In this document: positions 1 to 64,000 of the stretch, piece by piece
How positions within the stretch are numbered: position 1 is the first letter of the stretch
Layout: every line of letters starts with the position of its first letter
Sequence record: PV806337.1
Reading direction: 5' to 3' (one strand)
DNA length: 64,000 nucleotides
Source: a phage
Program-made: the position numbers and the translations under genes
Notes under the pieces: model-generated
The model's input: only the letters and a program-made list of their open reading frames with translations
Databases searched by the model: none
What the model was told of the DNA's origin: nothing

Positions 1-864
1 TATAATAGTCTCTCGATATTCAGGATGATTATACACATCGTTAGCACGTAATGCCCATGGTACGTTTTGATTTCCTGATAGCTCAACAGGCACGGAGTAC
101 CTATGGATTGTAGGAGCAACAGTATTATTAACCGGAGGACTAAAGATTTTATATCCAAAGAAATCTTTGAACATAACTTGCAAGCCATCCTTACGTTTTA
201 ACGTACCAGATAGTCCAATCTTGTAGCGAGCACATGATATTTCTAGGAAGTTAGTGAAAGTTGTAGCCACACAATGGTGAACTTCATCAACTATAACAGT
301 ACCGAATACTTTAGAAAGATTATTCGCATGTTTATTCACTGTTTGAATATTACTGACTACAATTGGTGGATCAATATTGTATTTCCCAGAACCTATGATG
401 CCCGGTTCAAACCCAAACCATTTACGAACTTCTGCCGCCCACATTTCACGAATGGATGTATTCGTACAGATTACCAAAGTTTTCTGGCCAAATTTATACG
501 CAAGTGCAAGGGCTAGGATAGTTTTACCAAATCCAGGCTTACCATTAATAATACAGGTATCATCGCATTCTTCATATATTGGAAGCTGATCTTCTTCACG
601 CAGCTTGAACTTAGGTTTTGGTATATCTACCGGAGCTAATGTGCGTTTATCGACTAATTCATATTTTATTCCTTTAGCATCTAGTAAGTCCAGACGCGTA
701 ATAGGAATCCACTTAATCTCTTTGGCAACAACACCACTATTCTTATACATAATAGGGTATTTACTAGTCATTGTCTCAATGTGATAAGTGGTTTGTTTAC
801 TACAATAATCCCAAAGTTCATCATCGGGCTTGAAATAGGCTTTATTAGATATAACAACCTTCAT
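1..864 (-). CDS. SF2 DExH-box helicase, N-terminal part (ORF runs off window start; T5 D10-like)
   Basis: Minus-strand ATG at 864-862 gives MKVVISNKAYF...; Walker A GKPGFGKT and DExH box VDEVHH in translation; frame open to position 1; start overlaps upstream stop (ATGA). Confidence 0.75.
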   Translation of the reverse strand, partial: MKVVISNKAYFKPDDELWDYCSKQTTYHIETMTSKYPIMYKNSGVVAKEIKWIPITRLDLLDAKGIKYELVDKRTLAPVDIPKPKFKLREEDQLPIYEECDDTCIINGKPGFGKTILALALAYKFGQKTLVICTNTSIREMWAAEVRKWFGFEPGIIGSGKYNIDPPIVVSNIQTVNKHANNLSKVFGTVIVDEVHHCVATTFTNFLEISCARYKIGLSGTLKRKDGLQVMFKDFFGYKIFSPPVNNTVAPTIHRYSVPVELSGNQNVPWALRANDVYNHPEYRETII

Positions 865-1358
865 AATTTTATTCTAAGTCTAGGAATTTCAGGCTCCTCT
901 TGATGGACTTGGTAAATAACAGGGCTATTATTTACCAGAATATAGCTTATATAAGCTGGAACATAGGATAATACAAATGGATATGGAACTTTAGCTACAT
1001 AGCATTGGTATTTTCCGTTGTAAATTCTAGCTGAATGCAAAACTTTAGAGGTGACAACATCATAAAACGTAGTTTTCTTCCAGTTAATAAGATTTCCATC
1101 AGAATCTATAAATTGGCTACGCTTTGACCCAACTAATTGAGACAACATGGATATTCTGCCCCTAATAGGATAGAGCTTATATGGTAATTCTTTCCGTTTC
1201 TCAAATAGAATAAGCCTACGTTGAGAAAAAGTGCCAGGCAACTTCCTGTTATCTAGTACATATTTATTATATCTTGTTGTAATTACGGAATAATCACCTT
1301 CTTGCTCAATTGATACAAAAGCCCGTAAAGCATATACGGGCAATTTGAAATCAAGCAC
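861..1358 (-). CDS. hypothetical protein (165 aa)
   Basis: Track ORF; GTG start overlapping polymerase stop; no recognisable motif. Confidence 0.5.
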   Translation of the reverse strand: MLDFKLPVYALRAFVSIEQEGDYSVITTRYNKYVLDNRKLPGTFSQRRLILFEKRKELPYKLYPIRGRISMLSQLVGSKRSQFIDSDGNLINWKKTTFYDVVTSKVLHSARIYNGKYQCYVAKVPYPFVLSYVPAYISYILVNNSPVIYQVHQEEPEIPRLRIKL

Positions 1359-3918
1359 CGAGAATCCTTCTCACGTTATCCAAATCTTTACATACAGCAA
1401 TAAACTTATCATCCTTGTATTTGCTATGATCTGGATGCTCTTTATCCATTGCAGCTAGTTTCTTATACTCGAATTCTGCATCAAGTAATACACCCTTGAC
1501 ATAACGAGTATATTCATCATCATCAATACAAGCGATTGATGGGTGCTGTTTCTTCATCTTACCACAAGAGTAGTCGCGAGAACCTCCAGCTTCAGAATCT
1601 GAATCAATACCAATCGGACAGCCAGGAATACTAATACCGCGGTCTTTCTGAATATTACGAATCAGGATTTCATTGTATTGGTCGATCAAATCCTCACGAA
1701 CAATAGCAACTACGGAGTCGTGAACCAGCATAACAATCTTCATCTCTTGTTCTAGGCCAAGAGAAATGATCTCATTATCTGCATCTACAGCACCTAAAAG
1801 GAGACTATCAGAAGAAGCAGACTGAATGATTGCGTTAAATCCAGAACGGATTTCTTCACCTTGAACACCACGGTCTTCGGAGTGGATATTATGCAGACGA
1901 CGTTTACGACCAAAGTGACTATAGATAAATCCATGATTCTTGATCTGATCATGGCACTTATCAATCCAACGCTTAAGCTGCGGGAACTGACCGAAGTAAG
2001 TTTCTATATACTCTTTAGCATCTGCAACCGTACACTCTACAAACGGTTCGCCTGTCTTAGCAGCCTGTTCCAGAAGAGCTTCGTTAACAGAATGAGCTAC
2101 TTTAGCTGGGCCAGAACCATACAGAATACCAAAGGTGATTGCTTTAGCTGCTTGACGCAGAGCTGGGAATAACTTTTTAACATCACGAGGCTCGCATTGG
2201 AGCTTAAATACCATGTGTGCGATGTTAGAGTGGAAGTCGGGGTATTTATCTGGTTCATTTCTCATGTTGATAAATACTTGTTGCATATTTCTATCACCAG
2301 ATAGAACAGCAGCATAATAAACTTCCGCAGTTGTTAAGTCCCATGCGATTACACGATACCCAGGAGGAGCTACTACACAACCCTTGATAATAGATTCATC
2401 ACGAGGTAACTGTTGCAAGTTCAGTTTACCGGAAGAACTCAGACGACCAGAAGTAGTCATATGTTCGTGGAAACCAGTACGAATGCAACCATCTGCATCA
2501 ATACTCAGAAGAATCTTCTCAACATAAGTAGAGATCAGCTTAGTTAGCTTACGAATCTCTAGTAGAGTCTTAGCAATTGGATGCTGCGTAGACAATTCGT
2601 TCAGAGCTTCTGCATCTGTAGAATCTGCTCCAGTATCCGTCAATTTACCTGTTGGAGTTAAGCCAACATAATCAAACAGAAGAACACGGAGTTGTTTAAC
2701 AGAGTTTGGGTTAAACGCTTCGTTCTGATCTTTCTCTAGCTGAACGACTTCTGGATAAGTATACAGTTTTTCACGAGCTTTATTCAGATTATGGGTTAAC
2801 TGGTACTGAGCTTCTTTTAAACGATCAATAGAAATAGGTACACCACGATCCTCAACACGCTGGAGAAATACACAACCAGGCATTAGGACATCATAATACA
2901 GACTACAAAGTTTTTCATTCTTCTCAATTTTTGGTAAGAAGAAGTTGTGCAAACGTATGGTAGCATCGGTATCTTTCGCAGCGTAAGGCCACATAATATC
3001 AAACGGAATTAAATCATAGGTGAAATCTTCTTTCTTGATTTTATGTGCTTTGCAGTAATCCTCTTTGAACTTATCTAGTTCGAAGTCATAGTCACCCATA
3101 TCGGTATACTTCATTGCTAGAGATTTCAAGCCATGAGTACCACGACGTTCATCTAGAACATAATGCTGCAACATAGTATCATGGAGCCTGCGTTCTTTAT
3201 GCGCTTTATCAAAAGTAAGTCCCAGATGGTACTTATAAAAGTGCATATCAAACTTCAGGTTGTGAAAAACAATAGTGTGGTTTTCACTATCCAGAATTTT
3301 CTGGAGATAATATACTGCAACCTCTGTGAGACAATCAGAATCGATATATACACCCTGATACTCTTGGTGAGACATAGAAACACCAAGCAGATAACCATCT
3401 CGACAGTATAGTGCTGAGGTTTCGGAGTCGAATGCGACAGGTCCGATAACCATATTATACACCATCTTGATATATTCTTCCGCCTCGTCAGGGTCAGTAA
3501 TAGGACGGTAATCACCAGCTTTTGCAATCTTCTCACGACCATTGATAATATCGTGGATATTCTCTACTGTTGCATCGAAAACTGGTTTCATTTCAGGCTT
3601 AAAGTGTAACTGGGCTGGGCTGATACTCGCAATCCAGTTAGCATATCCATTATACTCTACACGTTTACCGGTATAATCACCAATACCTTTCTTACCTGCA
3701 AAGTACAGGAAAGGTTCGGCACCTACTAGTATAACAAAATCATAATCATTAGGATCAAATGGGTTTTCTGGTGTTCCAATAGTAATGTGCTTTTTAAGCA
3801 AACGACCAGATAACTTCTCGTTACACATATGGAATACATCAACTTCCTCGCCGTATAGCTGGAAATGTTTATCATAACGAGTGTTATTTAGAGCTTTATC
3901 AACTACTGCGATTTTCAA
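1351..3918 (-). CDS. DNA polymerase, family A with 3'-5' exonuclease domain (855 aa)
   Basis: Exo motif VAFDSETSALY; motif B RQAAKAITFGILYGSG; motif C LVHDSVV; length equals the 855 aa I recall for T5 polymerase. Confidence 0.9.
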   Translation of the reverse strand: MKIAVVDKALNNTRYDKHFQLYGEEVDVFHMCNEKLSGRLLKKHITIGTPENPFDPNDYDFVILVGAEPFLYFAGKKGIGDYTGKRVEYNGYANWIASISPAQLHFKPEMKPVFDATVENIHDIINGREKIAKAGDYRPITDPDEAEEYIKMVYNMVIGPVAFDSETSALYCRDGYLLGVSMSHQEYQGVYIDSDCLTEVAVYYLQKILDSENHTIVFHNLKFDMHFYKYHLGLTFDKAHKERRLHDTMLQHYVLDERRGTHGLKSLAMKYTDMGDYDFELDKFKEDYCKAHKIKKEDFTYDLIPFDIMWPYAAKDTDATIRLHNFFLPKIEKNEKLCSLYYDVLMPGCVFLQRVEDRGVPISIDRLKEAQYQLTHNLNKAREKLYTYPEVVQLEKDQNEAFNPNSVKQLRVLLFDYVGLTPTGKLTDTGADSTDAEALNELSTQHPIAKTLLEIRKLTKLISTYVEKILLSIDADGCIRTGFHEHMTTSGRLSSSGKLNLQQLPRDESIIKGCVVAPPGYRVIAWDLTTAEVYYAAVLSGDRNMQQVFINMRNEPDKYPDFHSNIAHMVFKLQCEPRDVKKLFPALRQAAKAITFGILYGSGPAKVAHSVNEALLEQAAKTGEPFVECTVADAKEYIETYFGQFPQLKRWIDKCHDQIKNHGFIYSHFGRKRRLHNIHSEDRGVQGEEIRSGFNAIIQSASSDSLLLGAVDADNEIISLGLEQEMKIVMLVHDSVVAIVREDLIDQYNEILIRNIQKDRGISIPGCPIGIDSDSEAGGSRDYSCGKMKKQHPSIACIDDDEYTRYVKGVLLDAEFEYKKLAAMDKEHPDHSKYKDDKFIAVCKDLDNVRRILGA

Positions 3919-4011
3919 ATTTAATCTCCTCTTGGTAAGTAAGTATAACTTCAGTGTTTCTTCTCTAACTTACCAATATATTATATCAAAATATTGGGAT
4001 AATAGCAAATA

Positions 4012-4341
4012 CTATTTATAGGTGTGAAGTAATTTACGCATTTCATTGCGCTGCTTTTCTAGTACCCGAAATTCTTCATCTATACGCAGAAAAGCATCTA
4101 GCGCTTTCATAGATTGCTCAGTATTTTCTACAACAGCCCAATCATATGTTAGGTATACCTCTTGACCTGTATCTTTTACTTTAAAGTAAATATAAGATGC
4201 AGGTAATTTAGGATCACCAAATAAATGGAAATTCTTTCGTTTATTAAGGGACTCCAGTGTTGTAAACCGCTCTAGTTTAACCTCTTTGTGTGTTACACTA
4301 TCATACACTGGAACATCCGCATAAATATATACATATTCCAT
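4012..4341 (-). CDS. hypothetical protein (109 aa)
   Basis: Track ORF between polymerase and primase; no motif recognised. Confidence 0.5.
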   Translation of the reverse strand: MEYVYIYADVPVYDSVTHKEVKLERFTTLESLNKRKNFHLFGDPKLPASYIYFKVKDTGQEVYLTYDWAVVENTEQSMKALDAFLRIDEEFRVLEKQRNEMRKLLHTYK

Positions 4342-4367
4342 AGTAGCTCCTCAGTTATTTAGGACTA

Positions 4368-5258
4368 TTATACCAAATCTTTAAGCGATTCAGCAACTAA
4401 AATTTCAATACGTTTTGCTAACGTATCGACTTCTTCTTTATTTAAATCACCAGGATCCTTACCCTCTGGAAGTAAGAAGTTAGCAACTACAGGTGTTAAA
4501 CGTGTTTTTGTACGGATTAGTTTAGCCAGTGCTTGCGCAGCTTTATTACCAGAAGCATCATTATCTAGTAAGATAACAACAACTTTTACACCGGCAATAA
4601 TATAAGGACTGAACTTATCTGCAATGTTATCTGAAGTAAACTGATGTGTACCAAAGCAGCAAGAAGTATAGTCTATACCATTATCCTCTAGGTTCAGCAT
4701 ATCAAAGATGCCTTCAACTAGAATAAGAACTGGAGTATTATATCGTACAGGAAAAATTGGCGGTGAAACTTGTTTTGGTTTTACTAAGTATTTAGGAGGG
4801 GCAGAACTGTTTATAGAACGACCCAAAAATAGGATATTGCGTCCAACAGCATCTGTGATTGGGAATACAATTCTGCCTTCCCAGTCTGCTTGGTGTTGGA
4901 AAGCAAAATATTTCTTCAAGGTCTTAGAACTTATACCTCGGAAATCACCTTCGAAAAGGCAAGCAGATTCAGGAATTGCAAGATTCGTTGATCCATTCCT
5001 AATCTCTGAAATCTTTTTACGTACTTGCGATAGCCTTGGGGACTGTCGGTACTGAGTCTCATTAAAATAATGGTAAATGCTCGGTATACCTTTACCGAAG
5101 CCACAACTCAAGCAGTGCATAATACCTGTTTCAGGGTCAATACGCAAACTTGGGTGTTTATCGTCATGATCTGGATTGAGACAACAGATGAGGATGTCCC
5201 CACCTGTGTCTTTATATTCAATGCCTTTCAGATCAAGTAGTTCTGTTATTCTACTCAT
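4368..5258 (-). CDS. DNA primase (DnaG-like: CHC2 zinc finger + Toprim)
   Basis: Zinc finger CCLNPDHDDKHPS...HCLSCG; Toprim Glu (LILVEGIFD) and DxD (ILLDNDASG). Confidence 0.8.
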   Translation of the reverse strand: MSRITELLDLKGIEYKDTGGDILICCLNPDHDDKHPSLRIDPETGIMHCLSCGFGKGIPSIYHYFNETQYRQSPRLSQVRKKISEIRNGSTNLAIPESACLFEGDFRGISSKTLKKYFAFQHQADWEGRIVFPITDAVGRNILFLGRSINSSAPPKYLVKPKQVSPPIFPVRYNTPVLILVEGIFDMLNLEDNGIDYTSCCFGTHQFTSDNIADKFSPYIIAGVKVVVILLDNDASGNKAAQALAKLIRTKTRLTPVVANFLLPEGKDPGDLNKEEVDTLAKRIEILVAESLKDLV

Positions 5259-6778
5259 ATATCGCTGGCCTGTTCACCTGTTGAATTTTCAGTTTTGTCT
5301 TTCTTAGCACGTTTAGGTTGAGCCGGCTTATCCTTCTCAATAGGGATAACGAACTCAGCTTCCATTTGAGATATATCTTCCATTGCTAGATTGGTAGTGT
5401 TATCCATCCGCAGGGTTTCCCAGTTCATTTTAGGCATAAACTTCACGCTATCAGAAGAACGAGTCTTAACGAAGTCAAACATAATAGCACCTTGACCATT
5501 ATCAGCTTTTGCAGCATTAAGATTAGCAGCCATGTCTGCGGAATCAAGAATCCCCTTTGACATACGTGTTCTACCATCTTGATCGATCTGGTAAGGAGCT
5601 ACGCCAGCCACGTTATGTTTCTGGCAGATGGATTTGAAAGACGAGCTAACAACCATCTGTTCTTTCCAGTCATACATATCAATGGTTTTAGAATCTGGAA
5701 GTCGGGTTTGGTTAATATAGTCCAGTAAAGCTACTGTAACTTTATCACCATATCTAGCAACTAATTTATTTAATTCTACGTCAACTGTTGTAATGGACAG
5801 TTCAGGGTCATAAACGATAATCATAGGAGTATGTAGTTCATACCCTTCTATTAGCTTACTCTCCATATCGTAGAAATCACTCATCTTAGCCATTGTATAC
5901 TGTTTAACGAAGTTATCGAAAAGCTCTTCACCACCGTTGAACATTCTAGCTCTAGTTCTGGCTAATCTCAATAGAGCTGCACCTTCTAGAGTATTATTAC
6001 GCATTGCTAGTGCTGATACCCCGGCTAACATGGCTAGATTACGTCTAAATACTTCATGTTCTTTCATCTCAATTGAGAAGTATGGAGCAATATCTCCATT
6101 CAAATATTGCTGAACCTGTATGTTTGAACAGATAATGGATTTACCAGTACCACGCCAACCACCAAGCAGTAACGTTTCTGTGCGAGCTAAACCAATTTGA
6201 GCGTCGAACTCATTACAAATACCAAGAGCGATTAAGTTCAGTTTGGTATCTTCTTCTCTCTGGAAAATACGCATGTTATCTGCGTTGAATACTTTTCCAG
6301 TATTCGTTACTTTCTCTTCTAATTTTAAGTGAAGGGAGGCAACTCGGTTGAGAATTTCTCCCTGATCCAGCATTGTTAAATCTTGAAGCACGTCTGTTTC
6401 TAGAAGCTTCAGGAATAAATCCTGTGTATATTCAGCCTCTAGGACTTCAAGTGCCTGTTCCATGCTCACTTCTGGAATTTGAGTGTTAGCTAAGACGACT
6501 AGAGCTTGAGAAAGGCGGGCGTTCCTATTAGCTTCAAGCATAAGTGCGTCAATGGACGGCATTGTGTTATATTTTTTATAATAATTCTGGACGGCTTGGT
6601 AAATTGAGGAGAAAGCGTCATTAAAATGATCTTTATGCAGTTTTGAGAATGTTTCCAATGCTATTTGCTTCTGTTCGGAAGCTAGAAGCATCTTCAACAC
6701 TACAGCTTGCACGTTAAACAAGGTCATTCTCCTTTGCACGCTTTCGTGCCTTCTAAATGCAAAAAGGGGAAGGAGCAT
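5255..6778 (-). CDS. replicative DNA helicase (DnaB/RecA-fold, 507 aa)
   Basis: Walker A GGWRGTGKS; directly upstream of primase in same operon; strong RBS (AAGGGGAGGGGG) before ATG 6778. Confidence 0.7.
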   Translation of the reverse strand: MLLPLFAFRRHESVQRRMTLFNVQAVVLKMLLASEQKQIALETFSKLHKDHFNDAFSSIYQAVQNYYKKYNTMPSIDALMLEANRNARLSQALVVLANTQIPEVSMEQALEVLEAEYTQDLFLKLLETDVLQDLTMLDQGEILNRVASLHLKLEEKVTNTGKVFNADNMRIFQREEDTKLNLIALGICNEFDAQIGLARTETLLLGGWRGTGKSIICSNIQVQQYLNGDIAPYFSIEMKEHEVFRRNLAMLAGVSALAMRNNTLEGAALLRLARTRARMFNGGEELFDNFVKQYTMAKMSDFYDMESKLIEGYELHTPMIIVYDPELSITTVDVELNKLVARYGDKVTVALLDYINQTRLPDSKTIDMYDWKEQMVVSSSFKSICQKHNVAGVAPYQIDQDGRTRMSKGILDSADMAANLNAAKADNGQGAIMFDFVKTRSSDSVKFMPKMNWETLRMDNTTNLAMEDISQMEAEFVIPIEKDKPAQPKRAKKDKTENSTGEQASDI

Positions 6779-6800
6779 AGCCCCCTCCCCTTAGGTTTAA
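6764..6800 (-). promoter_or_regulatory. hairpin plus T-run spanning RBS and start codon of the DnaB-like helicase gene
   Basis: Minus-strand AAGGGGAGGGGG-CTATGCT-CCTTCCCCTT then TTTTT; start codon lies in the loop. Confidence 0.45.
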
Positions 6801-6809
6801 TTTACCAGA

Positions 6810-7577
6810 TTATTCAGCAGCCGCAGCTTTTGCATCCAGTTTAGCACGCTTAGCGGCACCATCATAGTCCTTAGCAACCAGACCACGACGAGACAGCATA
6901 GATTTAACACCGCGCTCAGACTTACCAGTTTTCTCAGCGATCTCAGCAACAGTCATGTTAACCAGATCCAGACCTTCTAACAGATCTTCACGAGTTTTAG
7001 CACTTGAGGTTTCCTGTACCGGCATAGCAGCGATACGACCTTCACGAAGCAGGCTCAGAGCTTTACCGCGGATCTGCTTAATATTACGACCGAAGTGAGC
7101 AGCGATAGCTTCAATAGTAGCACCAGCAACAACCTGATTAACAAAATCAGTTTCTTCATCTGGAGTGAAGGAACGAACAGCAGCAGCTTTTTCGGTTGGC
7201 TTAACAGAAGCGGTCATTTCCAGACTCAGAATCTTACCCTGTACCTGCTTAGCACCGAACTGACCACCAGCCACAGCAGCAGCGATTTCAGCATAGGTAT
7301 ACTGACCAGCATGAGCGTTCAGGAAATCAACCAGTTCAGCTTCCTGCTCAGGAGTCCACGGGGATTTCTGTACTTCGTTAGCTTTCTGTACTTCAAAACC
7401 TTCTTTACGCAGTTTAGAGCCAACAGAGCGAGCGGTAACATCTTTGCCAGTTTCAGCGGCCAGTTCAGCAGCGATAGCAGCTACTTGTTCTTGAGAGATT
7501 ACAGCAACACCCAGAGCAGTGGCTTTTGCTTTCAGAGACTCGGTTACACCTTCTACGTTCCAGTTCAGTTTAGACAT
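6810..7577 (-). CDS. DNA-binding protein with three internal HTH-like repeats (T5 D5-like)
   Basis: Three repeats (YAEIAAAVAGG..., IEAIAAHFGRNIKQIRGKALSL, VAEIAEKTGKSERGVKSMLSRRGL); Ala-rich; sits in replication module. Confidence 0.6.
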   Translation of the reverse strand: MSKLNWNVEGVTESLKAKATALGVAVISQEQVAAIAAELAAETGKDVTARSVGSKLRKEGFEVQKANEVQKSPWTPEQEAELVDFLNAHAGQYTYAEIAAAVAGGQFGAKQVQGKILSLEMTASVKPTEKAAAVRSFTPDEETDFVNQVVAGATIEAIAAHFGRNIKQIRGKALSLLREGRIAAMPVQETSSAKTREDLLEGLDLVNMTVAEIAEKTGKSERGVKSMLSRRGLVAKDYDGAAKRAKLDAKAAAAE

Positions 7578-8340
7578 TATTATTTTTCTCCAATAGTTCT
7601 TTAATCGACAGGATTTCTATCCCATTCGTTTCGGCTTTCTTATAAGATGAGGAAGAACGTTTTGATTCATCCTCACAGATTAGGTATTTGACGTCTTTGG
7701 TAACGGATTTCTTAACCGTGTATCCTAGACCTTCTAAGTAGTTTGTTGCATCCGTTCGATTTGCAAAATCTTGCAAAGATCCGGTAATACATACCGCGAT
7801 TCCATTTGGCTGGGCAACTAAATCATCAGTAACGACGGTTTTAGCTTTAGCACCAGTTGAGAATTTCCACGGTAATTCGATAACATCCTTGCCTTGTGGG
7901 GAATTTAGCCAGGCTTTATAATTTTCTCCAGCCTTGCCGTCAGCCTTCACATCATGGAAGCTAGTGCAATTTTGGGATAATTTCTTTGCTGCAACCTCTC
8001 CAATTAGAGGGATTCCTAAAGAACCGAGAACTGAACCAAAGTCAATGTCTCCGCGAACTTTAGTATTTAATTCGCTAATTAACTTAGCGGCAACCTTGCT
8101 ACCCACGGCTCTAACCAAATCTTCTTCGGTTAGGTAAAAGAGTTCTGAAATCTTCGTCAGCTCCAGCTTCTCAATAGTTTTCGGGCCAAAGCCCTTTAAC
8201 TTCATTTTTGAACAGAAGTTCTCAATTAACTTACTTGATTGCGCTGGACAGTTGGACTTATTCCGACAGAATAATTGTCCGTTGACAAGATCTAGCTTAG
8301 AACCACAAGAGGGACATTGTGTTGGAATTTCGATTTTCAT
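7570..8340 (-). CDS. ligB: NAD-dependent DNA ligase, C-terminal subunit (Zn finger, HhH, BRCT)
   Basis: C4 zinc finger CPSCGSKLDL...CRNKSNC, HhH-like GFGPKTIEKL, C-terminal BRCT-like region; track start 8343 is TTG, ATG at 8340. Confidence 0.8.
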   Translation of the reverse strand: MKIEIPTQCPSCGSKLDLVNGQLFCRNKSNCPAQSSKLIENFCSKMKLKGFGPKTIEKLELTKISELFYLTEEDLVRAVGSKVAAKLISELNTKVRGDIDFGSVLGSLGIPLIGEVAAKKLSQNCTSFHDVKADGKAGENYKAWLNSPQGKDVIELPWKFSTGAKAKTVVTDDLVAQPNGIAVCITGSLQDFANRTDATNYLEGLGYTVKKSVTKDVKYLICEDESKRSSSSYKKAETNGIEILSIKELLEKNNNV

Positions 8341-8370
8341 CAAATTTCTTCCTTATCAATTTATATAAAT

Positions 8371-8399
8371 ATTATAGCAAGTATTTAAGCATTTAGCAA
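8371..8399 (-). promoter_or_regulatory. T5-type promoter upstream of ligB
   Basis: -35 TTGCTA and -10 TATAAT on minus strand, 17-bp spacer, then RBS AAGGAAG. Confidence 0.65.
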
Positions 8400-8542
8400 C
8401 TACAATTTTAACTAACTTTGCTTACCCTCGCCATAACTTTCTATCCCTCAACTGAATGATAATAGTATATACCTAAGCGGCGAAAATGTCAATAACCACT
8501 TTATAATTCCGATATGGTAGATGGGTAGCAAAGGGTTATGTA

Positions 8543-9514
8543 TTAATCGTATACTCGCTCTACTATGCACGGGATTACACCACCAGCACGAATCACTCGA
8601 ATTTGGCAACCGATCTCTAGATCAAGAGAGTTAATATAATCAACGTTATTAAGAGTCGCTTTAACAATTGTAGCATCATCAATAATTACCGGTTCGAAAT
8701 AACCAACTGGAGTTACTTTACCAGAAGCCCCTACCTGCCATTCAACTTTAGTAAGAGTTGTAATCTCACCTTCTTCATCCTCTTTAATAGCGAATGCTCC
8801 ACGAGGGAATTTATTAGTCCAGCCTTCTCGGAAGAACTTGTTGTTGTCGTTAATACGAACAACTTTACCGTCCGTCGGAATCCATTTAAAGAAGGAACGC
8901 ACATTAACAACTGTTAAGAAGTTCTCATTCTCTAGCCAAAGCATATCTTTTAAATACGCTTCTGTAATACCTACAGATTCAGCAGAACACTGGATACCAT
9001 ATGCAACGAAGATTAAACCACCTTCCCCGATACGTTGTACAAAATCATCACTATCTTTGAGGTTAATAGCACCAGAGGCAAAGTTACGTTTATTTTCTAC
9101 TTCTTTTGTAATTAGAACTTCACCAGTGATTTGAGTAGGTACTTTTTGGGAAATCTTTTTAGGGATGTTCAGCAATCTTACGTTGCTTGTGACATCATTC
9201 CCTAGAATACCATTACCACGAGTTAGTGCTTGAACAAATTCGCCATTAATATATAACAGAGAAATCGCACAACCATCTAACTTATCAGTTTCTACTTGAC
9301 CTAACGGGTTAAATGGGGGTTTATCTCCACGATTATAATAAACTTTCTGTAAAGAATACATACGATACAGATGTGGAATATCACCCTTAGGTCCGATCTC
9401 TTCTTCTAACGGGAAGCGTTTTACCAGGCAATCATACTCCTCATCTGAGATTAAAGACATACCTTGATAATATGCTTCTTGGCAACGTTTAATAAAGTCT
9501 TTTACATTGGTCAT
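8543..9514 (-). CDS. ligA: NAD-dependent DNA ligase, adenylation/OB subunit
   Basis: KxDG adenylation motif (KLDGCAISLLY); N-terminal Ia-like region; separate gene from Zn/HhH/BRCT part, as in T5 split ligase. Confidence 0.8.
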   Translation of the reverse strand: MTNVKDFIKRCQEAYYQGMSLISDEEYDCLVKRFPLEEEIGPKGDIPHLYRMYSLQKVYYNRGDKPPFNPLGQVETDKLDGCAISLLYINGEFVQALTRGNGILGNDVTSNVRLLNIPKKISQKVPTQITGEVLITKEVENKRNFASGAINLKDSDDFVQRIGEGGLIFVAYGIQCSAESVGITEAYLKDMLWLENENFLTVVNVRSFFKWIPTDGKVVRINDNNKFFREGWTNKFPRGAFAIKEDEEGEITTLTKVEWQVGASGKVTPVGYFEPVIIDDATIVKATLNNVDYINSLDLEIGCQIRVIRAGGVIPCIVERVYD

Positions 9515-9787
9515 TTATTCTGCCTCATAGTATGTGGGTTGTCTAGTGGATCCGTGCCATGTATAATTTTTGCAAAGATGCAAATATGTAGTTTTTACTA
9601 GCCTATCTGACAACGGAGAGTATATTTCAGCTACTAATACTTCTTTTTCGTAATGAAGTGAAATCAGCTTATACCCACTTCTAGTTTTAGTATACTTTTC
9701 TCCATTAATCTTCTCCTCCCACATAAGTATAAGAGGCTGTCCGATGTACGGGAAAGGTTTAAGTGTACTTATACTTATCTTTTTCAC
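9515..9787 (-). CDS. hypothetical protein (90 aa)
   Basis: Track ORF, GTG start, own T5-type promoter upstream. Confidence 0.5.
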   Translation of the reverse strand: MKKISISTLKPFPYIGQPLILMWEEKINGEKYTKTRSGYKLISLHYEKEVLVAEIYSPLSDRLVKTTYLHLCKNYTWHGSTRQPTYYEAE

Positions 9788-9817
9788 TTTGCAACCCTCT
9801 CATTAATTTATATAAAT

Positions 9818-9846
9818 ATTATATAACAAAACTGAGTTGAAAGCAA
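9818..9846 (-). promoter_or_regulatory. T5-type promoter
   Basis: -35 TTGCTT, 17 bp, -10 TATAAT on minus strand upstream of 9515-9787. Confidence 0.65.
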
Positions 9847-9873
9847 GTACATTTATAAAGAAAAAGCCAAGAA

Positions 9874-10182
9874 CTAGGCATTCTTGGCTTTGAGTTCTTC
9901 AGCTCGTTTCTGTACTTCATGTAAAACCTCAGATTCGCTAAGAATCTGTGTAAACGCATAGAAAAGCTGTGATGTTGTTTCTAGGGTGTAAGGAAAAGAG
10001 AAGCCAGATTTCGTTGGAAACCATTCATCATTAATATCAAGAAGCCAGTAACGAATACCCATGTATAGATTCCCACGAAATTCAGATACTGTTAATCTTA
10101 CTTGTTCCCCCTCCTTCTCCCAAAGTATGATGGACTGGTCATCAACGTGTCCTTCATAGTTTTGATTTACCTGTTCGCTCAT
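9874..10182 (-). CDS. hypothetical protein (102 aa)
   Basis: Track ORF; no motif recognised. Confidence 0.5.
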   Translation of the reverse strand: MSEQVNQNYEGHVDDQSIILWEKEGEQVRLTVSEFRGNLYMGIRYWLLDINDEWFPTKSGFSFPYTLETTSQLFYAFTQILSESEVLHEVQKRAEELKAKNA

Positions 10183-10200
10183 TTACATATCCCAAATACA

Positions 10201-10222
10201 CAAAAAGCCCCATATAGGGGCT
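10201..10222 (-). terminator. rho-independent terminator
   Basis: Minus-strand AGCCCC-TATAT-GGGGCT followed by TTTTTG, just after stop of 10233-10529. Confidence 0.65.
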
Positions 10223-10232
10223 AATTGGTTTC

Positions 10233-10529
10233 TTATCGGCCTACTGGAGAAGCACGATCTAACTCTGATTGGAGGCTAGTCACACGACGGACTTTCTCGA
10301 CAGGAATAAAACGGAAGCTATCATTAGTACGAGAGAAGACAAGGATCTCATCATCTTTCGCTTTACGAATACGTTCACGTTTAATACGCTCAGCCAGATA
10401 TTTATCTTGGGCTGGATCAAATTCCATCGTACCCTGAAGGTACGTGGTTCCTTTCTGACGAAGTTTCTCGTAATGAAGATAAAACTCACCAAATTTTTCA
10501 CATTGTGCGATAATTTCAGCTTTGGTCAT
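10233..10529 (-). CDS. hypothetical protein (98 aa)
   Basis: Track ORF; followed by minus-strand terminator hairpin at 10201-10222. Confidence 0.5.
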   Translation of the reverse strand: MTKAEIIAQCEKFGEFYLHYEKLRQKGTTYLQGTMEFDPAQDKYLAERIKRERIRKAKDDEILVFSRTNDSFRFIPVEKVRRVTSLQSELDRASPVGR

Positions 10530-10565
10530 AACTGTGTTCCTTTTGTTGGTGGATTTATCTAAAAA

Positions 10566-10976
10566 TTACTTAGTGATAGCTCGGATTGCTTCTGCCAGAT
10601 GAGCAGCCGCTTTACCGGTCAGTTTGTCGATAATTGCATCATCCAGAAAATCTGGTGCTAGGCCAGCATCAGAGAATGCTGAACGAAGATCGGCATGAGC
10701 TTGGGCTTTGGAAGTGCGAGAACCACCAGAAGCTTTTTCTCCAGTAGATGCACTAGATTTAGAAGCAGAGCCAGCAGCTTTCTTGATATATACACCTGCT
10801 TTGGTCAACTTCATACGAAAACCGTTCGGAGTTACACCATTTTCCTGAGCAATTTCGCTAACAATTTCCATGCTAACACCCGGACGTTCATCCTCTGGGA
10901 ATTGCTCCATACGAGCAACGTATTCGGAAGACATTTTTTCGAACAGTTCATCAGTCCACTGAGTTGGAGTAGTCAT
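10566..10976 (-). CDS. hypothetical protein (136 aa), S/A/G-rich linker
   Basis: Track ORF; RBS AAGGAA; T5-type promoter upstream on minus strand. Confidence 0.5.
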   Translation of the reverse strand: MTTPTQWTDELFEKMSSEYVARMEQFPEDERPGVSMEIVSEIAQENGVTPNGFRMKLTKAGVYIKKAAGSASKSSASTGEKASGGSRTSKAQAHADLRSAFSDAGLAPDFLDDAIIDKLTGKAAAHLAEAIRAITK

Positions 10977-11033
10977 ATTTTATATTTCCTTAATTAAGAA
11001 TTAAACAGAATAGTTCTTTCAAACTATGAGAAT

Positions 11034-11062
11034 ATTATATCAAGAATTATAGGATTAAGCAA
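11034..11062 (-). promoter_or_regulatory. T5-type promoter
   Basis: -35 TTGCTT, 17 bp, -10 TATAAT on minus strand upstream of 10566-10976. Confidence 0.65.
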
Positions 11063-11079
11063 CTGAAATTTTTCTGTAG

Positions 11080-11355
11080 TTACTCCACCAGGCCAACAGC
11101 AAGCATATCATCAATGCTGGCAATCTCCCAATCGTCAGCAATAGCTTCGCATACTGTTAACGTAACAACCTCACTATAGGGATAATTACCAGCTACCCAG
11201 GTATGTTGGGTAACTACATCTGAGTCAGCGTCTAAAGTTAGTAACACTAAGCCATTATTGTCATTATCCCAGCTTCTACGATATAGAGTTTTTACTTCCC
11301 CATCTTTAAGCAAATCTGTTAGCTTACTCACGGCGTTTTCCTTTTTCTTTATCAA
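11080..11355 (-). CDS. hypothetical protein (91 aa)
   Basis: Track ORF overlapping stop of upstream gene. Confidence 0.5.
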   Translation of the reverse strand: MIKKKENAVSKLTDLLKDGEVKTLYRRSWDNDNNGLVLLTLDADSDVVTQHTWVAGNYPYSEVVTLTVCEAIADDWEIASIDDMLAVGLVE

Positions 11356-12028
11356 GTTTCAGGGCAGCCTTAACAGCTTCGTTAATCAACGTAATAATTT
11401 CTTCACGAGTCCACTTATATCCTAGAGATTTTACGTCTACCCCTAACTTTTCCAGATGTTTAACAGAAGCCAGCTCGTAATTCATATAATGAACGTTCTG
11501 TTGTTTGCCTTCTGATAGAAGCCATACACGGTAACAACCAACAGGGTTATCCATTGCTTTTTTGATTTCACCGATACACTGGTATCCAGGAACCCAAACA
11601 AGCTCACCAACTGCAAATTCTTCTGCTACAGCATCATCAGGAATAATTGGAGGATTCAATGGATCTACAATATCATTCAAACGAAGCAGAGCACCATATC
11701 GTTCCAGAACAGATTTAACCATTGCTACAGAGCGGTAATTACGATCGGCAATCTCTTCGAAAGAATCACCAGATAAATACTGCTCAATAACGTTAGCTAA
11801 CTCAATGCCTTCAATGAGTGTGCCACGTTTCTTTTTCTTCATTTCGGCAACTTGAATCTGGCGGTCTTGCCACTCCTCAATCATCCTTTCCATAGTTGGA
11901 TTGGATGATACGCCGAGCATTTCACATGCTGCTTTCTTGGTACCACCGTTCTCCAGATGCTCTATAACCTTTTTAAAGACTTCATCTGGGATTTCATGGA
12001 TATGTTTCTTTCTACGAGAACCGGCCAT
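11324..12028 (-). CDS. hypothetical protein with HTH-like segment (234 aa); first gene after PN25-type promoter
   Basis: RBS GAGAGAGGAG and ATG at 12028 immediately downstream of PN25-like promoter; possible HTH KKAACEMLGVSSNPTMERM. Confidence 0.6.
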   Translation of the reverse strand: MAGSRRKKHIHEIPDEVFKKVIEHLENGGTKKAACEMLGVSSNPTMERMIEEWQDRQIQVAEMKKKKRGTLIEGIELANVIEQYLSGDSFEEIADRNYRSVAMVKSVLERYGALLRLNDIVDPLNPPIIPDDAVAEEFAVGELVWVPGYQCIGEIKKAMDNPVGCYRVWLLSEGKQQNVHYMNYELASVKHLEKLGVDVKSLGYKWTREEIITLINEAVKAALKLDKEKGKRRE

Positions 12029-12059
12029 ATTTAAACTCCTCTCTCAAATTTATGAATCT

Positions 12060-12088
12060 ATTATACAGAAAAATTTTCCTGAAAGCAA
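12060..12088 (-). promoter_or_regulatory. T5 early promoter, PN25-type
   Basis: Reverse complement reads AAAAATTTATTTGCTTTCAGGAAAATTTTTCTGTATAATAGATTCATAAATTTGAGAGAGGAGTT; -35 TTGCTT, 17-bp spacer, -10 TATAAT. Confidence 0.85.
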
Positions 12089-12096
12089 ATAAATTT

Positions 12097-12339
12097 TTAC
12101 GATTCCTTGAGCAAAGAAGCAAGTTCAGCATAGACTTTATCTAACTCAAAGCCTATGCGAAGAGACACGTTAGTTTTCCGTTGTTTAAGTAACCACTCGG
12201 ATATGTTAGGGATGCCAGCTAATCTATGTGGTACCACCCTACATAACTTTTCCGAAGTGTCGTAAACAGGAACTTTACGTTCTTTTACTGGGAACTTCCT
12301 TATTTCCCATTTTTTATTCTTCACTGTCATTTCTAGCAC
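12097..12339 (-). CDS. hypothetical protein (80 aa)
   Basis: Track ORF; no motif. Confidence 0.45.
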   Translation of the reverse strand: MLEMTVKNKKWEIRKFPVKERKVPVYDTSEKLCRVVPHRLAGIPNISEWLLKQRKTNVSLRIGFELDKVYAELASLLKES

Positions 12340-15103
12340 CTAGTTCTGCCATTGCTTCATCATGCATATGTTTCTCCTCATCAGTCATAAACTTATATGG
12401 GATTGGCATACACTCGATTTTACAATAGGTTCTGTACCAGTCTACAATATTCTCCGTGTTCATATCCTTACCAATACCCATCATACCAAGATACATTCTT
12501 GCATATTTAGGGTTAGCACTCTGACCTGTTTTAAGGAAGAAATCTTTCTTCTTACCTTTCAGAGCTTCTATGAATGGTTTGATAGTGACGTTTGAACACT
12601 TCTTAATATCTTCCCAGAACATCTCGTGCATCTTATGGAAGAATGCAGCCCGATCATTAGGTTTATCCTTGATATATTGTTCAACATGCTCAACTGTTAC
12701 ATCTTTAATAGACTCAAGATGGTAATAGCGAACAAGAAGTAGTTTAGCTTCATACGCATCTGCATGTCGTGGAGCACAATAATCAGGAGTTGAATACAAA
12801 ATGGCTTTGATTCGCTCTTCTGTATACTCTTTACCTGCACCTTCGATAGTTCCCCAGCTTTCACTGAAAATATCAATAGTTGCACCCTGATCAAGCAAGT
12901 AATAACGTAAAGTACTAGTATAGTTCCTAGACTCCAGCTCCCTGCGACGTGCGTATAATTGCTGTGCTAACTCCAGCCAACCTTCATCAATGTTATATTG
13001 TTCAGAACCTGCGGAGAATCCACTCGTAGATTTATCAATAAAATAATAAATGTTCTGAGCACCACGGTCGCGCCTGATTGCTTGGAAACGCATGTTTGGC
13101 GCCTGGTTACTAGTTCTAGTAATAACAAATACGTTATCAAAATAGTTGAAGTCAACTCCACTCGTTACGGATGGACTACATAATAAGCAATCAATTTGTT
13201 GGTCAATTAGCTCATTAGTTGTATAATCCAGAATACGTCTAATATCCACATCAGATGTAGAGTTTGAGTGGATTTCCTTAACTAACGCACCCGTATTACG
13301 ACGCAATGCCATGCCCTTCTCATTCAGTTCATCTGGCCCACAGTCAGATACTAGGATAGATTTCTCACCCATCTCTAGAGAAGTCTGAAGTGCAACCCAA
13401 ATACTGGATTCATCAGGGAACTCATAAGCATGAGCTTTTGATAGCATTTTACGGTGATGATTATAAAATGCAACCGGTTTATCAAACTCAATCAAAGAAC
13501 CATATGCTTCAATTGTTTCTGCACTAATATCCCCATCAGATAATATAATGATTTTTGCAGTTGCAAGAATATCCCGAAGAACCTGAATACATTCACGACG
13601 TTGTTTAACAACCGGGGCGAATAATAGGTCGTTCATTACTGCATCACATTCATCGATAAAGATTGCATCAATTTGACCAATAAAACTCTTGAACTTATGC
13701 AAAGAGTGAATAGTTGTGGACATACGGTCAATAGCACCACGCTTAAAATTAAGCATATCTACAGACTTATCGTATTGTCCTGCACTAAATTTCTTAGCAT
13801 TTGAAGATACCAGTGCTCTAGTATTGGTAATTGCTAAAAAATTACCTTTAATAACTCCTGAATCTAACCAACGCACAACCGCCGTGGTTTTACCTGTGCC
13901 TAAACTCGCTTTTACAAAAGTCATATAACCTTCTGGTGGCACAGTATTTAGTTTCAAGAAATTATCAGTTTCTAGAGAATTAGTTTCTAGCTTTTTAAGT
14001 GGAATACCTTTTAAAATATCGGGTATATCGCGTTTAGAATTATTAACAAACGCTTTCAGAGCCTGCTTACGACCGTTATTAAAATAATCTTGAATATTAC
14101 GACTGTTATCTTTAGTTGCGATATATTCTGATAAGGCTGGACGGATTTCTTTTTCTAGCCATGCAAAATCAACACCATCCTCTAATGCTCTATGGTATAG
14201 TTTGGGGATAATACGCAAGTACACCCCATCCTCAGCTTCTTCTAGTTCGCTGATAGTTTCCTCTACTTTATCAGAGGCAGCTTTTTTACCTTTAATTTGA
14301 TCGAGTAAAGAGTAAAACTCCTCCTTAAACTCACCTCTAGTTGTTTCATAGTCAACCAGATTATTTGGTAAATTTACTTTAGAACCTTTAACAAATACCA
14401 GACGTGAAGCACCCTCCGCTTTAAACGGATCTACTATACCATCGGTAAATAACGGATCTGCAAAATAATGGAGCTGTACGGAAGAGTAATAAGCTAAGTC
14501 GGCAATATCAAAGCCGTACTTTTGTCTACTACTTTCATTGATAGATGTAAATAAGAATTTGATTTGACCCTGAGTTACTTTAACATTAGATTCTAGTATT
14601 AAGTGCATTCGGATACCTGGTTTTAGCCCAGCCGAAGACGATGCATGAGCGATAAACCCTGCATCAAGAGGAAACATATCCTCACTAATACTATTTAACA
14701 TCCTAATAATATGTCGAGCCATGCCAACAAGATCAAACTTGTTACAACCACCTGTATCTACAATACCATCCACGTCCATTGCAATTATATGACTTGGGTT
14801 AGATACATTAAAGTTGCCCTTCTTACGTCGCACATTATTTTTAGGTGCAAGACATCGACCTCGTACCGCAACGATATGAGGGTCAGACGTTAAACGTCTC
14901 ATAAGAGGAAGCATTTCTACTAGGGTTTGAGGATCAACTTCATCAATTACATCAAACTTGAAGGGCATTGAGGCTGGTTTACCTTCAGGATGCTTTGAGG
15001 AAAATCTTTTAGCAAAAAGATAGTCTTCTGCTTTAACTTCTCGCCAATTGCCTGTGGCTAAATCGCGATGAAATCCTGCATGACCTTGTAGGATTGAGAA
15101 CAC
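12314..15103 (-). CDS. large SF2 helicase / putative replication-origin-binding protein (T5 D2-like)
   Basis: Walker A ASLGTGKTT, Walker B IFIDECD; about 930 aa; track start 15181 is TTG, likely GTG at 15103 with AGGAG 7 nt upstream. Confidence 0.7.
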   Translation of the reverse strand: MFSILQGHAGFHRDLATGNWREVKAEDYLFAKRFSSKHPEGKPASMPFKFDVIDEVDPQTLVEMLPLMRRLTSDPHIVAVRGRCLAPKNNVRRKKGNFNVSNPSHIIAMDVDGIVDTGGCNKFDLVGMARHIIRMLNSISEDMFPLDAGFIAHASSSAGLKPGIRMHLILESNVKVTQGQIKFLFTSINESSRQKYGFDIADLAYYSSVQLHYFADPLFTDGIVDPFKAEGASRLVFVKGSKVNLPNNLVDYETTRGEFKEEFYSLLDQIKGKKAASDKVEETISELEEAEDGVYLRIIPKLYHRALEDGVDFAWLEKEIRPALSEYIATKDNSRNIQDYFNNGRKQALKAFVNNSKRDIPDILKGIPLKKLETNSLETDNFLKLNTVPPEGYMTFVKASLGTGKTTAVVRWLDSGVIKGNFLAITNTRALVSSNAKKFSAGQYDKSVDMLNFKRGAIDRMSTTIHSLHKFKSFIGQIDAIFIDECDAVMNDLLFAPVVKQRRECIQVLRDILATAKIIILSDGDISAETIEAYGSLIEFDKPVAFYNHHRKMLSKAHAYEFPDESSIWVALQTSLEMGEKSILVSDCGPDELNEKGMALRRNTGALVKEIHSNSTSDVDIRRILDYTTNELIDQQIDCLLCSPSVTSGVDFNYFDNVFVITRTSNQAPNMRFQAIRRDRGAQNIYYFIDKSTSGFSAGSEQYNIDEGWLELAQQLYARRRELESRNYTSTLRYYLLDQGATIDIFSESWGTIEGAGKEYTEERIKAILYSTPDYCAPRHADAYEAKLLLVRYYHLESIKDVTVEHVEQYIKDKPNDRAAFFHKMHEMFWEDIKKCSNVTIKPFIEALKGKKKDFFLKTGQSANPKYARMYLGMMGIGKDMNTENIVDWYRTYCKIECMPIPYKFMTDEEKHMHDEAMAELGARNDSEE

Positions 15104-15602
15104 AACAATACTCCTGTGTTGGAAATAAAATAAGTTTTCTTTAGGACTATTCAGAAAGAATAGAACAACTGTTACTGTCAATTTCTCAACAAATTAATCG
15201 CAAATACTGAAGTGGGGTGGCAACTTCCACTTTCACGCTGCGCTGCTGCTTTGCTATATCGCACAAATCCTTGAGGATGGCCGCTAAGCCAGATTTGCTC
15301 ACCTAATGCTTCATATACTAGCTCATACTAGATGCAATATAACTTACAGAATCACGTCTCGGAGTTTTTCACTCCTCCCATCTCACTTCACAACCACCTC
15401 ATACTAGGTTGCTTCGAGGCCTTACCAGGGTTCCTATGGGACGCAGATCGCTAAGTATTCTATTAACTATTTGTTTAAAAACTAACACGTAACAGTTAAA
15501 ACAACCCTTAATGGGGCAGCCTAACTGTTCCGTATCGCGGATTGTAAACAAGAAAAATTAGCAAAATCAATTTTTACTAATGTCTCTCAATTCAATATAA
15601 AT

Positions 15603-15631
15603 ATTATATCAAGATTTTGGGCATCCTGCAA
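15603..15631 (-). promoter_or_regulatory. promoter heading a roughly 500-nt leader before the D2-like gene
   Basis: -35 TTGCAG, 17 bp, -10 TATAAT on minus strand; no ORF for about 500 nt downstream. Confidence 0.5.
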
Positions 15632-15722
15632 GTAAAATTTTCCGGATGGTGCTATCATTGGTCTTGAGTACGGATAAAACCGAGCCAAAATGACTCGGTA
15701 ATCAGAGTTCAGCTAATAAAAA

Positions 15723-16115
15723 TCATTCATCATTTAAGCCTGGAACATAAATCCCAACACGGTTTAATTGTTCTTTAGCTTCTTTGAGAATATCTGGAGT
15801 GTACTCCCAAATATCATCTTCCACCTGTAAAAGATGGGGCGAACAACCATCATCCGACACACGACATATGGCCAAACCACGTGGGTGGAACAAAGAGAAA
15901 TTTAGGGCAACAATTAAACCCATAGCAGACAACTCATTCCAATCCAACTCCCATTCCCCCGCGTAGCCGGATAGGAAAACACCAACACAGGGATCATCTA
16001 TTTGCTGCTCCGGAAAAGTGAAGGAGGCTTGTCTTACCCCCAACCAACGTTGTAGCAGCTTCTCCGCACGTTTCACCAAACTAGGATCAATCTGACGCCA
16101 ATATACTTGTTCCAT
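15723..16115 (-). CDS. hypothetical protein (130 aa), paralog of 16125-16553
   Basis: Shares blocks with neighbour (PCVGVFLSG, MGLIVALNFSLFHP, RVGIYVPGLN vs PCIGLIVQV, MGLVFALNYKLFMP, RFGYMIPGLT). Confidence 0.5.
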   Translation of the reverse strand: MEQVYWRQIDPSLVKRAEKLLQRWLGVRQASFTFPEQQIDDPCVGVFLSGYAGEWELDWNELSAMGLIVALNFSLFHPRGLAICRVSDDGCSPHLLQVEDDIWEYTPDILKEAKEQLNRVGIYVPGLNDE

Positions 16116-16124
16116 TCTGCCTCC

Positions 16125-16553
16125 TTAAGCAGTTAAACCTGGGATCATATACCCGAAACGTCGAAGTTTCTGAATCCCCTCATTTACTTCTTCCGGTGAG
16201 TAAGACCAACCATAACGTTCATTAACCTGAAAACCAGGAGATTCACTAGTTTTATAGTTAACAACAAGGCGATGCTTAGCAGGCATAAACAGCTTATAAT
16301 TTAACGCAAAAACTAAGCCCATTTCGTCTAACTCTTTCCAGCCCACAATCTCTTCAAGACCATCCTCTACCTGCACAATTAAACCAATACAGGGGGCCTC
16401 ATCAATATCATCTTTAAAAGCAAAGGAGATTTCGTTATTCTCACACCATATTTTCAAGGAGTTAATAGCCTCATTATACAGGCTAGCCGGTAGAGTACGC
16501 CAAAAGTTAACCAAAATTGGGTTAGCTTCTTTAGAGAATACATTATTGAACAT
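16125..16553 (-). CDS. hypothetical protein (142 aa), paralog of 15723-16115
   Basis: Same motif blocks as neighbour; tandem duplication. Confidence 0.5.
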   Translation of the reverse strand: MFNNVFSKEANPILVNFWRTLPASLYNEAINSLKIWCENNEISFAFKDDIDEAPCIGLIVQVEDGLEEIVGWKELDEMGLVFALNYKLFMPAKHRLVVNYKTSESPGFQVNERYGWSYSPEEVNEGIQKLRRFGYMIPGLTA

Positions 16554-16555
16554 AT

Positions 16556-17062
16556 TTACACCTTAAATTGTTGTAGGGCTTTACACATTTCAAGATCTGG
16601 ACTAAATTCTAGCATATAGCTAACAGCCATTAAATCTTGAAGATTTATTCCAGTTCTACCGTTGACTATAACCGTTGGATACTGGTACATCATAGCACCA
16701 GCGTCATCCAGAACACACCAATGTTTGAGCTTATGCTTTTCAACGAAGCGAAGAACAGAATTACCCCTAGATAATCCACCCCCAGTAAAATCCGTTGTAC
16801 CAAGAAAACGATCGATAAGACCTAATCCGGTCATAATCTGAACGTTCTCCATCTCATTCCTGACAGAGAACCATGAGGATACTCCAACAATCATTATCGG
16901 AGAAGGACGAATAAAGTCCTGAAAAGCCTTGAGAAGCGGTTTGAAAACCCAATCACTTCCAAAGAAAATCTTTTCGTCATCAGGTGCATGATGGTGGGAG
17001 ATGCTCGAATTGAGCACCCCATCAATATCTAGAAAAATAATTGGAGTATTACTTATTTCCAT
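16556..17062 (-). CDS. HAD-superfamily phosphatase-like protein (168 aa)
   Basis: HAD motif I IIFLDIDGVLNS and motif IV-like VLDDAG. Confidence 0.6.
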   Translation of the reverse strand: MEISNTPIIFLDIDGVLNSSISHHHAPDDEKIFFGSDWVFKPLLKAFQDFIRPSPIMIVGVSSWFSVRNEMENVQIMTGLGLIDRFLGTTDFTGGGLSRGNSVLRFVEKHKLKHWCVLDDAGAMMYQYPTVIVNGRTGINLQDLMAVSYMLEFSPDLEMCKALQQFKV

Positions 17063-17258
17063 TTTTGTTCCTTTCTAAGAACCTATCATACTCAACCGTA
17101 TCAACATATATAACACCATAGTCATCGGATTTATAGTCCATCTCCCACAGCTCACAGCGATAGCACCAACTACCATCCGCCCATACAAATATATCATCGG
17201 GGTGTGTATACACAGATTTAACTATGGACATACCTGTTTCCCTTGCTTCTCGACACAT
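17049..17258 (-). CDS. hypothetical protein (69 aa), Cys/Trp-rich
   Basis: Track ORF overlapping both neighbours. Confidence 0.4.
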   Translation of the reverse strand: MCREARETGMSIVKSVYTHPDDIFVWADGSWCYRCELWEMDYKSDDYGVIYVDTVEYDRFLERNKNGNK

Positions 17259-18054
17259 AAGGTCTACCCTCTAAATGAGCTTCTACACGAGCAATAAAAT
17301 CAGGATCACTAAAAGCATCTACCGCACCTTTACTCCAGTAAGGGACACCACGTTCTTCCAGCTGGTACATCTCACTACGAGTCATACCTTGATAGCCCGG
17401 TTCCGCCGCGAGGGCACTATCATAGTAGTTAACTACCATAAATTTCGCAGCAGTCCTATTAAGAACAGGAAATAATTCCCAGTAGAAGTTAATTACTTGG
17501 TTAGAGCAACCAACCACAATGATCATATCTTGACTGGTAATACCATCAAAAACATTATACATTTCTGCGTATGCAGGAGCATGCTCTCCAAAGAAGATTA
17601 CATTAGGTTTAACCCATTTATAATCATCTGGATCAATAGAATTGTATCCTACATCAATAATCCGTTTATTGCTACTATTGTAGCTATCAGCTACAACAAC
17701 CTCTTTTAAATATCCGTGAATATGCAGAATGTCACTATGTGGAACGCCAGCACGCTCAATAAGGTCATCAACGTTGGTAGTCAAGTTTACTACTTGACCT
17801 GGATATTGTTTATACCATTCACCAATACGCAAATGCGCAAGATTGGGTTCAACAGTTTTTAGCTCTTCACGACGCTTGTTGTAAAACATATGGGTTTTAT
17901 GATAAAAATTACCACGAAAGGCATGAATATTACATACTTCTTCTAGATCATAGTCATCCCACAATGCTTTACCACTAGCAGTATCAGTACGGAAGGCTCG
18001 TACACCACTTTCAACACTCAAACCCGCACCACTAATAATAATTAATCTACGCAT
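17218..18054 (-). CDS. Sir2-family (sirtuin-like) NAD-binding protein lacking the zinc ribbon
   Basis: Sirtuin motifs ISGAGLSVESGVRAFR, TTNVDDLIERAG, HIHGYL, KPNVIFFGE, IIVVGCS; no CxxC...CxxC zinc module. Confidence 0.65.
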   Translation of the reverse strand: MRRLIIISGAGLSVESGVRAFRTDTASGKALWDDYDLEEVCNIHAFRGNFYHKTHMFYNKRREELKTVEPNLAHLRIGEWYKQYPGQVVNLTTNVDDLIERAGVPHSDILHIHGYLKEVVVADSYNSSNKRIIDVGYNSIDPDDYKWVKPNVIFFGEHAPAYAEMYNVFDGITSQDMIIVVGCSNQVINFYWELFPVLNRTAAKFMVVNYYDSALAAEPGYQGMTRSEMYQLEERGVPYWSKGAVDAFSDPDFIARVEAHLEGRPYVSRSKGNRYVHS

Positions 18055-18268
18055 TTTTCACCTGTTCTCTGAAGTTTTGCCCAATACTGTCTAATAGCTC
18101 AGCTAATTCTTTATTGCCTTTCTCCATTAAGGTATTAGCAATAACTTCTAGCATAGTAGCGCAGGATTCAACACCATCCTTATAGCCAGTTTCCCACTGC
18201 TGCATTAATGCATTTTCCAAAGCGGAGTTTAAACCCTTATCTGGTAGCATCGGCTTCGAGAATGCCAT
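18047..18268 (-). CDS. hypothetical protein (73 aa)
   Basis: Track ORF in overlapping operon. Confidence 0.45.
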   Translation of the reverse strand: MAFSKPMLPDKGLNSALENALMQQWETGYKDGVESCATMLEVIANTLMEKGNKELAELLDSIGQNFREQVKNA

Positions 18269-18461
18269 AAAGTTTCTCCTCTAGTTCCATAACACGATTT
18301 TCATAAGAGGCACGCAACTTTTCAATTGCCAGTGCACGCACTGTAACCTCATTAGAGTTAATAGCTAATTGGGCCAGATCTTCTGTTTCCATACGTCCGT
18401 TGTAAATTAATCGATATTTAAGGTGTTTCACATTCTTAGTCATTATTAAACTCCACTGCAA
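18237..18461 (-). CDS. hypothetical protein (74 aa)
   Basis: Track ORF in overlapping operon. Confidence 0.45.
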   Translation of the reverse strand: MQWSLIMTKNVKHLKYRLIYNGRMETEDLAQLAINSNEVTVRALAIEKLRASYENRVMELEEKLYGILEADATR

Positions 18462-18816
18462 CTGTTTCTAGGTCTTCGTCAGAAAAACTAGAGTATACAT
18501 CTTTAAGATACTGTTTAATACTCCAAGTAATATCTTCGTACCCATTGGGGCTACGTTGGTATACTTTTAACACTCTATTATACACAAATTCAAGATTACA
18601 TTTTACTTCATCTCTGTCTTCATCAAACAAGCAATATGGGTTATAAGGCGATACATCTAGATTTGTTCCCACCCAATCGCCAATAATGGTAGGGTATCCA
18701 ACACCCTCTATATGCGAGTAATCACCTGTGGCAGCAAAGACAGCCTCAGCAATATCATCTACACCCAGATGGAAACTACCACATGTAGATTCAACTATAT
18801 AGGGCTTTAATTCCAT
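18436..18816 (-). CDS. hypothetical protein (126 aa)
   Basis: Track ORF; RBS GAGAGGAGAAAG; T5-type promoter upstream. Confidence 0.55.
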   Translation of the reverse strand: MELKPYIVESTCGSFHLGVDDIAEAVFAATGDYSHIEGVGYPTIIGDWVGTNLDVSPYNPYCLFDEDRDEVKCNLEFVYNRVLKVYQRSPNGYEDITWSIKQYLKDVYSSFSDEDLETVAVEFNND

Positions 18817-18844
18817 ATCTTTCTCCTCTCAAATTTATAAATCT

Positions 18845-18873
18845 ATTATATATAAATTTTTGGCTGAAAGCAA
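18845..18873 (-). promoter_or_regulatory. T5-type promoter for the 18816-15723 operon
   Basis: -35 TTGCTT, 17 bp, -10 TATAAT, then ATTTATAAATTTGAGAGGAGAAAG RBS region. Confidence 0.7.
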
Positions 18874-18915
18874 ATAAAATAAAAGCCAGGTCGACTAGCA
18901 ACCCGGCTGATTAGC

Positions 18916-20763
18916 TTACTTAGCTCGAATATCCTGATGTTTCACCCTGCCCATAACCTCATGCTGTTTGCCTGGGTTAAATGGACGAGCACCTGGATTT
19001 CCAAGATACCCACAAACTCGACGAGTTACTTCAAGAGTTTCGGGGTCATGATTACCACAGATAGGGCACTTAAATCCATCTTCGGATGCTATTGTTTCAC
19101 CTAAGAATCCACATTTACCACAAGAATCCACTGGAGTATTAATACCGAAGTAATGAACTTTACTAGCAGCATAATTAATAACCCATTCTAGTGCATCTGG
19201 GAATCGTTTCATATCCGGTAGTTCTACATAGGAAATACACCCACCAGAAGCAATCGGAGTAAAGTTAGATTCATAATCAAATTTCACATTGGGAGCAACT
19301 TTACGTTCCACATCAAGGTGGTGAGAGTTAGTGTAGTATCCTTTGGACAGAATATCTTCATGCTCCGGGAAATATTCACGATCTAAACGGCAAAACCTAT
19401 CACACAGGGACTCTGACGGTGTAGCATACAGGCTATAACCTAACTTAGTTTCTTCCTTCTTCTGATCGACTCTATCTCGCATGTACTGCAATACACGCTG
19501 AACAAACTTGATGCTGGTCTCGGACATTGTGTCTACATCTTTGCCAAACATGAACTGTAGCATTTCATGACAACCAATATATCCTAGAGATACAGAAGCA
19601 CGGTTATAGAAATGATCGAATACGTATTCATCAGGCTCCAAGCGCAGTCCAAAGGCTCCTGACATATAGAGGATGGGTGCAGCTTTAGCTTGAATGTATT
19701 TTAAGCGATCAACTCTCCACTCCAACGCTTTTAATGCTGTATCCACACGTAGCTCAAGCAAATCAAAGAATAGATCAATATTTCCTTCAGCTTCGATAGC
19801 AATTCTAGGCAAGTTTACAGAAACAACACCTAAGTTATTACGACCTGCAGTTTCACCATCTTCTGTAGCAGCTAGGAATGAACGGCAGCCCATAGAAACT
19901 TTATAGTCACCAGTAACTTCCACAACCTTATCATAGCTGATATAATCTGGATACATACGTTCAGCAGTACATTTCATAGCTAACTTCTTGATGTCATAAT
20001 TAACATCCCCTGGTTTCATATTAACGCCATCACGGAGTACAAATACCAGTTTAGGGAAGATAGCTGTACGCTTATTGATACCTAAACCATCCATGCGTAC
20101 TTTCAGTATTGCTTTCTGTACTAGACGTGCTTCCCAAGAAGTTCCTAGACCAAAACCAAAGGTAATAAATGGACTCTGCCCATTAGAGTTGAACATGGTA
20201 TTGATTTCATATTCTAAACCCTGACAAGCGTCATAGACTTCTTTTTCAGTCATCTCCGTAGCCATTACGGATGCTTTGGCTTCATCCTTAGTCCAACGTT
20301 TTGCAAACGCATGATTTTTGTCATAAGATTTACGAACATAAGGGGCTAATACTTCATCAAGGCGATCTACAGAAGTACCACCATACTGATGGGAGCTAAC
20401 CTGAGTGATAATCTGAGCAGTAATAGCCGCCGCAGTAGTGATAGAGTTTGGAGTGCTAATTTCAGCATTACCAACCTTCATACCATTCTTCAACATATCT
20501 TCCAGAGCTACCAGGCAACAGTTAGTCATACCTAATGCAGCATAATCAGCATCATGGAAATGAATATCCCCAATCATATGAGCATTTCGAATCTGAATTG
20601 GCATTTCTTCTAAAATCAGATACTTACTCAATTCACCTGCAAGCATATCCCTTTGTGTAGGGAAACGTTCACTCGGTTTGTTCGCGTTATTAAAAAGTAA
20701 CTCTTCATTGGCAGATCCCTCAATAATTTCCTTACAATTTCTAATCAATTCATCTTTGTTCAT
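18916..20763 (-). CDS. nrdD: anaerobic ribonucleoside-triphosphate reductase (class III RNR)
   Basis: C-terminal zinc site CGKCGF...CPICGNHD and glycyl-radical motif RVCGYLG; 615 aa. Confidence 0.9.
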   Translation of the reverse strand: MNKDELIRNCKEIIEGSANEELLFNNANKPSERFPTQRDMLAGELSKYLILEEMPIQIRNAHMIGDIHFHDADYAALGMTNCCLVALEDMLKNGMKVGNAEISTPNSITTAAAITAQIITQVSSHQYGGTSVDRLDEVLAPYVRKSYDKNHAFAKRWTKDEAKASVMATEMTEKEVYDACQGLEYEINTMFNSNGQSPFITFGFGLGTSWEARLVQKAILKVRMDGLGINKRTAIFPKLVFVLRDGVNMKPGDVNYDIKKLAMKCTAERMYPDYISYDKVVEVTGDYKVSMGCRSFLAATEDGETAGRNNLGVVSVNLPRIAIEAEGNIDLFFDLLELRVDTALKALEWRVDRLKYIQAKAAPILYMSGAFGLRLEPDEYVFDHFYNRASVSLGYIGCHEMLQFMFGKDVDTMSETSIKFVQRVLQYMRDRVDQKKEETKLGYSLYATPSESLCDRFCRLDREYFPEHEDILSKGYYTNSHHLDVERKVAPNVKFDYESNFTPIASGGCISYVELPDMKRFPDALEWVINYAASKVHYFGINTPVDSCGKCGFLGETIASEDGFKCPICGNHDPETLEVTRRVCGYLGNPGARPFNPGKQHEVMGRVKHQDIRAK

Positions 20764-21421
20764 TAATTATTTCCTCAATAAACCTTGCTACTACTTCTGG
20801 CTCAATACTAAAAAATTCTGTAGCACCATCAAAATCTTTATATTGACAATTATATTCCTTAAACTGTAAATGGGTTTCTCTCTCAATATGCATAGCTTTT
20901 GATCTATCTGAAAAGCTATACTCCTTAAATATTTTTAAATCATGTATGTTAGAGGAAGTTTTAATATCTCTGAGTCTATCTTTAGTTCTGCTAGACACAC
21001 CTATTTTGGTTCCCACATTACTTACTAAAATATATACGTTAGTAGGATAATTATCCTTCTCTAATAAACATATAGGACAACCAGAATTATGATTTCTAAC
21101 ACTATCAAGTGTAGACTCCCATTTATGATCATTCTCACAGCTGAACATGATTTTACTCTTGGAATTGATATATTTACCTTCCATCTTTATTCCACGGGCA
21201 GCTAAAGATTCATTTACTTCTTTAAGATCTAAAGTACGGCTAGCACAATAAGGGCAACCTCTACCACCTTTTACGTTATCTACTCTAGCCTCCCAACTAT
21301 GCCCATTAGAGCACTTAAATATAGCCTTGGATTTAGCTGATACATACGTGCTTAGCATAACTATTCCTCTAGGAGCAAGTGCTAAGTTCACATCTTCTGT
21401 AGTTATTTTCTTTCTTACCAT
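20750..21421 (-). CDS. zinc-ribbon x2 plus T5orf172/GIY-YIG-like domain protein (homing-endonuclease-like)
   Basis: Two repeats C..GH.W......CP.C; C-terminal NVYILVSN...KIGVSSR...EFF resembling T5orf172 domain; overlaps nrdD start. Confidence 0.6.
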   Translation of the reverse strand: MVRKKITTEDVNLALAPRGIVMLSTYVSAKSKAIFKCSNGHSWEARVDNVKGGRGCPYCASRTLDLKEVNESLAARGIKMEGKYINSKSKIMFSCENDHKWESTLDSVRNHNSGCPICLLEKDNYPTNVYILVSNVGTKIGVSSRTKDRLRDIKTSSNIHDLKIFKEYSFSDRSKAMHIERETHLQFKEYNCQYKDFDGATEFFSIEPEVVARFIEEIINEQR

Positions 21422-21442
21422 TAAATTCTCCTTAATTCACAT

Positions 21443-21471
21443 ATTATACATAATTCCACCCCATACGTCAA
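21443..21471 (-). promoter_or_regulatory. sigma70-like promoter for 21421 gene and nrdD
   Basis: -35 TTGACG, 17 bp, -10 TATAAT on minus strand; RBS AAGGAG. Confidence 0.6.
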
Positions 21472-21643
21472 CTACATTTTTCTAATACTATTTGACTTTT
21501 GATTTTTATCAATTTTTATTGATGCTATACAGCATAATATCTTTACATATAAATAAATGATTATCTAGTATCATATTTCTACCTTTATAAGCAAGTAAAT
21601 TTTTTATTTAAAAGCAATATCATAGGTTTATTTAAAATTATAC

Positions 21644-21673
21644 TTGCTTTTTGCTGTAAACCTTGTTATAATA
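21644..21673 (+). promoter_or_regulatory. T5-type promoter for phoH
   Basis: -35 TTGCTT, 17 bp, -10 TATAAT about 75 nt upstream of phoH. Confidence 0.65.
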
Positions 21674-21748
21674 TATTTGTAAGTTGATAAACAAGATCTC
21701 TTTGTTGATCCTCTGTTAGAAGCGAAGTACACTATAGGAGTGTTATTT

Positions 21749-22501
21749 ATGGGAAAAGCACGTCAAAAAAGAGAGAACCGCAATGGTTCAAGAAAGCGTG
21801 GCAACAAGTATGAGAATAACGTAATTCAGGCTGATTTTTCTAATGATTACGCTAACCCAGTTGCTAAATCCCTAGTAGGTAAAAACCGCGAGCAAAAATC
21901 ATATATCAATATGATCAAGAACAACACAGTGACTGTGGGCATCGGTGAGCCAGGTACTGGTAAAACCTTTATTCCGTCCGTTCTTGCAGCTCAGGAACTC
22001 GTAGACATTCACTCAGATATTGAGCAAGTGATCCTCGTACGTCCTAATGAACCTCTAGGTAAGTCTCTTGGTATGCTTCCTGGTGATCTAGCAGAAAAGC
22101 TAGAGCCTTGGTTGGAGCCAATAGCTGATGGTATGAAATGGGCCATCGGCGATCATGCCTATAAGGGATATGTCGAACGTCAGAAAATTAAATTTTTGGC
22201 TGTCGAACATGCTCGTGGCAGAACTTTCAACAACTCCTATGTAATTGTCGATGAAGCTCAGAATATTTCCGTTGAGGCAATGATTTGTCTTCTAACTCGT
22301 GTAGGGCAAGACTGCCGTTTAATTATCTGCGGAGATATAGCTCAGAAAGACATTAAAGGTGACTCAGGTCTAGCACTCCTTATGGAAGTCTATGAGAAAT
22401 ACGAAAATGCCCCATTCTCAATGATCGAATTGATTGATAACGTTCGTTCTGTTGAGTCTAAAGCATTCTATGACATCTTTAAAGACATGGGGAAGGTGTA
22501 A
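21749..22501 (+). CDS. phoH: PhoH-like ATPase
   Basis: Walker A GEPGTGKTF, Walker B VIVDEAQN; track start 21740 is GTG, ATG at 21749 with AGGAG upstream. Confidence 0.85.
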   Translation: MGKARQKRENRNGSRKRGNKYENNVIQADFSNDYANPVAKSLVGKNREQKSYINMIKNNTVTVGIGEPGTGKTFIPSVLAAQELVDIHSDIEQVILVRPNEPLGKSLGMLPGDLAEKLEPWLEPIADGMKWAIGDHAYKGYVERQKIKFLAVEHARGRTFNNSYVIVDEAQNISVEAMICLLTRVGQDCRLIICGDIAQKDIKGDSGLALLMEVYEKYENAPFSMIELIDNVRSVESKAFYDIFKDMGKV

Positions 22502-22502
22502 T

Positions 22503-22724
22503 ATGGGAAACGTCGTTCATCTGAGCCGTAAAACTAAAATACATCGTACTTCACTGAGTGCTGCTAATATGATTACACGTAAGGAAGGGGAAGAAAGTCC
22601 TAAGACAACCCTAGCGTGGAAAATTGTAACCTCAAATCCAAATAAACCATTCAATTATAACGAGTTGAGCACCTCCATAGATATTCTATTAAAAGAAGTA
22701 GCTAGAACTAAAGTAATTGAATAA
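22503..22724 (+). CDS. hypothetical protein (73 aa)
   Basis: ATG at 22503 with RBS GGGGAAGG; track start 22434 lies inside phoH. Confidence 0.5.
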   Translation: MGNVVHLSRKTKIHRTSLSAANMITRKEGEESPKTTLAWKIVTSNPNKPFNYNELSTSIDILLKEVARTKVIE

Positions 22725-22866
22725 GCTAAAAAGCTAGACTGGTAATATACAGGGCCTGGGTATGAAAATACTCGGGCCTTTTCTATCAGAAAATTTTATT
22801 TGCCTAATGACCGATAATAAAGTAGAATATTCCTTAAATCCTGATAACTATAAAAAGGAAAGCCAA

Positions 22867-25197
22867 ATGAGCCATCGCATTGAAAAAGTAATTAAACGTG
22901 ACGGTACTGTAGAAGACTTTGCTCCTGAAAAAATCAATGGTTGGGCAGAGTATGGTTGCAAAACAGTTGATGTAAGCTGGTCAGCCATTACTATGGCTGC
23001 TCAAAAAACTCTGCCTAAAGGGGTTGTAGATTCCGACACTCTGATGGATGCATTAATTAAAGCTGCTGAAAGTCTTATTAAAGATAATCCAGCATACGAT
23101 GTGCCAGCAAAGGAATTACGTCTTGCGCAAATGCGTAAACGCCTTTATGACTCTTTCGAACCACCTTCTTTACGCTTCTTCCATGACCACATGGTTAGCG
23201 TAGGTGCATGGGAAGACATGAGTGCATGGATTACCGATGAGCAATTTGAAGCTCTGAATCAGGTTATCGACCATGATCGTGACCGTCTTTTTACTAGTGG
23301 TGGGCTGAAGCAGTTCTTTGATAAGTATTCCCGTCGTAATATAGCCACTGGTGAAATTTATGAAACCCCGCAATTCGCCTACATGGGTATGGCAATGGCG
23401 ATGTTATCTCAACCTAACTGGACAATTCTAGATGCAATCGACCTCTACAACGCAATGTCGCTCCACAAAATCAACGTTCCTACGCCGCCACTGGTTGGTC
23501 TGCGCTCTAGTGACCGTGGATTTGCTAGTTGCTGTCTCGTGGATTCCACTGACACGTTGGATTCAATCGACACCGCCGAGCACATCGTCTTCAAAATGGT
23601 CGCAGCCAGAGCGGGAATCGGGTATCATCTTGAAAGCCGATCAATTGCTGATCCGGTGCGAAATGGGGCATTCCCGCATTCCGGAAAACTGCCATATTAT
23701 CGACACATTGACCGCTCAGTAAAGGCCAATACTCAGCAAACTCGTGGTGGTTCTGCTACAGTGTCTTATCCATACTTCGACCCTGAAATCATTCAATTGA
23801 TGCAGGTTAAGCAACAACGTGCTACAGATGAGAATAAAATCGATAAGATGGATTATTCTCTGAGCTTTAACAATCTTTTGTTAAAACGTTATCTTAAAAA
23901 CGAAGATATTACGCTAATGTCATACTTCTATGCTCCAGAAGTTCATGAAGCGTTTTATAGTGATGACGAGGCTAAATTTGAAGAAATCTACGTGGCAGCG
24001 GAGAAACGTGTGGCATCTCTTACAAAGATCGACCACGAAGGAAAAACAGTTCCTGCAGCTCCTAAAGTCTCTGCAAAAGAAATCCTAGATACTTGGCTAC
24101 GTATCCGAATGGAAACAGGACGTATGTATGCTCACCACATTGGGGAATCTAATCGTCACGGTAACTTCCTTGATCCGATCCGTATGACAAACCTTTGTGT
24201 TGAAATTACTCAGCCTACACGCCCGTTCCATCACATTACAGAGCTGTACAAGACAAAAGAGCAGCTTGATCAAATGAAGCCGGAGGATATTGGTGAAGTA
24301 TCTCTGTGTAACTTAGGTGGTGTTGTACTTGGACGCATGGAATCTCTGGCTGAGTGGGAAAAAACTTGCTACATCCTTCTGAAGTTTGTTGATACAATTA
24401 TTGAAATTCAGGATTATCCGTTCCCAACTATGGAATATACGGCCAAGAAACGTCGTAATGTCGGTATTGGCCTAATGAACGCAGCAGGTGCAATGGCAGC
24501 AGAAGGTCTGGCTTACGAAGGTATTGAAGCTCGTAACTGGATCCACCGTGAGGCTGAAAAACTGTCTTACTTCCTGCATAAAGCCTCTGTACGCCTGGCT
24601 AAGGAACAGGGTGCATGTGAGTGGTTTGATCGTACTAAACCATCTAAAGGAATTCTGGTAATCGACACGTACAAGAAAACTGTTGATGAGCTGGTATCCG
24701 TAGGTCTAGAAATGGACTGGGAGTCTCTGCGTGCAGATATTCTGAAATATGGTATGCGTAACTCTGTTCTGACTGCTCAGATGCCGGGAGAAAGTTCTTC
24801 TGTTCTGTTAGGTGTTACTAACTCTATCGAACCACCTCGTAAGATTGTATCTATCAAGGGTAGTGCAGTAAATAAAGTAATTGCAATTGCTCCAGGTGCA
24901 ACCGATTGGGAAACGTTAATGAGCTATAAATTGGCTTATGATGTAGATCGTATCGAGTGGATCAAATGGGTAGCAACTATGCAGAAATTCTTCAGCCAGT
25001 CTGTTAGTACTAATATGTACTACGACTACACCAAGTTTGAGAATGAAATTATTCCTGGCCCAGTAGTAGTTCGTGATTTCATGACTGCTGTTAAATACGG
25101 GTGGAAAACTTGGTATTATGCTAACTTCAACACCGCAAATGGTGGTGGTGCTGGAGAAGAAGCAGCTGGTTGTGCATCAGGCGGTTGTACTATTTAA
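22867..25197 (+). CDS. nrdA: ribonucleotide reductase class Ia large subunit
   Basis: N-terminal ATP-cone-like region, C-terminal redox pair GCASGGC; likely start M36 of track ORF with RBS AAAGGAAAG. Confidence 0.9.
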   Translation: MSHRIEKVIKRDGTVEDFAPEKINGWAEYGCKTVDVSWSAITMAAQKTLPKGVVDSDTLMDALIKAAESLIKDNPAYDVPAKELRLAQMRKRLYDSFEPPSLRFFHDHMVSVGAWEDMSAWITDEQFEALNQVIDHDRDRLFTSGGLKQFFDKYSRRNIATGEIYETPQFAYMGMAMAMLSQPNWTILDAIDLYNAMSLHKINVPTPPLVGLRSSDRGFASCCLVDSTDTLDSIDTAEHIVFKMVAARAGIGYHLESRSIADPVRNGAFPHSGKLPYYRHIDRSVKANTQQTRGGSATVSYPYFDPEIIQLMQVKQQRATDENKIDKMDYSLSFNNLLLKRYLKNEDITLMSYFYAPEVHEAFYSDDEAKFEEIYVAAEKRVASLTKIDHEGKTVPAAPKVSAKEILDTWLRIRMETGRMYAHHIGESNRHGNFLDPIRMTNLCVEITQPTRPFHHITELYKTKEQLDQMKPEDIGEVSLCNLGGVVLGRMESLAEWEKTCYILLKFVDTIIEIQDYPFPTMEYTAKKRRNVGIGLMNAAGAMAAEGLAYEGIEARNWIHREAEKLSYFLHKASVRLAKEQGACEWFDRTKPSKGILVIDTYKKTVDELVSVGLEMDWESLRADILKYGMRNSVLTAQMPGESSSVLLGVTNSIEPPRKIVSIKGSAVNKVIAIAPGATDWETLMSYKLAYDVDRIEWIKWVATMQKFFSQSVSTNMYYDYTKFENEIIPGPVVVRDFMTAVKYGWKTWYYANFNTANGGGAGEEAAGCASGGCTI

Positions 25198-25206
25198 TAA
25201 AAACAA

Positions 25207-25233
25207 GGAGATCTTCGGGTCTCCTTTTTCTTT
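25207..25233 (+). terminator. rho-independent terminator after nrdA
   Basis: GGAGAT-CTTCGG-GTCTCC followed by TTTTTCTTTG. Confidence 0.7.
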
Positions 25234-25243
25234 GAAATTTTAC

Positions 25244-25272
25244 TTGCTAATCGCTACCAGATTTGCTATAAT
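25244..25272 (+). promoter_or_regulatory. T5-type promoter for nrdB
   Basis: -35 TTGCTA, 17 bp, -10 TATAAT directly after terminator hairpin. Confidence 0.7.
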
Positions 25273-25303
25273 ATTCCTGAAATAGTGAGAAAGAGGAAAA
25301 TCA

Positions 25304-26449
25304 ATGACTACTTTACTAAACCTGAATTGGGATCATACTAACGCCGACCTTTTCCTGGGAGATTCTCTCGGTATCGCAGATTATGTACGTGTAGCACATC
25401 CAGAACTAGAACGTCTGGCACTTCTGCAGCGCTCTCAATTTTGGACTGAAACTGAAATCAGTCTGGAAGCAGATAAGAAACAATGGCCTAATCTCCCACG
25501 AGAAATTCAGGAAATTACACTCCTGAACTTAGCATGGCAAACTCAAACTGATTCCTTTATCAGTCGTGCCCCTGAAGCAGCTATTATGCCGCTTGTAAGT
25601 CGTCCAGAATTGGAAGGTATGCTCAAACAGTGGAGCTATTTTGAAGACCTGCATAGTCGTGCTTATAGCAATATTATTCGTAATGTGCTGACTGATCCAG
25701 CAGAATTTATTGATTCTGTAACCAAAAACCAAGAAGCATTCGCGCGCATCGCTGATTCTGTTGAACTATTCGATGAACTGTACCAGTTAGGTCAGTATTT
25801 CATCGCAGTACGCGATCATCGTGGCGACAATACATATCCAGAAACTGAGTTCCCTGAAGTTAAACGTGAAACTCAGGCTAAACTATTAGACGCTTACTTT
25901 GCGATCTATGGTCTGGAAGCAATGCAGTTTTACGCATCCTTTGCATGTACCTTTGCATTAGCAGAGAACGATATTCTGCAAGGTATTGCTAAAAATCTGC
26001 AATTAATCGCTAAAGATGAAGCTCTGCACACTCAGATGTCCAAAGCAATCATCCAGATTATGTTTCAGCAATTTGACAAAGATCTGGTAGATGAAGCAGT
26101 GGCTAAAGCACCAGCACAGCTCCTGAAAACTCTGAAAACTGAAATTGAATGGGGTCATTTCATTTTCAAAGGTCGTAGTCTGATTGGCTTGAATGCAGAA
26201 CTTCTAGAAGAATATCTGTATTTTGTGGGACGTAATGCATTTATGCACATCGGTGTAGAATGGCCTAGTCATTTACCAGTAATCACCAAAAACCCTATTC
26301 CGTGGATTATGAACTGGTTGGATACTACTTCTCTACAGCCTGCTCCACAAGAAATCCAGATTGGTGCAGCCTACCGTGTAGGTCAGGTAACTGAGACCTC
26401 TACTGATACTCTGAAAGATCTGGGTAATGAATTTGGAGATTTCTTATGA
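25304..26449 (+). CDS. nrdB: ribonucleotide reductase class Ia small subunit
   Basis: Diiron ligand blocks (EAMQFYASFA, DEALHTQ); own promoter and terminator upstream. Confidence 0.9.
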   Translation: MTTLLNLNWDHTNADLFLGDSLGIADYVRVAHPELERLALLQRSQFWTETEISLEADKKQWPNLPREIQEITLLNLAWQTQTDSFISRAPEAAIMPLVSRPELEGMLKQWSYFEDLHSRAYSNIIRNVLTDPAEFIDSVTKNQEAFARIADSVELFDELYQLGQYFIAVRDHRGDNTYPETEFPEVKRETQAKLLDAYFAIYGLEAMQFYASFACTFALAENDILQGIAKNLQLIAKDEALHTQMSKAIIQIMFQQFDKDLVDEAVAKAPAQLLKTLKTEIEWGHFIFKGRSLIGLNAELLEEYLYFVGRNAFMHIGVEWPSHLPVITKNPIPWIMNWLDTTSLQPAPQEIQIGAAYRVGQVTETSTDTLKDLGNEFGDFL

Positions 26450-26979
26450 TTACAGCAATGTATGCAGTTGGGCCGAATGGGGAGTTCGGCCTCCGCGGTA
26501 AACTTCCATGGGGTTCCTTCAAAGAAGAACTAGATGCTTTCTATTCTCAACTGGACGTGTTGAATCCAGATAACATCATCATTGGTGCGGGTACTTATTT
26601 AGCTCTTCCATACGCCGTTAGAGAACGTATGATTGGAGCTTCTGACCTATTTATTCGTGCTGATCGTCCACTGCCAGATGATATTACACATGATATTTAC
26701 ACCCCAATTTCTAAGATTGGGGATGCTTTACCTACATTTCTGAAAGATCAGCAGACAGTAGTTCTAGGTGGTGCTAACCTTCTTCTAGAAATGTATCAAT
26801 ATGGTCATATTGAAAGTGCTTTTGTATCCACAATCTTTAGTAATCAAAAACTAGAGGCAGATGTATATCTGGATAATACGATTCTAGATTACAACTATGA
26901 ATCTACTCGTTTAGTTTACGCAACTGGCGCAAACAGTGATAACAGCCTGCGATTTGTACAGGAATTGGTTACTTATTAA
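26446..26979 (+). CDS. frd: dihydrofolate reductase
   Basis: N-terminal [23 protein letters not shown] signature; overlaps nrdB stop and thyA start. Confidence 0.8.
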
Positions 26980-27833
26980 TGGATCAGTATATAGAAGTTG
27001 GAAAACGTATTCTATCAGAAGGTCAGTGGGTAACGAATCCCAGAACAGGGGTTCGTTGCCTCACCATTATTGATGCAGATTTTACTTTTAACGTAGGTGC
27101 AGGTGAATTCCCACTTATTACTACTCGTAAGGCGTTTGCAAAACAAGCAATAATGGAAATGATTGGGTATCTACGTGGGTATGATTCAGCAGCACAATTC
27201 CGCGCTATTGGTGTTAACACATGGAATGCTAATGCAAATGAAAACTTAGCTTGGCTAGACAATCCATACCGTAAAGGTGAGGATGATATGGGACGAGTCT
27301 ATGGTGTTCAAGGACGTCAGTGGACTAATTCCGATGGTCTTATGTTTGACCAACTAGTCAAGATTTATCATAATCTGAAAAAGGGCATTGATGATCGTGG
27401 GGAAATTCTAACCTTCTGGAATCCGGGGGAGTTCTCAAAGGGTTGCTTACGTCCATGTATGCATACTCATCAGTTCTCTATTTTGGGAGATACATTATAT
27501 CTGAACTCTTTCCAGAGATCTAATGACTTCCTGTTAGGCCAAGTATTTAACATGGTTCAGTGCTATACGCTTCTAGCATTAATGGCACAGATTACAGGCC
27601 TTAAACCAGGAATTGCACGCCAGAAGATTATCAATCTTCATATCTATGAGGATCAGTATAATGTTTTGATGGAGCACAAGCAATTCGATCGTGAACCTTT
27701 TGCACTCCCAACTCTAGAAATTAATCCAAATATTAAGACTTTAGATGACGTATTGACTTGGGTAAGTAAGGATGATTTTACTGTTCAAGGTTATGAACAT
27801 CATCCAGCTATTGCATACCCATTCACTGTTTAA
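26979..27833 (+). CDS. thyA: thymidylate synthase
   Basis: ThyA-like blocks (FWNPGEF, catalytic Cys region [19 protein letters not shown]); adjacent to frd. Confidence 0.8.
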
Positions 27834-27846
27834 TTTAAAATATTAT

Positions 27847-27876
27847 TTGCTTTAATCCCAGTACTTATAGTATAAT
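27847..27876 (+). promoter_or_regulatory. T5-type promoter for HNH endonuclease gene
   Basis: -35 TTGCTT, 18 bp, -10 TATAAT. Confidence 0.65.
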
Positions 27877-27903
27877 ATCTCCTATATACATTATAGGAGA
27901 TAT
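27875..27903 (+). promoter_or_regulatory. 12-bp perfect inverted repeat occluding the RBS of the HNH gene
   Basis: ATATCTCCTATA-TACAT-TATAGGAGATAT; right arm contains the AGGAG Shine-Dalgarno 5 nt before ATG 27908. Confidence 0.6.
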
Positions 27904-27907
27904 ATTT

Positions 27908-28462
27908 ATGATCGTACAAGAGGGGTGGACAAAAGAATCCGCACGTAATAGGTTTATCTATAATCCTCTTACTGGGGAGATTTTAAATAGAATTAACAGT
28001 GGTAGGGCTAAGAAAGGACAGATAGCCGGGTACCTAGACAAGTCTACTGGATATATTCGGGTAACATTGGCAGGAAAAAGAATGAAAGGACATCAGTTAG
28101 CCTTCTTATACATGGAAGGATATATACCTGATACTATAGATCACATCAACAGAATAAAATCTGATAATAGATGGTGTAATTTAAGGGAATCTTCACCCCA
28201 AGAGAATGCTAGAAATATTAAAGCAAGAAGTAAATCTGGTTATTTAGGGGTTGGGTGGCATAAGCCAAGTCAAAAATGGTGGGTATATACTAAAGATGTA
28301 AAAGGAGCGCAGATTAATGGTGGTTACTTTGATTATACGAAATTAGAGGAAGCAGTCAATAAAGCTAATGAACTCCGTCAGCAATTACATGGACATACTG
28401 CTATTTTAGAAGTTTTTAATCCTGATCAACCAATACCTACCATAGAGGAACTTAATAAATGA
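27908..28462 (+). CDS. HNH homing endonuclease with AP2-like DNA-binding region
   Basis: HNH motif HQLAFLYMEG...IDHINRIKSDNRWCNLRE; AP2-like GYLGVGWHKPSQKWWVY. Confidence 0.75.
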   Translation: MIVQEGWTKESARNRFIYNPLTGEILNRINSGRAKKGQIAGYLDKSTGYIRVTLAGKRMKGHQLAFLYMEGYIPDTIDHINRIKSDNRWCNLRESSPQENARNIKARSKSGYLGVGWHKPSQKWWVYTKDVKGAQINGGYFDYTKLEEAVNKANELRQQLHGHTAILEVFNPDQPIPTIEELNK

Positions 28463-28935
28463 GTGTTTTCCACATTTACACAGATGGTGCTTGTAAGTCT
28501 AACCCAGGTCCAGGTGCTTGGGGATTTATTGTCTATGATGATAACGATGATCGTTTAGGTTCTAAATCTGGATATAGTCCTAAAACTACAAATAATGAGA
28601 TGGAACTCACGGCTATTGTAGAGGCTCTACGTTGGTCAGTTAAAAAAGATAATAGACCAATTGTTATCTATACTGATTCTGCTTATTGCAAAAATGGTAT
28701 GGAAAGTTGGATGTTTTCTTGGCAAAGGAAAGGCTGGAAGAAAGCAGATGGTGAAGTTCCTCTTAATCTAGAACTTTGGCAGGAAGCATTTAAATTAACA
28801 CAGCAGTATATCAACTTTCATAATACTAACCCTACCTTTATTAAGGTTAAAGGACATTCTGGTATTAGTGGTAATGAAGCTGTAGACGCCTTATGTAACA
28901 CAGTTATTACTGAAGCTGAAATGGCTGAGATGTGA
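28459..28935 (+). CDS. rnh: ribonuclease H (RNase HI)
   Basis: HIYTDGACKSNPGPGAWGF, ELTAIVEAL, IYTDSAY, GHSGISGNEAVDAL. Confidence 0.85.
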   Translation: MSVFHIYTDGACKSNPGPGAWGFIVYDDNDDRLGSKSGYSPKTTNNEMELTAIVEALRWSVKKDNRPIVIYTDSAYCKNGMESWMFSWQRKGWKKADGEVPLNLELWQEAFKLTQQYINFHNTNPTFIKVKGHSGISGNEAVDALCNTVITEAEMAEM

Positions 28936-28956
28936 TAAATAAATTAAAAAATTTTC

Positions 28957-28985
28957 TTGCTTAAAGCCCTCTAATTTAGTATAAT
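28957..28985 (+). promoter_or_regulatory. T5-type promoter
   Basis: -35 TTGCTT, 17 bp, -10 TATAAT upstream of 29013. Confidence 0.7.
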
Positions 28986-29012
28986 ATTCGTATTGAAAGT
29001 GAGGAGGGCTTT

Positions 29013-29291
29013 ATGAGAATTTATAACTCAAATTCATTAGGATTTAAACCGTTGAGAAAACGTGCACAATCACCTCGTCAAATAAGAAAGGCTAATATTG
29101 GTGAGCCAGAAACACGTCTTCCACCTCCTCCGGAACAACGTTTAGTTTATCTGGATGAAGAATTAGCTGAACGCGAAAGAAAAGCTCAAGAAGAGATTGA
29201 GCGTAAGAAAATGTGTACTGCTCCAGCATATAATAAAGGAGCGTATCAATATGTTTCCGATGCAGAACAAGCCAAGATGGTTGGTAGATAA
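29013..29291 (+). CDS. hypothetical protein (92 aa)
   Basis: Track ORF with T5-type promoter and RBS GAGGAGGG. Confidence 0.55.
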   Translation: MRIYNSNSLGFKPLRKRAQSPRQIRKANIGEPETRLPPPPEQRLVYLDEELAERERKAQEEIERKKMCTAPAYNKGAYQYVSDAEQAKMVGR

Positions 29292-29307
29292 TTTTTAAAA
29301 AATTCAT

Positions 29308-29336
29308 TTGCTAAACGCTTCAAATTCTCGTATAAT
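29308..29336 (+). promoter_or_regulatory. T5-type promoter
   Basis: AAAAATTCATTTGCTAAACGCTTCAAATTCTCGTATAAT; -35 TTGCTA, 17 bp, -10 TATAAT. Confidence 0.75.
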
Positions 29337-29374
29337 ATACTTCATAAATTGATAAACAAAAAGGAAAATAAATA

Positions 29375-29890
29375 ATGGCTAAGCAGAAAAACGCAAAAAC
29401 TCAAGCAGCCCCGGCAGTTAAAACTTTCCCTCAGACTGAGGCTAACCGCAAAGCTCGTCTGGAACGCCACCTGCGCAAGCACCCTACTGATGCTCAAGCT
29501 GCACAGGCACTGAATCGTCCGGCTCCGATTCGTCAAAAGCCGAAGGCTAAGAATACCACTCGTTCTGTAGTCCGCCTTGTGACCTATGTACAGGGTTATG
29601 GTCACAAATCTGTTCCAGTAGCACTGAGTTTCAATGCTGGAGCAGAATTGTTCCCTCGTAATGGCATGGCCATGAAAGATTACGAGAAAGCAGTTAACCA
29701 GAAACGCAAACCAACGGCAGATGTATTGCGTGATACTCGTGGACAGTTTGGTTCTGTTAAGCCAAATATCTTCGGTGTAGAGTATAGCAAAGATAATGTT
29801 CGTGCTCTATGTTACGGTGTAGGCATTAAGTTCACGGGTGATTCTGCTCGTAAATCTGCTAAACCAGCTCGTAAACGTAAAGCGAAGTAA
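29375..29890 (+). CDS. hypothetical basic protein (171 aa)
   Basis: Lys/Arg-rich; own promoter; RBS AAAGGAAAA. Confidence 0.55.
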   Translation: MAKQKNAKTQAAPAVKTFPQTEANRKARLERHLRKHPTDAQAAQALNRPAPIRQKPKAKNTTRSVVRLVTYVQGYGHKSVPVALSFNAGAELFPRNGMAMKDYEKAVNQKRKPTADVLRDTRGQFGSVKPNIFGVEYSKDNVRALCYGVGIKFTGDSARKSAKPARKRKAK

Positions 29891-29899
29891 TAGATAAAT

Positions 29900-29915
29900 A
29901 GGGGCAGAAGCCCCT
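29900..29915 (+). other. GC-rich GNRA-tetraloop hairpin (intergenic RNA element)
   Basis: AGGGGC-AGAA-GCCCCT immediately after stop of 29375-29890; no T-run. Confidence 0.5.
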
Positions 29916-29954
29916 ACAATCTACTAATTCTCTAACTAATCAAGGATATTTTTT

Positions 29955-30170
29955 ATGTTCTCTAAGAAACCACGTTCCGTTACTGAAATCGTTGCTTCCT
30001 TTACCACTATCACTGATGAGCTTCAAGCTCGTATTGAGGCTGATCAAAAAATTGCGGCGGATATTCAGAAACAGCAGGAAGAACTCGCTTTAAAGTTGGC
30101 TGAAACCAACAAGAGTGAAAAATCTGCCCAAACTATTATGGAAAATATCCTTAAACTGCTGGGCAAGTGA
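29955..30170 (+). CDS. hypothetical protein (71 aa), coiled-coil-like
   Basis: Track ORF with RBS AAGGA. Confidence 0.5.
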   Translation: MFSKKPRSVTEIVASFTTITDELQARIEADQKIAADIQKQQEELALKLAETNKSEKSAQTIMENILKLLGK

Positions 30171-30178
30171 TTTAAATC

Positions 30179-30196
30179 AGGGGGCGAAAGCCCCTC
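30179..30196 (+). other. GC-rich GNRA-tetraloop hairpin (intergenic RNA element)
   Basis: AGGGGGC-GAAA-GCCCCT after stop of 29955-30170; near-identical to hairpin at 29900. Confidence 0.5.
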
Positions 30197-30211
30197 TTAT
30201 TTGGAGAAACT

Positions 30212-30448
30212 ATGCGTAATTTTGTAGCAAAGAATGATTTTAACCGTGCTAGCACTCATAAGTCCGCTAGAGATTATACACGACTTTCTAGTCATGAGGT
30301 AATGGACACCTGTTATGAAGAGCTGGAAGGTAGCTGGAATGAATGGCCCGACTTCTCTATGGAAGAGAACTGGGATGTCAGTGAGGATATGCTTCCTGGC
30401 TTTAAAGACCCCAAGAAGTGGGAGTCTATTAAAGAGCTGTCTCTTTAA
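30212..30448 (+). CDS. hypothetical acidic protein (78 aa)
   Basis: Track ORF with RBS GGAG. Confidence 0.5.
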   Translation: MRNFVAKNDFNRASTHKSARDYTRLSSHEVMDTCYEELEGSWNEWPDFSMEENWDVSEDMLPGFKDPKKWESIKELSL

Positions 30449-30476
30449 TAGTTTTCTACACAATAAAGGATAAGTT

Positions 30477-31178
30477 ATGAAAGTAAAACCATTTGGTATG
30501 CTAGATATTGAATCTCTGGGAACTCCAGGAGATTGTGGTACTACTCATATCGCAATGCCTTCTTTCGCTTTTGTGGCTATGCATGGAATTGATAAAGACC
30601 CTGATCTAATATTTGTTACTTTGGATGTACAAGATCAGCTTAATTCTGGTGCCAAAGTTACAGCATCTACTCTAGCATTCTGGATGGATCAAGCTAAAAA
30701 TAGCCCGTCTGCTATCCACATTATGGAAGCTATGAAGGAACGTAATCCAAAACTGATTGCCTTCCAAAATGGTAAACATCATTGCACTAATAAACTCGGC
30801 TCTAACTATGCTGCCTACTCTATGGCTAAAAATATTATGGAGTTGGCTTTAGGCGAAAATGCTTTGTATTATGGAAACGGTCCAGAGTTTGATATGACTA
30901 TCTACTCTGCAAACACGTTCCATGCTGGAACCAATGAAGAGGTAGTTCCGTGGAAATTCTGGAATTTGGGTAATGTTCGATCTCTTCGTAACCTCTGGAT
31001 GCAGGCTGGATACAGTTATAAAGCTCTAGAGACCGAAGGTATTAGCTGGGCAATAGCTAAAATGGAGAAGATGGACACCATTCGTTATGGGATCTATCCG
31101 GTTAAGCACGACCCAGCATTTGATGCCTTAGTTGAGAGCTATTGTGTTGCAGCTATGATCGAAAAAATGAAAATTTGA
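30477..31178 (+). CDS. DEDDh-family 3'-5' exonuclease-like protein
   Basis: Exo I-like MLDIESLG and Exo III-like HDPAFDALVE. Confidence 0.6.
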   Translation: MKVKPFGMLDIESLGTPGDCGTTHIAMPSFAFVAMHGIDKDPDLIFVTLDVQDQLNSGAKVTASTLAFWMDQAKNSPSAIHIMEAMKERNPKLIAFQNGKHHCTNKLGSNYAAYSMAKNIMELALGENALYYGNGPEFDMTIYSANTFHAGTNEEVVPWKFWNLGNVRSLRNLWMQAGYSYKALETEGISWAIAKMEKMDTIRYGIYPVKHDPAFDALVESYCVAAMIEKMKI

Positions 31179-31179
31179 T

Positions 31180-31208
31180 TTGCTTCCGGCTCCAAAATTC
31201 TGTATAAT
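31180..31208 (+). promoter_or_regulatory. T5-type promoter
   Basis: -35 TTGCTT, 17 bp, -10 TATAAT upstream of 31249. Confidence 0.7.
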
Positions 31209-31248
31209 ATATTCATAAATTTGAGAAAACAATAAAAGGAAAACAAAT

Positions 31249-31431
31249 ATGCCAGTATCTAAAAATGTTCGTAAAAATGGTAAGAAAGCTACTCGTAATC
31301 TGGGTATCCGTCGTATGGCTGAACGTCAATCAGGTATCCAGAAAATCTTTGATCTGCTAAATCGTGCTAATCCTAAAATTGATAACAGTAACGATACTGT
31401 TCTGCGCACTCTGCTGGCAATTGGTCTGTAA
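31249..31431 (+). CDS. hypothetical small basic protein (60 aa)
   Basis: Track ORF with own promoter. Confidence 0.5.
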   Translation: MPVSKNVRKNGKKATRNLGIRRMAERQSGIQKIFDLLNRANPKIDNSNDTVLRTLLAIGL

Positions 31432-31484
31432 TAGACCAACTTTAAACAAATTCAAATCTCAAACTTCATATAAGGAAGCAAATA

Positions 31485-32123
31485 ATGACTACTCGTATCT
31501 CTAAAACTCGCGCTCTGGCAACTATCAAATCTCTGGAAGCTAAAATCCGTAAAGCTACTGAACAACAGCTTCTGATCGCTGTTGGTGAAGGTAAGGATAA
31601 AAATAAGGTTGTAGTTGGCGCTGCAATCGAAGTAGATGATTTATCTGAGCGTATTAAGACAGATTTCCAGTCCCTGCTGGATATGATGTCCCAGCGTGAT
31701 CGTATCAAAGCTGCTCTGATTAAGAGCAATGCAGAAACGATCGTTGAGATAGGCTCTCGTAAAATGACTGTTGCGGAAGCAATTGAAGCTAAGCGTTCTA
31801 TGGAACTTAAAGCCCAACTGCTGGCTAACATGCGTAAGCAGTTCCATGCCGCCACGGTTAAGTTTAATACGCAGAAAGCACAGTTTGATGCTAAATATGA
31901 GCGTTTGCAGGATAGCATGGCTACCCGTGATAAGAAAACTTCCGAAGATGAAGTTAAAATGCAGCTCAACCTGCTGGAACTCAAGAATACTCCATTCTTG
32001 ATTGATCCGCTGGAACTGGAGAAGCTGATTAAGCAGCATGACGAGGAATACCAGGACTTTGCAACAAATGTTGATTTTGTTCTGTCCGAGTCTAACGCCT
32101 CTACCTTCATTGAAGTAGAGTAA
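31485..32123 (+). CDS. hypothetical protein (212 aa), coiled-coil-rich
   Basis: Track ORF with RBS AAGGAAG; antisense track ORFs look spurious. Confidence 0.6.
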   Translation: MTTRISKTRALATIKSLEAKIRKATEQQLLIAVGEGKDKNKVVVGAAIEVDDLSERIKTDFQSLLDMMSQRDRIKAALIKSNAETIVEIGSRKMTVAEAIEAKRSMELKAQLLANMRKQFHAATVKFNTQKAQFDAKYERLQDSMATRDKKTSEDEVKMQLNLLELKNTPFLIDPLELEKLIKQHDEEYQDFATNVDFVLSESNASTFIEVE

Positions 32124-32506
32124 TAATTTAAAAGCTAGTAAATCGGTAGACGAAAGCCCAAGCATCTTACCTCGCAGCAGCGGTTGAAATACGAGGTTAA
32201 ATAAGACCGCTGACCATACTATAAAGTATAATCTATTGGAGATTATGTTTATTACACCAGCCTTTTAAGCTGACACGTAAGAACAAAGCGTCGTTGATAT
32301 TACCGACACAACTTCAAAGATCAACATTTAAGTATGAAAGCTGAAAAGTTTAAAGAACTCAAACTTCTAAACTTCTAAAGCTAAAAGATGCAAAGTATTC
32401 GTTGATGATTCAAACCCTAGATCAAAGGTACATGGCTCATAAGATATGGCCTGTGGCGCCTCTAGGCTGTTTATCGGTTTACTAGTTTCACAATTTAAAA
32501 ATGTAT

Positions 32507-32535
32507 TTGCTAATTTACTAAGTTATCTGTATAAT
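32507..32535 (+). promoter_or_regulatory. T5-type promoter
   Basis: -35 TTGCTA, 17 bp, -10 TATAAT upstream of 32566. Confidence 0.7.
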
Positions 32536-32565
32536 ATATTTTTAAATTGATGAAACGAGGCTATT

Positions 32566-32883
32566 ATGACTTTTCATATTTTGATTGATGATGTGCGTAA
32601 TCTTCACGGAATGGATATTATCATTCGAACCCCAGAAGCCGCTGTAGAGTTTCTGAATAAAACTGATACCACCGGCCATTTCGTTTATATGGATAATGAC
32701 TTGGCTGTAGATGGTATGGAAGGTTATCAAATTCTTCGTTTACTCTTAGAATTTGGGCAGAGACCAAAGAAAGTGGTACTAGTAACCTCGAACCCAGTAG
32801 CTAAGCAAAATATGCGTAATGATTTGCTTGACTTAGGGTATAAAGAAAATCCCAATCGTGTTGAATATGATTGGCAGGAGTAA
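32566..32883 (+). CDS. hypothetical protein (105 aa), possibly receiver-like fold
   Basis: Track ORF with own promoter; acidic residues ILIDDV...MDNDL; weak. Confidence 0.5.
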   Translation: MTFHILIDDVRNLHGMDIIIRTPEAAVEFLNKTDTTGHFVYMDNDLAVDGMEGYQILRLLLEFGQRPKKVVLVTSNPVAKQNMRNDLLDLGYKENPNRVEYDWQE

Positions 32884-32888
32884 AAAGA

Positions 32889-33338
32889 ATGAAGGCAGCT
32901 TTGCTTTTAGTAGCTGCCCTTACCTTCAGCTTTAGTAGTCAGGCATCGCACGATGCAAAAGAAATAGATTGCATTGCTAAAAATATCTATTTCGAAAGTC
33001 GTGGTGAGGGCATAAAGGGAATGACGGCGATTGCACATGTTACTAAAAACCGTGTAAACTCCGGTAAATTCCCAGATTCCTACTGTAAAGTAGTATATCA
33101 GTCTAACCAGTTCTCTTGGGTATCTAAGAGACCAAAAGTTGATAAAACTGATGAGGCTTGGCAAACCGCTAAGAATTTAGCTAGAGTGATATACTACGTT
33201 GATTTACCACAAGATCCTACATATGGAGCACTATACTTCCATAGTGGTAAAGATAAACCTTACTGGACAAAGAAGTTTAAGAAAACAACTAAGATTAAGG
33301 GACATACATTCTATAAACCTGTTGTCACTAAAACTTAA
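32889..33338 (+). CDS. secreted cell-wall hydrolase, SleB/CwlJ-like
   Basis: Signal peptide MKAALLLVAALTFSFSSQA; block NIYFESRGEGIKGMTAIAHVTKNR typical of SleB-type hydrolases. Confidence 0.6.
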   Translation: MKAALLLVAALTFSFSSQASHDAKEIDCIAKNIYFESRGEGIKGMTAIAHVTKNRVNSGKFPDSYCKVVYQSNQFSWVSKRPKVDKTDEAWQTAKNLARVIYYVDLPQDPTYGALYFHSGKDKPYWTKKFKKTTKIKGHTFYKPVVTKT

Positions 33339-33346
33339 AAATTTAC

Positions 33347-33375
33347 TTGCTTAGCTACTTAAATTTCTGTATAAT
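33347..33375 (+). promoter_or_regulatory. T5-type promoter
   Basis: -35 TTGCTT, 17 bp, -10 TATAAT upstream of small ORF 33407. Confidence 0.7.
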
Positions 33376-33406
33376 ACTTTCATAAATTAATGAGAGGAAG
33401 CGAAAT

Positions 33407-33577
33407 ATGAAATCAGTTGTAATTATTGGTGTTAACACTCGCGGTATTCGTACTACGAAAACTGTTAAAACTTCTAACGTTGCTGAAATAACTACGAACC
33501 CTAAAAAGTTTGATTTCGCCAAAGTCTCAGCAGTTATGACAGAACAATCTTTTAACCAAGCATTGGGGATGAAATAA
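33407..33577 (+). CDS. hypothetical small protein (56 aa)
   Basis: Not in track (<60 aa); T5-type promoter and RBS GAGAGGAAG upstream; stop overlaps next start. Confidence 0.4.
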   Translation: MKSVVIIGVNTRGIRTTKTVKTSNVAEITTNPKKFDFAKVSAVMTEQSFNQALGMK

Positions 33578-34011
33578 TGGGTGAAAATATTCTAATGACC
33601 CTTCGTGGACTACTTAGTCTAGCACGTACTCACGGTGATAAGGAACGGGCACTTAATCTTCAGACCATGATTGGTGATCTGCAACGTATTGATAAAGACA
33701 TTGTTACTCGAACCGAGTTCGTAGCCTATCTGAAAGCTCAGATTAAGGCTCTAGAAAATGCAAAACAACGCGCTATTAAAGTTGGTATGGAAGTTCCTAC
33801 TGATGTAGACTATGAGCAACTGCTTTATTCCATGCTGCAAGAGTATCAGCCAAGTCAACTGACTGAGGTTCAGATTCGTGAGTATTTTGCAGAACTGGTT
33901 AAATTAAACCCAGGTATTACCAAAGCTCTATTAATGAAAACTATTAAGGCAGAATTTCCCGGACGTTATGACGGTAAAACAACTGCTTTGATTGCTAGTG
34001 AATTTTTCTAA
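33577..34011 (+). CDS. hypothetical protein (144 aa)
   Basis: Track ORF. Confidence 0.55.
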   Translation: MGENILMTLRGLLSLARTHGDKERALNLQTMIGDLQRIDKDIVTRTEFVAYLKAQIKALENAKQRAIKVGMEVPTDVDYEQLLYSMLQEYQPSQLTEVQIREYFAELVKLNPGITKALLMKTIKAEFPGRYDGKTTALIASEFF

Positions 34012-34019
34012 AAATTCAT

Positions 34020-34048
34020 TTGCTAAATGCTTATAAATTCTGTATAAT
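34020..34048 (+). promoter_or_regulatory. T5-type promoter driving an about 800-nt non-coding transcript ending in tRNA-Arg
   Basis: -35 TTGCTA, 17 bp, -10 TATAAT; no ORF with RBS until 34955. Confidence 0.7.
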
Positions 34049-34270
34049 ATATTCATAAATTAGGGAACAGCGAGCCGATTACGCTGAGTGCAGAATCCCA
34101 ACCGGAGCGCATTGAATAGAGTCGGTGGGTTAGTTGTAAAACTAGTACACAGGGGGCGGCAATCCCGGTTAGTGGCTAGAACGTGTAAAATGAGGCGTCT
34201 GAAACCTCTCCCCTAAACTCTTCTCTGATTTATAAATAGTGGGGTGTGGAAATCACTTATGTAGTAACAC

Positions 34271-34342
34271 TGCCGTCCTAGTATAATTGGTATTATCAAG
34301 CCGTAACTGGTGGAAGATGTAGGTTCGAATCCTACGGTCGGT
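34271..34342 (+). ncRNA. degenerate tRNA-like fragment (T-arm and acceptor only)
   Basis: T-arm GTAGG-TTCGAAT-CCTAC and 6/7-bp acceptor GCCGTCC/GGTCGGT, no convincing anticodon arm, no CCA. Confidence 0.3.
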
Positions 34343-34845
34343 AAGAACTGGATAACTGATGCTTTTAACATAAAAGCTTCCGAGGTTAGTTGCGCACTGC
34401 CTAAACCACGCGGTAGTTGGTTCCAGACTAACCAACCAGTCTGCTGAATAGTTTTATTACGATTTAACTATGTCCAGGCTAAAGAAGAACTTTAGAAGGT
34501 ATTCTAGGATAGTGAAGTTCTTTCTCCATATCGGAGTAGTTTTTCAAGCTATCCACAAAGTGGGAAATGCTGACATGAGAGATGTCACTAATGGTGCACA
34601 ATAGCACAGGTAATTCGCGATAACTCCTGTTGAGTAGCAGCAAAAGGTGGGAAGTCATGACCCCAAGCCTAACCGAGTCCTCAATATACCGCAGGACATA
34701 ACCACTAAGTCACCCTGACTTAAACTGGAAAATAATAGACGTTACTGTATTTTGTCTTGAAATACTTAATGAGTGAGACTTATGACTCTCCCGGTATCGT
34801 CTGTATTTTTAAGAGTTTTTACGAGAGTTCTTAAAAATACTTAAA

Positions 34846-34920
34846 CGGGGTGTAGTCTAAGGGAGAGGCAGGAGTCTTCTAAATTCCTTTATGCAGGTTC
34901 GAATCCTGTCACCTCGGCCA
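34846..34920 (+). tRNA. tRNA-Arg (anticodon TCT)
   Basis: Acceptor CGGGGTG/CACCTCG, anticodon stem GGAGT/ATTCC with loop CTTCTAA, T-arm GCAGG-TTCGAAT-CCTGT, encoded CCA. Confidence 0.8.
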
Positions 34921-34954
34921 ATTTTATTAACTGTAACTAAAACAAAGGAAATAT

Positions 34955-35902
34955 ATGTTTGCTACTAAAAATATGAAAGAACTGACTTCTGAGCAGAAAG
35001 TAATTCGTACTATTAAACGTTGGGGTATTGGTGCTGTAGTTGGTTTAGCAGGTTTAATCCTAGCTTTTAATTCATATACTATTGTTTCTGATGGTACGGT
35101 TAAAACCCAAACATTCCTGGGTAAAGTAGACCCTAATCCAGTATTGCCGGGCTTCCATCTTGTAAACCCGTTTGCATCTTTCGATACTTTTAGTACAAAA
35201 GATATTGCTGTAAAATTAGATAAACTTCAGGTTCCTAGCCAGGATAAGTTTAAATCCACTGTTGACCTGACTGTTATGTTGCAGTTTGATGGTTCTAAAG
35301 CACCGATTAACCGTATTAACGCAGGTACTCAGGATCAGGCACTAGACAAGTATGTAACTGAAAAATTACTGTCTACTATTCGTGAGTTTGGTAAGTCTGT
35401 ACCTAAAGCACAAGATTTATTTGATGCTAAAATTCAGGCTCAATTGCAAACTGCAATTCAACAGGAAGTTGAAGAGTATGCGCGCCCATATGGTTACACA
35501 GTTAAGCAGGTATTCCTTCAGGATATTACCTTGCCGCCAGTAATCATGGAACAGGTACAGAATACCAAAGTTCGTGAAGAGCAAGTTAATGCTGCGAAAG
35601 CTGAACTTGCTCGCGTTGAACAGGAAGCACAGCAAAAAGTTAAACAAGCAGAAGCAGATCGTGAAGCTCGTAACAACCAAGCTATTGCTAATGAACGTGA
35701 CGCAGATGCTAAACTGTACGCAGCTAAGAAAGAAGCTGAAGCTAACGCCGCATTGCAACGTACCATTACTCCTGAAATGATTCGTTGGAAACAACTGGAA
35801 GTTGAAATGATCCGTGCTCAGAAGTATCAAGGTGGTGTACCTCAGACTGTGGTAGGTACTGGCTACGATGGTCAAATGATCATGGATATGCGTAACAAGT
35901 AA
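34955..35902 (+). CDS. SPFH/band-7 (stomatin/prohibitin-like) membrane protein
   Basis: N-terminal TM (WGIGAVVGLAGLILAF), SPFH-like core, long Ala/Glu/Gln coiled coil. Confidence 0.65.
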   Translation: MFATKNMKELTSEQKVIRTIKRWGIGAVVGLAGLILAFNSYTIVSDGTVKTQTFLGKVDPNPVLPGFHLVNPFASFDTFSTKDIAVKLDKLQVPSQDKFKSTVDLTVMLQFDGSKAPINRINAGTQDQALDKYVTEKLLSTIREFGKSVPKAQDLFDAKIQAQLQTAIQQEVEEYARPYGYTVKQVFLQDITLPPVIMEQVQNTKVREEQVNAAKAELARVEQEAQQKVKQAEADREARNNQAIANERDADAKLYAAKKEAEANAALQRTITPEMIRWKQLEVEMIRAQKYQGGVPQTVVGTGYDGQMIMDMRNK

Positions 35903-35925
35903 TAGTTACACGTAATCTTCGAACC

Positions 35926-35960
35926 AAGCCCGCGTTTCCTACGAGAGCGCGGGCTTTTCT
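35926..35960 (+). terminator. rho-independent terminator after SPFH gene
   Basis: AAGCCCGCG ... CGCGGGCTT followed by TTTCTGTATTT. Confidence 0.7.
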
Positions 35961-35970
35961 GTATTTAAGG

Positions 35971-36015
35971 CAAAAGAAAAAGCCCCTTACCTTTCGGCAG
36001 GGGCTTTTGTTTTTG
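35971..36015. terminator. bidirectional terminator between convergent units
   Basis: AGCCCCT-TACCTTTCGGC-AGGGGCT flanked by A-run upstream and T-run downstream. Confidence 0.65.
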
Positions 36016-36221
36016 GTTTAGAACCATACTCTCGGTGTACAGCAACCACCCATACGGGAGGCCAATCTTGACTGAAAATCTACTCTAGGGGGCAGGATAA
36101 GAGTAGGCTTAAAGGCAAAGGGATTGAACGCCGGTATTTGCGTAAACATTGCTGGAGAGCAACAACGTGCTACAGGCACTGGGCAGCACGAAACAGATTT
36201 TCTGCAACACATATTTCCTCC

Positions 36222-36638
36222 TTAGGAGTTACTACCCCCATTTTGAGCTTTTGCAACTTGGCTTTGGCAGAAGCTATTAAACTTACCCATAAGTGATACA
36301 AGCTGTTTCCCATCCTCTGTCTTTGCGAAGTCTTCGAAAAGGGCTAGTACTGCCTGTCCTTCCGCAGAAACCTGCGGTTGTTGGGTTTGTTGCTGAACTT
36401 GCTGCTGAGGCACCTGTTGCTGCATTTGTTGAGGCATTTGCGACTGCCCGCTCATTTGCTGCATCATTTGCATAGGACTCACACTTCCAGGGTTTTGCTG
36501 GAGTTGTTGCTGCATCTGTTGCGCTTCTGCTAAACGCTGTTGCAACTGTTGTAAGTAGGGGTTATCCAGACCCGGAATGGGCTGCTGGGAGCCCATACTT
36601 TGATTAAGTCCGTTATTTACAAAACCATATTTACTCAT
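36222..36638 (-). CDS. Gln-rich low-complexity protein (138 aa)
   Basis: Track ORF; extreme Q/M/P composition (QQMQQQLQQ...). Confidence 0.5.
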   Translation of the reverse strand: MSKYGFVNNGLNQSMGSQQPIPGLDNPYLQQLQQRLAEAQQMQQQLQQNPGSVSPMQMMQQMSGQSQMPQQMQQQVPQQQVQQQTQQPQVSAEGQAVLALFEDFAKTEDGKQLVSLMGKFNSFCQSQVAKAQNGGSNS

Positions 36639-36659
36639 AATGGGCTCCTCCCCTTAATA

Positions 36660-37649
36660 TTAAGCCGGCAGTTTAGCCTGCAGACCAGCCAGAGTCTGAG
36701 TGATAGCACCAAGACTTAAAGCGATTTGATTAATTACCTGACCGTTAGCACCGCTACCCGCAGCGATTGCTTCACGTAGGCGACATGCGTCTAACTCATC
36801 CTGGATACGCGCAGTAGTTACACCAGCGATCGCAGTCTGAAGTTCACAGCAACATTCAGCGATCTGACGTTCCAGAGAGTTCTGGTTAGCACACATCTGA
36901 GCCTGAACAGCGGCAAACTGGTTATTAGTTTGTAAAGTCTGCTGGAAAGCGATCTGTGCAGAATCAAACTTATCTTGTGCACGAGCTATCTGGTTAGCTG
37001 CGAAAGATTGATCAATCTGGCGAGAAAGATCGAACTGACCCTGAATAACGTTGCGAGTTTCCTGGCAGATCTGATTAGACAGATTAGCACCTGTACCGTA
37101 GATCGTAGTTAGTACAGACTGAGTATCACGGCTCTGGTTTTGGGTTGTCTGGCTAAAACCATTGTTAACTGCGCTTAAAACAGCTCCAGTACCCTGGTTA
37201 GCCTCTGTACGAGTAGTGTTGATAGCTGCTAGAATACTAGCGGTATCTTGGTTCTGAAGTACTGCATCAACTGCGGTACCTTCACCAACTACACCACGTC
37301 CACCGAATCCACCGAAACCACCGAATCCGCCGGTTAATAGAGCACCGATTAGGATAGCTCCGAATAGTCCCATACCTTCACCACCGAAAGCACCTGCGTT
37401 TGCTGGGTAACCACCCAGTAGGCCAGGGAAGCCACTAGTGAATACGTTTACTGGTTCTTGCATTTTATGTTTTCCATATTTATGACAATGTTCATCATCG
37501 TCATCTTCTTCTTCATCATCGTGTTCACGATGTTTTTCTTCGTAGGCTCTGACCTTCTCCCACTTTTTCTTATCTGATTCCTCGTGACGGTGCAGTTCTG
37601 CTGCAACGCTAGCGACGGTCTCAGGACTCTTAGCTACTTCTTCTGTCAT
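36660..37649 (-). CDS. membrane protein with His/acidic N-terminus, Gly-rich TM and Q/N/T-rich C-terminus
   Basis: Likely start M21 of track ORF with RBS AGGAGGTG; HREHDDEEEDDDDEH block; GALLTGGFGGFGGFGG; own sigma70-like promoter. Confidence 0.55.
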   Translation of the reverse strand: MTEEVAKSPETVASVAAELHRHEESDKKKWEKVRAYEEKHREHDDEEEDDDDEHCHKYGKHKMQEPVNVFTSGFPGLLGGYPANAGAFGGEGMGLFGAILIGALLTGGFGGFGGFGGRGVVGEGTAVDAVLQNQDTASILAAINTTRTEANQGTGAVLSAVNNGFSQTTQNQSRDTQSVLTTIYGTGANLSNQICQETRNVIQGQFDLSRQIDQSFAANQIARAQDKFDSAQIAFQQTLQTNNQFAAVQAQMCANQNSLERQIAECCCELQTAIAGVTTARIQDELDACRLREAIAAGSGANGQVINQIALSLGAITQTLAGLQAKLPA

Positions 37650-37711
37650 ATTTTGACACCTCCTAGTATATAGAAAATGTGTGTCTCTTTGATCACTCAT
37701 CCATAACATAT

Positions 37712-37740
37712 ACTTTACACTACCCCAGCGAAAATGTCAA
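37712..37740 (-). promoter_or_regulatory. sigma70-like promoter for antisense island gene
   Basis: -35 TTGACA, 17 bp, -10 TAAAGT on minus strand; lacks the T5 early promoter downstream box. Confidence 0.5.
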
Positions 37741-37856
37741 GGGGTCTTTAAAAATTGCCCCCGGATTTTTAGTGGGGTCACAAATTTTGGTCCTCCCCAC
37801 TTATCTGCTACCCTTAAGTGCCCTATGATTTTCCTCTAAAAAGTTAAAAAATTTGA

Positions 37857-37885
37857 TTGCTTGAATGCTAAATTCTCTGTATAAT
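37857..37885 (+). promoter_or_regulatory. T5-type promoter for Toprim gene
   Basis: -35 TTGCTT, 17 bp, -10 TATAAT. Confidence 0.7.
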
Positions 37886-37915
37886 ATATCTATAAATTTG
37901 AGAGAGGAACCAAAT

Positions 37916-38434
37916 ATGAATGTTGATGAGCTAACACAGCACCTCTTATCCAGAGGATTTGATACAGATAAATATCATTGCTGGTTAAGTCCGGAAGGAT
38001 GGCTAACAGTCCCGTTGTATGACTTCTCCGGGATGTTGCGAGGCTATCAGACGTATAATCCTTCTGCTCCAAAAGGTCATGGTAAGTGTCCCTTTGAAGC
38101 TAAATATTTTACTTATTCTACTACCCAGTGTGTATGGGGACTAGAAACTCTCAATGGAGATGAAAAAGTAGTATTGATCGCTGAATCTGTATTTAAGGCA
38201 GTTGCGCTACATAACGCTGGTTATCCAGCCCTGGCAATGTTAGGTTCTTCTCCAGGAAAAGCGTTATTAAAGCAACTGAAATTATTACCTTTTAAATTGG
38301 TAGCTGTCGGAGACAACGATCCTGCGGGTGAAAAATTTGCTAGAAAATTAAACGGCTTTGTTTCTCCCGTAGATGTGGATGAGATGTCTACCGAAAACTT
38401 GAAAAATTTTCTTGCTATGAAGCTAAATTTCTAA
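37916..38434 (+). CDS. Toprim-domain protein (possible RNase M5-like/primase-like nuclease)
   Basis: Toprim Glu (VVLIAESVFKAV) and DxD (AVGDNDPAGEKFARKL); likely start M18 of track ORF. Confidence 0.6.
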   Translation: MNVDELTQHLLSRGFDTDKYHCWLSPEGWLTVPLYDFSGMLRGYQTYNPSAPKGHGKCPFEAKYFTYSTTQCVWGLETLNGDEKVVLIAESVFKAVALHNAGYPALAMLGSSPGKALLKQLKLLPFKLVAVGDNDPAGEKFARKLNGFVSPVDVDEMSTENLKNFLAMKLNF

Positions 38435-38440
38435 TATAAT
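38412..38440 (+). promoter_or_regulatory. T5-type promoter directly upstream of tRNA-Ser
   Basis: -35 TTGCTA, 17 bp, -10 TATAAT; tRNA starts about 16 nt after -10. Confidence 0.65.
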
Positions 38441-38455
38441 ATATCTTATAAATTC

Positions 38456-38544
38456 GGAAGAATAGCATAACGGTATTGCAGCAGATTGCTAATCTGTCGG
38501 TTTGAAATATAGCCTTGTGGGTTCGATTCCCACTTCTTCCGCCA
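38456..38544 (+). tRNA. tRNA-Ser (anticodon GCT), long variable arm
   Basis: Acceptor GGAAGAA/TTCTTCC, anticodon loop TTGCTAA, T-arm GTGGG-TTCGATT-CCCAC, CCA; T5-type promoter directly upstream. Confidence 0.8.
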
Positions 38545-38550
38545 AATTCT

Positions 38551-38628
38551 GGTTCTCAAGCTCATATGGTATGAGCACCCGGCTCATAACCGGAAGGTAC
38601 GTAGGTTCGAATCCTCGGGGAGCCACCA
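38551..38628 (+). tRNA. tRNA with CAT anticodon (Met/fMet/Ile2), non-canonical T-stem
   Basis: Acceptor GGTTCTC/GGGAGCC with G-U pairs; anticodon loop CTCATAA; T-loop TTCGAAT with bulged stem; CCA. Confidence 0.55.
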
Positions 38629-38648
38629 ACTTAATTAGGGGATTACAA

Positions 38649-38837
38649 GTGGAATTATACATAGTTTATGTTGTATTTATTCAAGATAGAGAATACCCGG
38701 ATGAATATAAAAAAGGATATAGGTTAGCCAGAGCTACCTCTGAGGCCCAAGCTATGGATAAAGTGGCAGATTATATGATTATGGTAGAAAACGTATACTA
38801 TATCGACTCCCTTGAAGCCTCAAAAGTAATTGACTAA
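38649..38837 (+). CDS. hypothetical small protein (62 aa, GTG start)
   Basis: C-terminal part of track ORF 38502..38837 downstream of two tRNAs; weak. Confidence 0.3.
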   Translation: MELYIVYVVFIQDREYPDEYKKGYRLARATSEAQAMDKVADYMIMVENVYYIDSLEASKVID

Positions 38838-38846
38838 GGAGACTAT

Positions 38847-39032
38847 ATGTCCAAGTTTCAAGAACTCAAGCAAGAGCTAGAAGAATGTGCCTGCCCTGAG
38901 TGTAGGGGAATTGGTGAAAGTTCTGATGCAGAAGCAGGAGATACTTTTTGCAATATCTGGATTTGTTCAAATTGCAACGGTACAGGTATTAATCCTAACT
39001 GCGGTGTTTCCCTAGATATTGAACGAGGATAA
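38847..39032 (+). CDS. small Cys-rich zinc-ribbon-like protein (61 aa)
   Basis: CPECRG...CNIWICSNCNGTG; RBS AAGGAG. Confidence 0.5.
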   Translation: MSKFQELKQELEECACPECRGIGESSDAEAGDTFCNIWICSNCNGTGINPNCGVSLDIERG

Positions 39033-39037
39033 TACCT

Positions 39038-39127
39038 GTGAAACTAAAAGATTATTATATTGGTTGGTTTGTGGGACTAGTAGTAGGATTTTCACTAGGC
39101 TATAATATGTATCAACTAATAAACTGA
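39038..39127 (+). CDS. possible hydrophobic micro-peptide (29 aa, GTG start)
   Basis: VKLKDYYIGWFVGLVVGFSLGYNMYQLIN; speculative. Confidence 0.2.
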   Translation: MKLKDYYIGWFVGLVVGFSLGYNMYQLIN

Positions 39128-39133
39128 TTACAT

Positions 39134-39210
39134 GGGGGTGTAATCGAATTGGCATAGGTACTGGACTTAAAATTCAGGTTTTGTGGGTTCGAATCCCACC
39201 ACCCCTACCA
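39134..39210 (+). tRNA. tRNA, probable anticodon TAA (Leu), short variable arm
   Basis: Acceptor GGGGGTG/CACCCCT, anticodon stem CTGGA/TTCAG with loop CTTAAAA, T-arm GTGGG-TTCGAAT-CCCAC, CCA. Confidence 0.6.
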
Positions 39211-39225
39211 ACTTAAGGAAATAAG

Positions 39226-39393
39226 ATGTATAGACATCCACCTCCGCCAACACGTCGTTCTAGGGAAGTCATCCTTATGGAATTGACTAAAAACTTCAAG
39301 GCAACTCTTGAAGATAGAGATTTAGGCACGGATGAAGACATTGATTTTATTTGTAGACTATTAAAGATGAAACTGGAGAAACAACATGGCTAA
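39226..39393 (+). CDS. hypothetical small protein (55 aa)
   Basis: ATG 11 nt after RBS AAGGAA; stop overlaps next start (ATGGCTAA). Confidence 0.4.
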   Translation: MYRHPPPPTRRSREVILMELTKNFKATLEDRDLGTDEDIDFICRLLKMKLEKQHG

Positions 39394-39592
39394 TCCTGAA
39401 ATTACCGCACAACGTTTCATGCTTAAAGGCATGATTGCTGAAGCAGGTATGACTCAAGAGGTTGCAGACTTTCATAAGCAATTTCTTGATATTATAACTC
39501 TAGCTAAAGAGACTGGAGAAAGAGAACACGGTGCAGCAATTATGGCTATATCTCTTATTAGCCTAGACTTAGCTGAAGAATCTGGAATTTAG
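39386..39592 (+). CDS. hypothetical protein (68 aa)
   Basis: Track ORF. Confidence 0.5.
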   Translation: MANPEITAQRFMLKGMIAEAGMTQEVADFHKQFLDIITLAKETGEREHGAAIMAISLISLDLAEESGI

Positions 39593-39622
39593 CTCCTCCA
39601 AACAGAATTTTTAAAAATGTAC

Positions 39623-39652
39623 TTGCCTTTTGCTTTAAATTTCTGATATAAT
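39623..39652 (+). promoter_or_regulatory. T5-type promoter
   Basis: -35 TTGCCT, 18 bp, -10 TATAAT upstream of 39683. Confidence 0.6.
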
Positions 39653-39682
39653 AGTTATATAAATTGATGAAGGAGTTAACTA

Positions 39683-39958
39683 ATGCAAAATCGTGTTGTA
39701 GCAACTGGTATTGAAAGTGCAATCTGTAAATCCTGGGAAGGCTGGGAAGGTGAGATTGAATGGCTTTATTTCTATGATGTAGAACTTCTACCGGAAGTTA
39801 AAGCTAAATGTGTTGAAGCTGGCATGGCTCCAGATGCAAAAGCTGATATTGATATTTCAATGTCTGAACTTAAAGGTCGTGTAATTACTGTTAGTGATGA
39901 GGGCGAAGAAGTCTTCGAACTTCCATTCTCCTTAACTGTCACTCCTAAGTTCGACTAA
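39683..39958 (+). CDS. hypothetical protein (91 aa)
   Basis: Track ORF with promoter and RBS AAGGAG. Confidence 0.55.
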   Translation: MQNRVVATGIESAICKSWEGWEGEIEWLYFYDVELLPEVKAKCVEAGMAPDAKADIDISMSELKGRVITVSDEGEEVFELPFSLTVTPKFD

Positions 39959-39994
39959 CTAATACAGCATTGGGTAAGTTCTTTAAAATTTGAC

Positions 39995-40023
39995 TTGCTC
40001 AGTGCCTTAAAACTTGGTATAAT
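39995..40023 (+). promoter_or_regulatory. promoter for tRNA sub-cluster (Tyr, Glu, Trp)
   Basis: -35 TTGCTC (overlapping TTGACT), 17 bp, -10 TATAAT. Confidence 0.6.
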
Positions 40024-40039
40024 AGTTATCTAATTTGGA

Positions 40040-40089
40040 AACATATTTAAAAGTGTTTAAACTAGTATTTGAATACTTTTAAATATGTT
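40040..40089 (+). promoter_or_regulatory. 15-bp perfect inverted repeat in tRNA leader
   Basis: AACATATTTAAAAGT ... ACTTTTAAATATGTT separated by 20 nt; right arm ends 3 nt into tRNA-Tyr. Confidence 0.6.
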
Positions 40090-40177
40090 GGATTAGTATC
40101 GTAGAGGTAGCGAAGCAGACTGTAAATCTGCCGACTCGGAAGGGTCTCGGGTGGTTCGACTCCATCATCCAACACCA
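40087..40177 (+). tRNA. tRNA-Tyr (anticodon GTA), long variable arm
   Basis: Acceptor GTTGGAT/ATCCAAC, anticodon stem GCAGA/TCTGC with loop CTGTAAA, T-loop TTCGACT, CCA. Confidence 0.8.
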
Positions 40178-40184
40178 AATTTAA

Positions 40185-40261
40185 GTCCTGTTAGACAAAC
40201 TGGTAAAGTCACTACCCTTTCAAGGTAGGATTTGCGGGTTCGATCCCCGCACAGGACGCCA
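40185..40261 (+). tRNA. tRNA-Glu (anticodon TTC)
   Basis: Acceptor GTCCTGT/ACAGGAC, anticodon stem CTACC/GGTAG with loop CTTTCAA, T-arm GCGGG-TTCGATC-CCCGC, CCA. Confidence 0.8.
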
Positions 40262-40267
40262 TTTTCT

Positions 40268-40346
40268 GCATTCCTAGAGTGTTACTGGACAGCATGTCGG
40301 TCTCCAAAACCGTACGGTCTAGGTTCGAGTCCTAGTAGGTTTGCCA
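40268..40346 (+). tRNA. putative tRNA-Trp (anticodon CCA); acceptor and D stems poorly paired
   Basis: T-arm CTAGG-TTCGAGT-CCTAG then ...G-CCA; anticodon loop CTCCAAA; weak acceptor pairing, possible pseudogene. Confidence 0.45.
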
Positions 40347-40352
40347 AAATTT

Positions 40353-40427
40353 GCACCTTTAGCTGAGATGGATTAGCGCTTGCCTGAAGAGCTTGAGAGG
40401 TTGGATCGTTACCAACGGGGTGCTCCA
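40353..40427 (+). tRNA. tRNA-like, possibly Phe (anticodon GAA), non-canonical T-loop
   Basis: Acceptor GCACCTT/GGGGTGC, D-arm GCTG...TAGC, anticodon loop CTGAAGA with mismatched stem, T-arm GTTGG-ATCGTTA-CCAAC, CCA. Confidence 0.45.
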
Positions 40428-40444
40428 AATTGAAGGAGCTGCTG

Positions 40445-40717
40445 ATGCATCCTGAAAACTTCTTTATTTACTGCGCTGATAAGTCGCTGAAACGTAGAAT
40501 TAACAAAGTCTATCATTATAGTGCTAGTCAACAGCCTTATGTATACGCTTTTGACGGTGATCACATTCCACTAGAACAATTATCTTGTGATTACATGATA
40601 TTGAAGAACTTTGATGAGACGAAGATCTCGAGCGTTCACAATCGACAGAATCCATTAACGTGGAAATATAAGAAGAAAAAGAAAGGCATCAAATTCTTAA
40701 AAAATGTAGTTGCTTAG
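40445..40717 (+). CDS. hypothetical protein (90 aa)
   Basis: ATG 40445 with RBS GAAGGAG; track start 40430 is TTG. Confidence 0.5.
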   Translation: MHPENFFIYCADKSLKRRINKVYHYSASQQPYVYAFDGDHIPLEQLSCDYMILKNFDETKISSVHNRQNPLTWKYKKKKKGIKFLKNVVA

Positions 40718-40738
40718 TTTCCAAAAGTTCTGTATAAT
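40710..40738 (+). promoter_or_regulatory. T5-type promoter upstream of tRNA-Cys
   Basis: -35 TTGCTT, 17 bp, -10 TATAAT. Confidence 0.65.
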
Positions 40739-40786
40739 AATTACATAAATTGAACTGGAGAAGCAACATGACAGAACAAGATAAAC

Positions 40787-40862
40787 CGACCGTTGGCTGA
40801 ATGGCTTAGGCGAAGGATTGCAAATCCTTTTTATGTGAGTTCAAATCTCATGCGGTCGTCCA
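40787..40862 (+). tRNA. tRNA-Cys (anticodon GCA)
   Basis: Acceptor CGACCGT/GCGGTCG, anticodon stem AAGGA/TCCTT with loop TTGCAAA, T-loop TTCAAAT, CCA; promoter directly upstream. Confidence 0.8.
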
Positions 40863-40883
40863 AATTACTAAAGGAAAGAAGTA

Positions 40884-41402
40884 GTGCATACAAAAGTTTT
40901 TGATAGTTTGGTAAAGAAAGGCGTTGTTACTAACGAGCCCTTCTATATAACCGCAGAACTAATCCAGAGATTTATGGAAGAATATATAAATCTTTCAGGA
41001 ACCAATGGTAATACCAAAAAGAATACAAATACTATGTATTCGAGAAAACTTGCTGCACTTTCCTTTATAAAGTTTAAGCAGGAAAATAAACTTCCTATTT
41101 CTGAAGGTTTTGTATACTGTATTAGTAATCCTGCATGGAAAAATCAGTATAAAATAGGTATGAGTCAAAATCCAAAAGAGAGATTAGCTCAATATCAGAC
41201 TTATTCCCCTTATAGGGATTATAAGTTAGAGCATTGGTCTTTTTGGTTTGACAAACGAAAAGGTGAAAAACTAATTCACCAGTATTTCAAAGATTTAAAA
41301 GAACATGAGTGGTTTAGTATAAATTCTAGGGATCTTAGTAAATATCTAGAACGTATTAACTCTAGTTCTGACTTATATGGTTCCTTAGCTCTAATTGGTT
41401 AG
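40884..41402 (+). CDS. T5orf172/GIY-YIG-like domain protein
   Basis: GFVYCISNPAWKNQYKIGMSQNPKERL...EWF; GTG start with RBS AAGGAAAG; last 24 nt overlap a tRNA 5' end. Confidence 0.6.
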   Translation: MHTKVFDSLVKKGVVTNEPFYITAELIQRFMEEYINLSGTNGNTKKNTNTMYSRKLAALSFIKFKQENKLPISEGFVYCISNPAWKNQYKIGMSQNPKERLAQYQTYSPYRDYKLEHWSFWFDKRKGEKLIHQYFKDLKEHEWFSINSRDLSKYLERINSSSDLYGSLALIG

Positions 41403-41456
41403 AGCGGCATCTTGTTAAGTTGAGGGTTGCTGGTTCGAATCCTGCAGGAACCGCCA
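41379..41456 (+). tRNA. tRNA, probable Asn (anticodon GTT)
   Basis: Perfect acceptor GGTTCCT/AGGAACC, D-arm GCTC...GAGC, loop TTGTTAA, T-loop TTCGAAT, CCA; 5' end overlaps CDS 40884-41402. Confidence 0.6.
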
Positions 41457-41558
41457 AATTCTGTGTAGAGTTAAGTAAACCGGTAGCCAACCAGCTATCA
41501 TTGCTGACATCGAATTCAGCCATAGATACCATTTTCGTTAATAACTGAGGAAACAAGC

Positions 41559-41744
41559 ATGTCCAAGAATGTAATTGCGCAGCTAGAAGTTCATCGTGAT
41601 AGCACTATCAACAATATTGAAGTTGAGAAGAAATACATAGAAGAACTTAAACATGATATACTGGTAAGTCTCAACCGTCTTAATGTACGAAAAGAGTTTC
41701 TTAAAGAACTTAATGCAGCTATTGAAAAACTCAAAGCTGAGTAA
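41559..41744 (+). CDS. hypothetical protein (61 aa), coiled coil
   Basis: Track ORF with RBS GAGGAAA. Confidence 0.5.
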   Translation: MSKNVIAQLEVHRDSTINNIEVEKKYIEELKHDILVSLNRLNVRKEFLKELNAAIEKLKAE

Positions 41745-41753
41745 ATGAATTAT

Positions 41754-41830
41754 GCGACCGGGGCTGGCTTGGTAATGGTACTCCCCTGTCACGGGAGAGA
41801 ATGTGGGTTCAAATCCCATCGGTCGCGCCA
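41754..41830 (+). tRNA. tRNA-Asp (anticodon GTC)
   Basis: Acceptor GCGACCG/CGGTCGC, anticodon stem CTCCC/GGGAG with loop CTGTCAC, T-loop TTCAAAT, CCA. Confidence 0.8.
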
Positions 41831-41847
41831 AATAAGGTAGGTTAGCT

Positions 41848-42006
41848 ATGGAACGTAGGGAGTTTACTCCAGAAGAGATAGAGCAGATAAAAGAATCTGC
41901 TATGAAAAATGCTAGAATATCTCTGTCACTGGAAGGTATCATTATTAGTGATGTAAACTTTGAAAAAATCAAAGCCATAGCTGATGAACTGGAAAAAGTA
42001 ATTTAA
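41848..42006 (+). CDS. hypothetical small protein (52 aa)
   Basis: Not in track; ATG after RBS AAGG. Confidence 0.35.
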   Translation: MERREFTPEEIEQIKESAMKNARISLSLEGIIISDVNFEKIKAIADELEKVI

Positions 42007-42007
42007 T

Positions 42008-42083
42008 ACATCCATAGCTCAATGGTTAGAGCTACCGCCTCTTAAGCGGAGGGTTCTAGGTTCAAGTCCTAGTGGGTGTACCA
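42008..42083 (+). tRNA. tRNA-Lys (anticodon CTT)
   Basis: Acceptor ACATCCA/TGGGTGT, D-arm GCTC..GAGC, loop CTCTTAA, T-arm CTAGG-TTCAAGT-CCTAG, CCA. Confidence 0.65.
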
Positions 42084-42109
42084 AATTAAACTAGCACGAG
42101 AAATATGCT

Positions 42110-42457
42110 ATGATTAATGCTAAAGAAGAATTGTTACTTGCCCTAAAGAATACTAATTCTGAAGTTAAGTGTATTAAGATAGAATTCGGTTATTATGGGG
42201 ATAAAGAAGTTTGGGTATTACCCGTAGGTTATACAGAAAAAGATATTGAAGATTTTCTAGATAATCTAGACTTTAAATATGATTCTGGTTTCGGCGGACA
42301 ATTGCTTTATGGTAACGTATGGTTTACCGATGGAACTTGGTTAGAACGTGGTGAATATGATGGTTCTGAATGGTGGGAATATAAGACTACACCAGCAATC
42401 CCAGAAGAATGCCGAACAATTAATGGTGAAGTAGATCGTACTTTACTATTAAATTAA
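42110..42457 (+). CDS. hypothetical protein (115 aa)
   Basis: Track ORF. Confidence 0.55.
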   Translation: MINAKEELLLALKNTNSEVKCIKIEFGYYGDKEVWVLPVGYTEKDIEDFLDNLDFKYDSGFGGQLLYGNVWFTDGTWLERGEYDGSEWWEYKTTPAIPEECRTINGEVDRTLLLN

Positions 42458-42579
42458 CAAAATTTCAGTGCAGAACACGGAGCTAGCAATTCGGAAGTGC
42501 TGACTCATGATAAGCTGCCTATGTACTTGCGAAGCGGTCGTGTCCAAGACTCGGACTCTTGCACTGAAAACAATCAAAC

Positions 42580-42700
42580 ATTCTAGCGTGGTTGATGGGG
42601 AAACCAGCTTGGCGAGGGCAGAAGCTCGTTCGATTCGAGTGAAAGAATGGTTCTCGTAAGTCCGCACAAGTGATAACAGGTTCGAGTCCTGTCTAGAATG
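42580..42700 (+). ncRNA. tRNA-like element about 121 nt, tRNA ends with expanded internal region
   Basis: Perfect 7-bp acceptor ATTCTAG/CTAGAAT, D-arm-like TGGTT-GATGGGGA-AACCA, 3' T-arm ACAGG-TTCGAGT-CCTGT, internal second T-arm-like CTCG-TTCGATT-CGAG; no CCA. Confidence 0.4.
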
Positions 42701-42711
42701 ACACTATAAAG

Positions 42712-42833
42712 TTTACTTATTATGTAGGTTCCGATAGACCGGCGGGTCTATTCTGGCATTTAAGAGAGGTCTCGCAAACTTCTTTGTCAGCCGTGGGGTT
42801 GGTAGCCTCCAGGTGGCCTACACAATAAGTAAA
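42712..42833 (+). ncRNA. structured non-coding element closed by a 17-bp long-range stem
   Basis: TTTACTTATTATGTAGG pairs with CCTACACAATAAGTAAA 105 nt downstream (16/17); internal hairpins AGACC-GGCG-GGTCT; no ORF. Confidence 0.4.
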
Positions 42834-42849
42834 TTTATTAAAAATTCAT

Positions 42850-42878
42850 TTGCTATTCTGCTTTATTATCTGTATAAT
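42850..42878 (+). promoter_or_regulatory. T5-type promoter
   Basis: -35 TTGCTA, 17 bp, -10 TATAAT upstream of small membrane ORF 42911. Confidence 0.7.
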
Positions 42879-42910
42879 ATATTTTATAAAGTGAAGAGAA
42901 GGAAAGCAAA

Positions 42911-43069
42911 ATGAAACACAAGATAGCTCAAGTTTTTATGGCATTATGGTGTATACCAATAGCTATAACAGCATTTAATCTAGATACTTTTACTATAGAA
43001 GAAAAATGTATCGGATTAGTTAGCGGTTTTATTATGCTGGGCTTATCTTTGCTGTGGTTAAAGAACTAA
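42911..43069 (+). CDS. small membrane protein (52 aa)
   Basis: Promoter and RBS GAAGAGAAGGAAAG; two hydrophobic segments. Confidence 0.4.
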   Translation: MKHKIAQVFMALWCIPIAITAFNLDTFTIEEKCIGLVSGFIMLGLSLLWLKN

Positions 43070-43073
43070 TATT

Positions 43074-43151
43074 CTCCGTGTAGCTCAGTTTGGCCAGAGC
43101 GTTTCGTTTGGGGCGATAGGGTCGGGGGTTCAAATCCTCCCACGGAGACCA
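43074..43151 (+). tRNA. tRNA-Pro (anticodon TGG)
   Basis: Acceptor CTCCGTG/CACGGAG, D-arm GCTCAGTTTGGCCAGAGC, loop TTTGGGG, T-loop TTCAAAT, CCA. Confidence 0.7.
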
Positions 43152-43157
43152 AACAAT

Positions 43158-43235
43158 TGCGGGTTAGATCTCTGGTAGAGATCGCTAGTCTCATAAGCTA
43201 GAAAGAGGTAGGTTCGATTCCTGCACCCGCTTCCA
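43158..43235 (+). tRNA. tRNA with CAT anticodon (Met/fMet/Ile2)
   Basis: Anticodon stem CTAGT/GCTAG with loop CTCATAA, T-loop TTCGATT, CCA end. Confidence 0.65.
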
Positions 43236-43255
43236 CTTTAATAGAGGATTTCGAA

Positions 43256-43423
43256 ATGAAAGTATTTCGATTAGTAGTAAGTGACAAACGTTTAGGTAAG
43301 AATACCTCAAAATCCTTACTTGCTCATTATGGAAAAGATGAGAAAGAAGTAATGGCGGAGTTTGGGATTAATCACCCTTACTTGAAAGTTCACTCTATTA
43401 AAGAAGTATATAATGGTTACTAA
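43256..43423 (+). CDS. hypothetical small protein (55 aa)
   Basis: ATG after RBS AGAGGA between two tRNAs. Confidence 0.4.
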   Translation: MKVFRLVVSDKRLGKNTSKSLLAHYGKDEKEVMAEFGINHPYLKVHSIKEVYNGY

Positions 43424-43424
43424 T

Positions 43425-43503
43425 AGATCGCTAGCTCAATAGGTTTAGTAGCATCCGACTTTTAATCGGAAGGTTCTGGGTTCGAGTCCCAGGCGATCTA
43501 CCA
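43425..43503 (+). tRNA. tRNA-Lys (anticodon TTT)
   Basis: Acceptor AGATCGC/GCGATCT, anticodon stem TCCGA/TCGGA with loop CTTTTAA, T-arm CTGGG-TTCGAGT-CCCAG, CCA. Confidence 0.8.
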
Positions 43504-43521
43504 ATTTCAAGAAAAACGCAG

Positions 43522-43550
43522 TTGCTTGATGCTTAATTTCTTGTTATAAT
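43522..43550 (+). promoter_or_regulatory. T5-type promoter driving a structured leader and tRNAs
   Basis: -35 TTGCTT, 17 bp, -10 TATAAT; followed by GAAA-tetraloop hairpin 43564-43583. Confidence 0.65.
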
Positions 43551-43563
43551 ATTTATATAAATT

Positions 43564-43583
43564 GATGAGGAGAAATCCTCATC
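43564..43583 (+). other. GAAA-tetraloop hairpin at 5' end of a promoter-driven transcript
   Basis: GATGAGGA-GAAA-TCCTCATC, about 14 nt downstream of -10 TATAAT. Confidence 0.5.
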
Positions 43584-43787
43584 ATAGTTCACTAAGGTAT
43601 TAGCTCGACCTAGGACTGGCTACCAAAAAGCACGATCCCTACGATTTGGAGAAGTTCTAGATTAGTCCACTAGATTCAGCGGCAACTGAATAGTGTATTG
43701 GGTTTGCGAGATGACGCAGTTCCTTCCGCTCGAAGCGAAGGTGCTGTAGTTACGCCGAGCTAATAGCCTTAGTAAACTAAAGAATTT

Positions 43788-43866
43788 GGGGGATGGGTCT
43801 GCTAGGGGTGGACACCTCACTTGCACCGAGGACATCAGAACGATTCGAATTCGTTATCCTCCACCA
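43788..43866 (+). tRNA. tRNA, probable Ala (anticodon TGC)
   Basis: Acceptor GGGGGAT/ATCCTCC, D-arm GTCT...GGAC, loop CTTGCAC, T-arm AACGA-TTCGAAT-TCGTT, CCA. Confidence 0.6.
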
Positions 43867-43871
43867 AATAC

Positions 43872-43948
43872 GCGTGATTGATGGAATTGGCATACATACC
43901 GTCCTTAGAAGTCGGGTTTTGAGGGTTCGAATCCCTTGTCACGCACCA
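43872..43948 (+). tRNA. tRNA, probable anticodon TAG (Leu), short variable arm
   Basis: Acceptor GCGTGAT/GTCACGC, loop CTTAGAA, T-arm GAGGG-TTCGAAT-CCCTT, CCA. Confidence 0.55.
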
Positions 43949-44073
43949 AATTTGATGGTCAGAGTAAATTAAACCTACTATCTCGGTTGAGCTGTTTTAA
44001 TGGGTTCGAATCCCAGCGAGGCGTAACTGCCTGGTGTGATAGAGGCATCATTCCACTAACATTGGAAAAACTA

Positions 44074-44304
44074 ATGAAACGAAAATTAAAAAAGTCTTAT
44101 ATAATTAAGATAAATAAGCTACGAAGTAGGGCAAAAGGATGGCCACTTCGAATATTAATTGCGGATAACCATACTAGATACCATGCGGAACAACGTCATT
44201 ACAAACAGTGGGAGTCATACTGCCGCTCAAAAGCAGGTCGTTTAGATGGATCTTATGAGTTTCTATTTGGTAAGAAGCCTACTAGAGTAGCTTTAGGTAA
44301 TTAA
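44074..44304 (+). CDS. hypothetical small basic protein (76 aa)
   Basis: Internal ATG of track ORF 43936..44304, whose N-terminus overlaps a tRNA; weak RBS. Confidence 0.3.
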   Translation: MKRKLKKSYIIKINKLRSRAKGWPLRILIADNHTRYHAEQRHYKQWESYCRSKAGRLDGSYEFLFGKKPTRVALGN

Positions 44305-44309
44305 TACTT

Positions 44310-44400
44310 GGAAGAGCAAATCGAATTGGCGACGAAAACCGCTTGGAAAGTGGCTGACTGGTAAAACGGCTTGAGAGTTCAAATCTCTCCTCTTCCGCCA
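44310..44400 (+). tRNA. tRNA-Ser-like (probable anticodon GGA), long variable arm
   Basis: Acceptor GGAAGAG/CTCTTCC, T-arm GAGAG-TTCAAAT-CTCTC, CCA; candidate loop TTGGAAA. Confidence 0.55.
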
Positions 44401-44412
44401 AACAATTTATAT

Positions 44413-44507
44413 GGTAGGTCAATCCAATGGCTGGCGTGGGACTCCGACTTGAAATCGGTTGATCGTAGTGATACGGTGTAAGGGTTCGATCCCCTTACCT
44501 ACCTCCA
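44413..44507 (+). tRNA. tRNA-Ser-like (probable anticodon TGA), long variable arm
   Basis: Acceptor GGTAGGT/ACCTACC, anticodon hairpin CCGA-CTTGAAA-TCGG, extra arm CGTA-GTGA-TACG, T-arm AAGGG-TTCGATC-CCCTT, CCA. Confidence 0.6.
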
Positions 44508-44512
44508 AATCT

Positions 44513-44644
44513 TGAAGTATGCCGGAATCGGTAGACGGGGCTGCCTAAAAGGTTTATAGGGAACATCCACTCCCTGCAACATACCTCATAAAGCGGCTGA
44601 GATAAATGGTCTATCTCGTGAAGGTTCAAGTCCTTCTGCTTCTT
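44513..44644 (+). ncRNA. tRNA-Leu-like element about 130 nt with extra internal sequence
   Basis: 5' TGAAGTA-TG-CCG-GAATCGGTAGA-CGG resembles type II Leu D-arm; 3' T-arm GAAGG-TTCAAGT-CCTTC; acceptor 6/7 pairs; extra hairpin GAGATA/TATCTC. Confidence 0.35.
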
Positions 44645-44873
44645 GATATATCTATGGCTCAAAGTGTAACGGTGCTATTTGATGCTCTTAGTAAGACTTT
44701 CCCGACATGCGTTCGGGAGTAAGCTGCTAAGGCTAGAGTAGAAGAGTTTCGGAGAGCCGCCACAATTGAAAATTCGTACTCGTCTTGAGCTGCGCGCAAT
44801 AGGAGATAACTTGATTAGTATTCTAGAACATGCTAATTGAGGATGGTTTCGCTAACCCTGCGAGTTTTCAATT

Positions 44874-44950
44874 GTGGCTATATCATAATTGGTTAATGAT
44901 CCTGATTGTGAATCAGGCCTATGTGGATTCGAATTCCACTAGCCACCCCA
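44874..44950 (+). tRNA. tRNA-His (anticodon GTG)
   Basis: Acceptor GTGGCTA/TAGCCAC, anticodon stem CCTGA/TCAGG with loop TTGTGAA, T-arm GTGGA-TTCGAAT-TCCAC, CCA. Confidence 0.8.
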
Positions 44951-44975
44951 AATTAACTTAAACAGGAAATAAAAT

Positions 44976-45170
44976 ATGGCTGATTTCTGCAAACAATGCT
45001 CCATTGATATGTGGGGCAGAGATACTGGTGATCTTTCTGGTTTGATTACAGAAGCTGAAGTTAAAGAAGGCTACGGTGCAGTTGTAGTTTGCGAAGGCTG
45101 TGGAGTTATTCGAGTAGATCATGAAGGCAAACGTTTAGAAGAACCTGGGCCAACTACTCTAATTCCATAG
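44976..45170 (+). CDS. hypothetical Cys-containing protein (64 aa)
   Basis: Track ORF with RBS AGGAAA; CxxC...CxxC. Confidence 0.5.
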   Translation: MADFCKQCSIDMWGRDTGDLSGLITEAEVKEGYGAVVVCEGCGVIRVDHEGKRLEEPGPTTLIP

Positions 45171-45182
45171 AGTAATAATTAT

Positions 45183-45258
45183 TGGGATGTAGATCAATTG
45201 GCAGATCGTCGGCCTCTGACTCCGAAGGTTCCACGTTCGATCCGTGGCATCCCAGCCA
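45183..45258 (+). tRNA. tRNA-Gln (anticodon CTG)
   Basis: Acceptor TGGGATG/CATCCCA, D-arm GATC..GATC, loop CTCTGAC, T-arm CCACG-TTCGATC-CGTGG, CCA. Confidence 0.7.
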
Positions 45259-45264
45259 AACAAT

Positions 45265-45340
45265 TGGAGAGTAGTGTAACGGTTAGCACAACGGCCTTTG
45301 ACTCCGTTAATGGTAGGTTCGATTCCTCCTTCTCCAGCCA
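45265..45340 (+). tRNA. tRNA-Gln (anticodon TTG)
   Basis: Acceptor TGGAGAG/TTCTCCA, loop CTTTGAC (paralogous to previous tRNA), T-loop TTCGATT, CCA. Confidence 0.7.
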
Positions 45341-45348
45341 AATAATAA

Positions 45349-45424
45349 GCGGTTAAGCACACGGGTTGTGTCGCAGGCCTTCCAAGCCTCGCTGAGTAGG
45401 GTTCGATTCCCTCTAGCCGCTCCA
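45349..45424 (+). tRNA. tRNA-Gly (anticodon TCC)
   Basis: Acceptor GCGGTTA/TAGCCGC, anticodon stem AGGC/GCCT with loop CTTCCAA, T-loop TTCGATT, CCA. Confidence 0.7.
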
Positions 45425-45440
45425 ACTTTAAGGAAATGTT

Positions 45441-45662
45441 ATGCACGTTTTTGAGTTTCGTAATAAAAATACTGATAAGCGAGTTATCATTATTGGAGAA
45501 ACATACCGAGCATATGAACAAACTGACGGCTCTGTTATCTTGAATGATGAGAAAGGAGGTTTTAGCTTTTATCCAGAAGAACCTTATGAAGAGTTTCGTA
45601 CTAAGTTTCTTTTACCAGACTGGCTAGCAGTAGCTGAGCAACGAGAATCCGAAGATGGCTGA
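45441..45662 (+). CDS. hypothetical protein (73 aa)
   Basis: Track ORF with RBS AAGGAAA. Confidence 0.55.
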   Translation: MHVFEFRNKNTDKRVIIIGETYRAYEQTDGSVILNDEKGGFSFYPEEPYEEFRTKFLLPDWLAVAEQRESEDG

Positions 45663-45819
45663 TAACCTAAAATTAAGGGTCGACAAACAAAAGAAATACA
45701 TTGAGGTTGAATTAGGCGAAGAACGCTTAAAGCTAACTTTCGAGTTTCTTCAGCAGTTGGCAATGACAGTTATGACTGATAAGTCTCCTGTTATTGAAAA
45801 AGAAATCCCGTTGAAATAA
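45655..45819 (+). CDS. hypothetical small protein (54 aa)
   Basis: ATG overlapping previous stop (ATGGCTGA); not in track. Confidence 0.35.
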   Translation: MADNLKLRVDKQKKYIEVELGEERLKLTFEFLQQLAMTVMTDKSPVIEKEIPLK

Positions 45820-45827
45820 CGGGTTCT

Positions 45828-45902
45828 GCTCCTAAAGCATTGCTGGCGATGCAGTTGCCTTGTAAGCATCTGAACCGGGTTCGATTCCTGGTGGGAGCAC
45901 CA
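45828..45902 (+). tRNA. tRNA-Thr (anticodon TGT)
   Basis: Acceptor GCTCCTA/TGGGAGC, D-arm GCAT..ATGC, loop CTTGTAA, T-arm CCGGG-TTCGATT-CCTGG, CCA. Confidence 0.7.
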
Positions 45903-45917
45903 AATTTAAAAATTCAT

Positions 45918-45946
45918 TTGCCTTCTCTCTTATTTCTTGTTATAAT
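45918..45946 (+). promoter_or_regulatory. T5-type promoter
   Basis: -35 TTGCCT, 17 bp, -10 TATAAT upstream of 45977. Confidence 0.7.
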
Positions 45947-45976
45947 ATTTATATAAATTAATGAGAGGGAAACCAA

Positions 45977-46270
45977 ATGAAACGTTATCTTTCTGTAGTA
46001 TTTCAAACTGGTGGTCAAAGATATACCTATGAATTTCCTAACTCTTGGAAAATCAAAGAAGGTGATCAAGTTGTTGTGTTAACACCACGTGAAGGATATA
46101 AAGTAGTAACTGTTAAACAAGTATTCCCAAAAGATCATGAACCAGCTAAAGGCATTTGCTATAAGATGATTCATGGTGTAGTTCGTCAAGTACCACGAGC
46201 GGAAGTCGAAATCAAAATAGATAAAGATGGTAAACTTAAATACACCTCCTGCTTAGACGAGTTGCTATAA
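45977..46270 (+). CDS. hypothetical protein (97 aa)
   Basis: Track ORF with promoter and RBS GAGAGGGAAA. Confidence 0.55.
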   Translation: MKRYLSVVFQTGGQRYTYEFPNSWKIKEGDQVVVLTPREGYKVVTVKQVFPKDHEPAKGICYKMIHGVVRQVPRAEVEIKIDKDGKLKYTSCLDELL

Positions 46271-46476
46271 TGAGGATTACTTTTACAGAAAAGATCATGA
46301 GTAATGGTGTTATGATCATTACCGCATGGGATGGTAATCAGTGGTGTAGTGTTTCAGGTATTAAACCTGAAGAACAAACACTAGAAAATATCTCAAAGAT
46401 TAAGCGAAGAATGGCAGAACGTGCACGACTTCCAGGTGCACCCAGAAATGGCAAACGTTCTGCAACTAAATGTTAA
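46270..46476 (+). CDS. hypothetical protein (68 aa)
   Basis: Track ORF overlapping previous stop. Confidence 0.5.
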   Translation: MRITFTEKIMSNGVMIITAWDGNQWCSVSGIKPEEQTLENISKIKRRMAERARLPGAPRNGKRSATKC

Positions 46477-46477
46477 T

Positions 46478-46554
46478 GCTTCGGTAGCTTAGCGATCTAA
46501 AGCACTCGGCTGATAACCGAGAGATCGGGGGTTTAAATCCCTCCCGGAGTACCA
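46478..46554 (+). tRNA. tRNA-Ile (anticodon GAT)
   Basis: Acceptor GCTTCGG/CCGGAGT, anticodon stem CTCGG/CCGAG with loop CTGATAA, T-loop TTTAAAT, CCA. Confidence 0.75.
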
Positions 46555-46650
46555 AATTTAGGAATTAAGACTATGCGTCCAGGAAAGTTTAAAAAAGCTA
46601 ATTGGTCTAAAGAGTATAAAGAATACTTACTTAGTCTAATAAAACATAAT

Positions 46651-46726
46651 AGTTAGTTGGCAGAGTGGTTATGCACCTCCTTCATACGGAGCGATTACAG
46701 TGGTTCAAATCCACTACTAACTACCA
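46651..46726 (+). tRNA. tRNA with CAT anticodon (Met/fMet/Ile2)
   Basis: Acceptor AGTTAGT/ACTAACT, anticodon stem CTCC/GGAG with loop TTCATAC, T-arm AGTGG-TTCAAAT-CCACT, CCA. Confidence 0.7.
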
Positions 46727-46763
46727 TTAAAAGAGCTAGAGATAGCTAAATATAGGAGCAGTT

Positions 46764-46958
46764 ATGTTAACAGTTAAAGTAATGGCCACTAATGGTGGTG
46801 AAGAAATTCATGACGGTACTAGTGTAGGATTTAATCCCAAAAATAAAAGTATTCATATTTCAGGATTAGATCAACCAATTTTCTTAAAAGAGAATGAAGT
46901 TGCCTATGTTATGAACCAAAATGGTAAAACTGTTTCCGTATACTATGGAAAAGTATAA
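46764..46958 (+). CDS. hypothetical protein (64 aa)
   Basis: Track ORF with RBS AGGAG; terminator follows. Confidence 0.55.
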   Translation: MLTVKVMATNGGEEIHDGTSVGFNPKNKSIHISGLDQPIFLKENEVAYVMNQNGKTVSVYYGKV

Positions 46959-46968
46959 AGAATAAAAT

Positions 46969-46995
46969 ATCAGGCCTTTGTGCCTGATTTCTATG
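46969..46995 (+). terminator. rho-independent terminator
   Basis: ATCAGGC-CTTTGT-GCCTGAT followed by TTCTATGTTTATT. Confidence 0.6.
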
Positions 46996-47143
46996 TTTAT
47001 TAAGCTGAATGGGACTATCAATCCACAAGCCGGACTACGAGCGATTATCGGGTATTCACTTAATAAACAGCCTGCCTTCCAGTTTTTATCTTGCTTCTGG
47101 GTTAACAAAAAGCTGAGCCAAATTCTAACATCGGGGAGATCTA

Positions 47144-47512
47144 ATGAAAGCATATCAAAATCTTAAATCTGGCGTAATTAACCTTGTTCATGAAAATCAG
47201 ATTATTCAGCTGTACTCCGACAATGGTGAACTTAAACAGAAAGTTCTAGTTGAAGATCTAGAAGGTATCACACCACAATTCGATTCCGAAGCCTTCCGTG
47301 AAGTCAAAGTGGAAGTCGCTCCTCAAATCGAAGGTGGTCAGCACCTAAATGTCAATGTGTTAAGCCGTGATCAGCTTTTGGATGCGCAGAAACATCCTGA
47401 AAAATATCCTCAGTTGACCATCCGTGTCTCTGGCTACGCTGTTCGATTTAATGCACTGACTCGCGAACAACAGAACGACGTTATTAGTCGTACGTTTACT
47501 CAGGCGATGTAA
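47144..47512 (+). CDS. grcA: autonomous glycyl-radical cofactor (GrcA/YfiD-like)
   Basis: C-terminal half [57 protein letters not shown] closely resembles E. coli GrcA incl. RVSGY glycyl radical motif. Confidence 0.8.
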
Positions 47513-47593
47513 TGGGGTTTGGATACGATTTCTCCCAGCTACGCAAGGTAGTCGAGCAAACTCCATTTATCTCCCAAGTTTTAGGAGAAATGT

Positions 47594-47908
47594 GTGGATC
47601 GAGCATTAAGACGCCATCACCGGCAACGTATGAAGAACAACCGCAAGAAGTACTGGACAGTCTTTCCACATGAAGAAAGCCCTAAGCGGTTAGGTATCAT
47701 CACTACTACTCCTTGCATCTGTTCTTGTTGGATGTGTGGGAACCCTCGCAAATATTATAAGAATAGTAAAGCAGGACTGAAAATTTCGGAGATTAGGAAA
47801 ATGGAAGCAATGATTATGGGCATTTCAAATGATGAATTTGATGGCTTTGTAGGATTCGGAGAAGGAATCAGCTCAGGCTGTTTCGAAGATGAATGCCACG
47901 ATCTGTAA
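47594..47908 (+). CDS. hypothetical protein with basic N-terminus and CxCxCxxC cluster (104 aa)
   Basis: GTG start with RBS AGGAG; TPCICSCWMCGNP; not a CX3CX2C radical-SAM motif. Confidence 0.5.
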   Translation: MDRALRRHHRQRMKNNRKKYWTVFPHEESPKRLGIITTTPCICSCWMCGNPRKYYKNSKAGLKISEIRKMEAMIMGISNDEFDGFVGFGEGISSGCFEDECHDL

Positions 47909-47917
47909 TTAATAACA

Positions 47918-47953
47918 AACCCCAGCTATTGAACAAGTAGTCTGGGGTTTTTC
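47918..47953 (+). terminator. rho-independent terminator
   Basis: AACCCCAG ... CTGGGGTT followed by TTTCT. Confidence 0.7.
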
Positions 47954-48029
47954 TGTATACAGGTAAATAGTTTATGTATAATAAAATTCATCCACATTAG
48001 GTTAATTTAAAAGACTTAATGGAGGTAAT

Positions 48030-48377
48030 ATGAGCCGTACTTATCGTAAACAATCTGGTGATCAGTGGTGGAAGTCTAAAGAACAATTCTCTCAAGAATA
48101 TTCTTTCATCAAAGAAAATGGCTACTGGATTCGTGTTATTTATGCCAAATCTTGGGACTACATCAAAAAAGAAATGAAGGAAGCAACCATTCGTAATGAG
48201 AAAAAGGATGGTTATAACTGGAATTCCATTAGTAAGAATGTTAAGTGGCACTCTAATAAAATGGTTCGTCAAGGGAATCGTCAAGAACTCCACCGCGTGA
48301 TGAAAGATACAGAAAATTATGATTATAATCGCGATCATGACATGCGTAAGCGTGGATTATGGTGGTGCTATGACTAA
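48030..48377 (+). CDS. hypothetical protein (115 aa), Trp/Lys-rich
   Basis: Track ORF with RBS GGAGG. Confidence 0.55.
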   Translation: MSRTYRKQSGDQWWKSKEQFSQEYSFIKENGYWIRVIYAKSWDYIKKEMKEATIRNEKKDGYNWNSISKNVKWHSNKMVRQGNRQELHRVMKDTENYDYNRDHDMRKRGLWWCYD

Positions 48378-48394
48378 ATTCTGAAATAATTCAT

Positions 48395-48423
48395 TTGCTA
48401 AACCTCTCTTTTCTTGCTATAAT
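48395..48423 (+). promoter_or_regulatory. T5-type promoter
   Basis: -35 TTGCTA, 17 bp, -10 TATAAT upstream of 48454. Confidence 0.7.
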
Positions 48424-48453
48424 ATATTTATAAATTGATGGGAGAGGTTTGAA

Positions 48454-48735
48454 ATGAAAACTCGTCTAGACTGTGCCCTTCATGTTCTTGAGCATGATGT
48501 TGTGGGAACCTGTATGTCTTACCACGAAGCAGGTCGTTTAATTAAAGAACGTGTGGCAGATGTGTGCGGATTGAAGATTACTGCTGAGGAATCTGAGGAT
48601 CTTTTAGGTCAAGCACTGGAGAAAACCGAAATGTTTCTCTGCGATTCTTGTTCTTGGTGGTGTGAAGCTCACGAACGTTCTTTCAACGATTATGATGTAT
48701 GTCGTGATTGTAGTGGGGAGGATGAAAATGAATAA
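48454..48735 (+). CDS. hypothetical Cys-rich protein (93 aa)
   Basis: Track ORF with promoter; CDSCSWWCEAH...CRDCSG. Confidence 0.55.
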   Translation: MKTRLDCALHVLEHDVVGTCMSYHEAGRLIKERVADVCGLKITAEESEDLLGQALEKTEMFLCDSCSWWCEAHERSFNDYDVCRDCSGEDENE

Positions 48736-49027
48736 GTTTATTATTGCACTGATGATCTCCGCAGTTAGTTTCGGTTCTATGGCGTCTACCAAAGTTTCTA
48801 TGAAAAATGGCAGTGTTAAAGTCCAACAGAACGGCATTATTACCGAGTATGGTAAAGTTCGTGATGTTAAAGAACGTAATGGTAAAGTAGAAATCTATAC
48901 TAACAAAAACTTTTCTACTCCAGCTGTTACTATTGGCAAACGCGGTGAAATAACCACTCAACGTACTAATAGCTCTAGTTCTTTTACTTGTCGTTATGAT
49001 TGCGACTTTGAAGGTGAAGATGAATAA
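48728..49027 (+). CDS. secreted protein with signal peptide (99 aa)
   Basis: MNKFIIALMISAVSFGSMAS signal peptide; RBS GGGAGG; track start 48662 lies in upstream gene. Confidence 0.5.
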   Translation: MNKFIIALMISAVSFGSMASTKVSMKNGSVKVQQNGIITEYGKVRDVKERNGKVEIYTNKNFSTPAVTIGKRGEITTQRTNSSSSFTCRYDCDFEGEDE

Positions 49028-49412
49028 TTTAGACCCTAGAATTAAATTTGCAATTACCGAAATCCAAGATCAAATTGATGAGGACTTTACTGTTTGGTCA
49101 AGGTCCGGTAACGGGGAATACTGCCAGCTTTATAGTATGAAAATGGGTATCTCAATTGAGCTTAATATCAACTCTGAGGGTAGAGTTGAAGCCCAACCCA
49201 TGTTCAGTGTTCCAGGCTTCTCTGGATTTGTTGCAGGTATAAAATTGTGCCTACCAAATAACCATCTTCATCGAGTTATTTGTCAGCTAGAGACTATTAA
49301 GCATTTCTTGCCAGAAGGTAATATTAATGACTACTACCATGAAGTTGTAGCAGCTCATATGATGAAAGAAAGTAAACGTCGGAGAGAAGAACGTGAAAAG
49401 ACTAAACATTAA
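49020..49412 (+). CDS. hypothetical protein (130 aa)
   Basis: Internal ATG of track ORF 48996..49412 with RBS GAAGGTGAAG. Confidence 0.5.
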   Translation: MNNLDPRIKFAITEIQDQIDEDFTVWSRSGNGEYCQLYSMKMGISIELNINSEGRVEAQPMFSVPGFSGFVAGIKLCLPNNHLHRVICQLETIKHFLPEGNINDYYHEVVAAHMMKESKRRREEREKTKH

Positions 49413-49689
49413 CAGCACAGTGCAGATTCCAGCAACTAAGGATGTTTTAACATTCCTACGAAGTGAAAACGCTCAGTTTTGGCATGATCATGTTGTAAAG
49501 AACGGTAGTATTCCAGATGTAGTTGCCTTTGCCAAAAAACGTATCGAAGAATATAAAGATCCAGAGATTAAAGATGGGATGATCACTATGCAATTGTGGG
49601 TAGCCATGAATACGTTTGGACCTACTATGAGTCTAGGAGTTACTCCACTGTTTACTAATATTCTAATTAATGAAAAGGATCTGAAATGA
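49393..49689 (+). CDS. hypothetical protein (98 aa)
   Basis: Track ORF, GTG start. Confidence 0.5.
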   Translation: MKRLNINSTVQIPATKDVLTFLRSENAQFWHDHVVKNGSIPDVVAFAKKRIEEYKDPEIKDGMITMQLWVAMNTFGPTMSLGVTPLFTNILINEKDLK

Positions 49690-49970
49690 TTATCTCTCCA
49701 TTTGCTCTTTGGTTCGTCATTGGATCTATAGTAGCTATTTACAGCTTGGTTGATGATCTGTATATTTCTAAGAATAAAGATGTAATATTATACGTTATAC
49801 ATAAAACTCGACCGTTAGATCTGCCTCCTCTTGATGATAAAACATTACTCAGATGTGCTAGATCTATGATATTTATTGTGGATATTCTTCTAGGCCCAAC
49901 ATCTGTGTTTTTCTTTTATAGAAAGACTCGTAATATGAAAAAATTTAAAGCTGAAATGCAGAATACCTAA
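49686..49970 (+). CDS. membrane protein (94 aa)
   Basis: Track ORF; N-terminal TM FALWFVIGSIVAIYSLV. Confidence 0.5.
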   Translation: MIISPFALWFVIGSIVAIYSLVDDLYISKNKDVILYVIHKTRPLDLPPLDDKTLLRCARSMIFIVDILLGPTSVFFFYRKTRNMKKFKAEMQNT

Positions 49971-50080
49971 AGAACTCGCGTAGGACCGAGTTGCGTCACC
50001 TGCAACTGTTACGGATAAGGGAGTCGTGCCCCTTAGTGCGGTAAGTGGTGAGGTGGCTGCTAGCCATAACTGGAGATAAT

Positions 50081-50425
50081 ATGACTATATTACTAATTCT
50101 TGTTACAACTTGGTTTTTAATCGGTGCTGTATATGCGATAGCTATTATTAGACATTTGGATGAACATTCTGCTGAATGGTTTGTTAAGTATCTACGTATT
50201 GATGATCAAGAACAGAAGTTTAAAGATGAAAAGCAGAAAAAAGCAGTAAATAATATGACAGCCAAAGAATGCTTGTTCTACATGCGTATTGTAGGGTTCT
50301 TTGGACTATTAGTTGCTGGCCCAATTGGTTCTACCATTGCTCCATATAAAGAAACAGTTGCTGACATCAAATTGTGGAGAAATGCAGGGGTACTACGCAA
50401 AGCTAGAGAAACTAATATTACATAA
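50081..50425 (+). CDS. membrane protein (114 aa)
   Basis: ATG with RBS GGAGA; two predicted TM segments; terminator follows. Confidence 0.5.
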   Translation: MTILLILVTTWFLIGAVYAIAIIRHLDEHSAEWFVKYLRIDDQEQKFKDEKQKKAVNNMTAKECLFYMRIVGFFGLLVAGPIGSTIAPYKETVADIKLWRNAGVLRKARETNIT

Positions 50426-50469
50426 GATTGATACTAAATCAACTTACTAGCAAAAGCAAATAATGACAA

Positions 50470-50505
50470 AGCCCAGCCTGCACTTTTGCGACTGGGCTAT
50501 TTTTA
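50470..50505 (+). terminator. rho-independent terminator
   Basis: GCCCAG-CCTGCACTTTTGCGA-CTGGGC followed by TATTTTTAT. Confidence 0.65.
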
Positions 50506-50519
50506 TAATAAAATTTTAG

Positions 50520-50548
50520 TTGCTTAGATGCCCAAACTTTTGTATAAT
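50520..50548 (+). promoter_or_regulatory. T5-type promoter
   Basis: -35 TTGCTT, 17 bp, -10 TATAAT upstream of 50580. Confidence 0.7.
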
Positions 50549-50579
50549 ATGTTTATAGATTGAGGCAAGAGGATTAAAT

Positions 50580-51278
50580 ATGAGGATTATTTCTAAGTTC
50601 GCCGATGTGTATGATTTGCAGAACAGTTTGTTCGACCCAGATCGTGTTTGGGAGCGTAAAACTGAAGAGTTGCTGGTTAAAGTAACCGATGATGCAGAAA
50701 AGAACATTGTGCATACTCGCCAGGTATTTCGTGATGGCTCGCTATCTTTTCGTGGTGATTTCGAATATTTTGTAAACCCACTATTTGTTGCAGGTGAAGT
50801 TTACTGGTTGCACGAGCTGTACTGCTGGCATCCGGCATTTAGCTTCAAAACGTTCAACCTCGACACTATGTTCGATAAAATGGAAGAGATGGGGTTGCAT
50901 GCCCGCTCTTATTTAATGGATAAGAGTCGCGGAGATGTTCGTGAAACAATGCGTGATTTGCTCGCTGAAGCAAAACCTAAAGCAGAACGTATCTTATCCG
51001 AACTGCGTGTACCGATTGCATATGTGAAAGGTATTAAAAAGAACGATAACGATGATGTTCGTAACTTCGTGATTCAGACTAACATTCGTTTCCATCAGTC
51101 AGGTATTCCGTGGCAGGAAATTGAAAGTAACTTATACCGTTTACACCAAGTTCTCGAACAGTATATCTTCGGTGTACTAGGAACTGGTGAGCCTGATATG
51201 ATTAAAGTATCAGATAAAGACAGGTTAGCAGCGCATGGATTTGATACAAAAACTTCTTTCAGGAATATGGCAAGGTAA
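50580..51278 (+). CDS. hypothetical protein (232 aa)
   Basis: Track ORF with promoter and RBS. Confidence 0.6.
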   Translation: MRIISKFADVYDLQNSLFDPDRVWERKTEELLVKVTDDAEKNIVHTRQVFRDGSLSFRGDFEYFVNPLFVAGEVYWLHELYCWHPAFSFKTFNLDTMFDKMEEMGLHARSYLMDKSRGDVRETMRDLLAEAKPKAERILSELRVPIAYVKGIKKNDNDDVRNFVIQTNIRFHQSGIPWQEIESNLYRLHQVLEQYIFGVLGTGEPDMIKVSDKDRLAAHGFDTKTSFRNMAR

Positions 51279-51684
51279 GTGGTATATCCTGGGAGCAGGT
51301 CTAGCGATAGGCATCGGGTTCGGTGCTTATCACTTAGTAGATAAAGTGGAGACTTTAGCAGGAGATCTTGCGGTAGCTACTAAAAAGATTTCTTCTCTAG
51401 AGACTTCCCTCAATAAGGTGAAAGCTGAAAGCGAACTTCGTGAGACTAGAATGAATCAGTATTTCACAATGAATAATATTTCGCAAGCAGATCTAGACAA
51501 AAAGATTAAGCAGTTAGACAAAGCTCTTAGTCGCCAAGATATTATAGCTGCAAAGCCTGGATTGGTAACATTAATTGCTAAAAAGCAGAGTAAAGAGTTC
51601 GAGGAAAGATTAGCATGTTTAACTGGAAACTTGGAATACTGCTCGCAGCCGCAATCACAATCACAGGCTGTGCAGAAGAAATAA
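51235..51684 (+). CDS. membrane-anchored coiled-coil protein (possible i-spanin-like)
   Basis: N-terminal TM WYILGAGLAIGIGFGAYHLV then coiled coil; overlaps both neighbours. Confidence 0.5.
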   Translation: MDLIQKLLSGIWQGKWYILGAGLAIGIGFGAYHLVDKVETLAGDLAVATKKISSLETSLNKVKAESELRETRMNQYFTMNNISQADLDKKIKQLDKALSRQDIIAAKPGLVTLIAKKQSKEFEERLACLTGNLEYCSQPQSQSQAVQKK

Positions 51685-51968
51685 AACCAGAGCCATCTCA
51701 TGAGTTAAAGCAAGCTCATGTAGACTGGCCTAAAGGACTTCAACCTTGTAGCTTTGACTTTAAGTTTGAAAAGAAAGTAGCTACAAATGGAGAAGATGGC
51801 GTAGTAGTTGTTGTACCATATAAAGATTGGAATATGTTGGCAAAATGCCGTGAGGCAGAATATTCATATATTTCACGACTGACAAGTATGGTTTGCTTCT
51901 ATCGCCAAGATTTACAAGAAAAACGTTGCTTAGTTTACTATCCACCCATTACAAATAGGAAAGATTAA
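51615..51968 (+). CDS. lipoprotein (possible o-spanin-like)
   Basis: Lipobox LAAAITITGC; start embedded in upstream gene; RBS GAGGAAAG. Confidence 0.5.
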   Translation: MFNWKLGILLAAAITITGCAEEIKPEPSHELKQAHVDWPKGLQPCSFDFKFEKKVATNGEDGVVVVVPYKDWNMLAKCREAEYSYISRLTSMVCFYRQDLQEKRCLVYYPPITNRKD

Positions 51969-52720
51969 TGTCAGTATTAGTCGGTTTACATGGTGAAGCT
52001 GGTTCGGGAAAAGATACCGTTGCAAAATTAATTATCGATTGGTGTAATGACACGTATCCAACGTGTTTACCCCGTCGTTATAGTTTTGCTAAGCCCGTTT
52101 ATGAACTTGCATCCGTAATCCTCGGTGTAACTCCAGAGTTTCTAGGAGAGCGCAGGGGAAAAGAGGTTGACCAATGGTTTACGGTCACACAATCTCAATT
52201 GGAGCGAGCCAGAGATGTGTGGTTTAAGTACGGTATCGATAAGTTTGAAGACTTCTCGTACGTTTGGCCTATTTTTGAGGAAAAATATCTTAATCCTCAA
52301 CAACTTATCTCAGAGAGTAAAAAAGACGGACTTTATAGTTTATTTATTTCTCCGAGAAAAATGTTACAGCTCGTAGGAACTGAGCTAGGAAGGCAGCTGG
52401 TGCATGAACGCATTTGGCTCATAATTCTGGAGCAATCCATCGCTAAAGACGACCCAGACGTCGCCGTAATAACAGATGTTAGATTCCCCAATGAAGGAGA
52501 GTTACTCAGAGAAACAAACCATTTAGATATGGATTCTTTGATAGTAAATGTAGTACCCGCTGAGCAGAAGTTCACTATTAAATCAGATCATCCATCTGAA
52601 AGTGGTATTCCTGCAAAATATATTACTCACGAATTAGTTAATAAATTCGATGGTATCAATAACCTTAAACTAGAAGTTTATAACTTCTGTGACTTAGAGC
52701 TAGAACCACTAGTTGGATAA
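51968..52720 (+). CDS. deoxynucleoside monophosphate kinase-like P-loop kinase
   Basis: P-loop GLHGEAGSGKDT at N-terminus; about 250 aa. Confidence 0.65.
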   Translation: MSVLVGLHGEAGSGKDTVAKLIIDWCNDTYPTCLPRRYSFAKPVYELASVILGVTPEFLGERRGKEVDQWFTVTQSQLERARDVWFKYGIDKFEDFSYVWPIFEEKYLNPQQLISESKKDGLYSLFISPRKMLQLVGTELGRQLVHERIWLIILEQSIAKDDPDVAVITDVRFPNEGELLRETNHLDMDSLIVNVVPAEQKFTIKSDHPSESGIPAKYITHELVNKFDGINNLKLEVYNFCDLELEPLVG

Positions 52721-52732
52721 TCAAGGATCGCT

Positions 52733-53332
52733 ATGACTAATAAAAAAGAAGAAAAGACTAACCTGTTTCACTCCATTCGCCAATCTAATGAGTATACCTT
52801 TTTCTTTGATGAAGAATTAGGTCCACCTGATGAATACCGTGATTTATCAATGGTACTTATGCAGGCAAATGAGGACGACGAAATTAATCTGATGATTAAT
52901 GGCCCGGGTGGTTATGTTGATACTGCCGCACAGTTATCTAACTTAATTGCTAATTGCCGTGGAACAGTTATAGGACACCTGATTGGTCCTAGTGCTTCTG
53001 CTTACTGCACAATTTTCCTATCTTGTCATGGATGGGTAGTACACCCACATGCTACGCTAATGGGACACACGTTCTCTGGCGGGTTCTGTGAGAAAGGTCA
53101 AGAAATCAAGAAAGCCTATGAATCTTACAACAAGTTCGTAGAAGATATGATGCTAGATGTCTACTATCCATTCTTCTCAATAGATGAAATCGACGAGATG
53201 GTAAAAGACAACAAAAATATCTATCTAGATAGCAAGGAAATACATAAGCGTATTGAAATCTTGGCAAAATATCGATCTGAGCAATATAATAAAATGCAGT
53301 TACCTCAATCCGAGGGGCACAACGAAGAGTAA
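52733..53332 (+). CDS. ClpP-like serine peptidase (S14 fold)
   Basis: ClpP-type INGPGGYVDTAAQL and Ser/His region GPSASAY...HPHATLMGH. Confidence 0.55.
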   Translation: MTNKKEEKTNLFHSIRQSNEYTFFFDEELGPPDEYRDLSMVLMQANEDDEINLMINGPGGYVDTAAQLSNLIANCRGTVIGHLIGPSASAYCTIFLSCHGWVVHPHATLMGHTFSGGFCEKGQEIKKAYESYNKFVEDMMLDVYYPFFSIDEIDEMVKDNKNIYLDSKEIHKRIEILAKYRSEQYNKMQLPQSEGHNEE

Positions 53333-53342
53333 GTAATTTTAA

Positions 53343-53374
53343 GCCAGGGTTAAGTACCCTGGCTTTTCTTTTAT
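53343..53374 (+). terminator. rho-independent terminator before lysis cassette
   Basis: GCCAGGG-TTAAGTA-CCCTGGC followed by TTTTCTTTT. Confidence 0.75.
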
Positions 53375-53434
53375 CTAAAATTCTTCTTGACAACGACATA
53401 ATTTTGTGCTCCAAGTGTAACATTTAAAAACCCA

Positions 53435-53463
53435 TTGAAATTTTCCTCCAAAATTAGTATAAT
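53435..53463 (+). promoter_or_regulatory. promoter for holin-endolysin cassette
   Basis: -35 TTGAAA, 17 bp, -10 TATAAT, then RBS AGAGGAGG and TTG start. Confidence 0.6.
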
Positions 53464-53488
53464 GGTACTGGTTAGAGGAGGTTACAAA

Positions 53489-54145
53489 TTGGAAAAGTTC
53501 TTACAATTATTAACAGTACTGCTCCAAGAAGCGAAAGACCCAGCATCGCTTCTTAAACGTCTGCTAACTATCTTAGTTGCTGTCATTATTTTCTTATTTG
53601 TTAGTAATACTAGTGAAGTGATGTCATTCTTAAAGACTTTTTCCACGTCTGCAGTTTTACAGGATTTACAAACCCAGAGGATAGATAACTTCCCTAATGT
53701 GGCGAGGGAAAAGAGCATGGTTCTCTTCTCTCAGACGGGTGCAGATGCTGTTTTTGTAGTCAAGTATAAACCAGATGCTATCAATGACTATTCCAATATT
53801 ATTGCATGGGAAAGTAATGCGCAATTAGATAGGGCTGACTTGGCCGATAAAGCGGTAAATAAAACGTCTGAATTATACAGACGTCATTTAGAGGGCTTTA
53901 ACTACGCATCGGATCTAAGTGTAAGAGTAAATAAATATATGGGGTTAAATATACCTGCGTTTAAAAACGTTACTTTTAATTACATATACACTTGTCCATA
54001 CTTCAATCTAAAAAATATCTATGCTGGGTACATTGGTATTGCTTGGAAAGATAATCCGGTAGATACAGCTGATTCTGAACAGTTCAAGGAATATTTAGCA
54101 AAGCTCTGTTCCCCACAACAGAGATCTTTAGGTAGATCAATATGA
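53489..54145 (+). CDS. hol: holin (218 aa, TTG start)
   Basis: RBS AGAGGAGG then TTG; N-terminal TM; immediately upstream of and overlapping endolysin. Confidence 0.65.
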   Translation: MEKFLQLLTVLLQEAKDPASLLKRLLTILVAVIIFLFVSNTSEVMSFLKTFSTSAVLQDLQTQRIDNFPNVAREKSMVLFSQTGADAVFVVKYKPDAINDYSNIIAWESNAQLDRADLADKAVNKTSELYRRHLEGFNYASDLSVRVNKYMGLNIPAFKNVTFNYIYTCPYFNLKNIYAGYIGIAWKDNPVDTADSEQFKEYLAKLCSPQQRSLGRSI

Positions 54146-54555
54146 GTTTTAAATTTGGTAAAAATAGTGAAAAACAATTAGCTACCGTTAAGCCCGAACT
54201 ACAAAAAGTAGCTCGTAGGGCTTTAGAACTATCTCCGTATGATTTCACAATCGTGCAAGGTATTCGTACAGTAGCACAAAGTGCCCAGAACATTGCTAAT
54301 GGTACTTCATTTCTAAAAGATCCTAGTAAAAGCAAACATATTACTGGGGATGCTATTGATTTTGCTCCATATATTAATGGCAAAATTGATTGGAATGACT
54401 TAGAAGCATTTTGGGCAGTTAAAAAGGCTTTTGAACAAGCTGGTAAAGAGCTAGGCATTAAACTTCGTTTTGGTGCTGATTGGAATGCTTCGGGAGATTA
54501 TCACGACGAAATAAAACGTGGTACCTATGATGGCGGTCATGTCGAACTAGTTTAA
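54142..54555 (+). CDS. lys: endolysin, zinc L-alanyl-D-glutamate peptidase (M15)
   Basis: 137 aa MSFKFGKNSEKQLATVKPEL... matches my recollection of T5 endolysin; zinc ligands HITGDAID and GGHVEL. Confidence 0.9.
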   Translation: MSFKFGKNSEKQLATVKPELQKVARRALELSPYDFTIVQGIRTVAQSAQNIANGTSFLKDPSKSKHITGDAIDFAPYINGKIDWNDLEAFWAVKKAFEQAGKELGIKLRFGADWNASGDYHDEIKRGTYDGGHVELV

Positions 54556-54566
54556 TTAATAACTGA

Positions 54567-54590
54567 GGCGGGAATATTCCCGCCTTTTTA
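54567..54590 (+). terminator. rho-independent terminator after endolysin
   Basis: GGCGGGA-ATAT-TCCCGCC followed by TTTTT. Confidence 0.8.
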
Positions 54591-54632
54591 GGCAAAGGGG
54601 GCTTTAATAATTTTTGAAGATAGGAGAAAGCC

Positions 54633-55049
54633 ATGTTTGCAGAACTATTCACTATGATGCTGCTAGGTATCTGGAAAATAAGTCTAGTAGTATTCGTTTT
54701 AATGATAGTCTTTACTATCATTGCATTAACTACCCGAAATAGCTTATTAATAAAGGTTATTCACGGACTAGAGTATATAATTATGGGTTCATTCGGCGTT
54801 TGTAAATGCAATTGCCATAGAGATACGAAATATTGTTGGTTATGGATGGAACTAGAGAATCCTATATCCATAGCTTTGGCTGTTTCATTCGGTATGATTC
54901 TTATGGCCCTTACTCTAGCATTAATACCTTTGATGTTAGCTGGGGGAGTTACAGCGTATTTCACCCTTTTCTCCCCGATACTTATGTACTCAATTTACCC
55001 AATAACTATGTATCTAGTTAGGAAAAAATTTATACATACAGTAGATTAA
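54633..55049 (+). CDS. multi-pass membrane protein (138 aa)
   Basis: Track ORF with RBS AGGAGAAAG; four hydrophobic segments. Confidence 0.5.
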   Translation: MFAELFTMMLLGIWKISLVVFVLMIVFTIIALTTRNSLLIKVIHGLEYIIMGSFGVCKCNCHRDTKYCWLWMELENPISIALAVSFGMILMALTLALIPLMLAGGVTAYFTLFSPILMYSIYPITMYLVRKKFIHTVD

Positions 55050-55062
55050 GATAAAAAAGTAG

Positions 55063-55091
55063 TTGACTTTTAGCCCTAGTTATTATATAAT
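55063..55091 (+). promoter_or_regulatory. sigma70 consensus-like promoter
   Basis: -35 TTGACT, about 17 bp, -10 TATAAT upstream of 55125. Confidence 0.65.
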
Positions 55092-55124
55092 ATATACATA
55101 AATTAGTTAAGAGAGGTATATATT

Positions 55125-55556
55125 ATGTCTGATCGTTTCTATACTCAAATGGCGGAACATTTTCGTATACCACATTACGAGCTAAACATTGCACTCCGTG
55201 ATCATGACTCTCCTGAGTACAAAAAGCTCGAAAAGAAAGCGGAAAAATCTATTGATACAAAGGTAGGTGCATCTATGTCTAAGGGCAAAAAGTTAACTCG
55301 TCTTGATCTTAATAAAATTTTAACTGAACTTTTGGGTACTGATATTGAAGGTGCTAAATTACCGCTTCTTGTACTAGAGACTATGATTAAAAAGGTCAAA
55401 AATAAAGAATATAAGAAGGTAGAAGTGCCAGAAGGCAGATTGAAGGCTCCTTATCAGGAAGCATTAACCGAGTGTTTGGGTGTAAATCTTGATCTAAGCA
55501 CCGCAACCGTAAAAACTATGAAAAACTTCTTAGAGGCCATTAATAACTATGAGTAA
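55125..55556 (+). CDS. hypothetical protein (143 aa)
   Basis: Track ORF with promoter (TTGACT/TATAAT) and RBS. Confidence 0.55.
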   Translation: MSDRFYTQMAEHFRIPHYELNIALRDHDSPEYKKLEKKAEKSIDTKVGASMSKGKKLTRLDLNKILTELLGTDIEGAKLPLLVLETMIKKVKNKEYKKVEVPEGRLKAPYQEALTECLGVNLDLSTATVKTMKNFLEAINNYE

Positions 55557-55839
55557 ATTAGTATATCTATTGAAAGGTTCCACTTGCAATCCTTGCAAAA
55601 TGTTTGAGCCAGTATTTGATAAAGTAGTCAATGACTATAATTTGGAAATCCATAAAGAGACTGATAATACAGAATTAATGCAGAAATTTGGTGTGCGCCA
55701 AGTTCCTGTAGTAGTTCTGGCAGATCGCTTACCTAATGGTCGAGTAGAAGCTAATCATATTCTGATTGGACGTCAGCTTCGTAAAGAAACTATGCACGAA
55801 GCTATTAAAAATTTCCTGGATGATAATCCAGAGGACTAA
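55549..55839 (+). CDS. thioredoxin/glutaredoxin-like redoxin
   Basis: CxxC active site GSTCNPCKMFEPVF near N-terminus; 96 aa. Confidence 0.6.
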   Translation: MSKLVYLLKGSTCNPCKMFEPVFDKVVNDYNLEIHKETDNTELMQKFGVRQVPVVVLADRLPNGRVEANHILIGRQLRKETMHEAIKNFLDDNPED

Positions 55840-55847
55840 TAAACAAA

Positions 55848-55878
55848 GCCTGATCTTAGCGGATCAGGCTTTTATTTT
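55848..55878 (+). terminator. rho-independent terminator
   Basis: AGCCTGATC-TTAGCG-GATCAGGCT followed by TTTATTTT. Confidence 0.75.
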
Positions 55879-55880
55879 AC

Positions 55881-55909
55881 TTGCTTTTTGCTAAAAATTT
55901 TGGTATAAT
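55881..55909 (+). promoter_or_regulatory. T5-type promoter
   Basis: -35 TTGCTT, 17 bp, -10 TATAAT upstream of 55937. Confidence 0.7.
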
Positions 55910-55936
55910 ATTTATATAAATTGATCGGAGGATTAA

Positions 55937-56182
55937 ATGTTAGCGGAACAGGCAAAACGTTTAGCCAGAATAAATAGAGCTGCACTTCTTAAAAGCAGAA
56001 AGAAACAATATAAGTATGTTAAAAAGAGAATAGTTTCTTCTGTGGGGATTGGAGGTTCTTTTGTACAGTTTAATCGTGATGAAATTGGTTATGAAGCTAT
56101 AAAAGCCCTCTATAAAGAGGGTTATACCCTCCAACTATCTAATGATTATGGCACAACTATTTTAACTGTTATTTGGGAATAA
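55937..56182 (+). CDS. hypothetical protein (81 aa)
   Basis: Track ORF with promoter and RBS GGAGGA. Confidence 0.5.
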   Translation: MLAEQAKRLARINRAALLKSRKKQYKYVKKRIVSSVGIGGSFVQFNRDEIGYEAIKALYKEGYTLQLSNDYGTTILTVIWE

Positions 56183-56184
56183 TT

Positions 56185-57048
56185 ATGAAAAAAGAATTTA
56201 ATGTACATAAAACTCTAGTAGTGCCGGATGATGCCAACTTGTTTTTCGTTGGTGATATTCATGGGTGCAACGATTTGCTAGAAGATGCGTTAAAATTAGC
56301 TGGGTATAATAGCAAAAAAGATTGCGTAGTATGTGTTGGTGACTTAATTGACCGAGGCACACAAAACTTACAAGTTTTAGCCAAATTCCTGTATAATCCA
56401 CGCTTTATCAGTGTCCGTGGCAATCATGACCAATTTATGATTGTGGGAGATTGGGCTAACTGGATGTATAATGGTGGTATGTGGGCCATGAATGAACTAG
56501 ATGCTGACACCATTAAAAATATTGCCGAAGATATGGCTGAAAAAATGCCAGTATTCCTAACTGTTAGACATCGTGGTAAGAAGTTTGGTGTTGTTCATGG
56601 TGGTATACCTTTTACATACAAAGAATGTGGTAATGAAGTAGAAACCCCAGTATGGGATAATCTTATTGCACAAGTAGAAGCAACTAAGGAAGACCCACAT
56701 GACCATCCGGGATACCATGTTGAACCATATTTATGGGATCGAGATGTAATCCAAGAAATAGGCTTCTACTTGTCCAAAAATGGTGAGGAACACCCATATT
56801 TCCAGCGTTATGCAGGATTTAAAGAAAAATACATGGTAGAAGTGCCTGAAGTTAAAGGGGTAGATTTCGTGTTTCACGGGCATACTGGGGTCCCTTACCC
56901 ACTTCTTTATAAAAACCGTGTTTATCTTGATACTGGCGGTGTTTTCAACGGGCAGTTGACGGTTGCGCAGGTTAATGATGAAACGGGCAAAATCACCACA
57001 TTTACTACACTCCGGGAAGATAGCTGTGGTGTACAGAGGATTCTTTAA
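56185..57048 (+). CDS. Ser/Thr protein phosphatase (PPP-family metallophosphatase)
   Basis: GDIHGC, GDLIDRG, GNHD, GH motifs; track start 56173 is TTG, ATG at 56185. Confidence 0.8.
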   Translation: MKKEFNVHKTLVVPDDANLFFVGDIHGCNDLLEDALKLAGYNSKKDCVVCVGDLIDRGTQNLQVLAKFLYNPRFISVRGNHDQFMIVGDWANWMYNGGMWAMNELDADTIKNIAEDMAEKMPVFLTVRHRGKKFGVVHGGIPFTYKECGNEVETPVWDNLIAQVEATKEDPHDHPGYHVEPYLWDRDVIQEIGFYLSKNGEEHPYFQRYAGFKEKYMVEVPEVKGVDFVFHGHTGVPYPLLYKNRVYLDTGGVFNGQLTVAQVNDETGKITTFTTLREDSCGVQRIL

Positions 57049-57347
57049 TGAATGATAGAATGAAAGAAGTACGAGAAGAATTACGAGCAATGCGTATTGA
57101 TGCCCTTCGTTGGAGGGCATTAGTTAATGCTTTCGTCAAAGGAGATACTGGGGTAATATATTCTGGGATAGCAGTCAATTTTTGTTTTAATTCTCCTACT
57201 GAAATAGAGGTAGAAACAAGGCTTACTACCTATCTTAATGAGGTAGACCTTAAGGAAGGAGAGACTTCCGAGGAGTTTAAAACCAAAGTGTTAACCTCTT
57301 GGGTTGATAGTTTAATACAGAATAAGGAAAAGAGTAATGAAAGTTAA
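57048..57347 (+). CDS. hypothetical protein (99 aa)
   Basis: Track ORF overlapping previous stop. Confidence 0.5.
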   Translation: MNDRMKEVREELRAMRIDALRWRALVNAFVKGDTGVIYSGIAVNFCFNSPTEIEVETRLTTYLNEVDLKEGETSEEFKTKVLTSWVDSLIQNKEKSNES

Positions 57348-57927
57348 ATTCTGGTCAGACTTGCACCTAGACCACCCTGGAGCGTTACGTTTCCGTCCGT
57401 GGTTTAAGAACATGAAGGAGCACGATGAGTATATTCTAGACACTTTGTCCAAGCATATTGGTAAACGAACAAAACTTATTTTGCTAGGAGATATTGCAGT
57501 AGGTCGTGAAGGTCTGGCCAAGTTAAAGTCGGTTATCCACAATGTCCCTAATCAACTCATTATGGGTAATCATGATGCGGAGCGTCAAGGACTGAGTATT
57601 AGGGACTTAGCGGAAGTTTATGACGATATTCAAGCTCTAGGCAAACAGACTGGAGGTGGCAAAAAGTTTTGGCTATCTCACTGCCCTTTGCATCCCAATG
57701 AACTTCGTGGCAAACTAAATATTCACGGACATGTACATACTACTTCTTTACGTGACCCACGTTATATTAATGTCTCATTTGAAATGAGTAGAACTCCAAT
57801 TCCACTAGAGGATATTGTGTCTGGTAAGTTTACTAGTTACGATAGAGTGGTTAATTGTACTACCGGCGAGGTATTACAAATAGGAGAAGACGTAGCTGCT
57901 GTATTGCGTGGCGATATAAATGTCTAA
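57337..57927 (+). CDS. calcineurin-like metallophosphoesterase
   Basis: SDLHLDH, LLGDIAVG, GNHDAE, GHVH motifs. Confidence 0.7.
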   Translation: MKVKFWSDLHLDHPGALRFRPWFKNMKEHDEYILDTLSKHIGKRTKLILLGDIAVGREGLAKLKSVIHNVPNQLIMGNHDAERQGLSIRDLAEVYDDIQALGKQTGGGKKFWLSHCPLHPNELRGKLNIHGHVHTTSLRDPRYINVSFEMSRTPIPLEDIVSGKFTSYDRVVNCTTGEVLQIGEDVAAVLRGDINV

Positions 57928-58035
57928 GTATATAGCTGAGGTTATTATTAAACGAATCATACAGGCGATAGCAATACTTATAATCATTTGTATTGCTATT
58001 GGCACAGGATTAGGCATTTTAATTAAAAGTTTTAT

Positions 58036-58064
58036 TTGCTAAAATGCTTAAGTTTCTGTATAAT
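58036..58064 (+). promoter_or_regulatory. T5-type promoter
   Basis: -35 TTGCTA, 17 bp, -10 TATAAT upstream of 58095. Confidence 0.7.
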
Positions 58065-58094
58065 TGCTGTATAAATTGATGAGAAGGAATCAAA

Positions 58095-58526
58095 ATGAAC
58101 AAAGTTGATAAAGCTCTAGTTTTCGCAGCAGCAGATAAGTTTGAACAAGTTAAGGCAACTTTCCGAACCCTGTTTCAGTCTTACGTACAGGATAAGTCTA
58201 ATCCTATTTCTGAACGCTTGATGGTTTGGGAGTGTCATGCTTGCAATGCCTTATTAATTGCGGATTATCGTAGCGATATAGATAAAGATCTATGCGAAAT
58301 TCTTATCGCTGAGGAGGCAGAACGTTATCAGTTAGTCTCTTTCCAAGATTTGGCGGAGCATATCATTCCCGATGATCTTTGGGATAAATACTATGGTGAT
58401 CCTGAAGATGAAGGAATGACTCCAGAAGCATGTATTGAGCTGATCTGCAAAGATCATCCTGAAATTGCAGAGAAATTTGAAAAAGTTTTTGCTTCTGAGT
58501 TCTCCGGCGTTGTTAACGATTGGTAA
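58095..58526 (+). CDS. hypothetical acidic protein (143 aa)
   Basis: Track ORF with promoter and RBS. Confidence 0.55.
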   Translation: MNKVDKALVFAAADKFEQVKATFRTLFQSYVQDKSNPISERLMVWECHACNALLIADYRSDIDKDLCEILIAEEAERYQLVSFQDLAEHIIPDDLWDKYYGDPEDEGMTPEACIELICKDHPEIAEKFEKVFASEFSGVVNDW

Positions 58527-58543
58527 GTAATTAAAAAATTCAG

Positions 58544-58572
58544 TTGCTTTAAGCCTTAAAATTCTGTATAAT
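58544..58572 (+). promoter_or_regulatory. T5-type promoter
   Basis: -35 TTGCTT, 17 bp, -10 TATAAT upstream of 58605. Confidence 0.7.
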
Positions 58573-58604
58573 AAGTTCATAAATTAATGAGAGAGGAAAT
58601 TCTA

Positions 58605-58856
58605 ATGGAAAACATGACTAAAAACGAAATGGCTAACGTTCTGGCAATTCTCCTCGACATGCAGGGTTTTGAAGGACAGCTCATGAAGATGTCTATTCCG
58701 GCGATGAAAAAGATGTATGATTCTCTGAATAAGAATGCTATGGCGTTCAACCTTGCAAAACAGGAAGCTCGTTTTGCTAAAGAGCATCAAGCGACTGCCG
58801 AACGTCGTGCAGCATCTTTTGAGCGTGAAGTTAAGCAACTGAAAGGTAAGAAATAA
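58605..58856 (+). CDS. hypothetical protein (83 aa)
   Basis: ATG after RBS GAGAGAGGAAA; track start 58587 lies in promoter leader. Confidence 0.5.
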   Translation: MENMTKNEMANVLAILLDMQGFEGQLMKMSIPAMKKMYDSLNKNAMAFNLAKQEARFAKEHQATAERRAASFEREVKQLKGKK

Positions 58857-58878
58857 GGACTAAGGGAGTATATAATTA

Positions 58879-59160
58879 ATGTTGATTGAAATTCTTATTG
58901 GGTTACTAGTTCTTACTACGCTAGTAGCGATTGGCGGAGTTATTGGGATTGTGAATGCACGAAAAAGCATGGAAAATATGCTTATTACTAATGATGGACT
59001 ACACCACCGTTTGCTAGAGCAAGAGCAGGATATTGAATTAGCACAAAGACGCTCGGATATTCTTAAGGAAAAATTAAATAATATAGAAGCAGTAGTTGGG
59101 AATAATAAATTACCTGCTAAAGTAATGCGTACACAGATAATCACGGAGATTAAAAAATGA
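58879..59160 (+). CDS. membrane protein (93 aa)
   Basis: N-terminal TM LIEILIGLLVLTTLVAIGGVIGIV; RBS AAGGGAG. Confidence 0.5.
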   Translation: MLIEILIGLLVLTTLVAIGGVIGIVNARKSMENMLITNDGLHHRLLEQEQDIELAQRRSDILKEKLNNIEAVVGNNKLPAKVMRTQIITEIKK

Positions 59161-59402
59161 TGATGTTTATCCTAGCATTTTATTTGATTGTGGTAGGGGT
59201 TCTAGTTACTAAGTACCACATATGGGCACCAAATAATGTAGGTAAGGTAGCACTGTTTGTTATCCCAGTTCCACTTATTATACTTTCTATGTTACTGGTG
59301 ATGTTAATAGGTAAAGTAACAAAAACAGATGTTAAGCGCATTGCTGACGAATTGCAACAGTCCTGTGATATGGTTGAGGATATTCTTAAAGATGAAGTTT
59401 AA
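59157..59402 (+). CDS. membrane protein (81 aa)
   Basis: Two TM segments; overlaps previous stop. Confidence 0.5.
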   Translation: MMMFILAFYLIVVGVLVTKYHIWAPNNVGKVALFVIPVPLIILSMLLVMLIGKVTKTDVKRIADELQQSCDMVEDILKDEV

Positions 59403-59718
59403 TTTTAATGAATTAAATACCTTACATGAGATATTACAGTTTGTGAATAATAATATTAGTATTCCAGATGATACACTAGAAGTTCTCATGTTAATCGAGA
59501 AAAAGGTAGGAATTGAAATTGAGGATTCTTGGAAACCACTTTCTGTATTAACACCTCTTAATATGAAAGTGATAGTTAAAAATATTGATACTGGTGAAGA
59601 GTGTGAAATGATTCGTAAAGAACTAGCTGATAGCTACTCACCAAAGTCTGTAGTAATGTACCATGATGATACCGCTAAGACTCTACAGACAGCTAATTAC
59701 GTATGGCGTCTCCCATGA
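59392..59718 (+). CDS. hypothetical protein (108 aa)
   Basis: ATG overlapping previous stop; track start 59329 lies in upstream gene. Confidence 0.45.
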   Translation: MKFNFNELNTLHEILQFVNNNISIPDDTLEVLMLIEKKVGIEIEDSWKPLSVLTPLNMKVIVKNIDTGEECEMIRKELADSYSPKSVVMYHDDTAKTLQTANYVWRLP

Positions 59719-59817
59719 TTAATTTAGTACCAATTACTGCGTGGCTAATAGCACTATTAGTGCTCGCAGTTTTTATTATTGTGGAGCAGGCCAAAGTAAT
59801 AAGGAGACTTAAAAACA

Positions 59818-60018
59818 ATGATAAAACGTCTTGTTTATCAGGCACCAAAGATTGTAACTGAGTATTTTGTATTACTGCCTCAGATTGTATTTCTAACAGC
59901 ATTATTTAATATACTTTTTCGACATCTAGGAATAACGGAAAATATCTTCTACACTTCTGGACTACTTCCTTTTATGTACGAAGGCATTATCGTGGCAATT
60001 AACGGAGTTCGTAAATGA
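59818..60018 (+). CDS. small membrane protein (66 aa)
   Basis: Track ORF with RBS AAGGAGA. Confidence 0.4.
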   Translation: MIKRLVYQAPKIVTEYFVLLPQIVFLTALFNILFRHLGITENIFYTSGLLPFMYEGIIVAINGVRK

Positions 60019-60476
60019 CAGCACTACAACAACTACAGAATTACTGGTTTGATAACCAATTTAACGATCTTTTCATCCAGTTGTTTGTCGAAACGAACGG
60101 ACGCTTCAACTACCGATTCTTTAACAAGTTTCACGAAACAAAATTCTCGCATACAGAAATTAATGCAGCGATCCAAGACCTAACTGGTTCTAAAGTAGTT
60201 CAATATCGTGAAGTAGACTTTACACCAGATTGTTTTGGGTTTGAGTTGTTTAAGAAAGCATATAAATTTGGTAAGTTTGAGGATGCTCGTCAATGGGTTC
60301 ATGATTTCTGGTACAACACTGATATTGTTCCTAGTCGTGTACTGATTCTTAACTGGATTGCTAAACAACATCCGCCTAAAGCTCAATCATCCTTCTTACC
60401 AACTGACACAGGAAACCTCTACCATGACAGAAAAGAAAAATCCATTATTGGAGCAGATGAAGGAGTGGGAGAGTAA
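60015..60476 (+). CDS. hypothetical protein (153 aa)
   Basis: Track ORF overlapping previous stop. Confidence 0.5.
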   Translation: MTALQQLQNYWFDNQFNDLFIQLFVETNGRFNYRFFNKFHETKFSHTEINAAIQDLTGSKVVQYREVDFTPDCFGFELFKKAYKFGKFEDARQWVHDFWYNTDIVPSRVLILNWIAKQHPPKAQSSFLPTDTGNLYHDRKEKSIIGADEGVGE

Positions 60477-60795
60477 TATTGAATCTGGTCTAGTAGACGG
60501 AGAAGATATTGTTAACTCCATGCTAGAAGTAACAGTAGATAATATTAATCCTATTTTGGCCAAAGAAACCTCCGATCTTATAGGACTCTCTAGCACATTT
60601 GATTCTTTAGCTAAATTAGCCTTAGATGACGAAGAGATAACCAAAGAAGATCTCGCCTCAGCTATGAATATGGCTATTAACGCTTACATTGGTAAACGTA
60701 CCGATGAACTTGGTAAACAGATCAATAAGCGTGATGCTACGCTAGGTCTTATGGAAACGGCCACTATGTTAAGAAGTGGTAAACAACTTCATTAA
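60424..60795 (+). CDS. hypothetical protein (about 123 aa)
   Basis: Internal ATG (MTEKKNPLLEQ) of track ORF 60358..60795; start uncertain; terminator follows. Confidence 0.45.
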   Translation: MTEKKNPLLEQMKEWESNIESGLVDGEDIVNSMLEVTVDNINPILAKETSDLIGLSSTFDSLAKLALDDEEITKEDLASAMNMAINAYIGKRTDELGKQINKRDATLGLMETATMLRSGKQLH

Positions 60796-60802
60796 TTCTA
60801 GA

Positions 60803-60840
60803 GGCCAGGACTTAATTGTTCTGGCCTTTTGAGTACATAT
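60803..60840 (+). terminator. rho-independent terminator
   Basis: GGCCAG-GACTTAATTGTT-CTGGCC followed by TTTT. Confidence 0.65.
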
Positions 60841-60854
60841 AAAAGGAGACTATA

Positions 60855-61088
60855 GTGGAAATTGTATTAGTTATTCTTGCAATAGCACTATTATTCGCAA
60901 TCAGCGTATCTATTAAAAAGACTCGTGATCTTAATAGGACTATAGATGATAACAGAAAACTACGTGGTGAAAAGGCTAGGCTTAACCTACAACATGAAGC
61001 TCTGAAGTTATTTGTAGTTCAGGGCAATAGAAACCATACTCCTGAAGACTTTATTAAACAGCTTAAAAAGCACTTAGGGCTCAAATAA
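60855..61088 (+). CDS. small membrane protein (77 aa, GTG start)
   Basis: RBS AAGGAG; N-terminal TM IVLVILAIALLFAISV. Confidence 0.45.
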   Translation: MEIVLVILAIALLFAISVSIKKTRDLNRTIDDNRKLRGEKARLNLQHEALKLFVVQGNRNHTPEDFIKQLKKHLGLK

Positions 61089-61273
61089 TGGAAACTCTTT
61101 TTCTTTTAATGCTCGTAGGTTCTCTGTTACTAATACTAGCACTTCTACTAATCTGCAATATTCTTAATAATAAGAATCTAGAGCTAAAGTGTGAGAACCA
61201 AATCCTTAACCGTGAACTTAAACAATATAATCTAGCAGCCTATAAACTGTTAGACAAACTGGAGAATAAATAA
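61088..61273 (+). CDS. small membrane protein (61 aa)
   Basis: TM LFLLMLVGSLLLILALLLI; overlaps neighbours. Confidence 0.4.
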   Translation: METLFLLMLVGSLLLILALLLICNILNNKNLELKCENQILNRELKQYNLAAYKLLDKLENK

Positions 61274-61875
61274 TGACTTTTAATGCGCAACAATCTATTC
61301 AAGTAGTGCCAGATCATGAACTGAACACATGGGATTATAGCTTTAAAGATTTAACCGCTACTGTACAATTTAAATCTATGAAGCTAACATTTGCACACAC
61401 TGACCTTAGAGCATGTAAAGGTCTTGAGGATAAGCTCGAAGATGCTCGCAAGATTTTTGGTAAGGCTCGCATCCCAGCTGATAATCTAATTAACGCATTA
61501 ATCGATGCAGGGTACAAACTTGTGAAGACTGAGGTGAACCGCCCTAGTACTCCAGTGACTATTAGAGATCCGTGGCAGTCAGGGACAATCGCAATGCTGA
61601 ATAAATCATCGGATTTGCACAATGTTCCTTGTGGGGGTGTGATAAGTAGTACGCAGTCATATAAGTTTGGGGAAGATTACGGCCCTTCTGTACAGTTGAA
61701 ACATACTCAAGAAGCTTTTGAATCTGATATGCGAAGCGTAGCACCTGCGGATGCTGAAGGTTTTAGAAGTCCCATCTATGTTACTCACTTTAATAATCTT
61801 AGGCCTGGGAGTATAAATGATGCTATCCTTGAAGCGTTGGGAGCTGCTATTAATGAAGATAAGAGGGGTAATTAA
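61273..61875 (+). CDS. hypothetical protein (200 aa)
   Basis: Track ORF. Confidence 0.55.
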   Translation: MTFNAQQSIQVVPDHELNTWDYSFKDLTATVQFKSMKLTFAHTDLRACKGLEDKLEDARKIFGKARIPADNLINALIDAGYKLVKTEVNRPSTPVTIRDPWQSGTIAMLNKSSDLHNVPCGGVISSTQSYKFGEDYGPSVQLKHTQEAFESDMRSVAPADAEGFRSPIYVTHFNNLRPGSINDAILEALGAAINEDKRGN

Positions 61876-62600
61876 TGAGTATAAAAAAGAATTTAGCAGA
61901 GATTATTAAGTTAGCTAGAGCTTGTAATGGAAAATGTGTTTCTCAGCTTAATGAACTAGAAGCACATGCAGTAGCATTTTGTGCAGAGTTTTATCCTGCA
62001 TACCTTAATGCTAGTGGGCAACCTAAATATAATAAGGATGCCGAAGAAGTTACGTTAGCTCCTTCATATATTAGCTTGCGTCGTTTAATTCAAACCGTTG
62101 ATCCTACTATTAAAGGATTCTCAGCAGATTCATTCCACGTCTTTGCAGATAAAGAACTCCCGTATTTTAAAGAAGGAAATGCAAAGTCATGTTTAGAATG
62201 TTATCCTAATATACTGATGATTCCTCAAAAGCAATGTAAATACGATCATCTTCCTAGACTTACAAAGAAAGTAGCACCACCTTATTCTTCTCTATCTGAA
62301 TTAAAGCTAGGAATTGTATCTACACTTGCGCAGATTCATCTAAGTATAGTTGACGACTCAACAACATCTAACCCTATTCTAGATGCTGCTCACTTTGAAA
62401 TTTTACGTGATCCTGAACAAGCTAGAAAAGTTGCTAAGTCTGTTAAGTTTGATATATCAACAATTCTTGACACTAAACAAGAAACTAGACCTAGAGGAAG
62501 TGTAGATTATTCTGCGCTAAATTCCGAGTCATCTTACTTAGCAACATTCCTTTTCATGGCGTCAAAAGGGGTTATTCTAAAGGTTAATAAAGATGGATGA
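61875..62600 (+). CDS. hypothetical protein (241 aa)
   Basis: Track ORF. Confidence 0.55.
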   Translation: MSIKKNLAEIIKLARACNGKCVSQLNELEAHAVAFCAEFYPAYLNASGQPKYNKDAEEVTLAPSYISLRRLIQTVDPTIKGFSADSFHVFADKELPYFKEGNAKSCLECYPNILMIPQKQCKYDHLPRLTKKVAPPYSSLSELKLGIVSTLAQIHLSIVDDSTTSNPILDAAHFEILRDPEQARKVAKSVKFDISTILDTKQETRPRGSVDYSALNSESSYLATFLFMASKGVILKVNKDG

Positions 62601-63321
62601 TTTACGTGCTGAAATTAATAAAAAGTTACGAGAGGAAGCCCGGAGGTTTCCTCTTAAAAACTTTTTGAAGTCAAATGGCTCTACTAATATAACGAAGATT
62701 AGGCAACTTCACCCTGACTTCCAACAAGAGGCCTTAAACCTTATCTTTATTAGGAAAGCTTTAAAAGTCCAGAAAGAAGAGTATGGGTATGAAAGAGTTA
62801 ATTATAAGACAGCCAATCAGTTAGTAGAGATATGGTGCTATAAACATAAAGGATACTTTATGCAAACTGCTAGATCTCACCTAGATGGGCACGGTTGTTT
62901 ACAATGTGCTAGGGAAAGCAACCTAAATACACCTATCGAGAAACCGGAGGTAGAAGAAGATGTTCAGTCCCCCACATATCTCTATATCTTCTCTAATAAA
63001 GATCAGTCTAGGAAGAAATTAAAGACAAAGATTGGGGTTTCTAGAGAGCCACATCAAAGGTTTAAGAATCTAGAGTATGATAAATTGCGTGTGCCGGGTT
63101 TTGAAGATATGGAAGTATTTGGTATCTACCAGTATAAGAAAGGATCGAAAGAACTCGCTTACAAAATAGAACACCAAGCACATAAATTTTTCGAGAATAA
63201 ATTTGCTAACCATTATAAATTCGATGGAGCAAAAGAGATATTCAACATTAAAGCTGTAGAGGCAGAAGAATATCTATTAAGTCAAGGTTGCATAAAAATT
63301 TACCCAACTCCAAACTCATGA
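62593..63321 (+). CDS. zinc-ribbon plus T5orf172/GIY-YIG-like domain protein
   Basis: N-terminal CYKHKGYF...GHGCLQCAR; C-terminal YLYIFSNKDQ...KIGVSREPHQR...GAKEIF, same family as 20750-21421 and 40884-41402. Confidence 0.6.
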   Translation: MDDLRAEINKKLREEARRFPLKNFLKSNGSTNITKIRQLHPDFQQEALNLIFIRKALKVQKEEYGYERVNYKTANQLVEIWCYKHKGYFMQTARSHLDGHGCLQCARESNLNTPIEKPEVEEDVQSPTYLYIFSNKDQSRKKLKTKIGVSREPHQRFKNLEYDKLRVPGFEDMEVFGIYQYKKGSKELAYKIEHQAHKFFENKFANHYKFDGAKEIFNIKAVEAEEYLLSQGCIKIYPTPNS

Positions 63322-63348
63322 CAAAAATTTAAAAGTAACGAAATCTGC

Positions 63349-63378
63349 TTGACATTCGTGAGAATAATGTGTTATAAT
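63349..63378 (+). promoter_or_regulatory. sigma70 consensus promoter facing the repeat region
   Basis: -35 TTGACA, 18 bp, -10 TATAAT; no ORF downstream within window. Confidence 0.6.
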
Positions 63379-63699
63379 AATCTCATAGATTAAAAACATC
63401 AACTTGTTTTTACCTCTAGGCCGTAGATTTACATCATTCCTCGTAGGAAAACACTTGATGACGGTTCTGCTCGCAGGTTCTCGTCAATTGTTCTTCCACA
63501 CCGAGACTTAGGAGGATGTATCAAATCGCACGCGCCTAGAGGGGCTAACTCTCATGAAATGGGGGTATATTTACTTTTAAATAACTAAAAAATATTTAAA
63601 GGCAATATCTGTGTTCAAGATGATACACCTGTTGCCGCTCTCCATCTCTAGGATCACATACACTTTCCTAGAAACTCCAGAGTTCTCACTAAATACTCA

Positions 63700-63950
63700 C
63701 GAAATATCACACTTCTAGTGGGCGGTTCTCCTAAGTTTCTAGGAACATATACTAGGCGGTTAATATAGGGCGGTTAATATAGGGCGGTTATTTCTAGGAG
63801 ACATTTTTCCAAAACACATTTCCAGAAATTACTATCGGATTTGCACATTGTGTTTCTAGAAATTTATGGTCGGATTTGCACAAACGCCTAAGTTTTTAGG
63901 AACTCTTACTCCCCTGAAAATGGCAGCATTATTTCGGGCCGAAGGCCCAT
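63700..63950. repeat. iteron-like direct repeats and repeated motifs in non-coding region
   Basis: Three tandem copies of about 14 bp (TAGGCGGTTAATA, TAGGGCGGTTAATA, TAGGGCGGTTATTT); GGGCGGTT 4 times; CTAAGTTTCTAGGAAC twice; TCGGATTTGCACA twice; hairpin GGGCCGAAGGCCC. Confidence 0.6.
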
Positions 63951-64000
63951 AATTGCCTGAGTTTTTAGAGCCACAGAAATTTTCACTTGTCAAGCTATTT

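What the first reader, a model, noticed from the sequence alone, without database searches (positions are those of the whole stretch)
34049..34845. About 800-nt promoter-driven non-coding transcript upstream of tRNA-Arg
A canonical T5 early promoter at 34020-34048 is followed by about 800 nt without any RBS-preceded ORF, ending in tRNA-Arg(TCT). The stretch contains a tRNA-like fragment (34271-34342) and several stable hairpins such as GTTGGTT-CCAGACT-AACCAAC. A strong promoter committed to non-coding sequence suggests one or more stable small RNAs.
Basis: seen in the sequence. Interest (0 to 1): 0.55.

Follow-up and report, generated by a model that had tools for sequence, protein, structure and literature searches.

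The report
T5 rnaX: large structured phage RNA
This stretch is the already annotated rnaX gene of T5-like phages; comparing relatives shows that about 600 of its bases fold into one large, conserved non-coding RNA with a tRNA-shaped arm, and its job is still unknown.

Summary
A T5-type early promoter (34020-34048) is followed by about 800 nt with no conserved ORF. That stretch holds a tRNA-like element (34272-34343) and several hairpins, and it ends at tRNA-Arg(UCU) (34846-34920).

It is not new. GenBank records of phage 5, T5, BF23 and DT571/2 annotate this interval as misc_RNA 'rnaX / RNAX, stable RNA with unknown functions', downstream of 'promoter P16-17'.

- Only 34236-34845 is conserved as a unit. 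It is present in every Demerecviridae lineage sampled (19 representatives, 51-94% identical), including Klebsiella, Enterobacter, Erwinia and Pectobacterium phages.
- On structure-blind alignments, 81 proposed base pairs are 87% paired. Forty of them show compensatory changes, against 20.5±2.6 in shuffles and 18 or fewer in slid controls.
- The tRNA-like arm sits on top of a 12-bp helix and is exchangeable. It looks like a proper tRNA-Pro in Erwinia phage KEY and is replaced by a plain hairpin in EPS7.
- An invariant loop carries the palindrome GUCAUGAC.
- No Rfam family other than tRNA matches, so GOLLD and ROOL do not.
- The 5' 180 nt are a variable leader.

Most likely this is one large ornate stable RNA, not several small RNAs. 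Its context resembles GOLLD and ROOL.

The parts
34020..34048 (+). Early promoter P16-17: -35 TTGCTA at 34020-34025, 17-nt spacer, -10 TATAAT at 34043-34048. The start site is probably A34055 (inferred from memory of T5 PN25-type promoters). GenBank starts rnaX at a position equal to window 34061.
   Evidence: Consensus scan. Annotated 'promoter P16-17' in AJ604531 and AY543070. Conserved in all relatives.
34055..34235 (+). Variable 5' leader of the rnaX transcript. The first 35 nt or so (with hairpin CAGCG/CGCUG, 34068-34086) and the last 50 nt or so (34184-34234) recur in most lineages. The middle does not.
   Evidence: T5 lacks 34067-34215. An HNH endonuclease ORF takes the leader's place in mar003J3, MET_P1_137_112, bux and KFSSM. 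Fold z-score is -0.40.
34236..34845 (+). Conserved RNAX core, about 610 nt here and 566-891 nt in relatives. It runs from AUAGUGGGGUG to the terminal hairpin plus UUAAA.
   Evidence: The nhmmer profile finds the whole unit in every T5-like locus and in Pectobacterium phage DU_PP_V (E = 1.2e-36). Alignments A2 and A5. Covariation.
34237..34242 (+). P1 5' strand (UAGUGG). It pairs with 34702-34707 (CCACUA) and closes the large domain.
   Evidence: GUGG/CCAC is invariant in Markadamsvirinae, Sugarlandvirus and KEY. DU_PP_V has ACGG/CCGU, two compensatory changes. Support comes from one lineage only.
34252..34265 (+). P2 5' strand. It pairs with 34347-34360. This 12-bp helix, with conserved C·C and G·G mismatches, carries the tRNA-like arm.
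   Evidence: 12 pairs, 99% paired, 7 with changes on both sides.
34272..34343 (+). Embedded tRNA-shaped arm. The acceptor, D and T arms are intact. The 'anticodon' arm is a 3-bp stem with a 6-nt loop (GUAACU). No CCA is encoded. It joins P2 through the near-invariant strands AACACU (5') and AAGA (3').
   Evidence: Rfam tRNA 35.5 bits; no ARAGORN call. T-stem, D-stem and anticodon-stem covariation. Scores 50.2 bits with a UGG anticodon loop in Erwinia phage KEY, and is replaced by a non-tRNA hairpin in EPS7, INF11 and PSa2.
34347..34360 (+). P2 3' strand (ACUG-G-AUAA-C-UGAU).
34361..34377 (+). P3 hairpin (GCUUUU-AACAU-AAAAGC).
   Evidence: Variants are GCUUC/GAAGC, GCUUAU/AUAAGC, GGUUC/GAACC and GCGUA/UACGC. 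3 of 6 pairs are compensatory.
34416..34436 (+). It is a lineage-specific module, and its loop UUCCAG is complementary to CUGGAA at 34725-34730.
   Evidence: KKP_3711 has the compensatory GUUGAUU/AAUCAAC. The pseudoknot test was inconclusive.
34571..34587 (+). M1 hairpin (UGACAU-GAGAG-AUGUCA).
   Evidence: T5 has UCACG/CGUGA, DT571/2 has UGGCAU/AUGCCA, L023 has CACAUG/CAUGUG. 3 of 6 pairs are compensatory.
34607..34629 (+). M3 hairpin (CAGG ... CCUG) with the conserved loop UAAUUCGCGAUAACU.
   Evidence: KFSSM has CAGU/ACUG. Support is weaker: 70% paired on the MAFFT alignment.
34650..34662 (+). Motif GGAGUCAUGACC: 11 of its 12 positions are invariant and the second is at least 90% conserved (the window itself reads GGAAGUCAUGACC, an A at that position). 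GG/CC can close an 8-9-nt loop (AGUCAUGA in relatives) that holds the palindrome GUCAUGAC.
   Evidence: 11 positions invariant and 1 nearly invariant in all 17-19 representatives, including DU_PP_V. GTCATGAC occurs once in the 64-kb window.
34677..34697 (+). Ha hairpin (GUCCU ... AGGAC).
   Evidence: All 5 pairs show changes on both sides.
34702..34707 (+). P1 3' strand, inside the near-invariant AUAACCAC.
34708..34734 (+). Hb hairpin AGUCA-CCC-UGACU, then the near-invariant single strand UAAACUGGAARAUA.
   Evidence: Hb never varies, so it is neither supported nor contradicted by covariation.
34737..34802 (+). Three-way junction: closing helix AGACG/CGUCU, hairpin GUAUUU/AAAUAC, conserved CUUAAU, and a third hairpin.
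   Evidence: The same architecture comes out of separate MFE folds of 16 lineages whose helix sequences differ completely: CAGUAG/CUACUG, GACGG/CCGUC, GACAG/CUGUC, GACUG/CAGUC, GACUAG/CUAGUC.
34803..34840 (+). Terminal 17-bp AU-rich hairpin with a UACG loop, 5 nt upstream of tRNA-Arg.
   Evidence: 17 pairs, 96.5% paired, 7 with changes on both sides. In relatives that carry an extra ORF, it lies upstream of that ORF.
34846..34920 (+). tRNA-Arg(UCU), co-oriented with rnaX. Its 5' end defines the annotated 3' end of RNAX.

Best explanation
The interval is rnaX, the largest of the 'stable RNAs with unknown functions' that the T5 sequencing laboratory annotated in the tRNA island of T5-like phages.

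Shown here:
- It acts as RNA read from the + strand, not as protein or as a DNA site.
- The selected unit is a core of about 610 nt (34236-34845).
- The core is built from at least 14 helices, with a three-way junction and a 17-bp terminal hairpin. It is probably closed by a long-range helix (P1).
- A tRNA-shaped arm is grafted on top of a 12-bp helix through two conserved joining strands.
- That arm is an exchangeable peripheral module.
- Discrete expansion modules come and go between lineages, while a set of single-stranded motifs stays invariant.

Inferred:
- The early promoter P16-17 transcribes leader, core and tRNA-Arg as one RNA.
- RNase P cutting at the 5' end of tRNA-Arg leaves the core with the terminal hairpin as a 3' exonuclease block. 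In relatives with an intervening ORF, cleavage in or next to the long hairpin would do the same job. This would make the RNA stable.

Most likely mode of action (inference, about 0.3 on its own): a self-folding scaffold RNA that acts in trans during early infection. This is the same lifestyle as the large ornate phage RNAs GOLLD and ROOL: large size, phage-encoded, beside tRNA islands, sometimes with a covalently linked tRNA. The invariant palindromic loop AGUCAUGA would be a candidate self-association (kissing) site.
For: Identity with annotated rnaX:
- The window is 99.4% identical to AJ604531 and 100% identical to several T5-like genomes.
- AJ604531, AY543070, NC_042564 and NC_047749 annotate misc_RNA rnaX between promoter P16-17 and tRNA-Arg.
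- The same record lists seven other stable or tRNA-like RNAs in the island.

Non-coding: no conserved ORF.

Conservation as a bounded unit: full-length profile hits in all lineages, and 19 representatives at 51-94% identity.

Structure under selection, on structure-blind MAFFT alignments:
- 5' domain: 37 pairs, 90.2% paired, 21 compensatory against 10.1±1.9 in shuffles, 0 of 500 shuffles as high, slid controls 7 or fewer.
- Full length: 81 pairs, 87.0% paired, 40 compensatory against 20.5±2.6, 0 of 500, slid controls 18 or fewer.
- The three-way junction is recovered independently in 16 lineages with unrelated helix sequences.

Strand: 103 G·U cells against 40 A·C cells in the proposed pairs, which favours the + strand.

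Exchangeable tRNA arm.

Invariant motifs and the palindrome.

Against: - I examined no expression, end-mapping or stability data. 'Stable' is the depositors' annotation.
- The processing steps are inferred from anatomy.
- P1 rests on compensatory changes in a single lineage.
- Several middle-domain helices are only 59-70% paired on the MAFFT alignment, partly because of misalignment.
- The shuffle control does not correct for phylogeny. The slid control does.
- There is no sequence or structure similarity to GOLLD or ROOL even at E up to 10, so the analogy rests on context and size only.
- The palindromic loop could just as well bind a dimeric protein.
- The T5 tRNA region is a known deletion hotspot (PMC12483538), so the RNA may be dispensable in the laboratory.
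Confidence: 0.55

Rival explanations
1. tRNA mimic or decoy. The active part is the tRNA-shaped arm. It is released by RNase P and 3' processing, or displayed on the scaffold, and it titrates a host tRNA-binding factor such as an anticodon nuclease or another tRNA-targeting defence, or a modification enzyme. The rest of the RNA serves as carrier and stabiliser.
For: The arm keeps tRNA-like acceptor, D and T arms with covariation, while its anticodon arm is non-decoding: a 6-nt loop here and a 3-5-nt loop in DU_PP_V. It scores above the Rfam tRNA gathering score. T5 tRNAs are known to counter a tRNA-cleaving defence, PARIS (title and abstract of PMC11464382). The depositors annotate three other 'tRNA-like RNA with unknown functions' in the same island.
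Against: EPS7, INF11 and PSa2 have replaced the tRNA arm with a plain hairpin yet keep the remaining 550 nt or so. The arm therefore cannot be the sole function. The strongest invariants lie outside it.
Confidence: 0.15
2. Cis-acting leader or processing platform. The structured RNA exists to control maturation, stability or expression of what lies downstream: tRNA-Arg, the SPFH/band-7 gene and, in relatives, a 153-169 aa ORF. It could work by recruiting RNase III, E or P, and it has no function in trans.
For: It always lies directly upstream of tRNA-Arg(UCU), or of an ORF followed by tRNA-Arg. The long, perfect AU-rich terminal hairpin resembles a double-strand-specific processing site and sits at the junction with the downstream unit.
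Against: About 600 nt with 14 or more helices and many invariant unpaired motifs is far more than known processing signals need. The downstream unit differs between lineages while the core is kept. The depositors describe it as a stable RNA.
Confidence: 0.15
3. Evolutionary debris. The region is made of decayed tRNA genes and scars of homing-endonuclease traffic in a recombination hotspot, transcribed only because it lies between a promoter and a tRNA.
For: HNH endonuclease genes and other ORFs insert at both ends of the region in relatives. The leader is mosaic. The tRNA island is a deletion hotspot.
Against: Compensatory base changes are about twice the shuffled and slid controls. Motifs stay invariant across lineages that are only 51-60% identical overall. 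The unit has the same boundaries everywhere. The leader is not an HNH pseudogene.
Confidence: 0.05
4. Small protein-coding genes, or a DNA-level element such as a protein-binding site or an origin, rather than an RNA.
For: Mechanical ORFs of 42-60 aa exist on both strands. GTCATGAC is a DNA palindrome.
Against: No ORF is conserved in frame, position or length. Conservation follows RNA pairing, including a G·U excess on the + strand. The palindrome occurs once in 64 kb.
Confidence: 0.04

Closest known systems
rnaX / RNAX of bacteriophages T5, BF23, 5 and DT571/2 (GenBank misc_RNA, 'stable RNA with unknown functions')
   Same: It is the same locus and the same sequence: 97.9-99.4% identity to BF23 and phage 5, and 93% over 79% of the query to T5. 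It has the same flanks, promoter P16-17 upstream and tRNA-Arg(UCU) downstream.
   Different: Nothing differs at the level of identity. The annotation gives only the coordinates from promoter to tRNA. It says nothing about structure, the conserved core, the embedded tRNA-like arm or family distribution. Annotated lengths differ (785, 719 and 636 nt) because of the variable leader and an internal insertion in T5.
[quoted passage not shown]
   Same: Both are large (over 600 nt), elaborately folded non-coding RNAs encoded by phages next to tRNA islands. Both have a conserved part and a variable part. tRNAs are sometimes covalently embedded in GOLLD's linker region. Function is unknown for both (PMC12286853; PMC5737381).
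   Different: There is no match to the Rfam model, even at E up to 10 in the window or E up to 1 in six diverse homologues. The hosts differ: Enterobacterales lytic Demerecviridae here. In RNAX the variable part is the leader and the middle modules, and the tRNA-like arm is mostly non-decoding. Oligomerisation is untested.
ROOL RNA (Rumen-Originating, Ornate, Large)
   Same: The size is similar (581 nt on average against about 610 nt). Both have multi-stem junctions, a phage or prophage origin and proximity to tRNAs, and may be co-transcribed with them. Function is unknown for both.
   Different: There is no match to the Rfam model. RNAX has many invariant nucleotides, whereas ROOL is reported to have few highly conserved ones. 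The taxonomic range seen for RNAX is narrow, one phage family.
Other stable and tRNA-like RNAs of the T5 tRNA island (RNA I, RNAIII, RNAIV, RNA 2H, RNA1, RNA2, RNA3)
   Same: They lie in the same island, come from the same depositors, carry the same 'unknown functions' label, and some are tRNA-like.
   Different: They are 73-172 nt long, while RNAX is 4-10 times longer and has a multi-domain fold. I did not analyse them here.
Canonical tRNA (Rfam RF00005), for the embedded arm only
   Same: It has acceptor, D and T arms with the GGTTCGAATCC T-loop, and scores above the gathering score.
   Different: The anticodon arm has a 3-bp stem and a 6-nt loop. There are G1·U72 and U5·U68 irregularities and no encoded CCA. 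ARAGORN rejects it. It is internal to a larger helix-closed RNA.

Membership tests
T5-group rnaX (GenBank misc_RNA) | Lies between promoter P16-17 and tRNA-Arg(UCU), downstream of the T5.081 homologue and upstream of the SPFH/band-7 gene (T5.080) | tested here: met
T5-group rnaX (GenBank misc_RNA) | Nucleotide identity to the annotated rnaX sequences | tested here: met
   99.4% to AJ604531 over 961 nt. 97.9% to BF23 and 93% over 79% of the query to T5.
T5-group rnaX (GenBank misc_RNA) | Accumulates as a stable RNA in infected cells | not testable with these tools
   Only the depositors' note 'stable RNA with unknown functions' is available. The primary papers are not in the held library.
GOLLD RNA (Rfam) | Match to the family covariance model | tested here: not met
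   No hit at E up to 10 in window 33950-35000, and none at E up to 1 in six diverse homologues.
GOLLD RNA (Rfam) | Large ornate fold, phage-encoded, adjacent to tRNAs, tRNA sometimes embedded | tested here: met
   Core of about 610 nt with at least 14 helices. Sits at the head of the tRNA island. Carries an embedded tRNA-like arm. The definition of these traits comes from PMC12286853.
GOLLD / ROOL | Homo-oligomeric RNA-only assembly (nanocage) | not testable with these tools
   The only lead is the invariant palindromic loop GUCAUGAC.
ROOL RNA (Rfam) | Match to the family covariance model | tested here: not met
tRNA (embedded arm 34272-34343) | Cloverleaf scoring at or above the Rfam gathering score | tested here: met
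   35.5 bits against 29. Homologues range from no hit (EPS7) and 26.6 bits (FZ41) up to 50.2 bits (KEY).
tRNA (embedded arm 34272-34343) | 5-bp anticodon stem with a 7-nt loop presenting an anticodon | tested here: not met
   The stem has 3 bp and the loop GUAACU has 6 nt. There is no ARAGORN call. Only Erwinia phage KEY has a canonical loop, CUUGGGU.
tmRNA | tRNA-like domain plus tag reading frame, detected by ARAGORN | tested here: not met
   ARAGORN reports no tmRNA in the window, and Rfam reports none.
Any other curated RNA family (ribozymes, introns, RNase P, 6S, Y-RNA-like and others) | Match to any of the 4227 Rfam 15 models | tested here: not met
   Only tRNA hits pass. The best other hit is Hrs13 on the minus strand, 19.2 bits against a gathering score of 52.

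The most novel reading that the evidence does not exclude
RNAX would be a third, independent class of giant ornate phage RNA alongside GOLLD and ROOL. On this reading it is a self-assembling, RNA-only particle, or a scaffold for a host or phage factor. It would use the invariant palindromic loop AGUCAUGA for homo-oligomerisation and display a tRNA-shaped arm. Because it sits in T5, a classical and genetically tractable E. coli phage, it would give the first convenient genetic system for asking what such RNAs do.
Probability: 0.2. Interest if true: 0.8.

Novelty: already known. Interest (0 to 1): 0.5.

Why it matters
The gene has sat in GenBank for about twenty years labelled 'stable RNA with unknown functions'. 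It is absent from Rfam, and I found no paper on it in the held library.

The comparison made here shows that it is not a spacer. It is a structure-constrained RNA of about 600 nt, kept across Demerecviridae that infect Escherichia, Salmonella, Klebsiella, Enterobacter, Erwinia and Pectobacterium.

Large ornate RNAs of phages (GOLLD, ROOL) are an open problem: their structures are solved and their function is unknown, and they occur mostly in organisms that are hard to manipulate. An analogue in T5 could be deleted, mutated and probed with standard E. coli tools, and public total-RNA data from T5 infections already exist.

If instead it proves to be a tRNA-mimic carrier, it bears on the current work on phage tRNAs as counter-defence.

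Tried and rejected
1. Known RNA family. Rfam at gathering thresholds over the whole window, then at E up to 10 over the region, then at E up to 1 over six diverse homologues, gave only tRNA hits.
2. Protein coding. ORF lists and a cross-lineage ORF map showed nothing conserved.
3. Leader as a degraded HNH endonuclease gene or another ORF. tblastn of the HNH protein and of the 153-169 aa proteins against all leaders gave no credible match.
4. tRNA-like arm as a recent copy of one of the phage's own tRNAs, for example tRNA-Pro. The best global identity to any of 23 tRNAs is 0.65-0.69, with no preferred parent.
5. Pseudoknot between the hairpin loop UUCCAG (34421-34426) and CUGGAA (34725-34730). 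KEY (UUCCAA/UUGGAA) and DU_PP_V (UCUCAG/CUGAGA) show matching changes. However, the partner is not at a homologous place in all lineages and is missing in KFSSM and L051. The test was inconclusive.
6. Wider distribution. Exact-motif scans of IMG/VR, JGI/ENA metagenomes and GTDB genomes returned only T5-like relatives plus chance matches that failed the profile check.
7. GTCATGAC as a repeated DNA site. There is one copy in 64 kb against 0.64 expected.
8. Literature on RNAX or T5 stable RNAs. Nothing usable is in the held library, and the Glukhov 2018 deletion paper is not held.
9. The upstream ORF as a tRNA-binding YqeY protein. Pfam gives only 18 bits against a cut-off of 27, so it is not established.
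10. A complete secondary structure of the middle domain. RNAalifold on the gapped alignment gave a plausible but unreliable model, because modules are swapped between lineages. I report only helices that I could check.
Full report
**What the window is.** The region is 100% identical over 961 nt to several T5-like coliphages (T5_ev212, EC148, ECOP18 and others) and 99.4% identical to the 'Bacteriophage 5 tRNA gene region' record AJ604531. ARAGORN finds 21 tRNA genes downstream. The first is tRNA-Arg(tct) at 34846-34920.

**Checking the observation.**
- The promoter TTGCTA-17-TATAAT lies at 34020-34048. In AJ604531 and in the T5 genome AY543070 it is annotated as 'promoter P16-17'.
- Real genes end at 34011 (a 144-aa ORF with a weak, sub-threshold YqeY match) and start again at 34955 (a 315-aa SPFH/band-7 protein).
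- In between, the longest + strand ORFs are 42-45 aa.
- Rfam's tRNA model matches 34272-34343 at 35.5 bits, above the gathering score of 29. ARAGORN does not call it.
- The quoted hairpin is at 34416-34436.

**It is already annotated.**
- AJ604531 carries a misc_RNA feature, gene rnaX, product RNAX, note 'stable RNA with unknown functions'. It spans what corresponds to window 34061-34845 and is followed directly by tRNA-Arg.
- The same feature is present in T5 (719 nt), DT571/2 (636 nt) and BF23.
- The phage 5 record annotates seven further small 'stable' or 'tRNA-like' RNAs of 73-172 nt in the island. RNAX is by far the largest.
- I found no paper on RNAX in the held library.

**How the region varies among relatives.**
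- Distant blastn finds the region in 526 phage records.
- A block map against 16 fetched loci and leader comparisons show that the first 180 nt or so after the promoter are mosaic.
- T5 and DT571/2 lack 34067-34215.
- EPS7-like phages have a different and longer middle.
- In mar003J3, MET_P1_137_112, bux and KFSSM, an HNH endonuclease gene (Pfam HNH_3, 1.2e-11) sits between the promoter and position 34235.
- Only the first 35 nt or so of the transcript and the last 50 nt or so of the leader recur. The leader does not fold better than shuffles (z = -0.40).
- In many relatives an ORF of 153-169 aa with no Pfam match lies between the end of the RNA and tRNA-Arg.

**A bounded conserved core.**
- From AUAGUGGGGUG (34236) to the terminal hairpin (34843), the sequence aligns in every lineage.
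- A profile built from the alignment recovers the whole unit (566-891 nt) in all T5-like loci. It also recovers it in Klebsiella Sugarlandvirus, Enterobacter phage KKP_3711, Erwinia phage KEY and, at E = 1.2e-36, the Mccorquodalevirinae phage DU_PP_V, which blastn had linked only through the terminal hairpin.
- After removing near-duplicates there are 19 representatives at 51-94% pairwise identity.
- Invariant or near-invariant motifs include GGAGUCAUGACC, AAACC, AUAACCAC, UAAACUGGAARAUA, GUGGGAAA and GGAUAACU.
- Between them, discrete modules are present, absent or exchanged.

**Evidence for RNA structure.**
- All counts were made on MAFFT alignments that know nothing about structure.
- 5' domain (16 sequences): 37 pairs are 90.2% paired, and 21 show changes on both sides against 10.1±1.9 in shuffles. 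None of 500 shuffles reached that number, and slid controls gave 7 or fewer.
- Helix P2 (34252-34265 with 34347-34360) is 99% paired, with 7 of 12 pairs compensatory.
- Full length (17 sequences including DU_PP_V): 81 pairs in 14 helices are 87.0% paired. Forty are compensatory against 20.5±2.6 in shuffles (0 of 500), and slid controls gave 18 or fewer.
- The terminal hairpin (17 bp, UACG loop) is 96.5% paired with 7 compensatory pairs. All five pairs of hairpin Ha covary.
- The region 34737-34802 cannot be aligned by sequence. Separate MFE folds of 16 lineages nevertheless give the same three-way junction followed by the terminal hairpin, with unrelated helix sequences.
- A long-range helix P1 (GUGG 34239-34242 with CCAC 34702-34705) is invariant, except in DU_PP_V, which has ACGG/CCGU. 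That is suggestive, but it is a single lineage.
- G·U cells outnumber A·C cells 103 to 40 in the proposed pairs. This fits the + strand, the strand of the promoter and of the tRNAs.
- The core folds better than shuffles (z = -2.03, 0 of 20).
- No ORF is conserved.

**The tRNA-like arm.**
- It is mounted on P2 through two near-invariant joining strands: AACACU on the 5' side, and AAGA (after the arm's last base, U or A) on the 3' side.
- Its T stem (GUAGG/CCUAC, GUGGG/CCCAC, GCAGG/CCUGC), its D stem (GUAU/UUAU against GGCU/AGCC in KFSSM) and its short anticodon stem all covary.
- The anticodon arm is not that of a decoder in this window (3 bp plus a 6-nt loop) nor in DU_PP_V.
- In Erwinia phage KEY it is a regular cloverleaf with a CUUGGGU loop (tRNA-Pro-like, 50.2 bits).
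- In Sugarland-type phages the arm is extended to 86 nt.
- In EPS7, INF11 and PSa2 the whole arm is replaced by a 42-nt hairpin, while the closing pairs and both joining strands are kept.
- It is therefore an exchangeable peripheral module, probably descended from a real tRNA. It is not the reason the other 550 nt or so are conserved.
- It is no closer to any one of the phage's own tRNAs than to the others.

**The palindromic loop.** In GGAGUCAUGACC, the two G and two C can pair around AGUCAUGA. The 8-nt palindrome GUCAUGAC is unchanged in all representatives and occurs once in the 64-kb window. A self-complementary loop is what a kissing homodimer would need. It could equally be a protein site. 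This is a lead, not a result.

**Comparison with known families.**
- No Rfam 15 family other than tRNA matches the window region at E up to 10, or six diverse homologues at E up to 1. RNAX is therefore not a member of GOLLD, ROOL or any curated ribozyme, intron or sRNA family.
- In lifestyle it resembles GOLLD and ROOL. Both are large ornate RNAs of phages and prophages, often near tRNA islands. Both have unknown function, tRNAs are sometimes embedded in GOLLD's linker, and both assemble into RNA-only cages (PMC12286853; PMC5737381).
- That resemblance is one of context and size. Oligomerisation of RNAX is untested.

**Distribution.** Exact-motif scans of IMG/VR, metagenome and GTDB collections returned only T5-like relatives. 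Other matches failed the profile check. As far as these scans can see, the family is confined to Demerecviridae of Enterobacterales.

**Verdict.**
- The better description is one large structured RNA core plus a variable leader, co-transcribed with tRNA-Arg, and not a set of small RNAs.
- My estimates are about 0.9 that it is a functional structured RNA and about 0.6 that its ends are made by the tRNA-processing machinery with the terminal hairpin as stabiliser.
- I put about 0.3 on it working as a GOLLD/ROOL-like scaffold or self-assembling RNA. Rivals are a tRNA-mimic decoy (0.15), a cis-acting processing platform (0.15), debris (0.05) and a coding or DNA element (0.04).
- Novelty of the finding as stated: already known.
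- Interest is moderate (0.5). An unstudied ornate RNA of about 600 nt in a model coliphage is a good experimental handle on an open question.

Noticed in passing
window 38551-38625 and 40353-40424: Rfam's tRNA model scores above its gathering score (40.3 and 31.5 bits) at two places that ARAGORN does not call. By position, the phage 5 record annotates tRNA-Ile(AUG) and tRNA-Phe in the corresponding places, so ARAGORN probably misses real tRNAs here.
   Followed up: partly
L093 (AJ604531) 2980-6935, corresponding to the window's tRNA island downstream of 38000: The depositors annotate seven more 'stable RNA' or 'tRNA-like RNA with unknown functions' features of 73-172 nt: RNAIII, RNA I, RNA1, RNA 2H, RNAIV, RNA2 and RNA3. 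None was examined here. None gave an Rfam hit other than tRNA in the whole-window scan.
   Followed up: no
L005 517-999, L006 517-999, L013 717-1199, L014 1017-1499: A 160-aa HNH endonuclease gene (Pfam HNH_3) is inserted exactly between promoter P16-17 and the first base of the conserved RNAX core in several Epseptimavirus phages. The leader/core boundary at window 34235/34236 is therefore also a mobile-element insertion point.
   Followed up: partly
L006 1587-2096, L007 1968-2477, L011 2252-2728, L043 2635-3096: An ORF of 153-169 aa with no Pfam match sits between the RNAX terminal hairpin and tRNA-Arg in many relatives. It is absent from the window.
   Followed up: partly
L003 (T5, AY543070) 1711-1774: T5 proper carries an internal insertion of 60-80 nt in RNAX that repeats the motif AGUCACCUUGAC(U/A)UAAACUGGAA. 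It has two copies of hairpin Hb and of the following invariant strand.
   Followed up: no
window 35926-35956: A strong terminator-like hairpin (12 bp, 7 G-C pairs, followed by a T run) lies after the SPFH gene. T5 and phage 5 annotate it as a bidirectional rho-independent terminator. It probably ends the P16-17 transcription unit.
   Followed up: no
window 33577-34011: The ORF upstream of the promoter is labelled 'tRNA amidotransferase' or 'YqeY domain' in several records. It reaches only 18 bits against Pfam YqeY (cut-off 27), so the label is weakly founded. The gene is absent upstream of RNAX in the Klebsiella phages.
   Followed up: partly
search hits OR847704.1 ('Listeria phage LM 4-11-1', 1903 nt) and records named Campylobacter phage: Short records attributed to Listeria or Campylobacter phages are 97-98% identical to T5-type RNAX. 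This is most likely contamination or mislabelling of T5-like sequence.
   Followed up: no
KEY and DU_PP_V show matching changes, but the partner is not positionally conserved. It is a possible tertiary contact and remains unresolved.
   Followed up: partly

Follow-up and report, generated by a model that had tools for sequence, protein, structure and literature searches.

The cages formed by SPFH proteins, among them HflK/C, prohibitin, erlin, stomatin and flotillin, are at present the subject of intense structural work, and their actual roles are still debated. To our knowledge, no virus-encoded member of the family has been studied, and searches of the literature on SPFH proteins in T5, phage-encoded SPFH proteins, T5.080 and phage gene essentiality returned no experiments on the protein described here or on its phage homologs. 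In E. coli, hflK and hflC are an adjacent pair of paralogs whose products form a hetero-oligomer, and the HflK/HflC-FtsH assembly is the obvious mechanistic model of a periplasmic dome around a membrane protease. The yqiJ-yqiK and qmcA-ybbJ genes of E. coli are also paired, QmcA (YbbK) being encoded in an operon with the NfeD protein YbbJ (stomatin-type SPFH1). FtsH-type proteases interact with HflK/C, YbbK/QmcA and the prohibitins (PMC2636767; PMC10434171), of which the eukaryotic PHB1/2 are hetero-oligomers. Finally, a group termed SPFH4 or “p-prohibitin” has been described that is without NfeD, is predicted to be periplasmic and is seldom found in the same genome as HflK/C (PMC2636767, Hinderhofer et al. 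2009).

The gene considered here belongs to a T5-like phage and is located at positions 34955..35902 on the plus strand of the window, by which we mean the whole stretch of 64,000 nucleotides that was analysed (sequence record PV806337.1). It is an ATG-started open reading frame of 315 aa (35.3 kDa), orthologous to T5.080, to which its product is 99.0% identical with three substitutions, and to ORF075 of AY587007, and it is matched by PHROG_200 at E=1.9e-86. The gene was identified by tblastn in 726 phage records and 65 invariant columns are common to 22 diverse homologs; it is thus not a chance reading frame. The identification as an SPFH/band-7 protein is already known: ORF075 of AY587007 is labelled “band 7 protein”, identical and near-identical GenBank proteins are called band 7 or SPFH, and some homologs in GenBank carry the names “prohibitin family” or “PHB domain” protein.

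Several signals surround the gene. A Shine-Dalgarno sequence, AAGGA (34945..34949, plus strand), was read off the sequence with the ATG 5 nt downstream, and a tRNA-Arg(TCT) gene predicted by ARAGORN (34846..34920, plus strand) is located directly upstream, in an order that is identical in T5, JLBYU40 and AY587007. The two genes are apparently co-transcribed. Further upstream, a promoter scan identified a sigma-70-type promoter-like site on the plus strand, TTGCTA-17-TATAAT (34020..34048, 10/12 matches), at the end of a YqeY-domain gene; by its position upstream of rnaX, tRNA-Arg and T5.080 it corresponds to the promoter annotated as “P 16-17” in the T5 record. As judged from the sequence, the transcript carrying the SPFH gene likely starts here. 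The segment between this site and the tRNA gene (34049..34845, plus strand) contains only short and overlapping reading frames of 41-60 aa and is a non-coding leader equivalent to the rnaX misc_RNA of the T5 record, where RNAX is annotated as a stable RNA of unknown function. On the other side, a bidirectional rho-independent terminator that combines a strong stem-loop (12-bp stem, seven GC pairs) with a T-run (35926..35956) closes both the SPFH transcript and a convergent minus-strand unit; the T5 record describes the equivalent site as an [quoted passage not shown], beside a 32.6% nick. The placement of the gene among early genes in the first-pass annotation agrees with the public annotation, in which it is found in a tRNA-rich early region with promoters labelled early on both sides (T5 and BF23 records; PMC10644984).

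The protein has the complete layout of an SPFH cage protomer when its AlphaFold2 model (H12-38, E41-192, H195-270, H273-290, E299-311; single chain, overall pLDDT 79) is set against the layout in PMC12624060. All segments are encoded on the plus strand. A basic N-terminal tail with six K/R and two D/E (residues 1-22; 34955..35020) is predicted to be cytoplasmic and precedes the transmembrane segment proposed from the first reading of the sequence, which was recovered as a single hydrophobic signal-anchor (residues ~23-40; 35021..35074) with a Kyte-Doolittle maximum of 1.79, within a model helix spanning residues 12-38. The signal-anchor is followed by an NSYT motif that is clade-wide and kept in both phage and bacterial relatives. 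The SPFH1/SPFH2 alpha/beta core comes next (residues 41-192; 35075..35530), delimited by the model (pLDDT ~81-90), Pfam and Foldseek. The SPFH-like core had been proposed with a Pfam Band_7 search as the check, and this search gave a clear match to PF01145 at residues 52-225 (E=2e-17), scoring 64.2 bits where the curated threshold is 23.6 bits, so the absence of an SPFH-domain match that had been named as refuting evidence was not observed.

The C-terminal half consists of two helices and a tail. Residues 195-270 (35537..35764) are modelled as a single unbroken helix of 76 aa that is rich in Ala, Glu and Gln, with A/E/Q/K/R making up 73% of residues 205-270. The long Ala/Glu/Gln-rich coiled coil of the first-pass annotation is therefore right as regards a long helix of this composition, but a canonical coiled coil was ruled out because hydrophobic periodicity of either the heptad or the hendecad type is absent, and for this reason the helix is an SPFH-type “CC1” wall helix. 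The following CC2 helix in the model (residues 273-290, 18 aa; 35771..35824) contains an invariant motif of the TITPEMIRW type, with invariant columns T270, I271, T272, W278 and L281. In the C-terminal tail (35825..35899), beta-strands are modelled at residues 299-302 and 308-311 with low confidence (monomer pLDDT ~44-52), and Y291, G293, V295, P296, T298 and G301 are conserved. By analogy with the layout in PMC12624060, the tail is a putative cap-forming “CT” segment.

Structure comparison gave the same assignment. Foldseek recovered 64 PDB chains at E<=1e-3, the best 50 of the 64 all being SPFH-family proteins or major vault protein, with full-length alignments of 266-307 columns to cages of erlin1/2 (1e-14), PHB1/2 (~1e-12), HflK/C (7e-12), stomatin and QmcA (2e-10). 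The PF01145 domain is likewise present in every homolog among the matches listed, save one fragment of 210 aa. The protein is a bona fide SPFH protein.

Which branch of the family it resembles most is a more delicate question. The suggested likeness to HflK/C, YqiK and flotillins stands at the level of SPFH architecture and fold, but not as family membership: no NCBIfam model matched at E<=1, blastp against E. coli HflC (E=0.21), HflK (E=0.45) and YqiK was not significant, and HflK and HflC were not detected in a family-profile search of the PDB at E<=0.01. Membership in the HflK/HflC or YqiK families was rejected on these grounds. The phage protein and HflK/HflC share the cage-protomer fold over their full length as well as a positive N-flank, which would imply for the phage protein the N-in, periplasm-out orientation of the E. 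coli proteins, yet they lack significant sequence similarity, the phage gene is single rather than one of a paralogous pair, and the cytoplasmic N-terminal extension of ~80 aa in HflK is missing. The flotillin-type YqiK (SPFH2) is also much longer (553 aa versus 315 aa), flotillins being proteins of ~500 aa or more that include a long EA-rich region.

The best single-sequence match is QmcA (E=1.8e-6 in the PDB and E=3e-8 in E. coli, 23% identity), a homo-oligomeric protein of comparable size (305 aa). In the family-profile search, however, the match to QmcA falls mainly in the low-complexity helix region, and QmcA has an uncharged N-flank, faces the cytoplasm and is encoded with an NfeD partner, in contrast to the phage protein with its N-flank of +3 and a locus without NfeD. 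The SPFH core (positions 40-238) aligns in the same search only with PHB1/PHB2, a weak but specific signal (1.2e-4 to 2e-4). Erlin1/2 are the top structural match (~305 aligned columns, TM-score ~0.55), with the same domain order and with the exoplasmic orientation that is predicted for the phage protein, but they are eukaryotic ER-lumenal proteins with 17-19% identity that were not detected at the sequence level, and the likeness is architectural only.

By sequence, the prohibitins thus appear to be the closest family, in line with the account of SPFH4/p-prohibitin in PMC2636767, the match to that group being one of description. In sequence, no other proteins cover the SPFH core as well as PHB1/PHB2, which also rank near the top of the fold comparison and have the same succession of N-terminal transmembrane segment, SPFH1/2, CC1, CC2 and CT, although identity is only 16-20% and the phage protein, being encoded by a single gene, is presumably homo-oligomeric where eukaryotic PHB1/2 are not. 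As in SPFH4, there is no NfeD partner and the predicted orientation is exoplasmic; unlike SPFH4, which seldom co-occurs with HflK/C, the phage gene is found in virulent phages that infect hosts with an HflK/C of their own.

The protein is very probably a cage-former. Insertions and deletions in CC1 among homologs are always of 11 or 22 residues (three or six turns), as would be expected if adjacent helices must keep register. A published regression of subunit number on CC1 length (subunits = 0.1782 x CC1 length + 10.22; PMC12624060) gives 23.8 subunits for a CC1 of 76 aa; cages of this family close into rings or domes of 16-44 subunits.

We also consider it probable, though with less assurance, that the cage faces the periplasm. 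The net charge of the N-flank is +3 in the phage protein, 0 in QmcA and -2 in YqiK, and it sorts the E. coli SPFH controls correctly in four of four cases, with the phage protein grouping with HflK/HflC, by a criterion that was picked after seeing just these four controls. The number of K/R before versus after the transmembrane segment was dropped as a measure, as it misclassifies HflK and HflC. Across 117 proteins of the phage clade, the N-flank contains on average three K/R. Moreover, two distant bacterial homologs from a sister clade have a lipobox-like LSCC sequence in place of NSYT after the hydrophobic segment, which implies export. That the best single-sequence match, QmcA, faces the cytoplasm counts against a periplasmic orientation.

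The same LSCC sequences bear on a different view of the protein. In the T5 reference genome (NC_005859), many records derived from it and PHROG_200, the product is named “lipoprotein”, for which the lipobox-like residues of the two bacterial homologs could be taken as support. There is, however, not one cysteine in the window protein, so that lipid modification at a lipobox is impossible, and NSYT stands at the position of the lipobox cysteine across the whole phage clade. We have therefore rejected the lipoprotein annotation, which has virtually no chance of being correct. Our finding itself correctly recovers a domain that had already been annotated, and it corrects a widespread mis-annotation.

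The phage homologs form a small, single-gene clade that is common to T5-like siphoviruses and T4-like myoviruses. No second SPFH gene was found near the gene in T5-like phages, T4-like phages or bacterial loci. Nor was NfeD found in the annotated neighborhoods of T5, JLBYU40 and Cronobacter phage leN, or among the Pfam-scanned neighbors of the bacterial homologs. Clustering of the neighbors in 44 bacterial loci revealed no conserved partner gene, only lineage-specific synteny, and a prophage origin of the bacterial copies was unsupported, the neighbors being housekeeping genes. The SPFH proteins of T5-like and T4-like phages are 72-80% identical and have no flanking genes in common; co-transfer of a neighbor was considered and discarded, the SPFH gene alone being shared. 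As read from these sequence comparisons, the gene moves alone between the two groups.

Within the T5-like phages, the gene is present at the same locus in a divergent phage (61% identity), and it was recovered at 90% identity or higher from 430 records, as compared to 442 for the DNA polymerase. On this sequence evidence it is nearly universal among T5-type phages, and purifying selection has conserved it in two groups of virulent phages that are unrelated to each other. Two phages, BF23 and NG_S8, have lost it in one block with the neighboring anti-retron gene Rad, and since they grow without it, the gene is dispensable for lytic growth on laboratory strains.

Our preferred hypothesis, to which we assign a rough probability of 0.5, is that the protein assembles into a prohibitin-type SPFH cage at the inner membrane, where it would act on a membrane client of the host. 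The scaffold would be made early in infection, with its basic N-terminus remaining in the cytoplasm and the single transmembrane helix anchoring it in the host inner membrane, such that the SPFH domain and the helices would be periplasmic, an arrangement like that of HflK/C, prohibitin and erlin. Some 24 copies arranged side by side could then form a dome of ~0.8 MDa, fencing off a patch of the inner membrane. The most speculative step is that the dome would capture or shield a host inner-membrane client, whereby membrane-protein quality control would be altered during infection.

The leading candidate for the client is FtsH, because HflK/C, QmcA and the prohibitins all pair with FtsH-type proteases, although we consider FtsH rather unlikely to be the actual client. 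A role in host FtsH-type proteolysis or membrane organisation, as proposed in the first-pass annotation, may reasonably be inferred from the known systems. Since BF23 and NG_S8 grow without the gene, lytic growth on laboratory strains does not depend on whatever effect the protein may have on FtsH. Similarity to HflK/C at the sequence level is undetectable and a protease gene is absent nearby, which speaks against FtsH as the client. We think it rather unlikely that the protein builds an “organelle-like” viral membrane cage with a dedicated function in infection, possibly the first of its kind. Such a cage might be a mimic of HflK/C that traps host FtsH, as a strategy to neutralise the protease, or it might be a shield against membrane-acting abortive infection, encoded by a mobile cassette of one gene that resides in the anti-defence island of T5-like phages and also occurs in T4-like phages.

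The genomic setting offers other explanations for a cage of this kind. The gene for Rad, a TOPRIM anti-retron protein (37865-38434; its length of 189 aa agrees with the preprint), is located less than 2 kb away in a region termed an anti-defence island or locus (PMC10644984; 10.1101/2023.03.15.532788), and the two natural deletions remove both genes together. The cage may guard the inner membrane against membrane-acting abortive-infection effectors, or sequester these or membrane-embedded defence sensors. Anti-defence genes that are useful only under certain conditions are typically dispensable on K-12 and yet nearly universal in nature, as is the case here; the gene also travels between unrelated phages as a cassette of its own, and an anti-AVAST-2 activity of the T5 island has not yet been mapped (10.1101/2023.03.15.532788). 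Yet the argument is purely one of association: the boundaries of the 8-kb island deletion are absent from the published text, the gene is not beside Rad in T4-like phages, PADLOC matched no family to the protein at E<=1, and none of the known anti-defence proteins has an SPFH fold. AVAST is furthermore cytoplasmic, which makes an SPFH cage improbable as its inhibitor. A counter-defence function is in our opinion doubtful.

We give about the same low credence to a more general role in membrane homeostasis, in which a scaffold without any single client would stiffen or compartmentalise the inner membrane and thereby sustain respiration and the proton-motive force while the host cell's own synthesis of membrane proteins is shut off. 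The lack of a conserved partner gene in the phage and bacterial loci examined fits such a role. E. coli HflK/C are tied to aerobic respiration and stress tolerance (PMC12005517; PMC10434171), and the dispensability of the phage gene has a parallel in SPFH mutants of P. aeruginosa, which are without a laboratory phenotype (PMC13086221). A flavin oxidoreductase associated with the membrane (Mqo/DAO-type or NDH-2-like) is encoded immediately downstream in two sister lineages of bacteria, but this linkage is confined to particular lineages and does not occur in phages, and the idea is unspecific and hard to tell from the client model. Lower still in probability is control of envelope events, through superinfection exclusion by a block of DNA entry at the inner membrane or by holding lysis-related or periplasmic phage enzymes in check until they are due. 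In its favour, a SleB-type cell-wall hydrolase with a signal peptide is encoded near the SPFH gene in T5-like phages (32871-33338 in the window) and also in two divergent phage contigs (L071 and L073), and T5 Llp, another envelope protein, is expressed early and blocks the T5 receptor, as cited in PMC10644984. In T4-like phages, however, the hydrolase gene does not lie close by, no holin or spanin was found near the gene, and SPFH proteins have no described precedent in exclusion, which makes this role improbable.

Returning to the hypothesis of a prohibitin-type cage with a host membrane client, the new element is the context: a solitary prohibitin-like clade, a gene that moves on its own among T5-like and T4-like phages, and its joint loss with Rad. 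The system is attractive for experimental studies, since a single gene that likely encodes a homo-oligomer is easy to express, and since it is non-essential in a readily engineered model phage. Almost all natural T5-type phages and many T4-like phages have retained the gene, and a phenotype is hence expected under the right conditions. If a client were identified, the phage protein would allow SPFH biology in E. coli to be approached by a clean gain of function, and it might add a membrane-level mechanism to the strategies by which phages take over their hosts or counter their defences.

The 315-codon open reading frame at 34955..35902 (+) opens with an ATG start preceded at 5 nt by an AAGGA ribosome-binding site. 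The first-pass annotation had proposed an SPFH/band-7 protein here, and the profile search on which that proposal hinged gave a clear match to Pfam Band_7 (PF01145) over residues 52-225 (E=2e-17, 64.2 bits against a curated cut-off of 23.6), so that the reading of an SPFH core stands; the N-terminal transmembrane segment was likewise recovered as one hydrophobic segment at residues ~23-40. In an AlphaFold2 model built from a 22-sequence alignment (mean pLDDT 79), a transmembrane helix (residues 12-38) is followed by an alpha/beta domain (41-192), a single uninterrupted helix corresponding to CC1 (195-270), a second helix (273-290) and two short C-terminal strands of low confidence, as would be expected if this segment folds only in the oligomer. 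This order, TM, SPFH1, SPFH2, CC1, CC2, CT, is that of the canonical protomer (PMC12624060). A Foldseek search of the PDB aligned the model over nearly its whole length with SPFH cages solved by cryo-EM, namely erlin1/2 (1e-14), prohibitin (~1e-12), HflK/C (7e-12), stomatin, QmcA (2e-10) and flotillin (1e-8), in agreement with the HflK/C- or flotillin-type architecture suggested earlier. The phage protein is a member of the SPFH family with the complete architecture of a cage protomer, and the original interpretation was correct. Subunit number has been regressed empirically on CC1 length (PMC12624060), and a CC1 of 76 residues gives, by extrapolation, ~24 subunits and ~0.84 MDa.

The predicted Ala/Glu/Gln-rich coiled coil held up in composition but not in kind: residues 205-270 are 73% Ala/Glu/Gln/Lys/Arg, but neither heptad nor hendecad hydrophobic periodicity was found in the long helix, which is therefore not a classical coiled coil. 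Insertions in this helix among homologues are always exactly 11 or 22 residues long, which is the expectation if laterally packed helices must hold register. In the homologue alignment (columns 260-281 and 284-294; residues ~249-251, nt ~35700-35710), these units are the sole source of length variation in the phage family and repeat the motif A-[DE]-A-x-[LF]-Y-x-A-x-K-E. The alignment suggests that the helix grows and shrinks by hendecad repeats, which would alter the height of the cage or its subunit number.

The domain assignment was already public knowledge. The orthologous ORF075 in AY587007 is labeled “putative transmembrane protein, IPR001107: band 7 protein,” GenBank holds a 100% identical “SPFH domain containing protein,” and a comparative study from 2006 reported SPFH/Band 7 Pfam matches for ORF098c of the T4-like phage 44RR, ORF064c of Aeh1 and ORF139c of RB43 (PMC1524935). 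The identification is thus real, but it is already in the public records. The T5 orthologue T5.080, which differs at 3 of 315 positions, is described in NC_005859 as a “lipoprotein ... contains single transmembrane domain,” a label that has passed on to PHROG_200 and many other records. It is wrong, because the protein has no cysteine and cannot carry a lipobox. Other product names in the early region are inconsistent and also look like propagated mis-annotations, such as “tail fiber protein” for the gene at 31485-32123 (+) and “tRNA amidotransferase” or “recombination-related exonuclease” for the YqeY/GatB-domain protein at 33577-34011 (+).

The first 22 residues contain six K/R and two D/E. 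The K/R difference across the transmembrane segment was discarded as a measure of topology because it misclassified HflK and HflC, whereas the net charge of the N-terminal flank sorted all four E. coli controls correctly, with values of +2 for the periplasm-facing HflK and HflC, and 0 and -2 for the cytoplasm-facing QmcA and YqiK. The corresponding value for the phage protein is +3, and the flank contains on average 3 K/R in the phage clade (n=117 proteins). Furthermore, the conserved NSYT that follows the hydrophobic segment is exchanged for a lipobox-like LSCC in two distant bacterial homologues, which implies that the domain is exported. Judged from the four controls, the phage protein is probably oriented N-in and periplasm-out.

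Within the superfamily, a search of NCBIfam returned zero matches, and the HflK and HflC models were thus unmatched. Blastp comparisons with HflK, HflC and YqiK of E. coli were insignificant, whereas QmcA was matched at 23% identity (E=3e-8); the QmcA match of the family profile, however, contracts to the low-complexity helix, and only prohibitin-1 and prohibitin-2 were aligned over the SPFH core (~1e-4). When 1.84 billion representatives were searched exhaustively by HMM, only 1,924 clusters passed E<=1e-3 and only 83 passed E<=1e-30, and the proteins therefore form a small, distinct clade inside a very large superfamily. The gene is solitary: neither NfeD nor a second SPFH gene adjoins it in T5-like or T4-like phages, Morganella, Methylophagaceae or Methylococcaceae. 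These properties fit the description by Hinderhofer et al. of the SPFH4/p-prohibitins, which are single-gene, lack NfeD, are predicted to face the periplasm and seldom occur alongside HflK/C (PMC2636767).

Several T5-like Escherichia phages match the region at 100% identity, and the window contains 21 tRNA genes. The T5 record lists, in order, promoter P16-17, the stable RNA RNAX, tRNA-Arg, T5.080, the 32.6% nick and an “efficient bidirectional terminator,” with T5.077-079 as a convergent unit with its own promoter. The window repeats this layout, with a promoter-like counterpart of P16-17 at 34020-34048, tRNA-Arg at 34846-34920, a stem-loop terminator at 35926-35956, 24 nt past the SPFH gene (12-bp GC-rich stem and T-run), and convergent ORFs at 36222-36638 (-) and 36660-37709 (-). 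The ~800 nt between promoter and tRNA-Arg (34049-34845, +) contain no credible ORF and correspond to RNAX, which would share a transcript with the SPFH gene. The surrounding promoters are annotated as early in the T5 and BF23 records, and tRNA genes have been counted in the early class (PMC10644984), consistent with the placement of the gene among early genes. The two convergent genes, T5.078 and T5.077, are of odd composition. One product is a Gln-rich protein of 138 aa and the other, of 349 aa, combines a run of acidic residues with a hydrophobic stretch rich in Gly and Phe (including GLFGAILIGALLTGGFGGFGGFGGRG) and a Gln/Asn-rich tail that contains a CCC motif; one of the two bears the absurd label “cAMP-dependent protein kinase catalytic subunit.”

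Homologues were identified by tblastn in 726 phage records, with at least 90% identity in T5-like phages of Salmonella and Escherichia, ~75-80% in T4-like Straboviridae of Klebsiella, Enterobacter, Cronobacter and Citrobacter, ~60% in Aeromonas T4-like phages and ~35% in some Vibrio phages. The SPFH gene is the only gene that the T5-like and T4-like neighborhoods have in common, and it therefore travels on its own, as a cassette of one gene. Purifying selection acts on it across the two phage families. In a divergent T5-like contig, a copy with 61% identity is syntenic, following rnh, a SleB-type hydrolase and a YqeY-domain gene, and the gene is thus old in this lineage. T4-like-type copies were also observed in NZ_JBHSCL010000010.1 (L004; 178 kb, “Flagellimonas marina”), where the protein is essentially identical in the tree to that of Escherichia phage UPEC03, and in a 174-kb Klebsiella pneumoniae “plasmid” (P0028); judged from the SPFH gene alone, these may be T4-like phage genomes filed as a bacterial contig and a plasmid. 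Directly 3' of the SPFH gene in a metagenomic contig that resembles a phage, a 410-aa NTPase of the nSTAND type (PF25199) is encoded (L073 6490-7722; L074 2420-3652).

A bacterial sister clade with 31-41% identity occurs amid housekeeping genes in Methylococcaceae, Methylophagaceae, other Gammaproteobacteria, Desulfocapsaceae and one Myxococcota genome. The chromosomal copies in Morganella and Providencia (L005-L017, e.g., L016 5968-6939) share 57-59% identity with the phage protein and branch within the phage clade in a neighbor-joining tree. They are ~97% identical to each other over the SPFH core, in non-syntenic, non-prophage contexts and with the GC content of their own genomes. This pattern tentatively suggests phage-to-host capture, and these genes may derive from phages and have been domesticated in Morganellaceae.

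Two natural deletions affect the gene. BF23 lacks ~4 kb corresponding to ORF071-075 of AY587007, which has been termed the loss of an anti-defence locus (PMC10644984) because ORF071, a TOPRIM protein, is the anti-retron factor Rad; ORF075 is the SPFH gene. In the BF23 genome, hegA joins the YqeY-domain gene directly, without Rad, T5.077-079, the SPFH gene or tRNA-Arg, and a similar deletion in NG_S8 leaves only the last 42 codons of the SPFH gene. In the window, Rad is encoded 2 kb away, at 37865-38434 (+) (189 aa, of which 167 are identical to T5.076), and the two are deleted together in both phages; the counterparts of T5.077 and T5.078 fall in the same deletable block. Many records still call Rad “DNA primase” or “toprim domain protein.” A spontaneously deletable 8-kb “Anti-Defense Island” has been described in T5 and PhiSP15, with tRNA-Tyr, an Ec83 blocker, Rad and an unmapped anti-AVAST-2 activity (10.1101/2023.03.15.532788). 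The SPFH gene is dispensable in the laboratory. The T5 DNA polymerase was matched at 90% identity or more in 442 records, and the SPFH protein in 430, plus 11 at 80-90%; it is therefore nearly universal in the T5-type subfamily. Thus, it serves an accessory function, not needed on laboratory K-12 and kept in nature.

We found no experimental work in the literature on the function of a phage SPFH protein. In the favored explanation, the protein would be anchored in the inner membrane, where ~24 subunits would form a periplasmic dome that may act on a client. Speculatively, and by analogy, FtsH would be the best candidate because FtsH-type proteases are partners of HflK/C, QmcA/YbbK and the prohibitins alike (PMC2636767); the phage protein sequence itself contains no tie to FtsH. 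That such a viral cage traps FtsH or counters defence at the level of the membrane we consider unlikely as it stands, with a probability of roughly 0.2. A rival, less likely explanation is a role in counter-defence, for which the setting of the gene in or near such an island, its retention despite dispensability and the mobility of the cassette speak.

We also considered a generic role in membrane or respiration homeostasis, as suggested by the HflK/C literature and by the flavin oxidoreductase genes 3' of the SPFH gene in two bacterial lineages. In the sister clade, these lie immediately downstream (L030 6917-8245; L019 6815-8149), being Mqo/DAO-type in Methylophagaceae and Pyr_redox_2/NDH-2-like in Methylococcaceae, where there is a 13-nt overlap at the SPFH stop codon (7 loci). 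The arrangement may point to a connection of the cellular clade with respiratory quinone reductases. Yet another, less likely explanation is a role in envelope timing or exclusion, in line with a SleB-type hydrolase that recurs nearby, but T4-like phages have none near their SPFH gene. This SleB/Hydrolase_2 cell-wall hydrolase is encoded a few genes away in T5 (window 32871-33338, +, with a signal peptide), in a divergent T5-like contig (L071 5640-6068) and in another phage-like contig (L073 7982-8404), and there may be a functional link between the two envelope-directed early proteins. The phage SPFH protein is a tractable but unproven lead.
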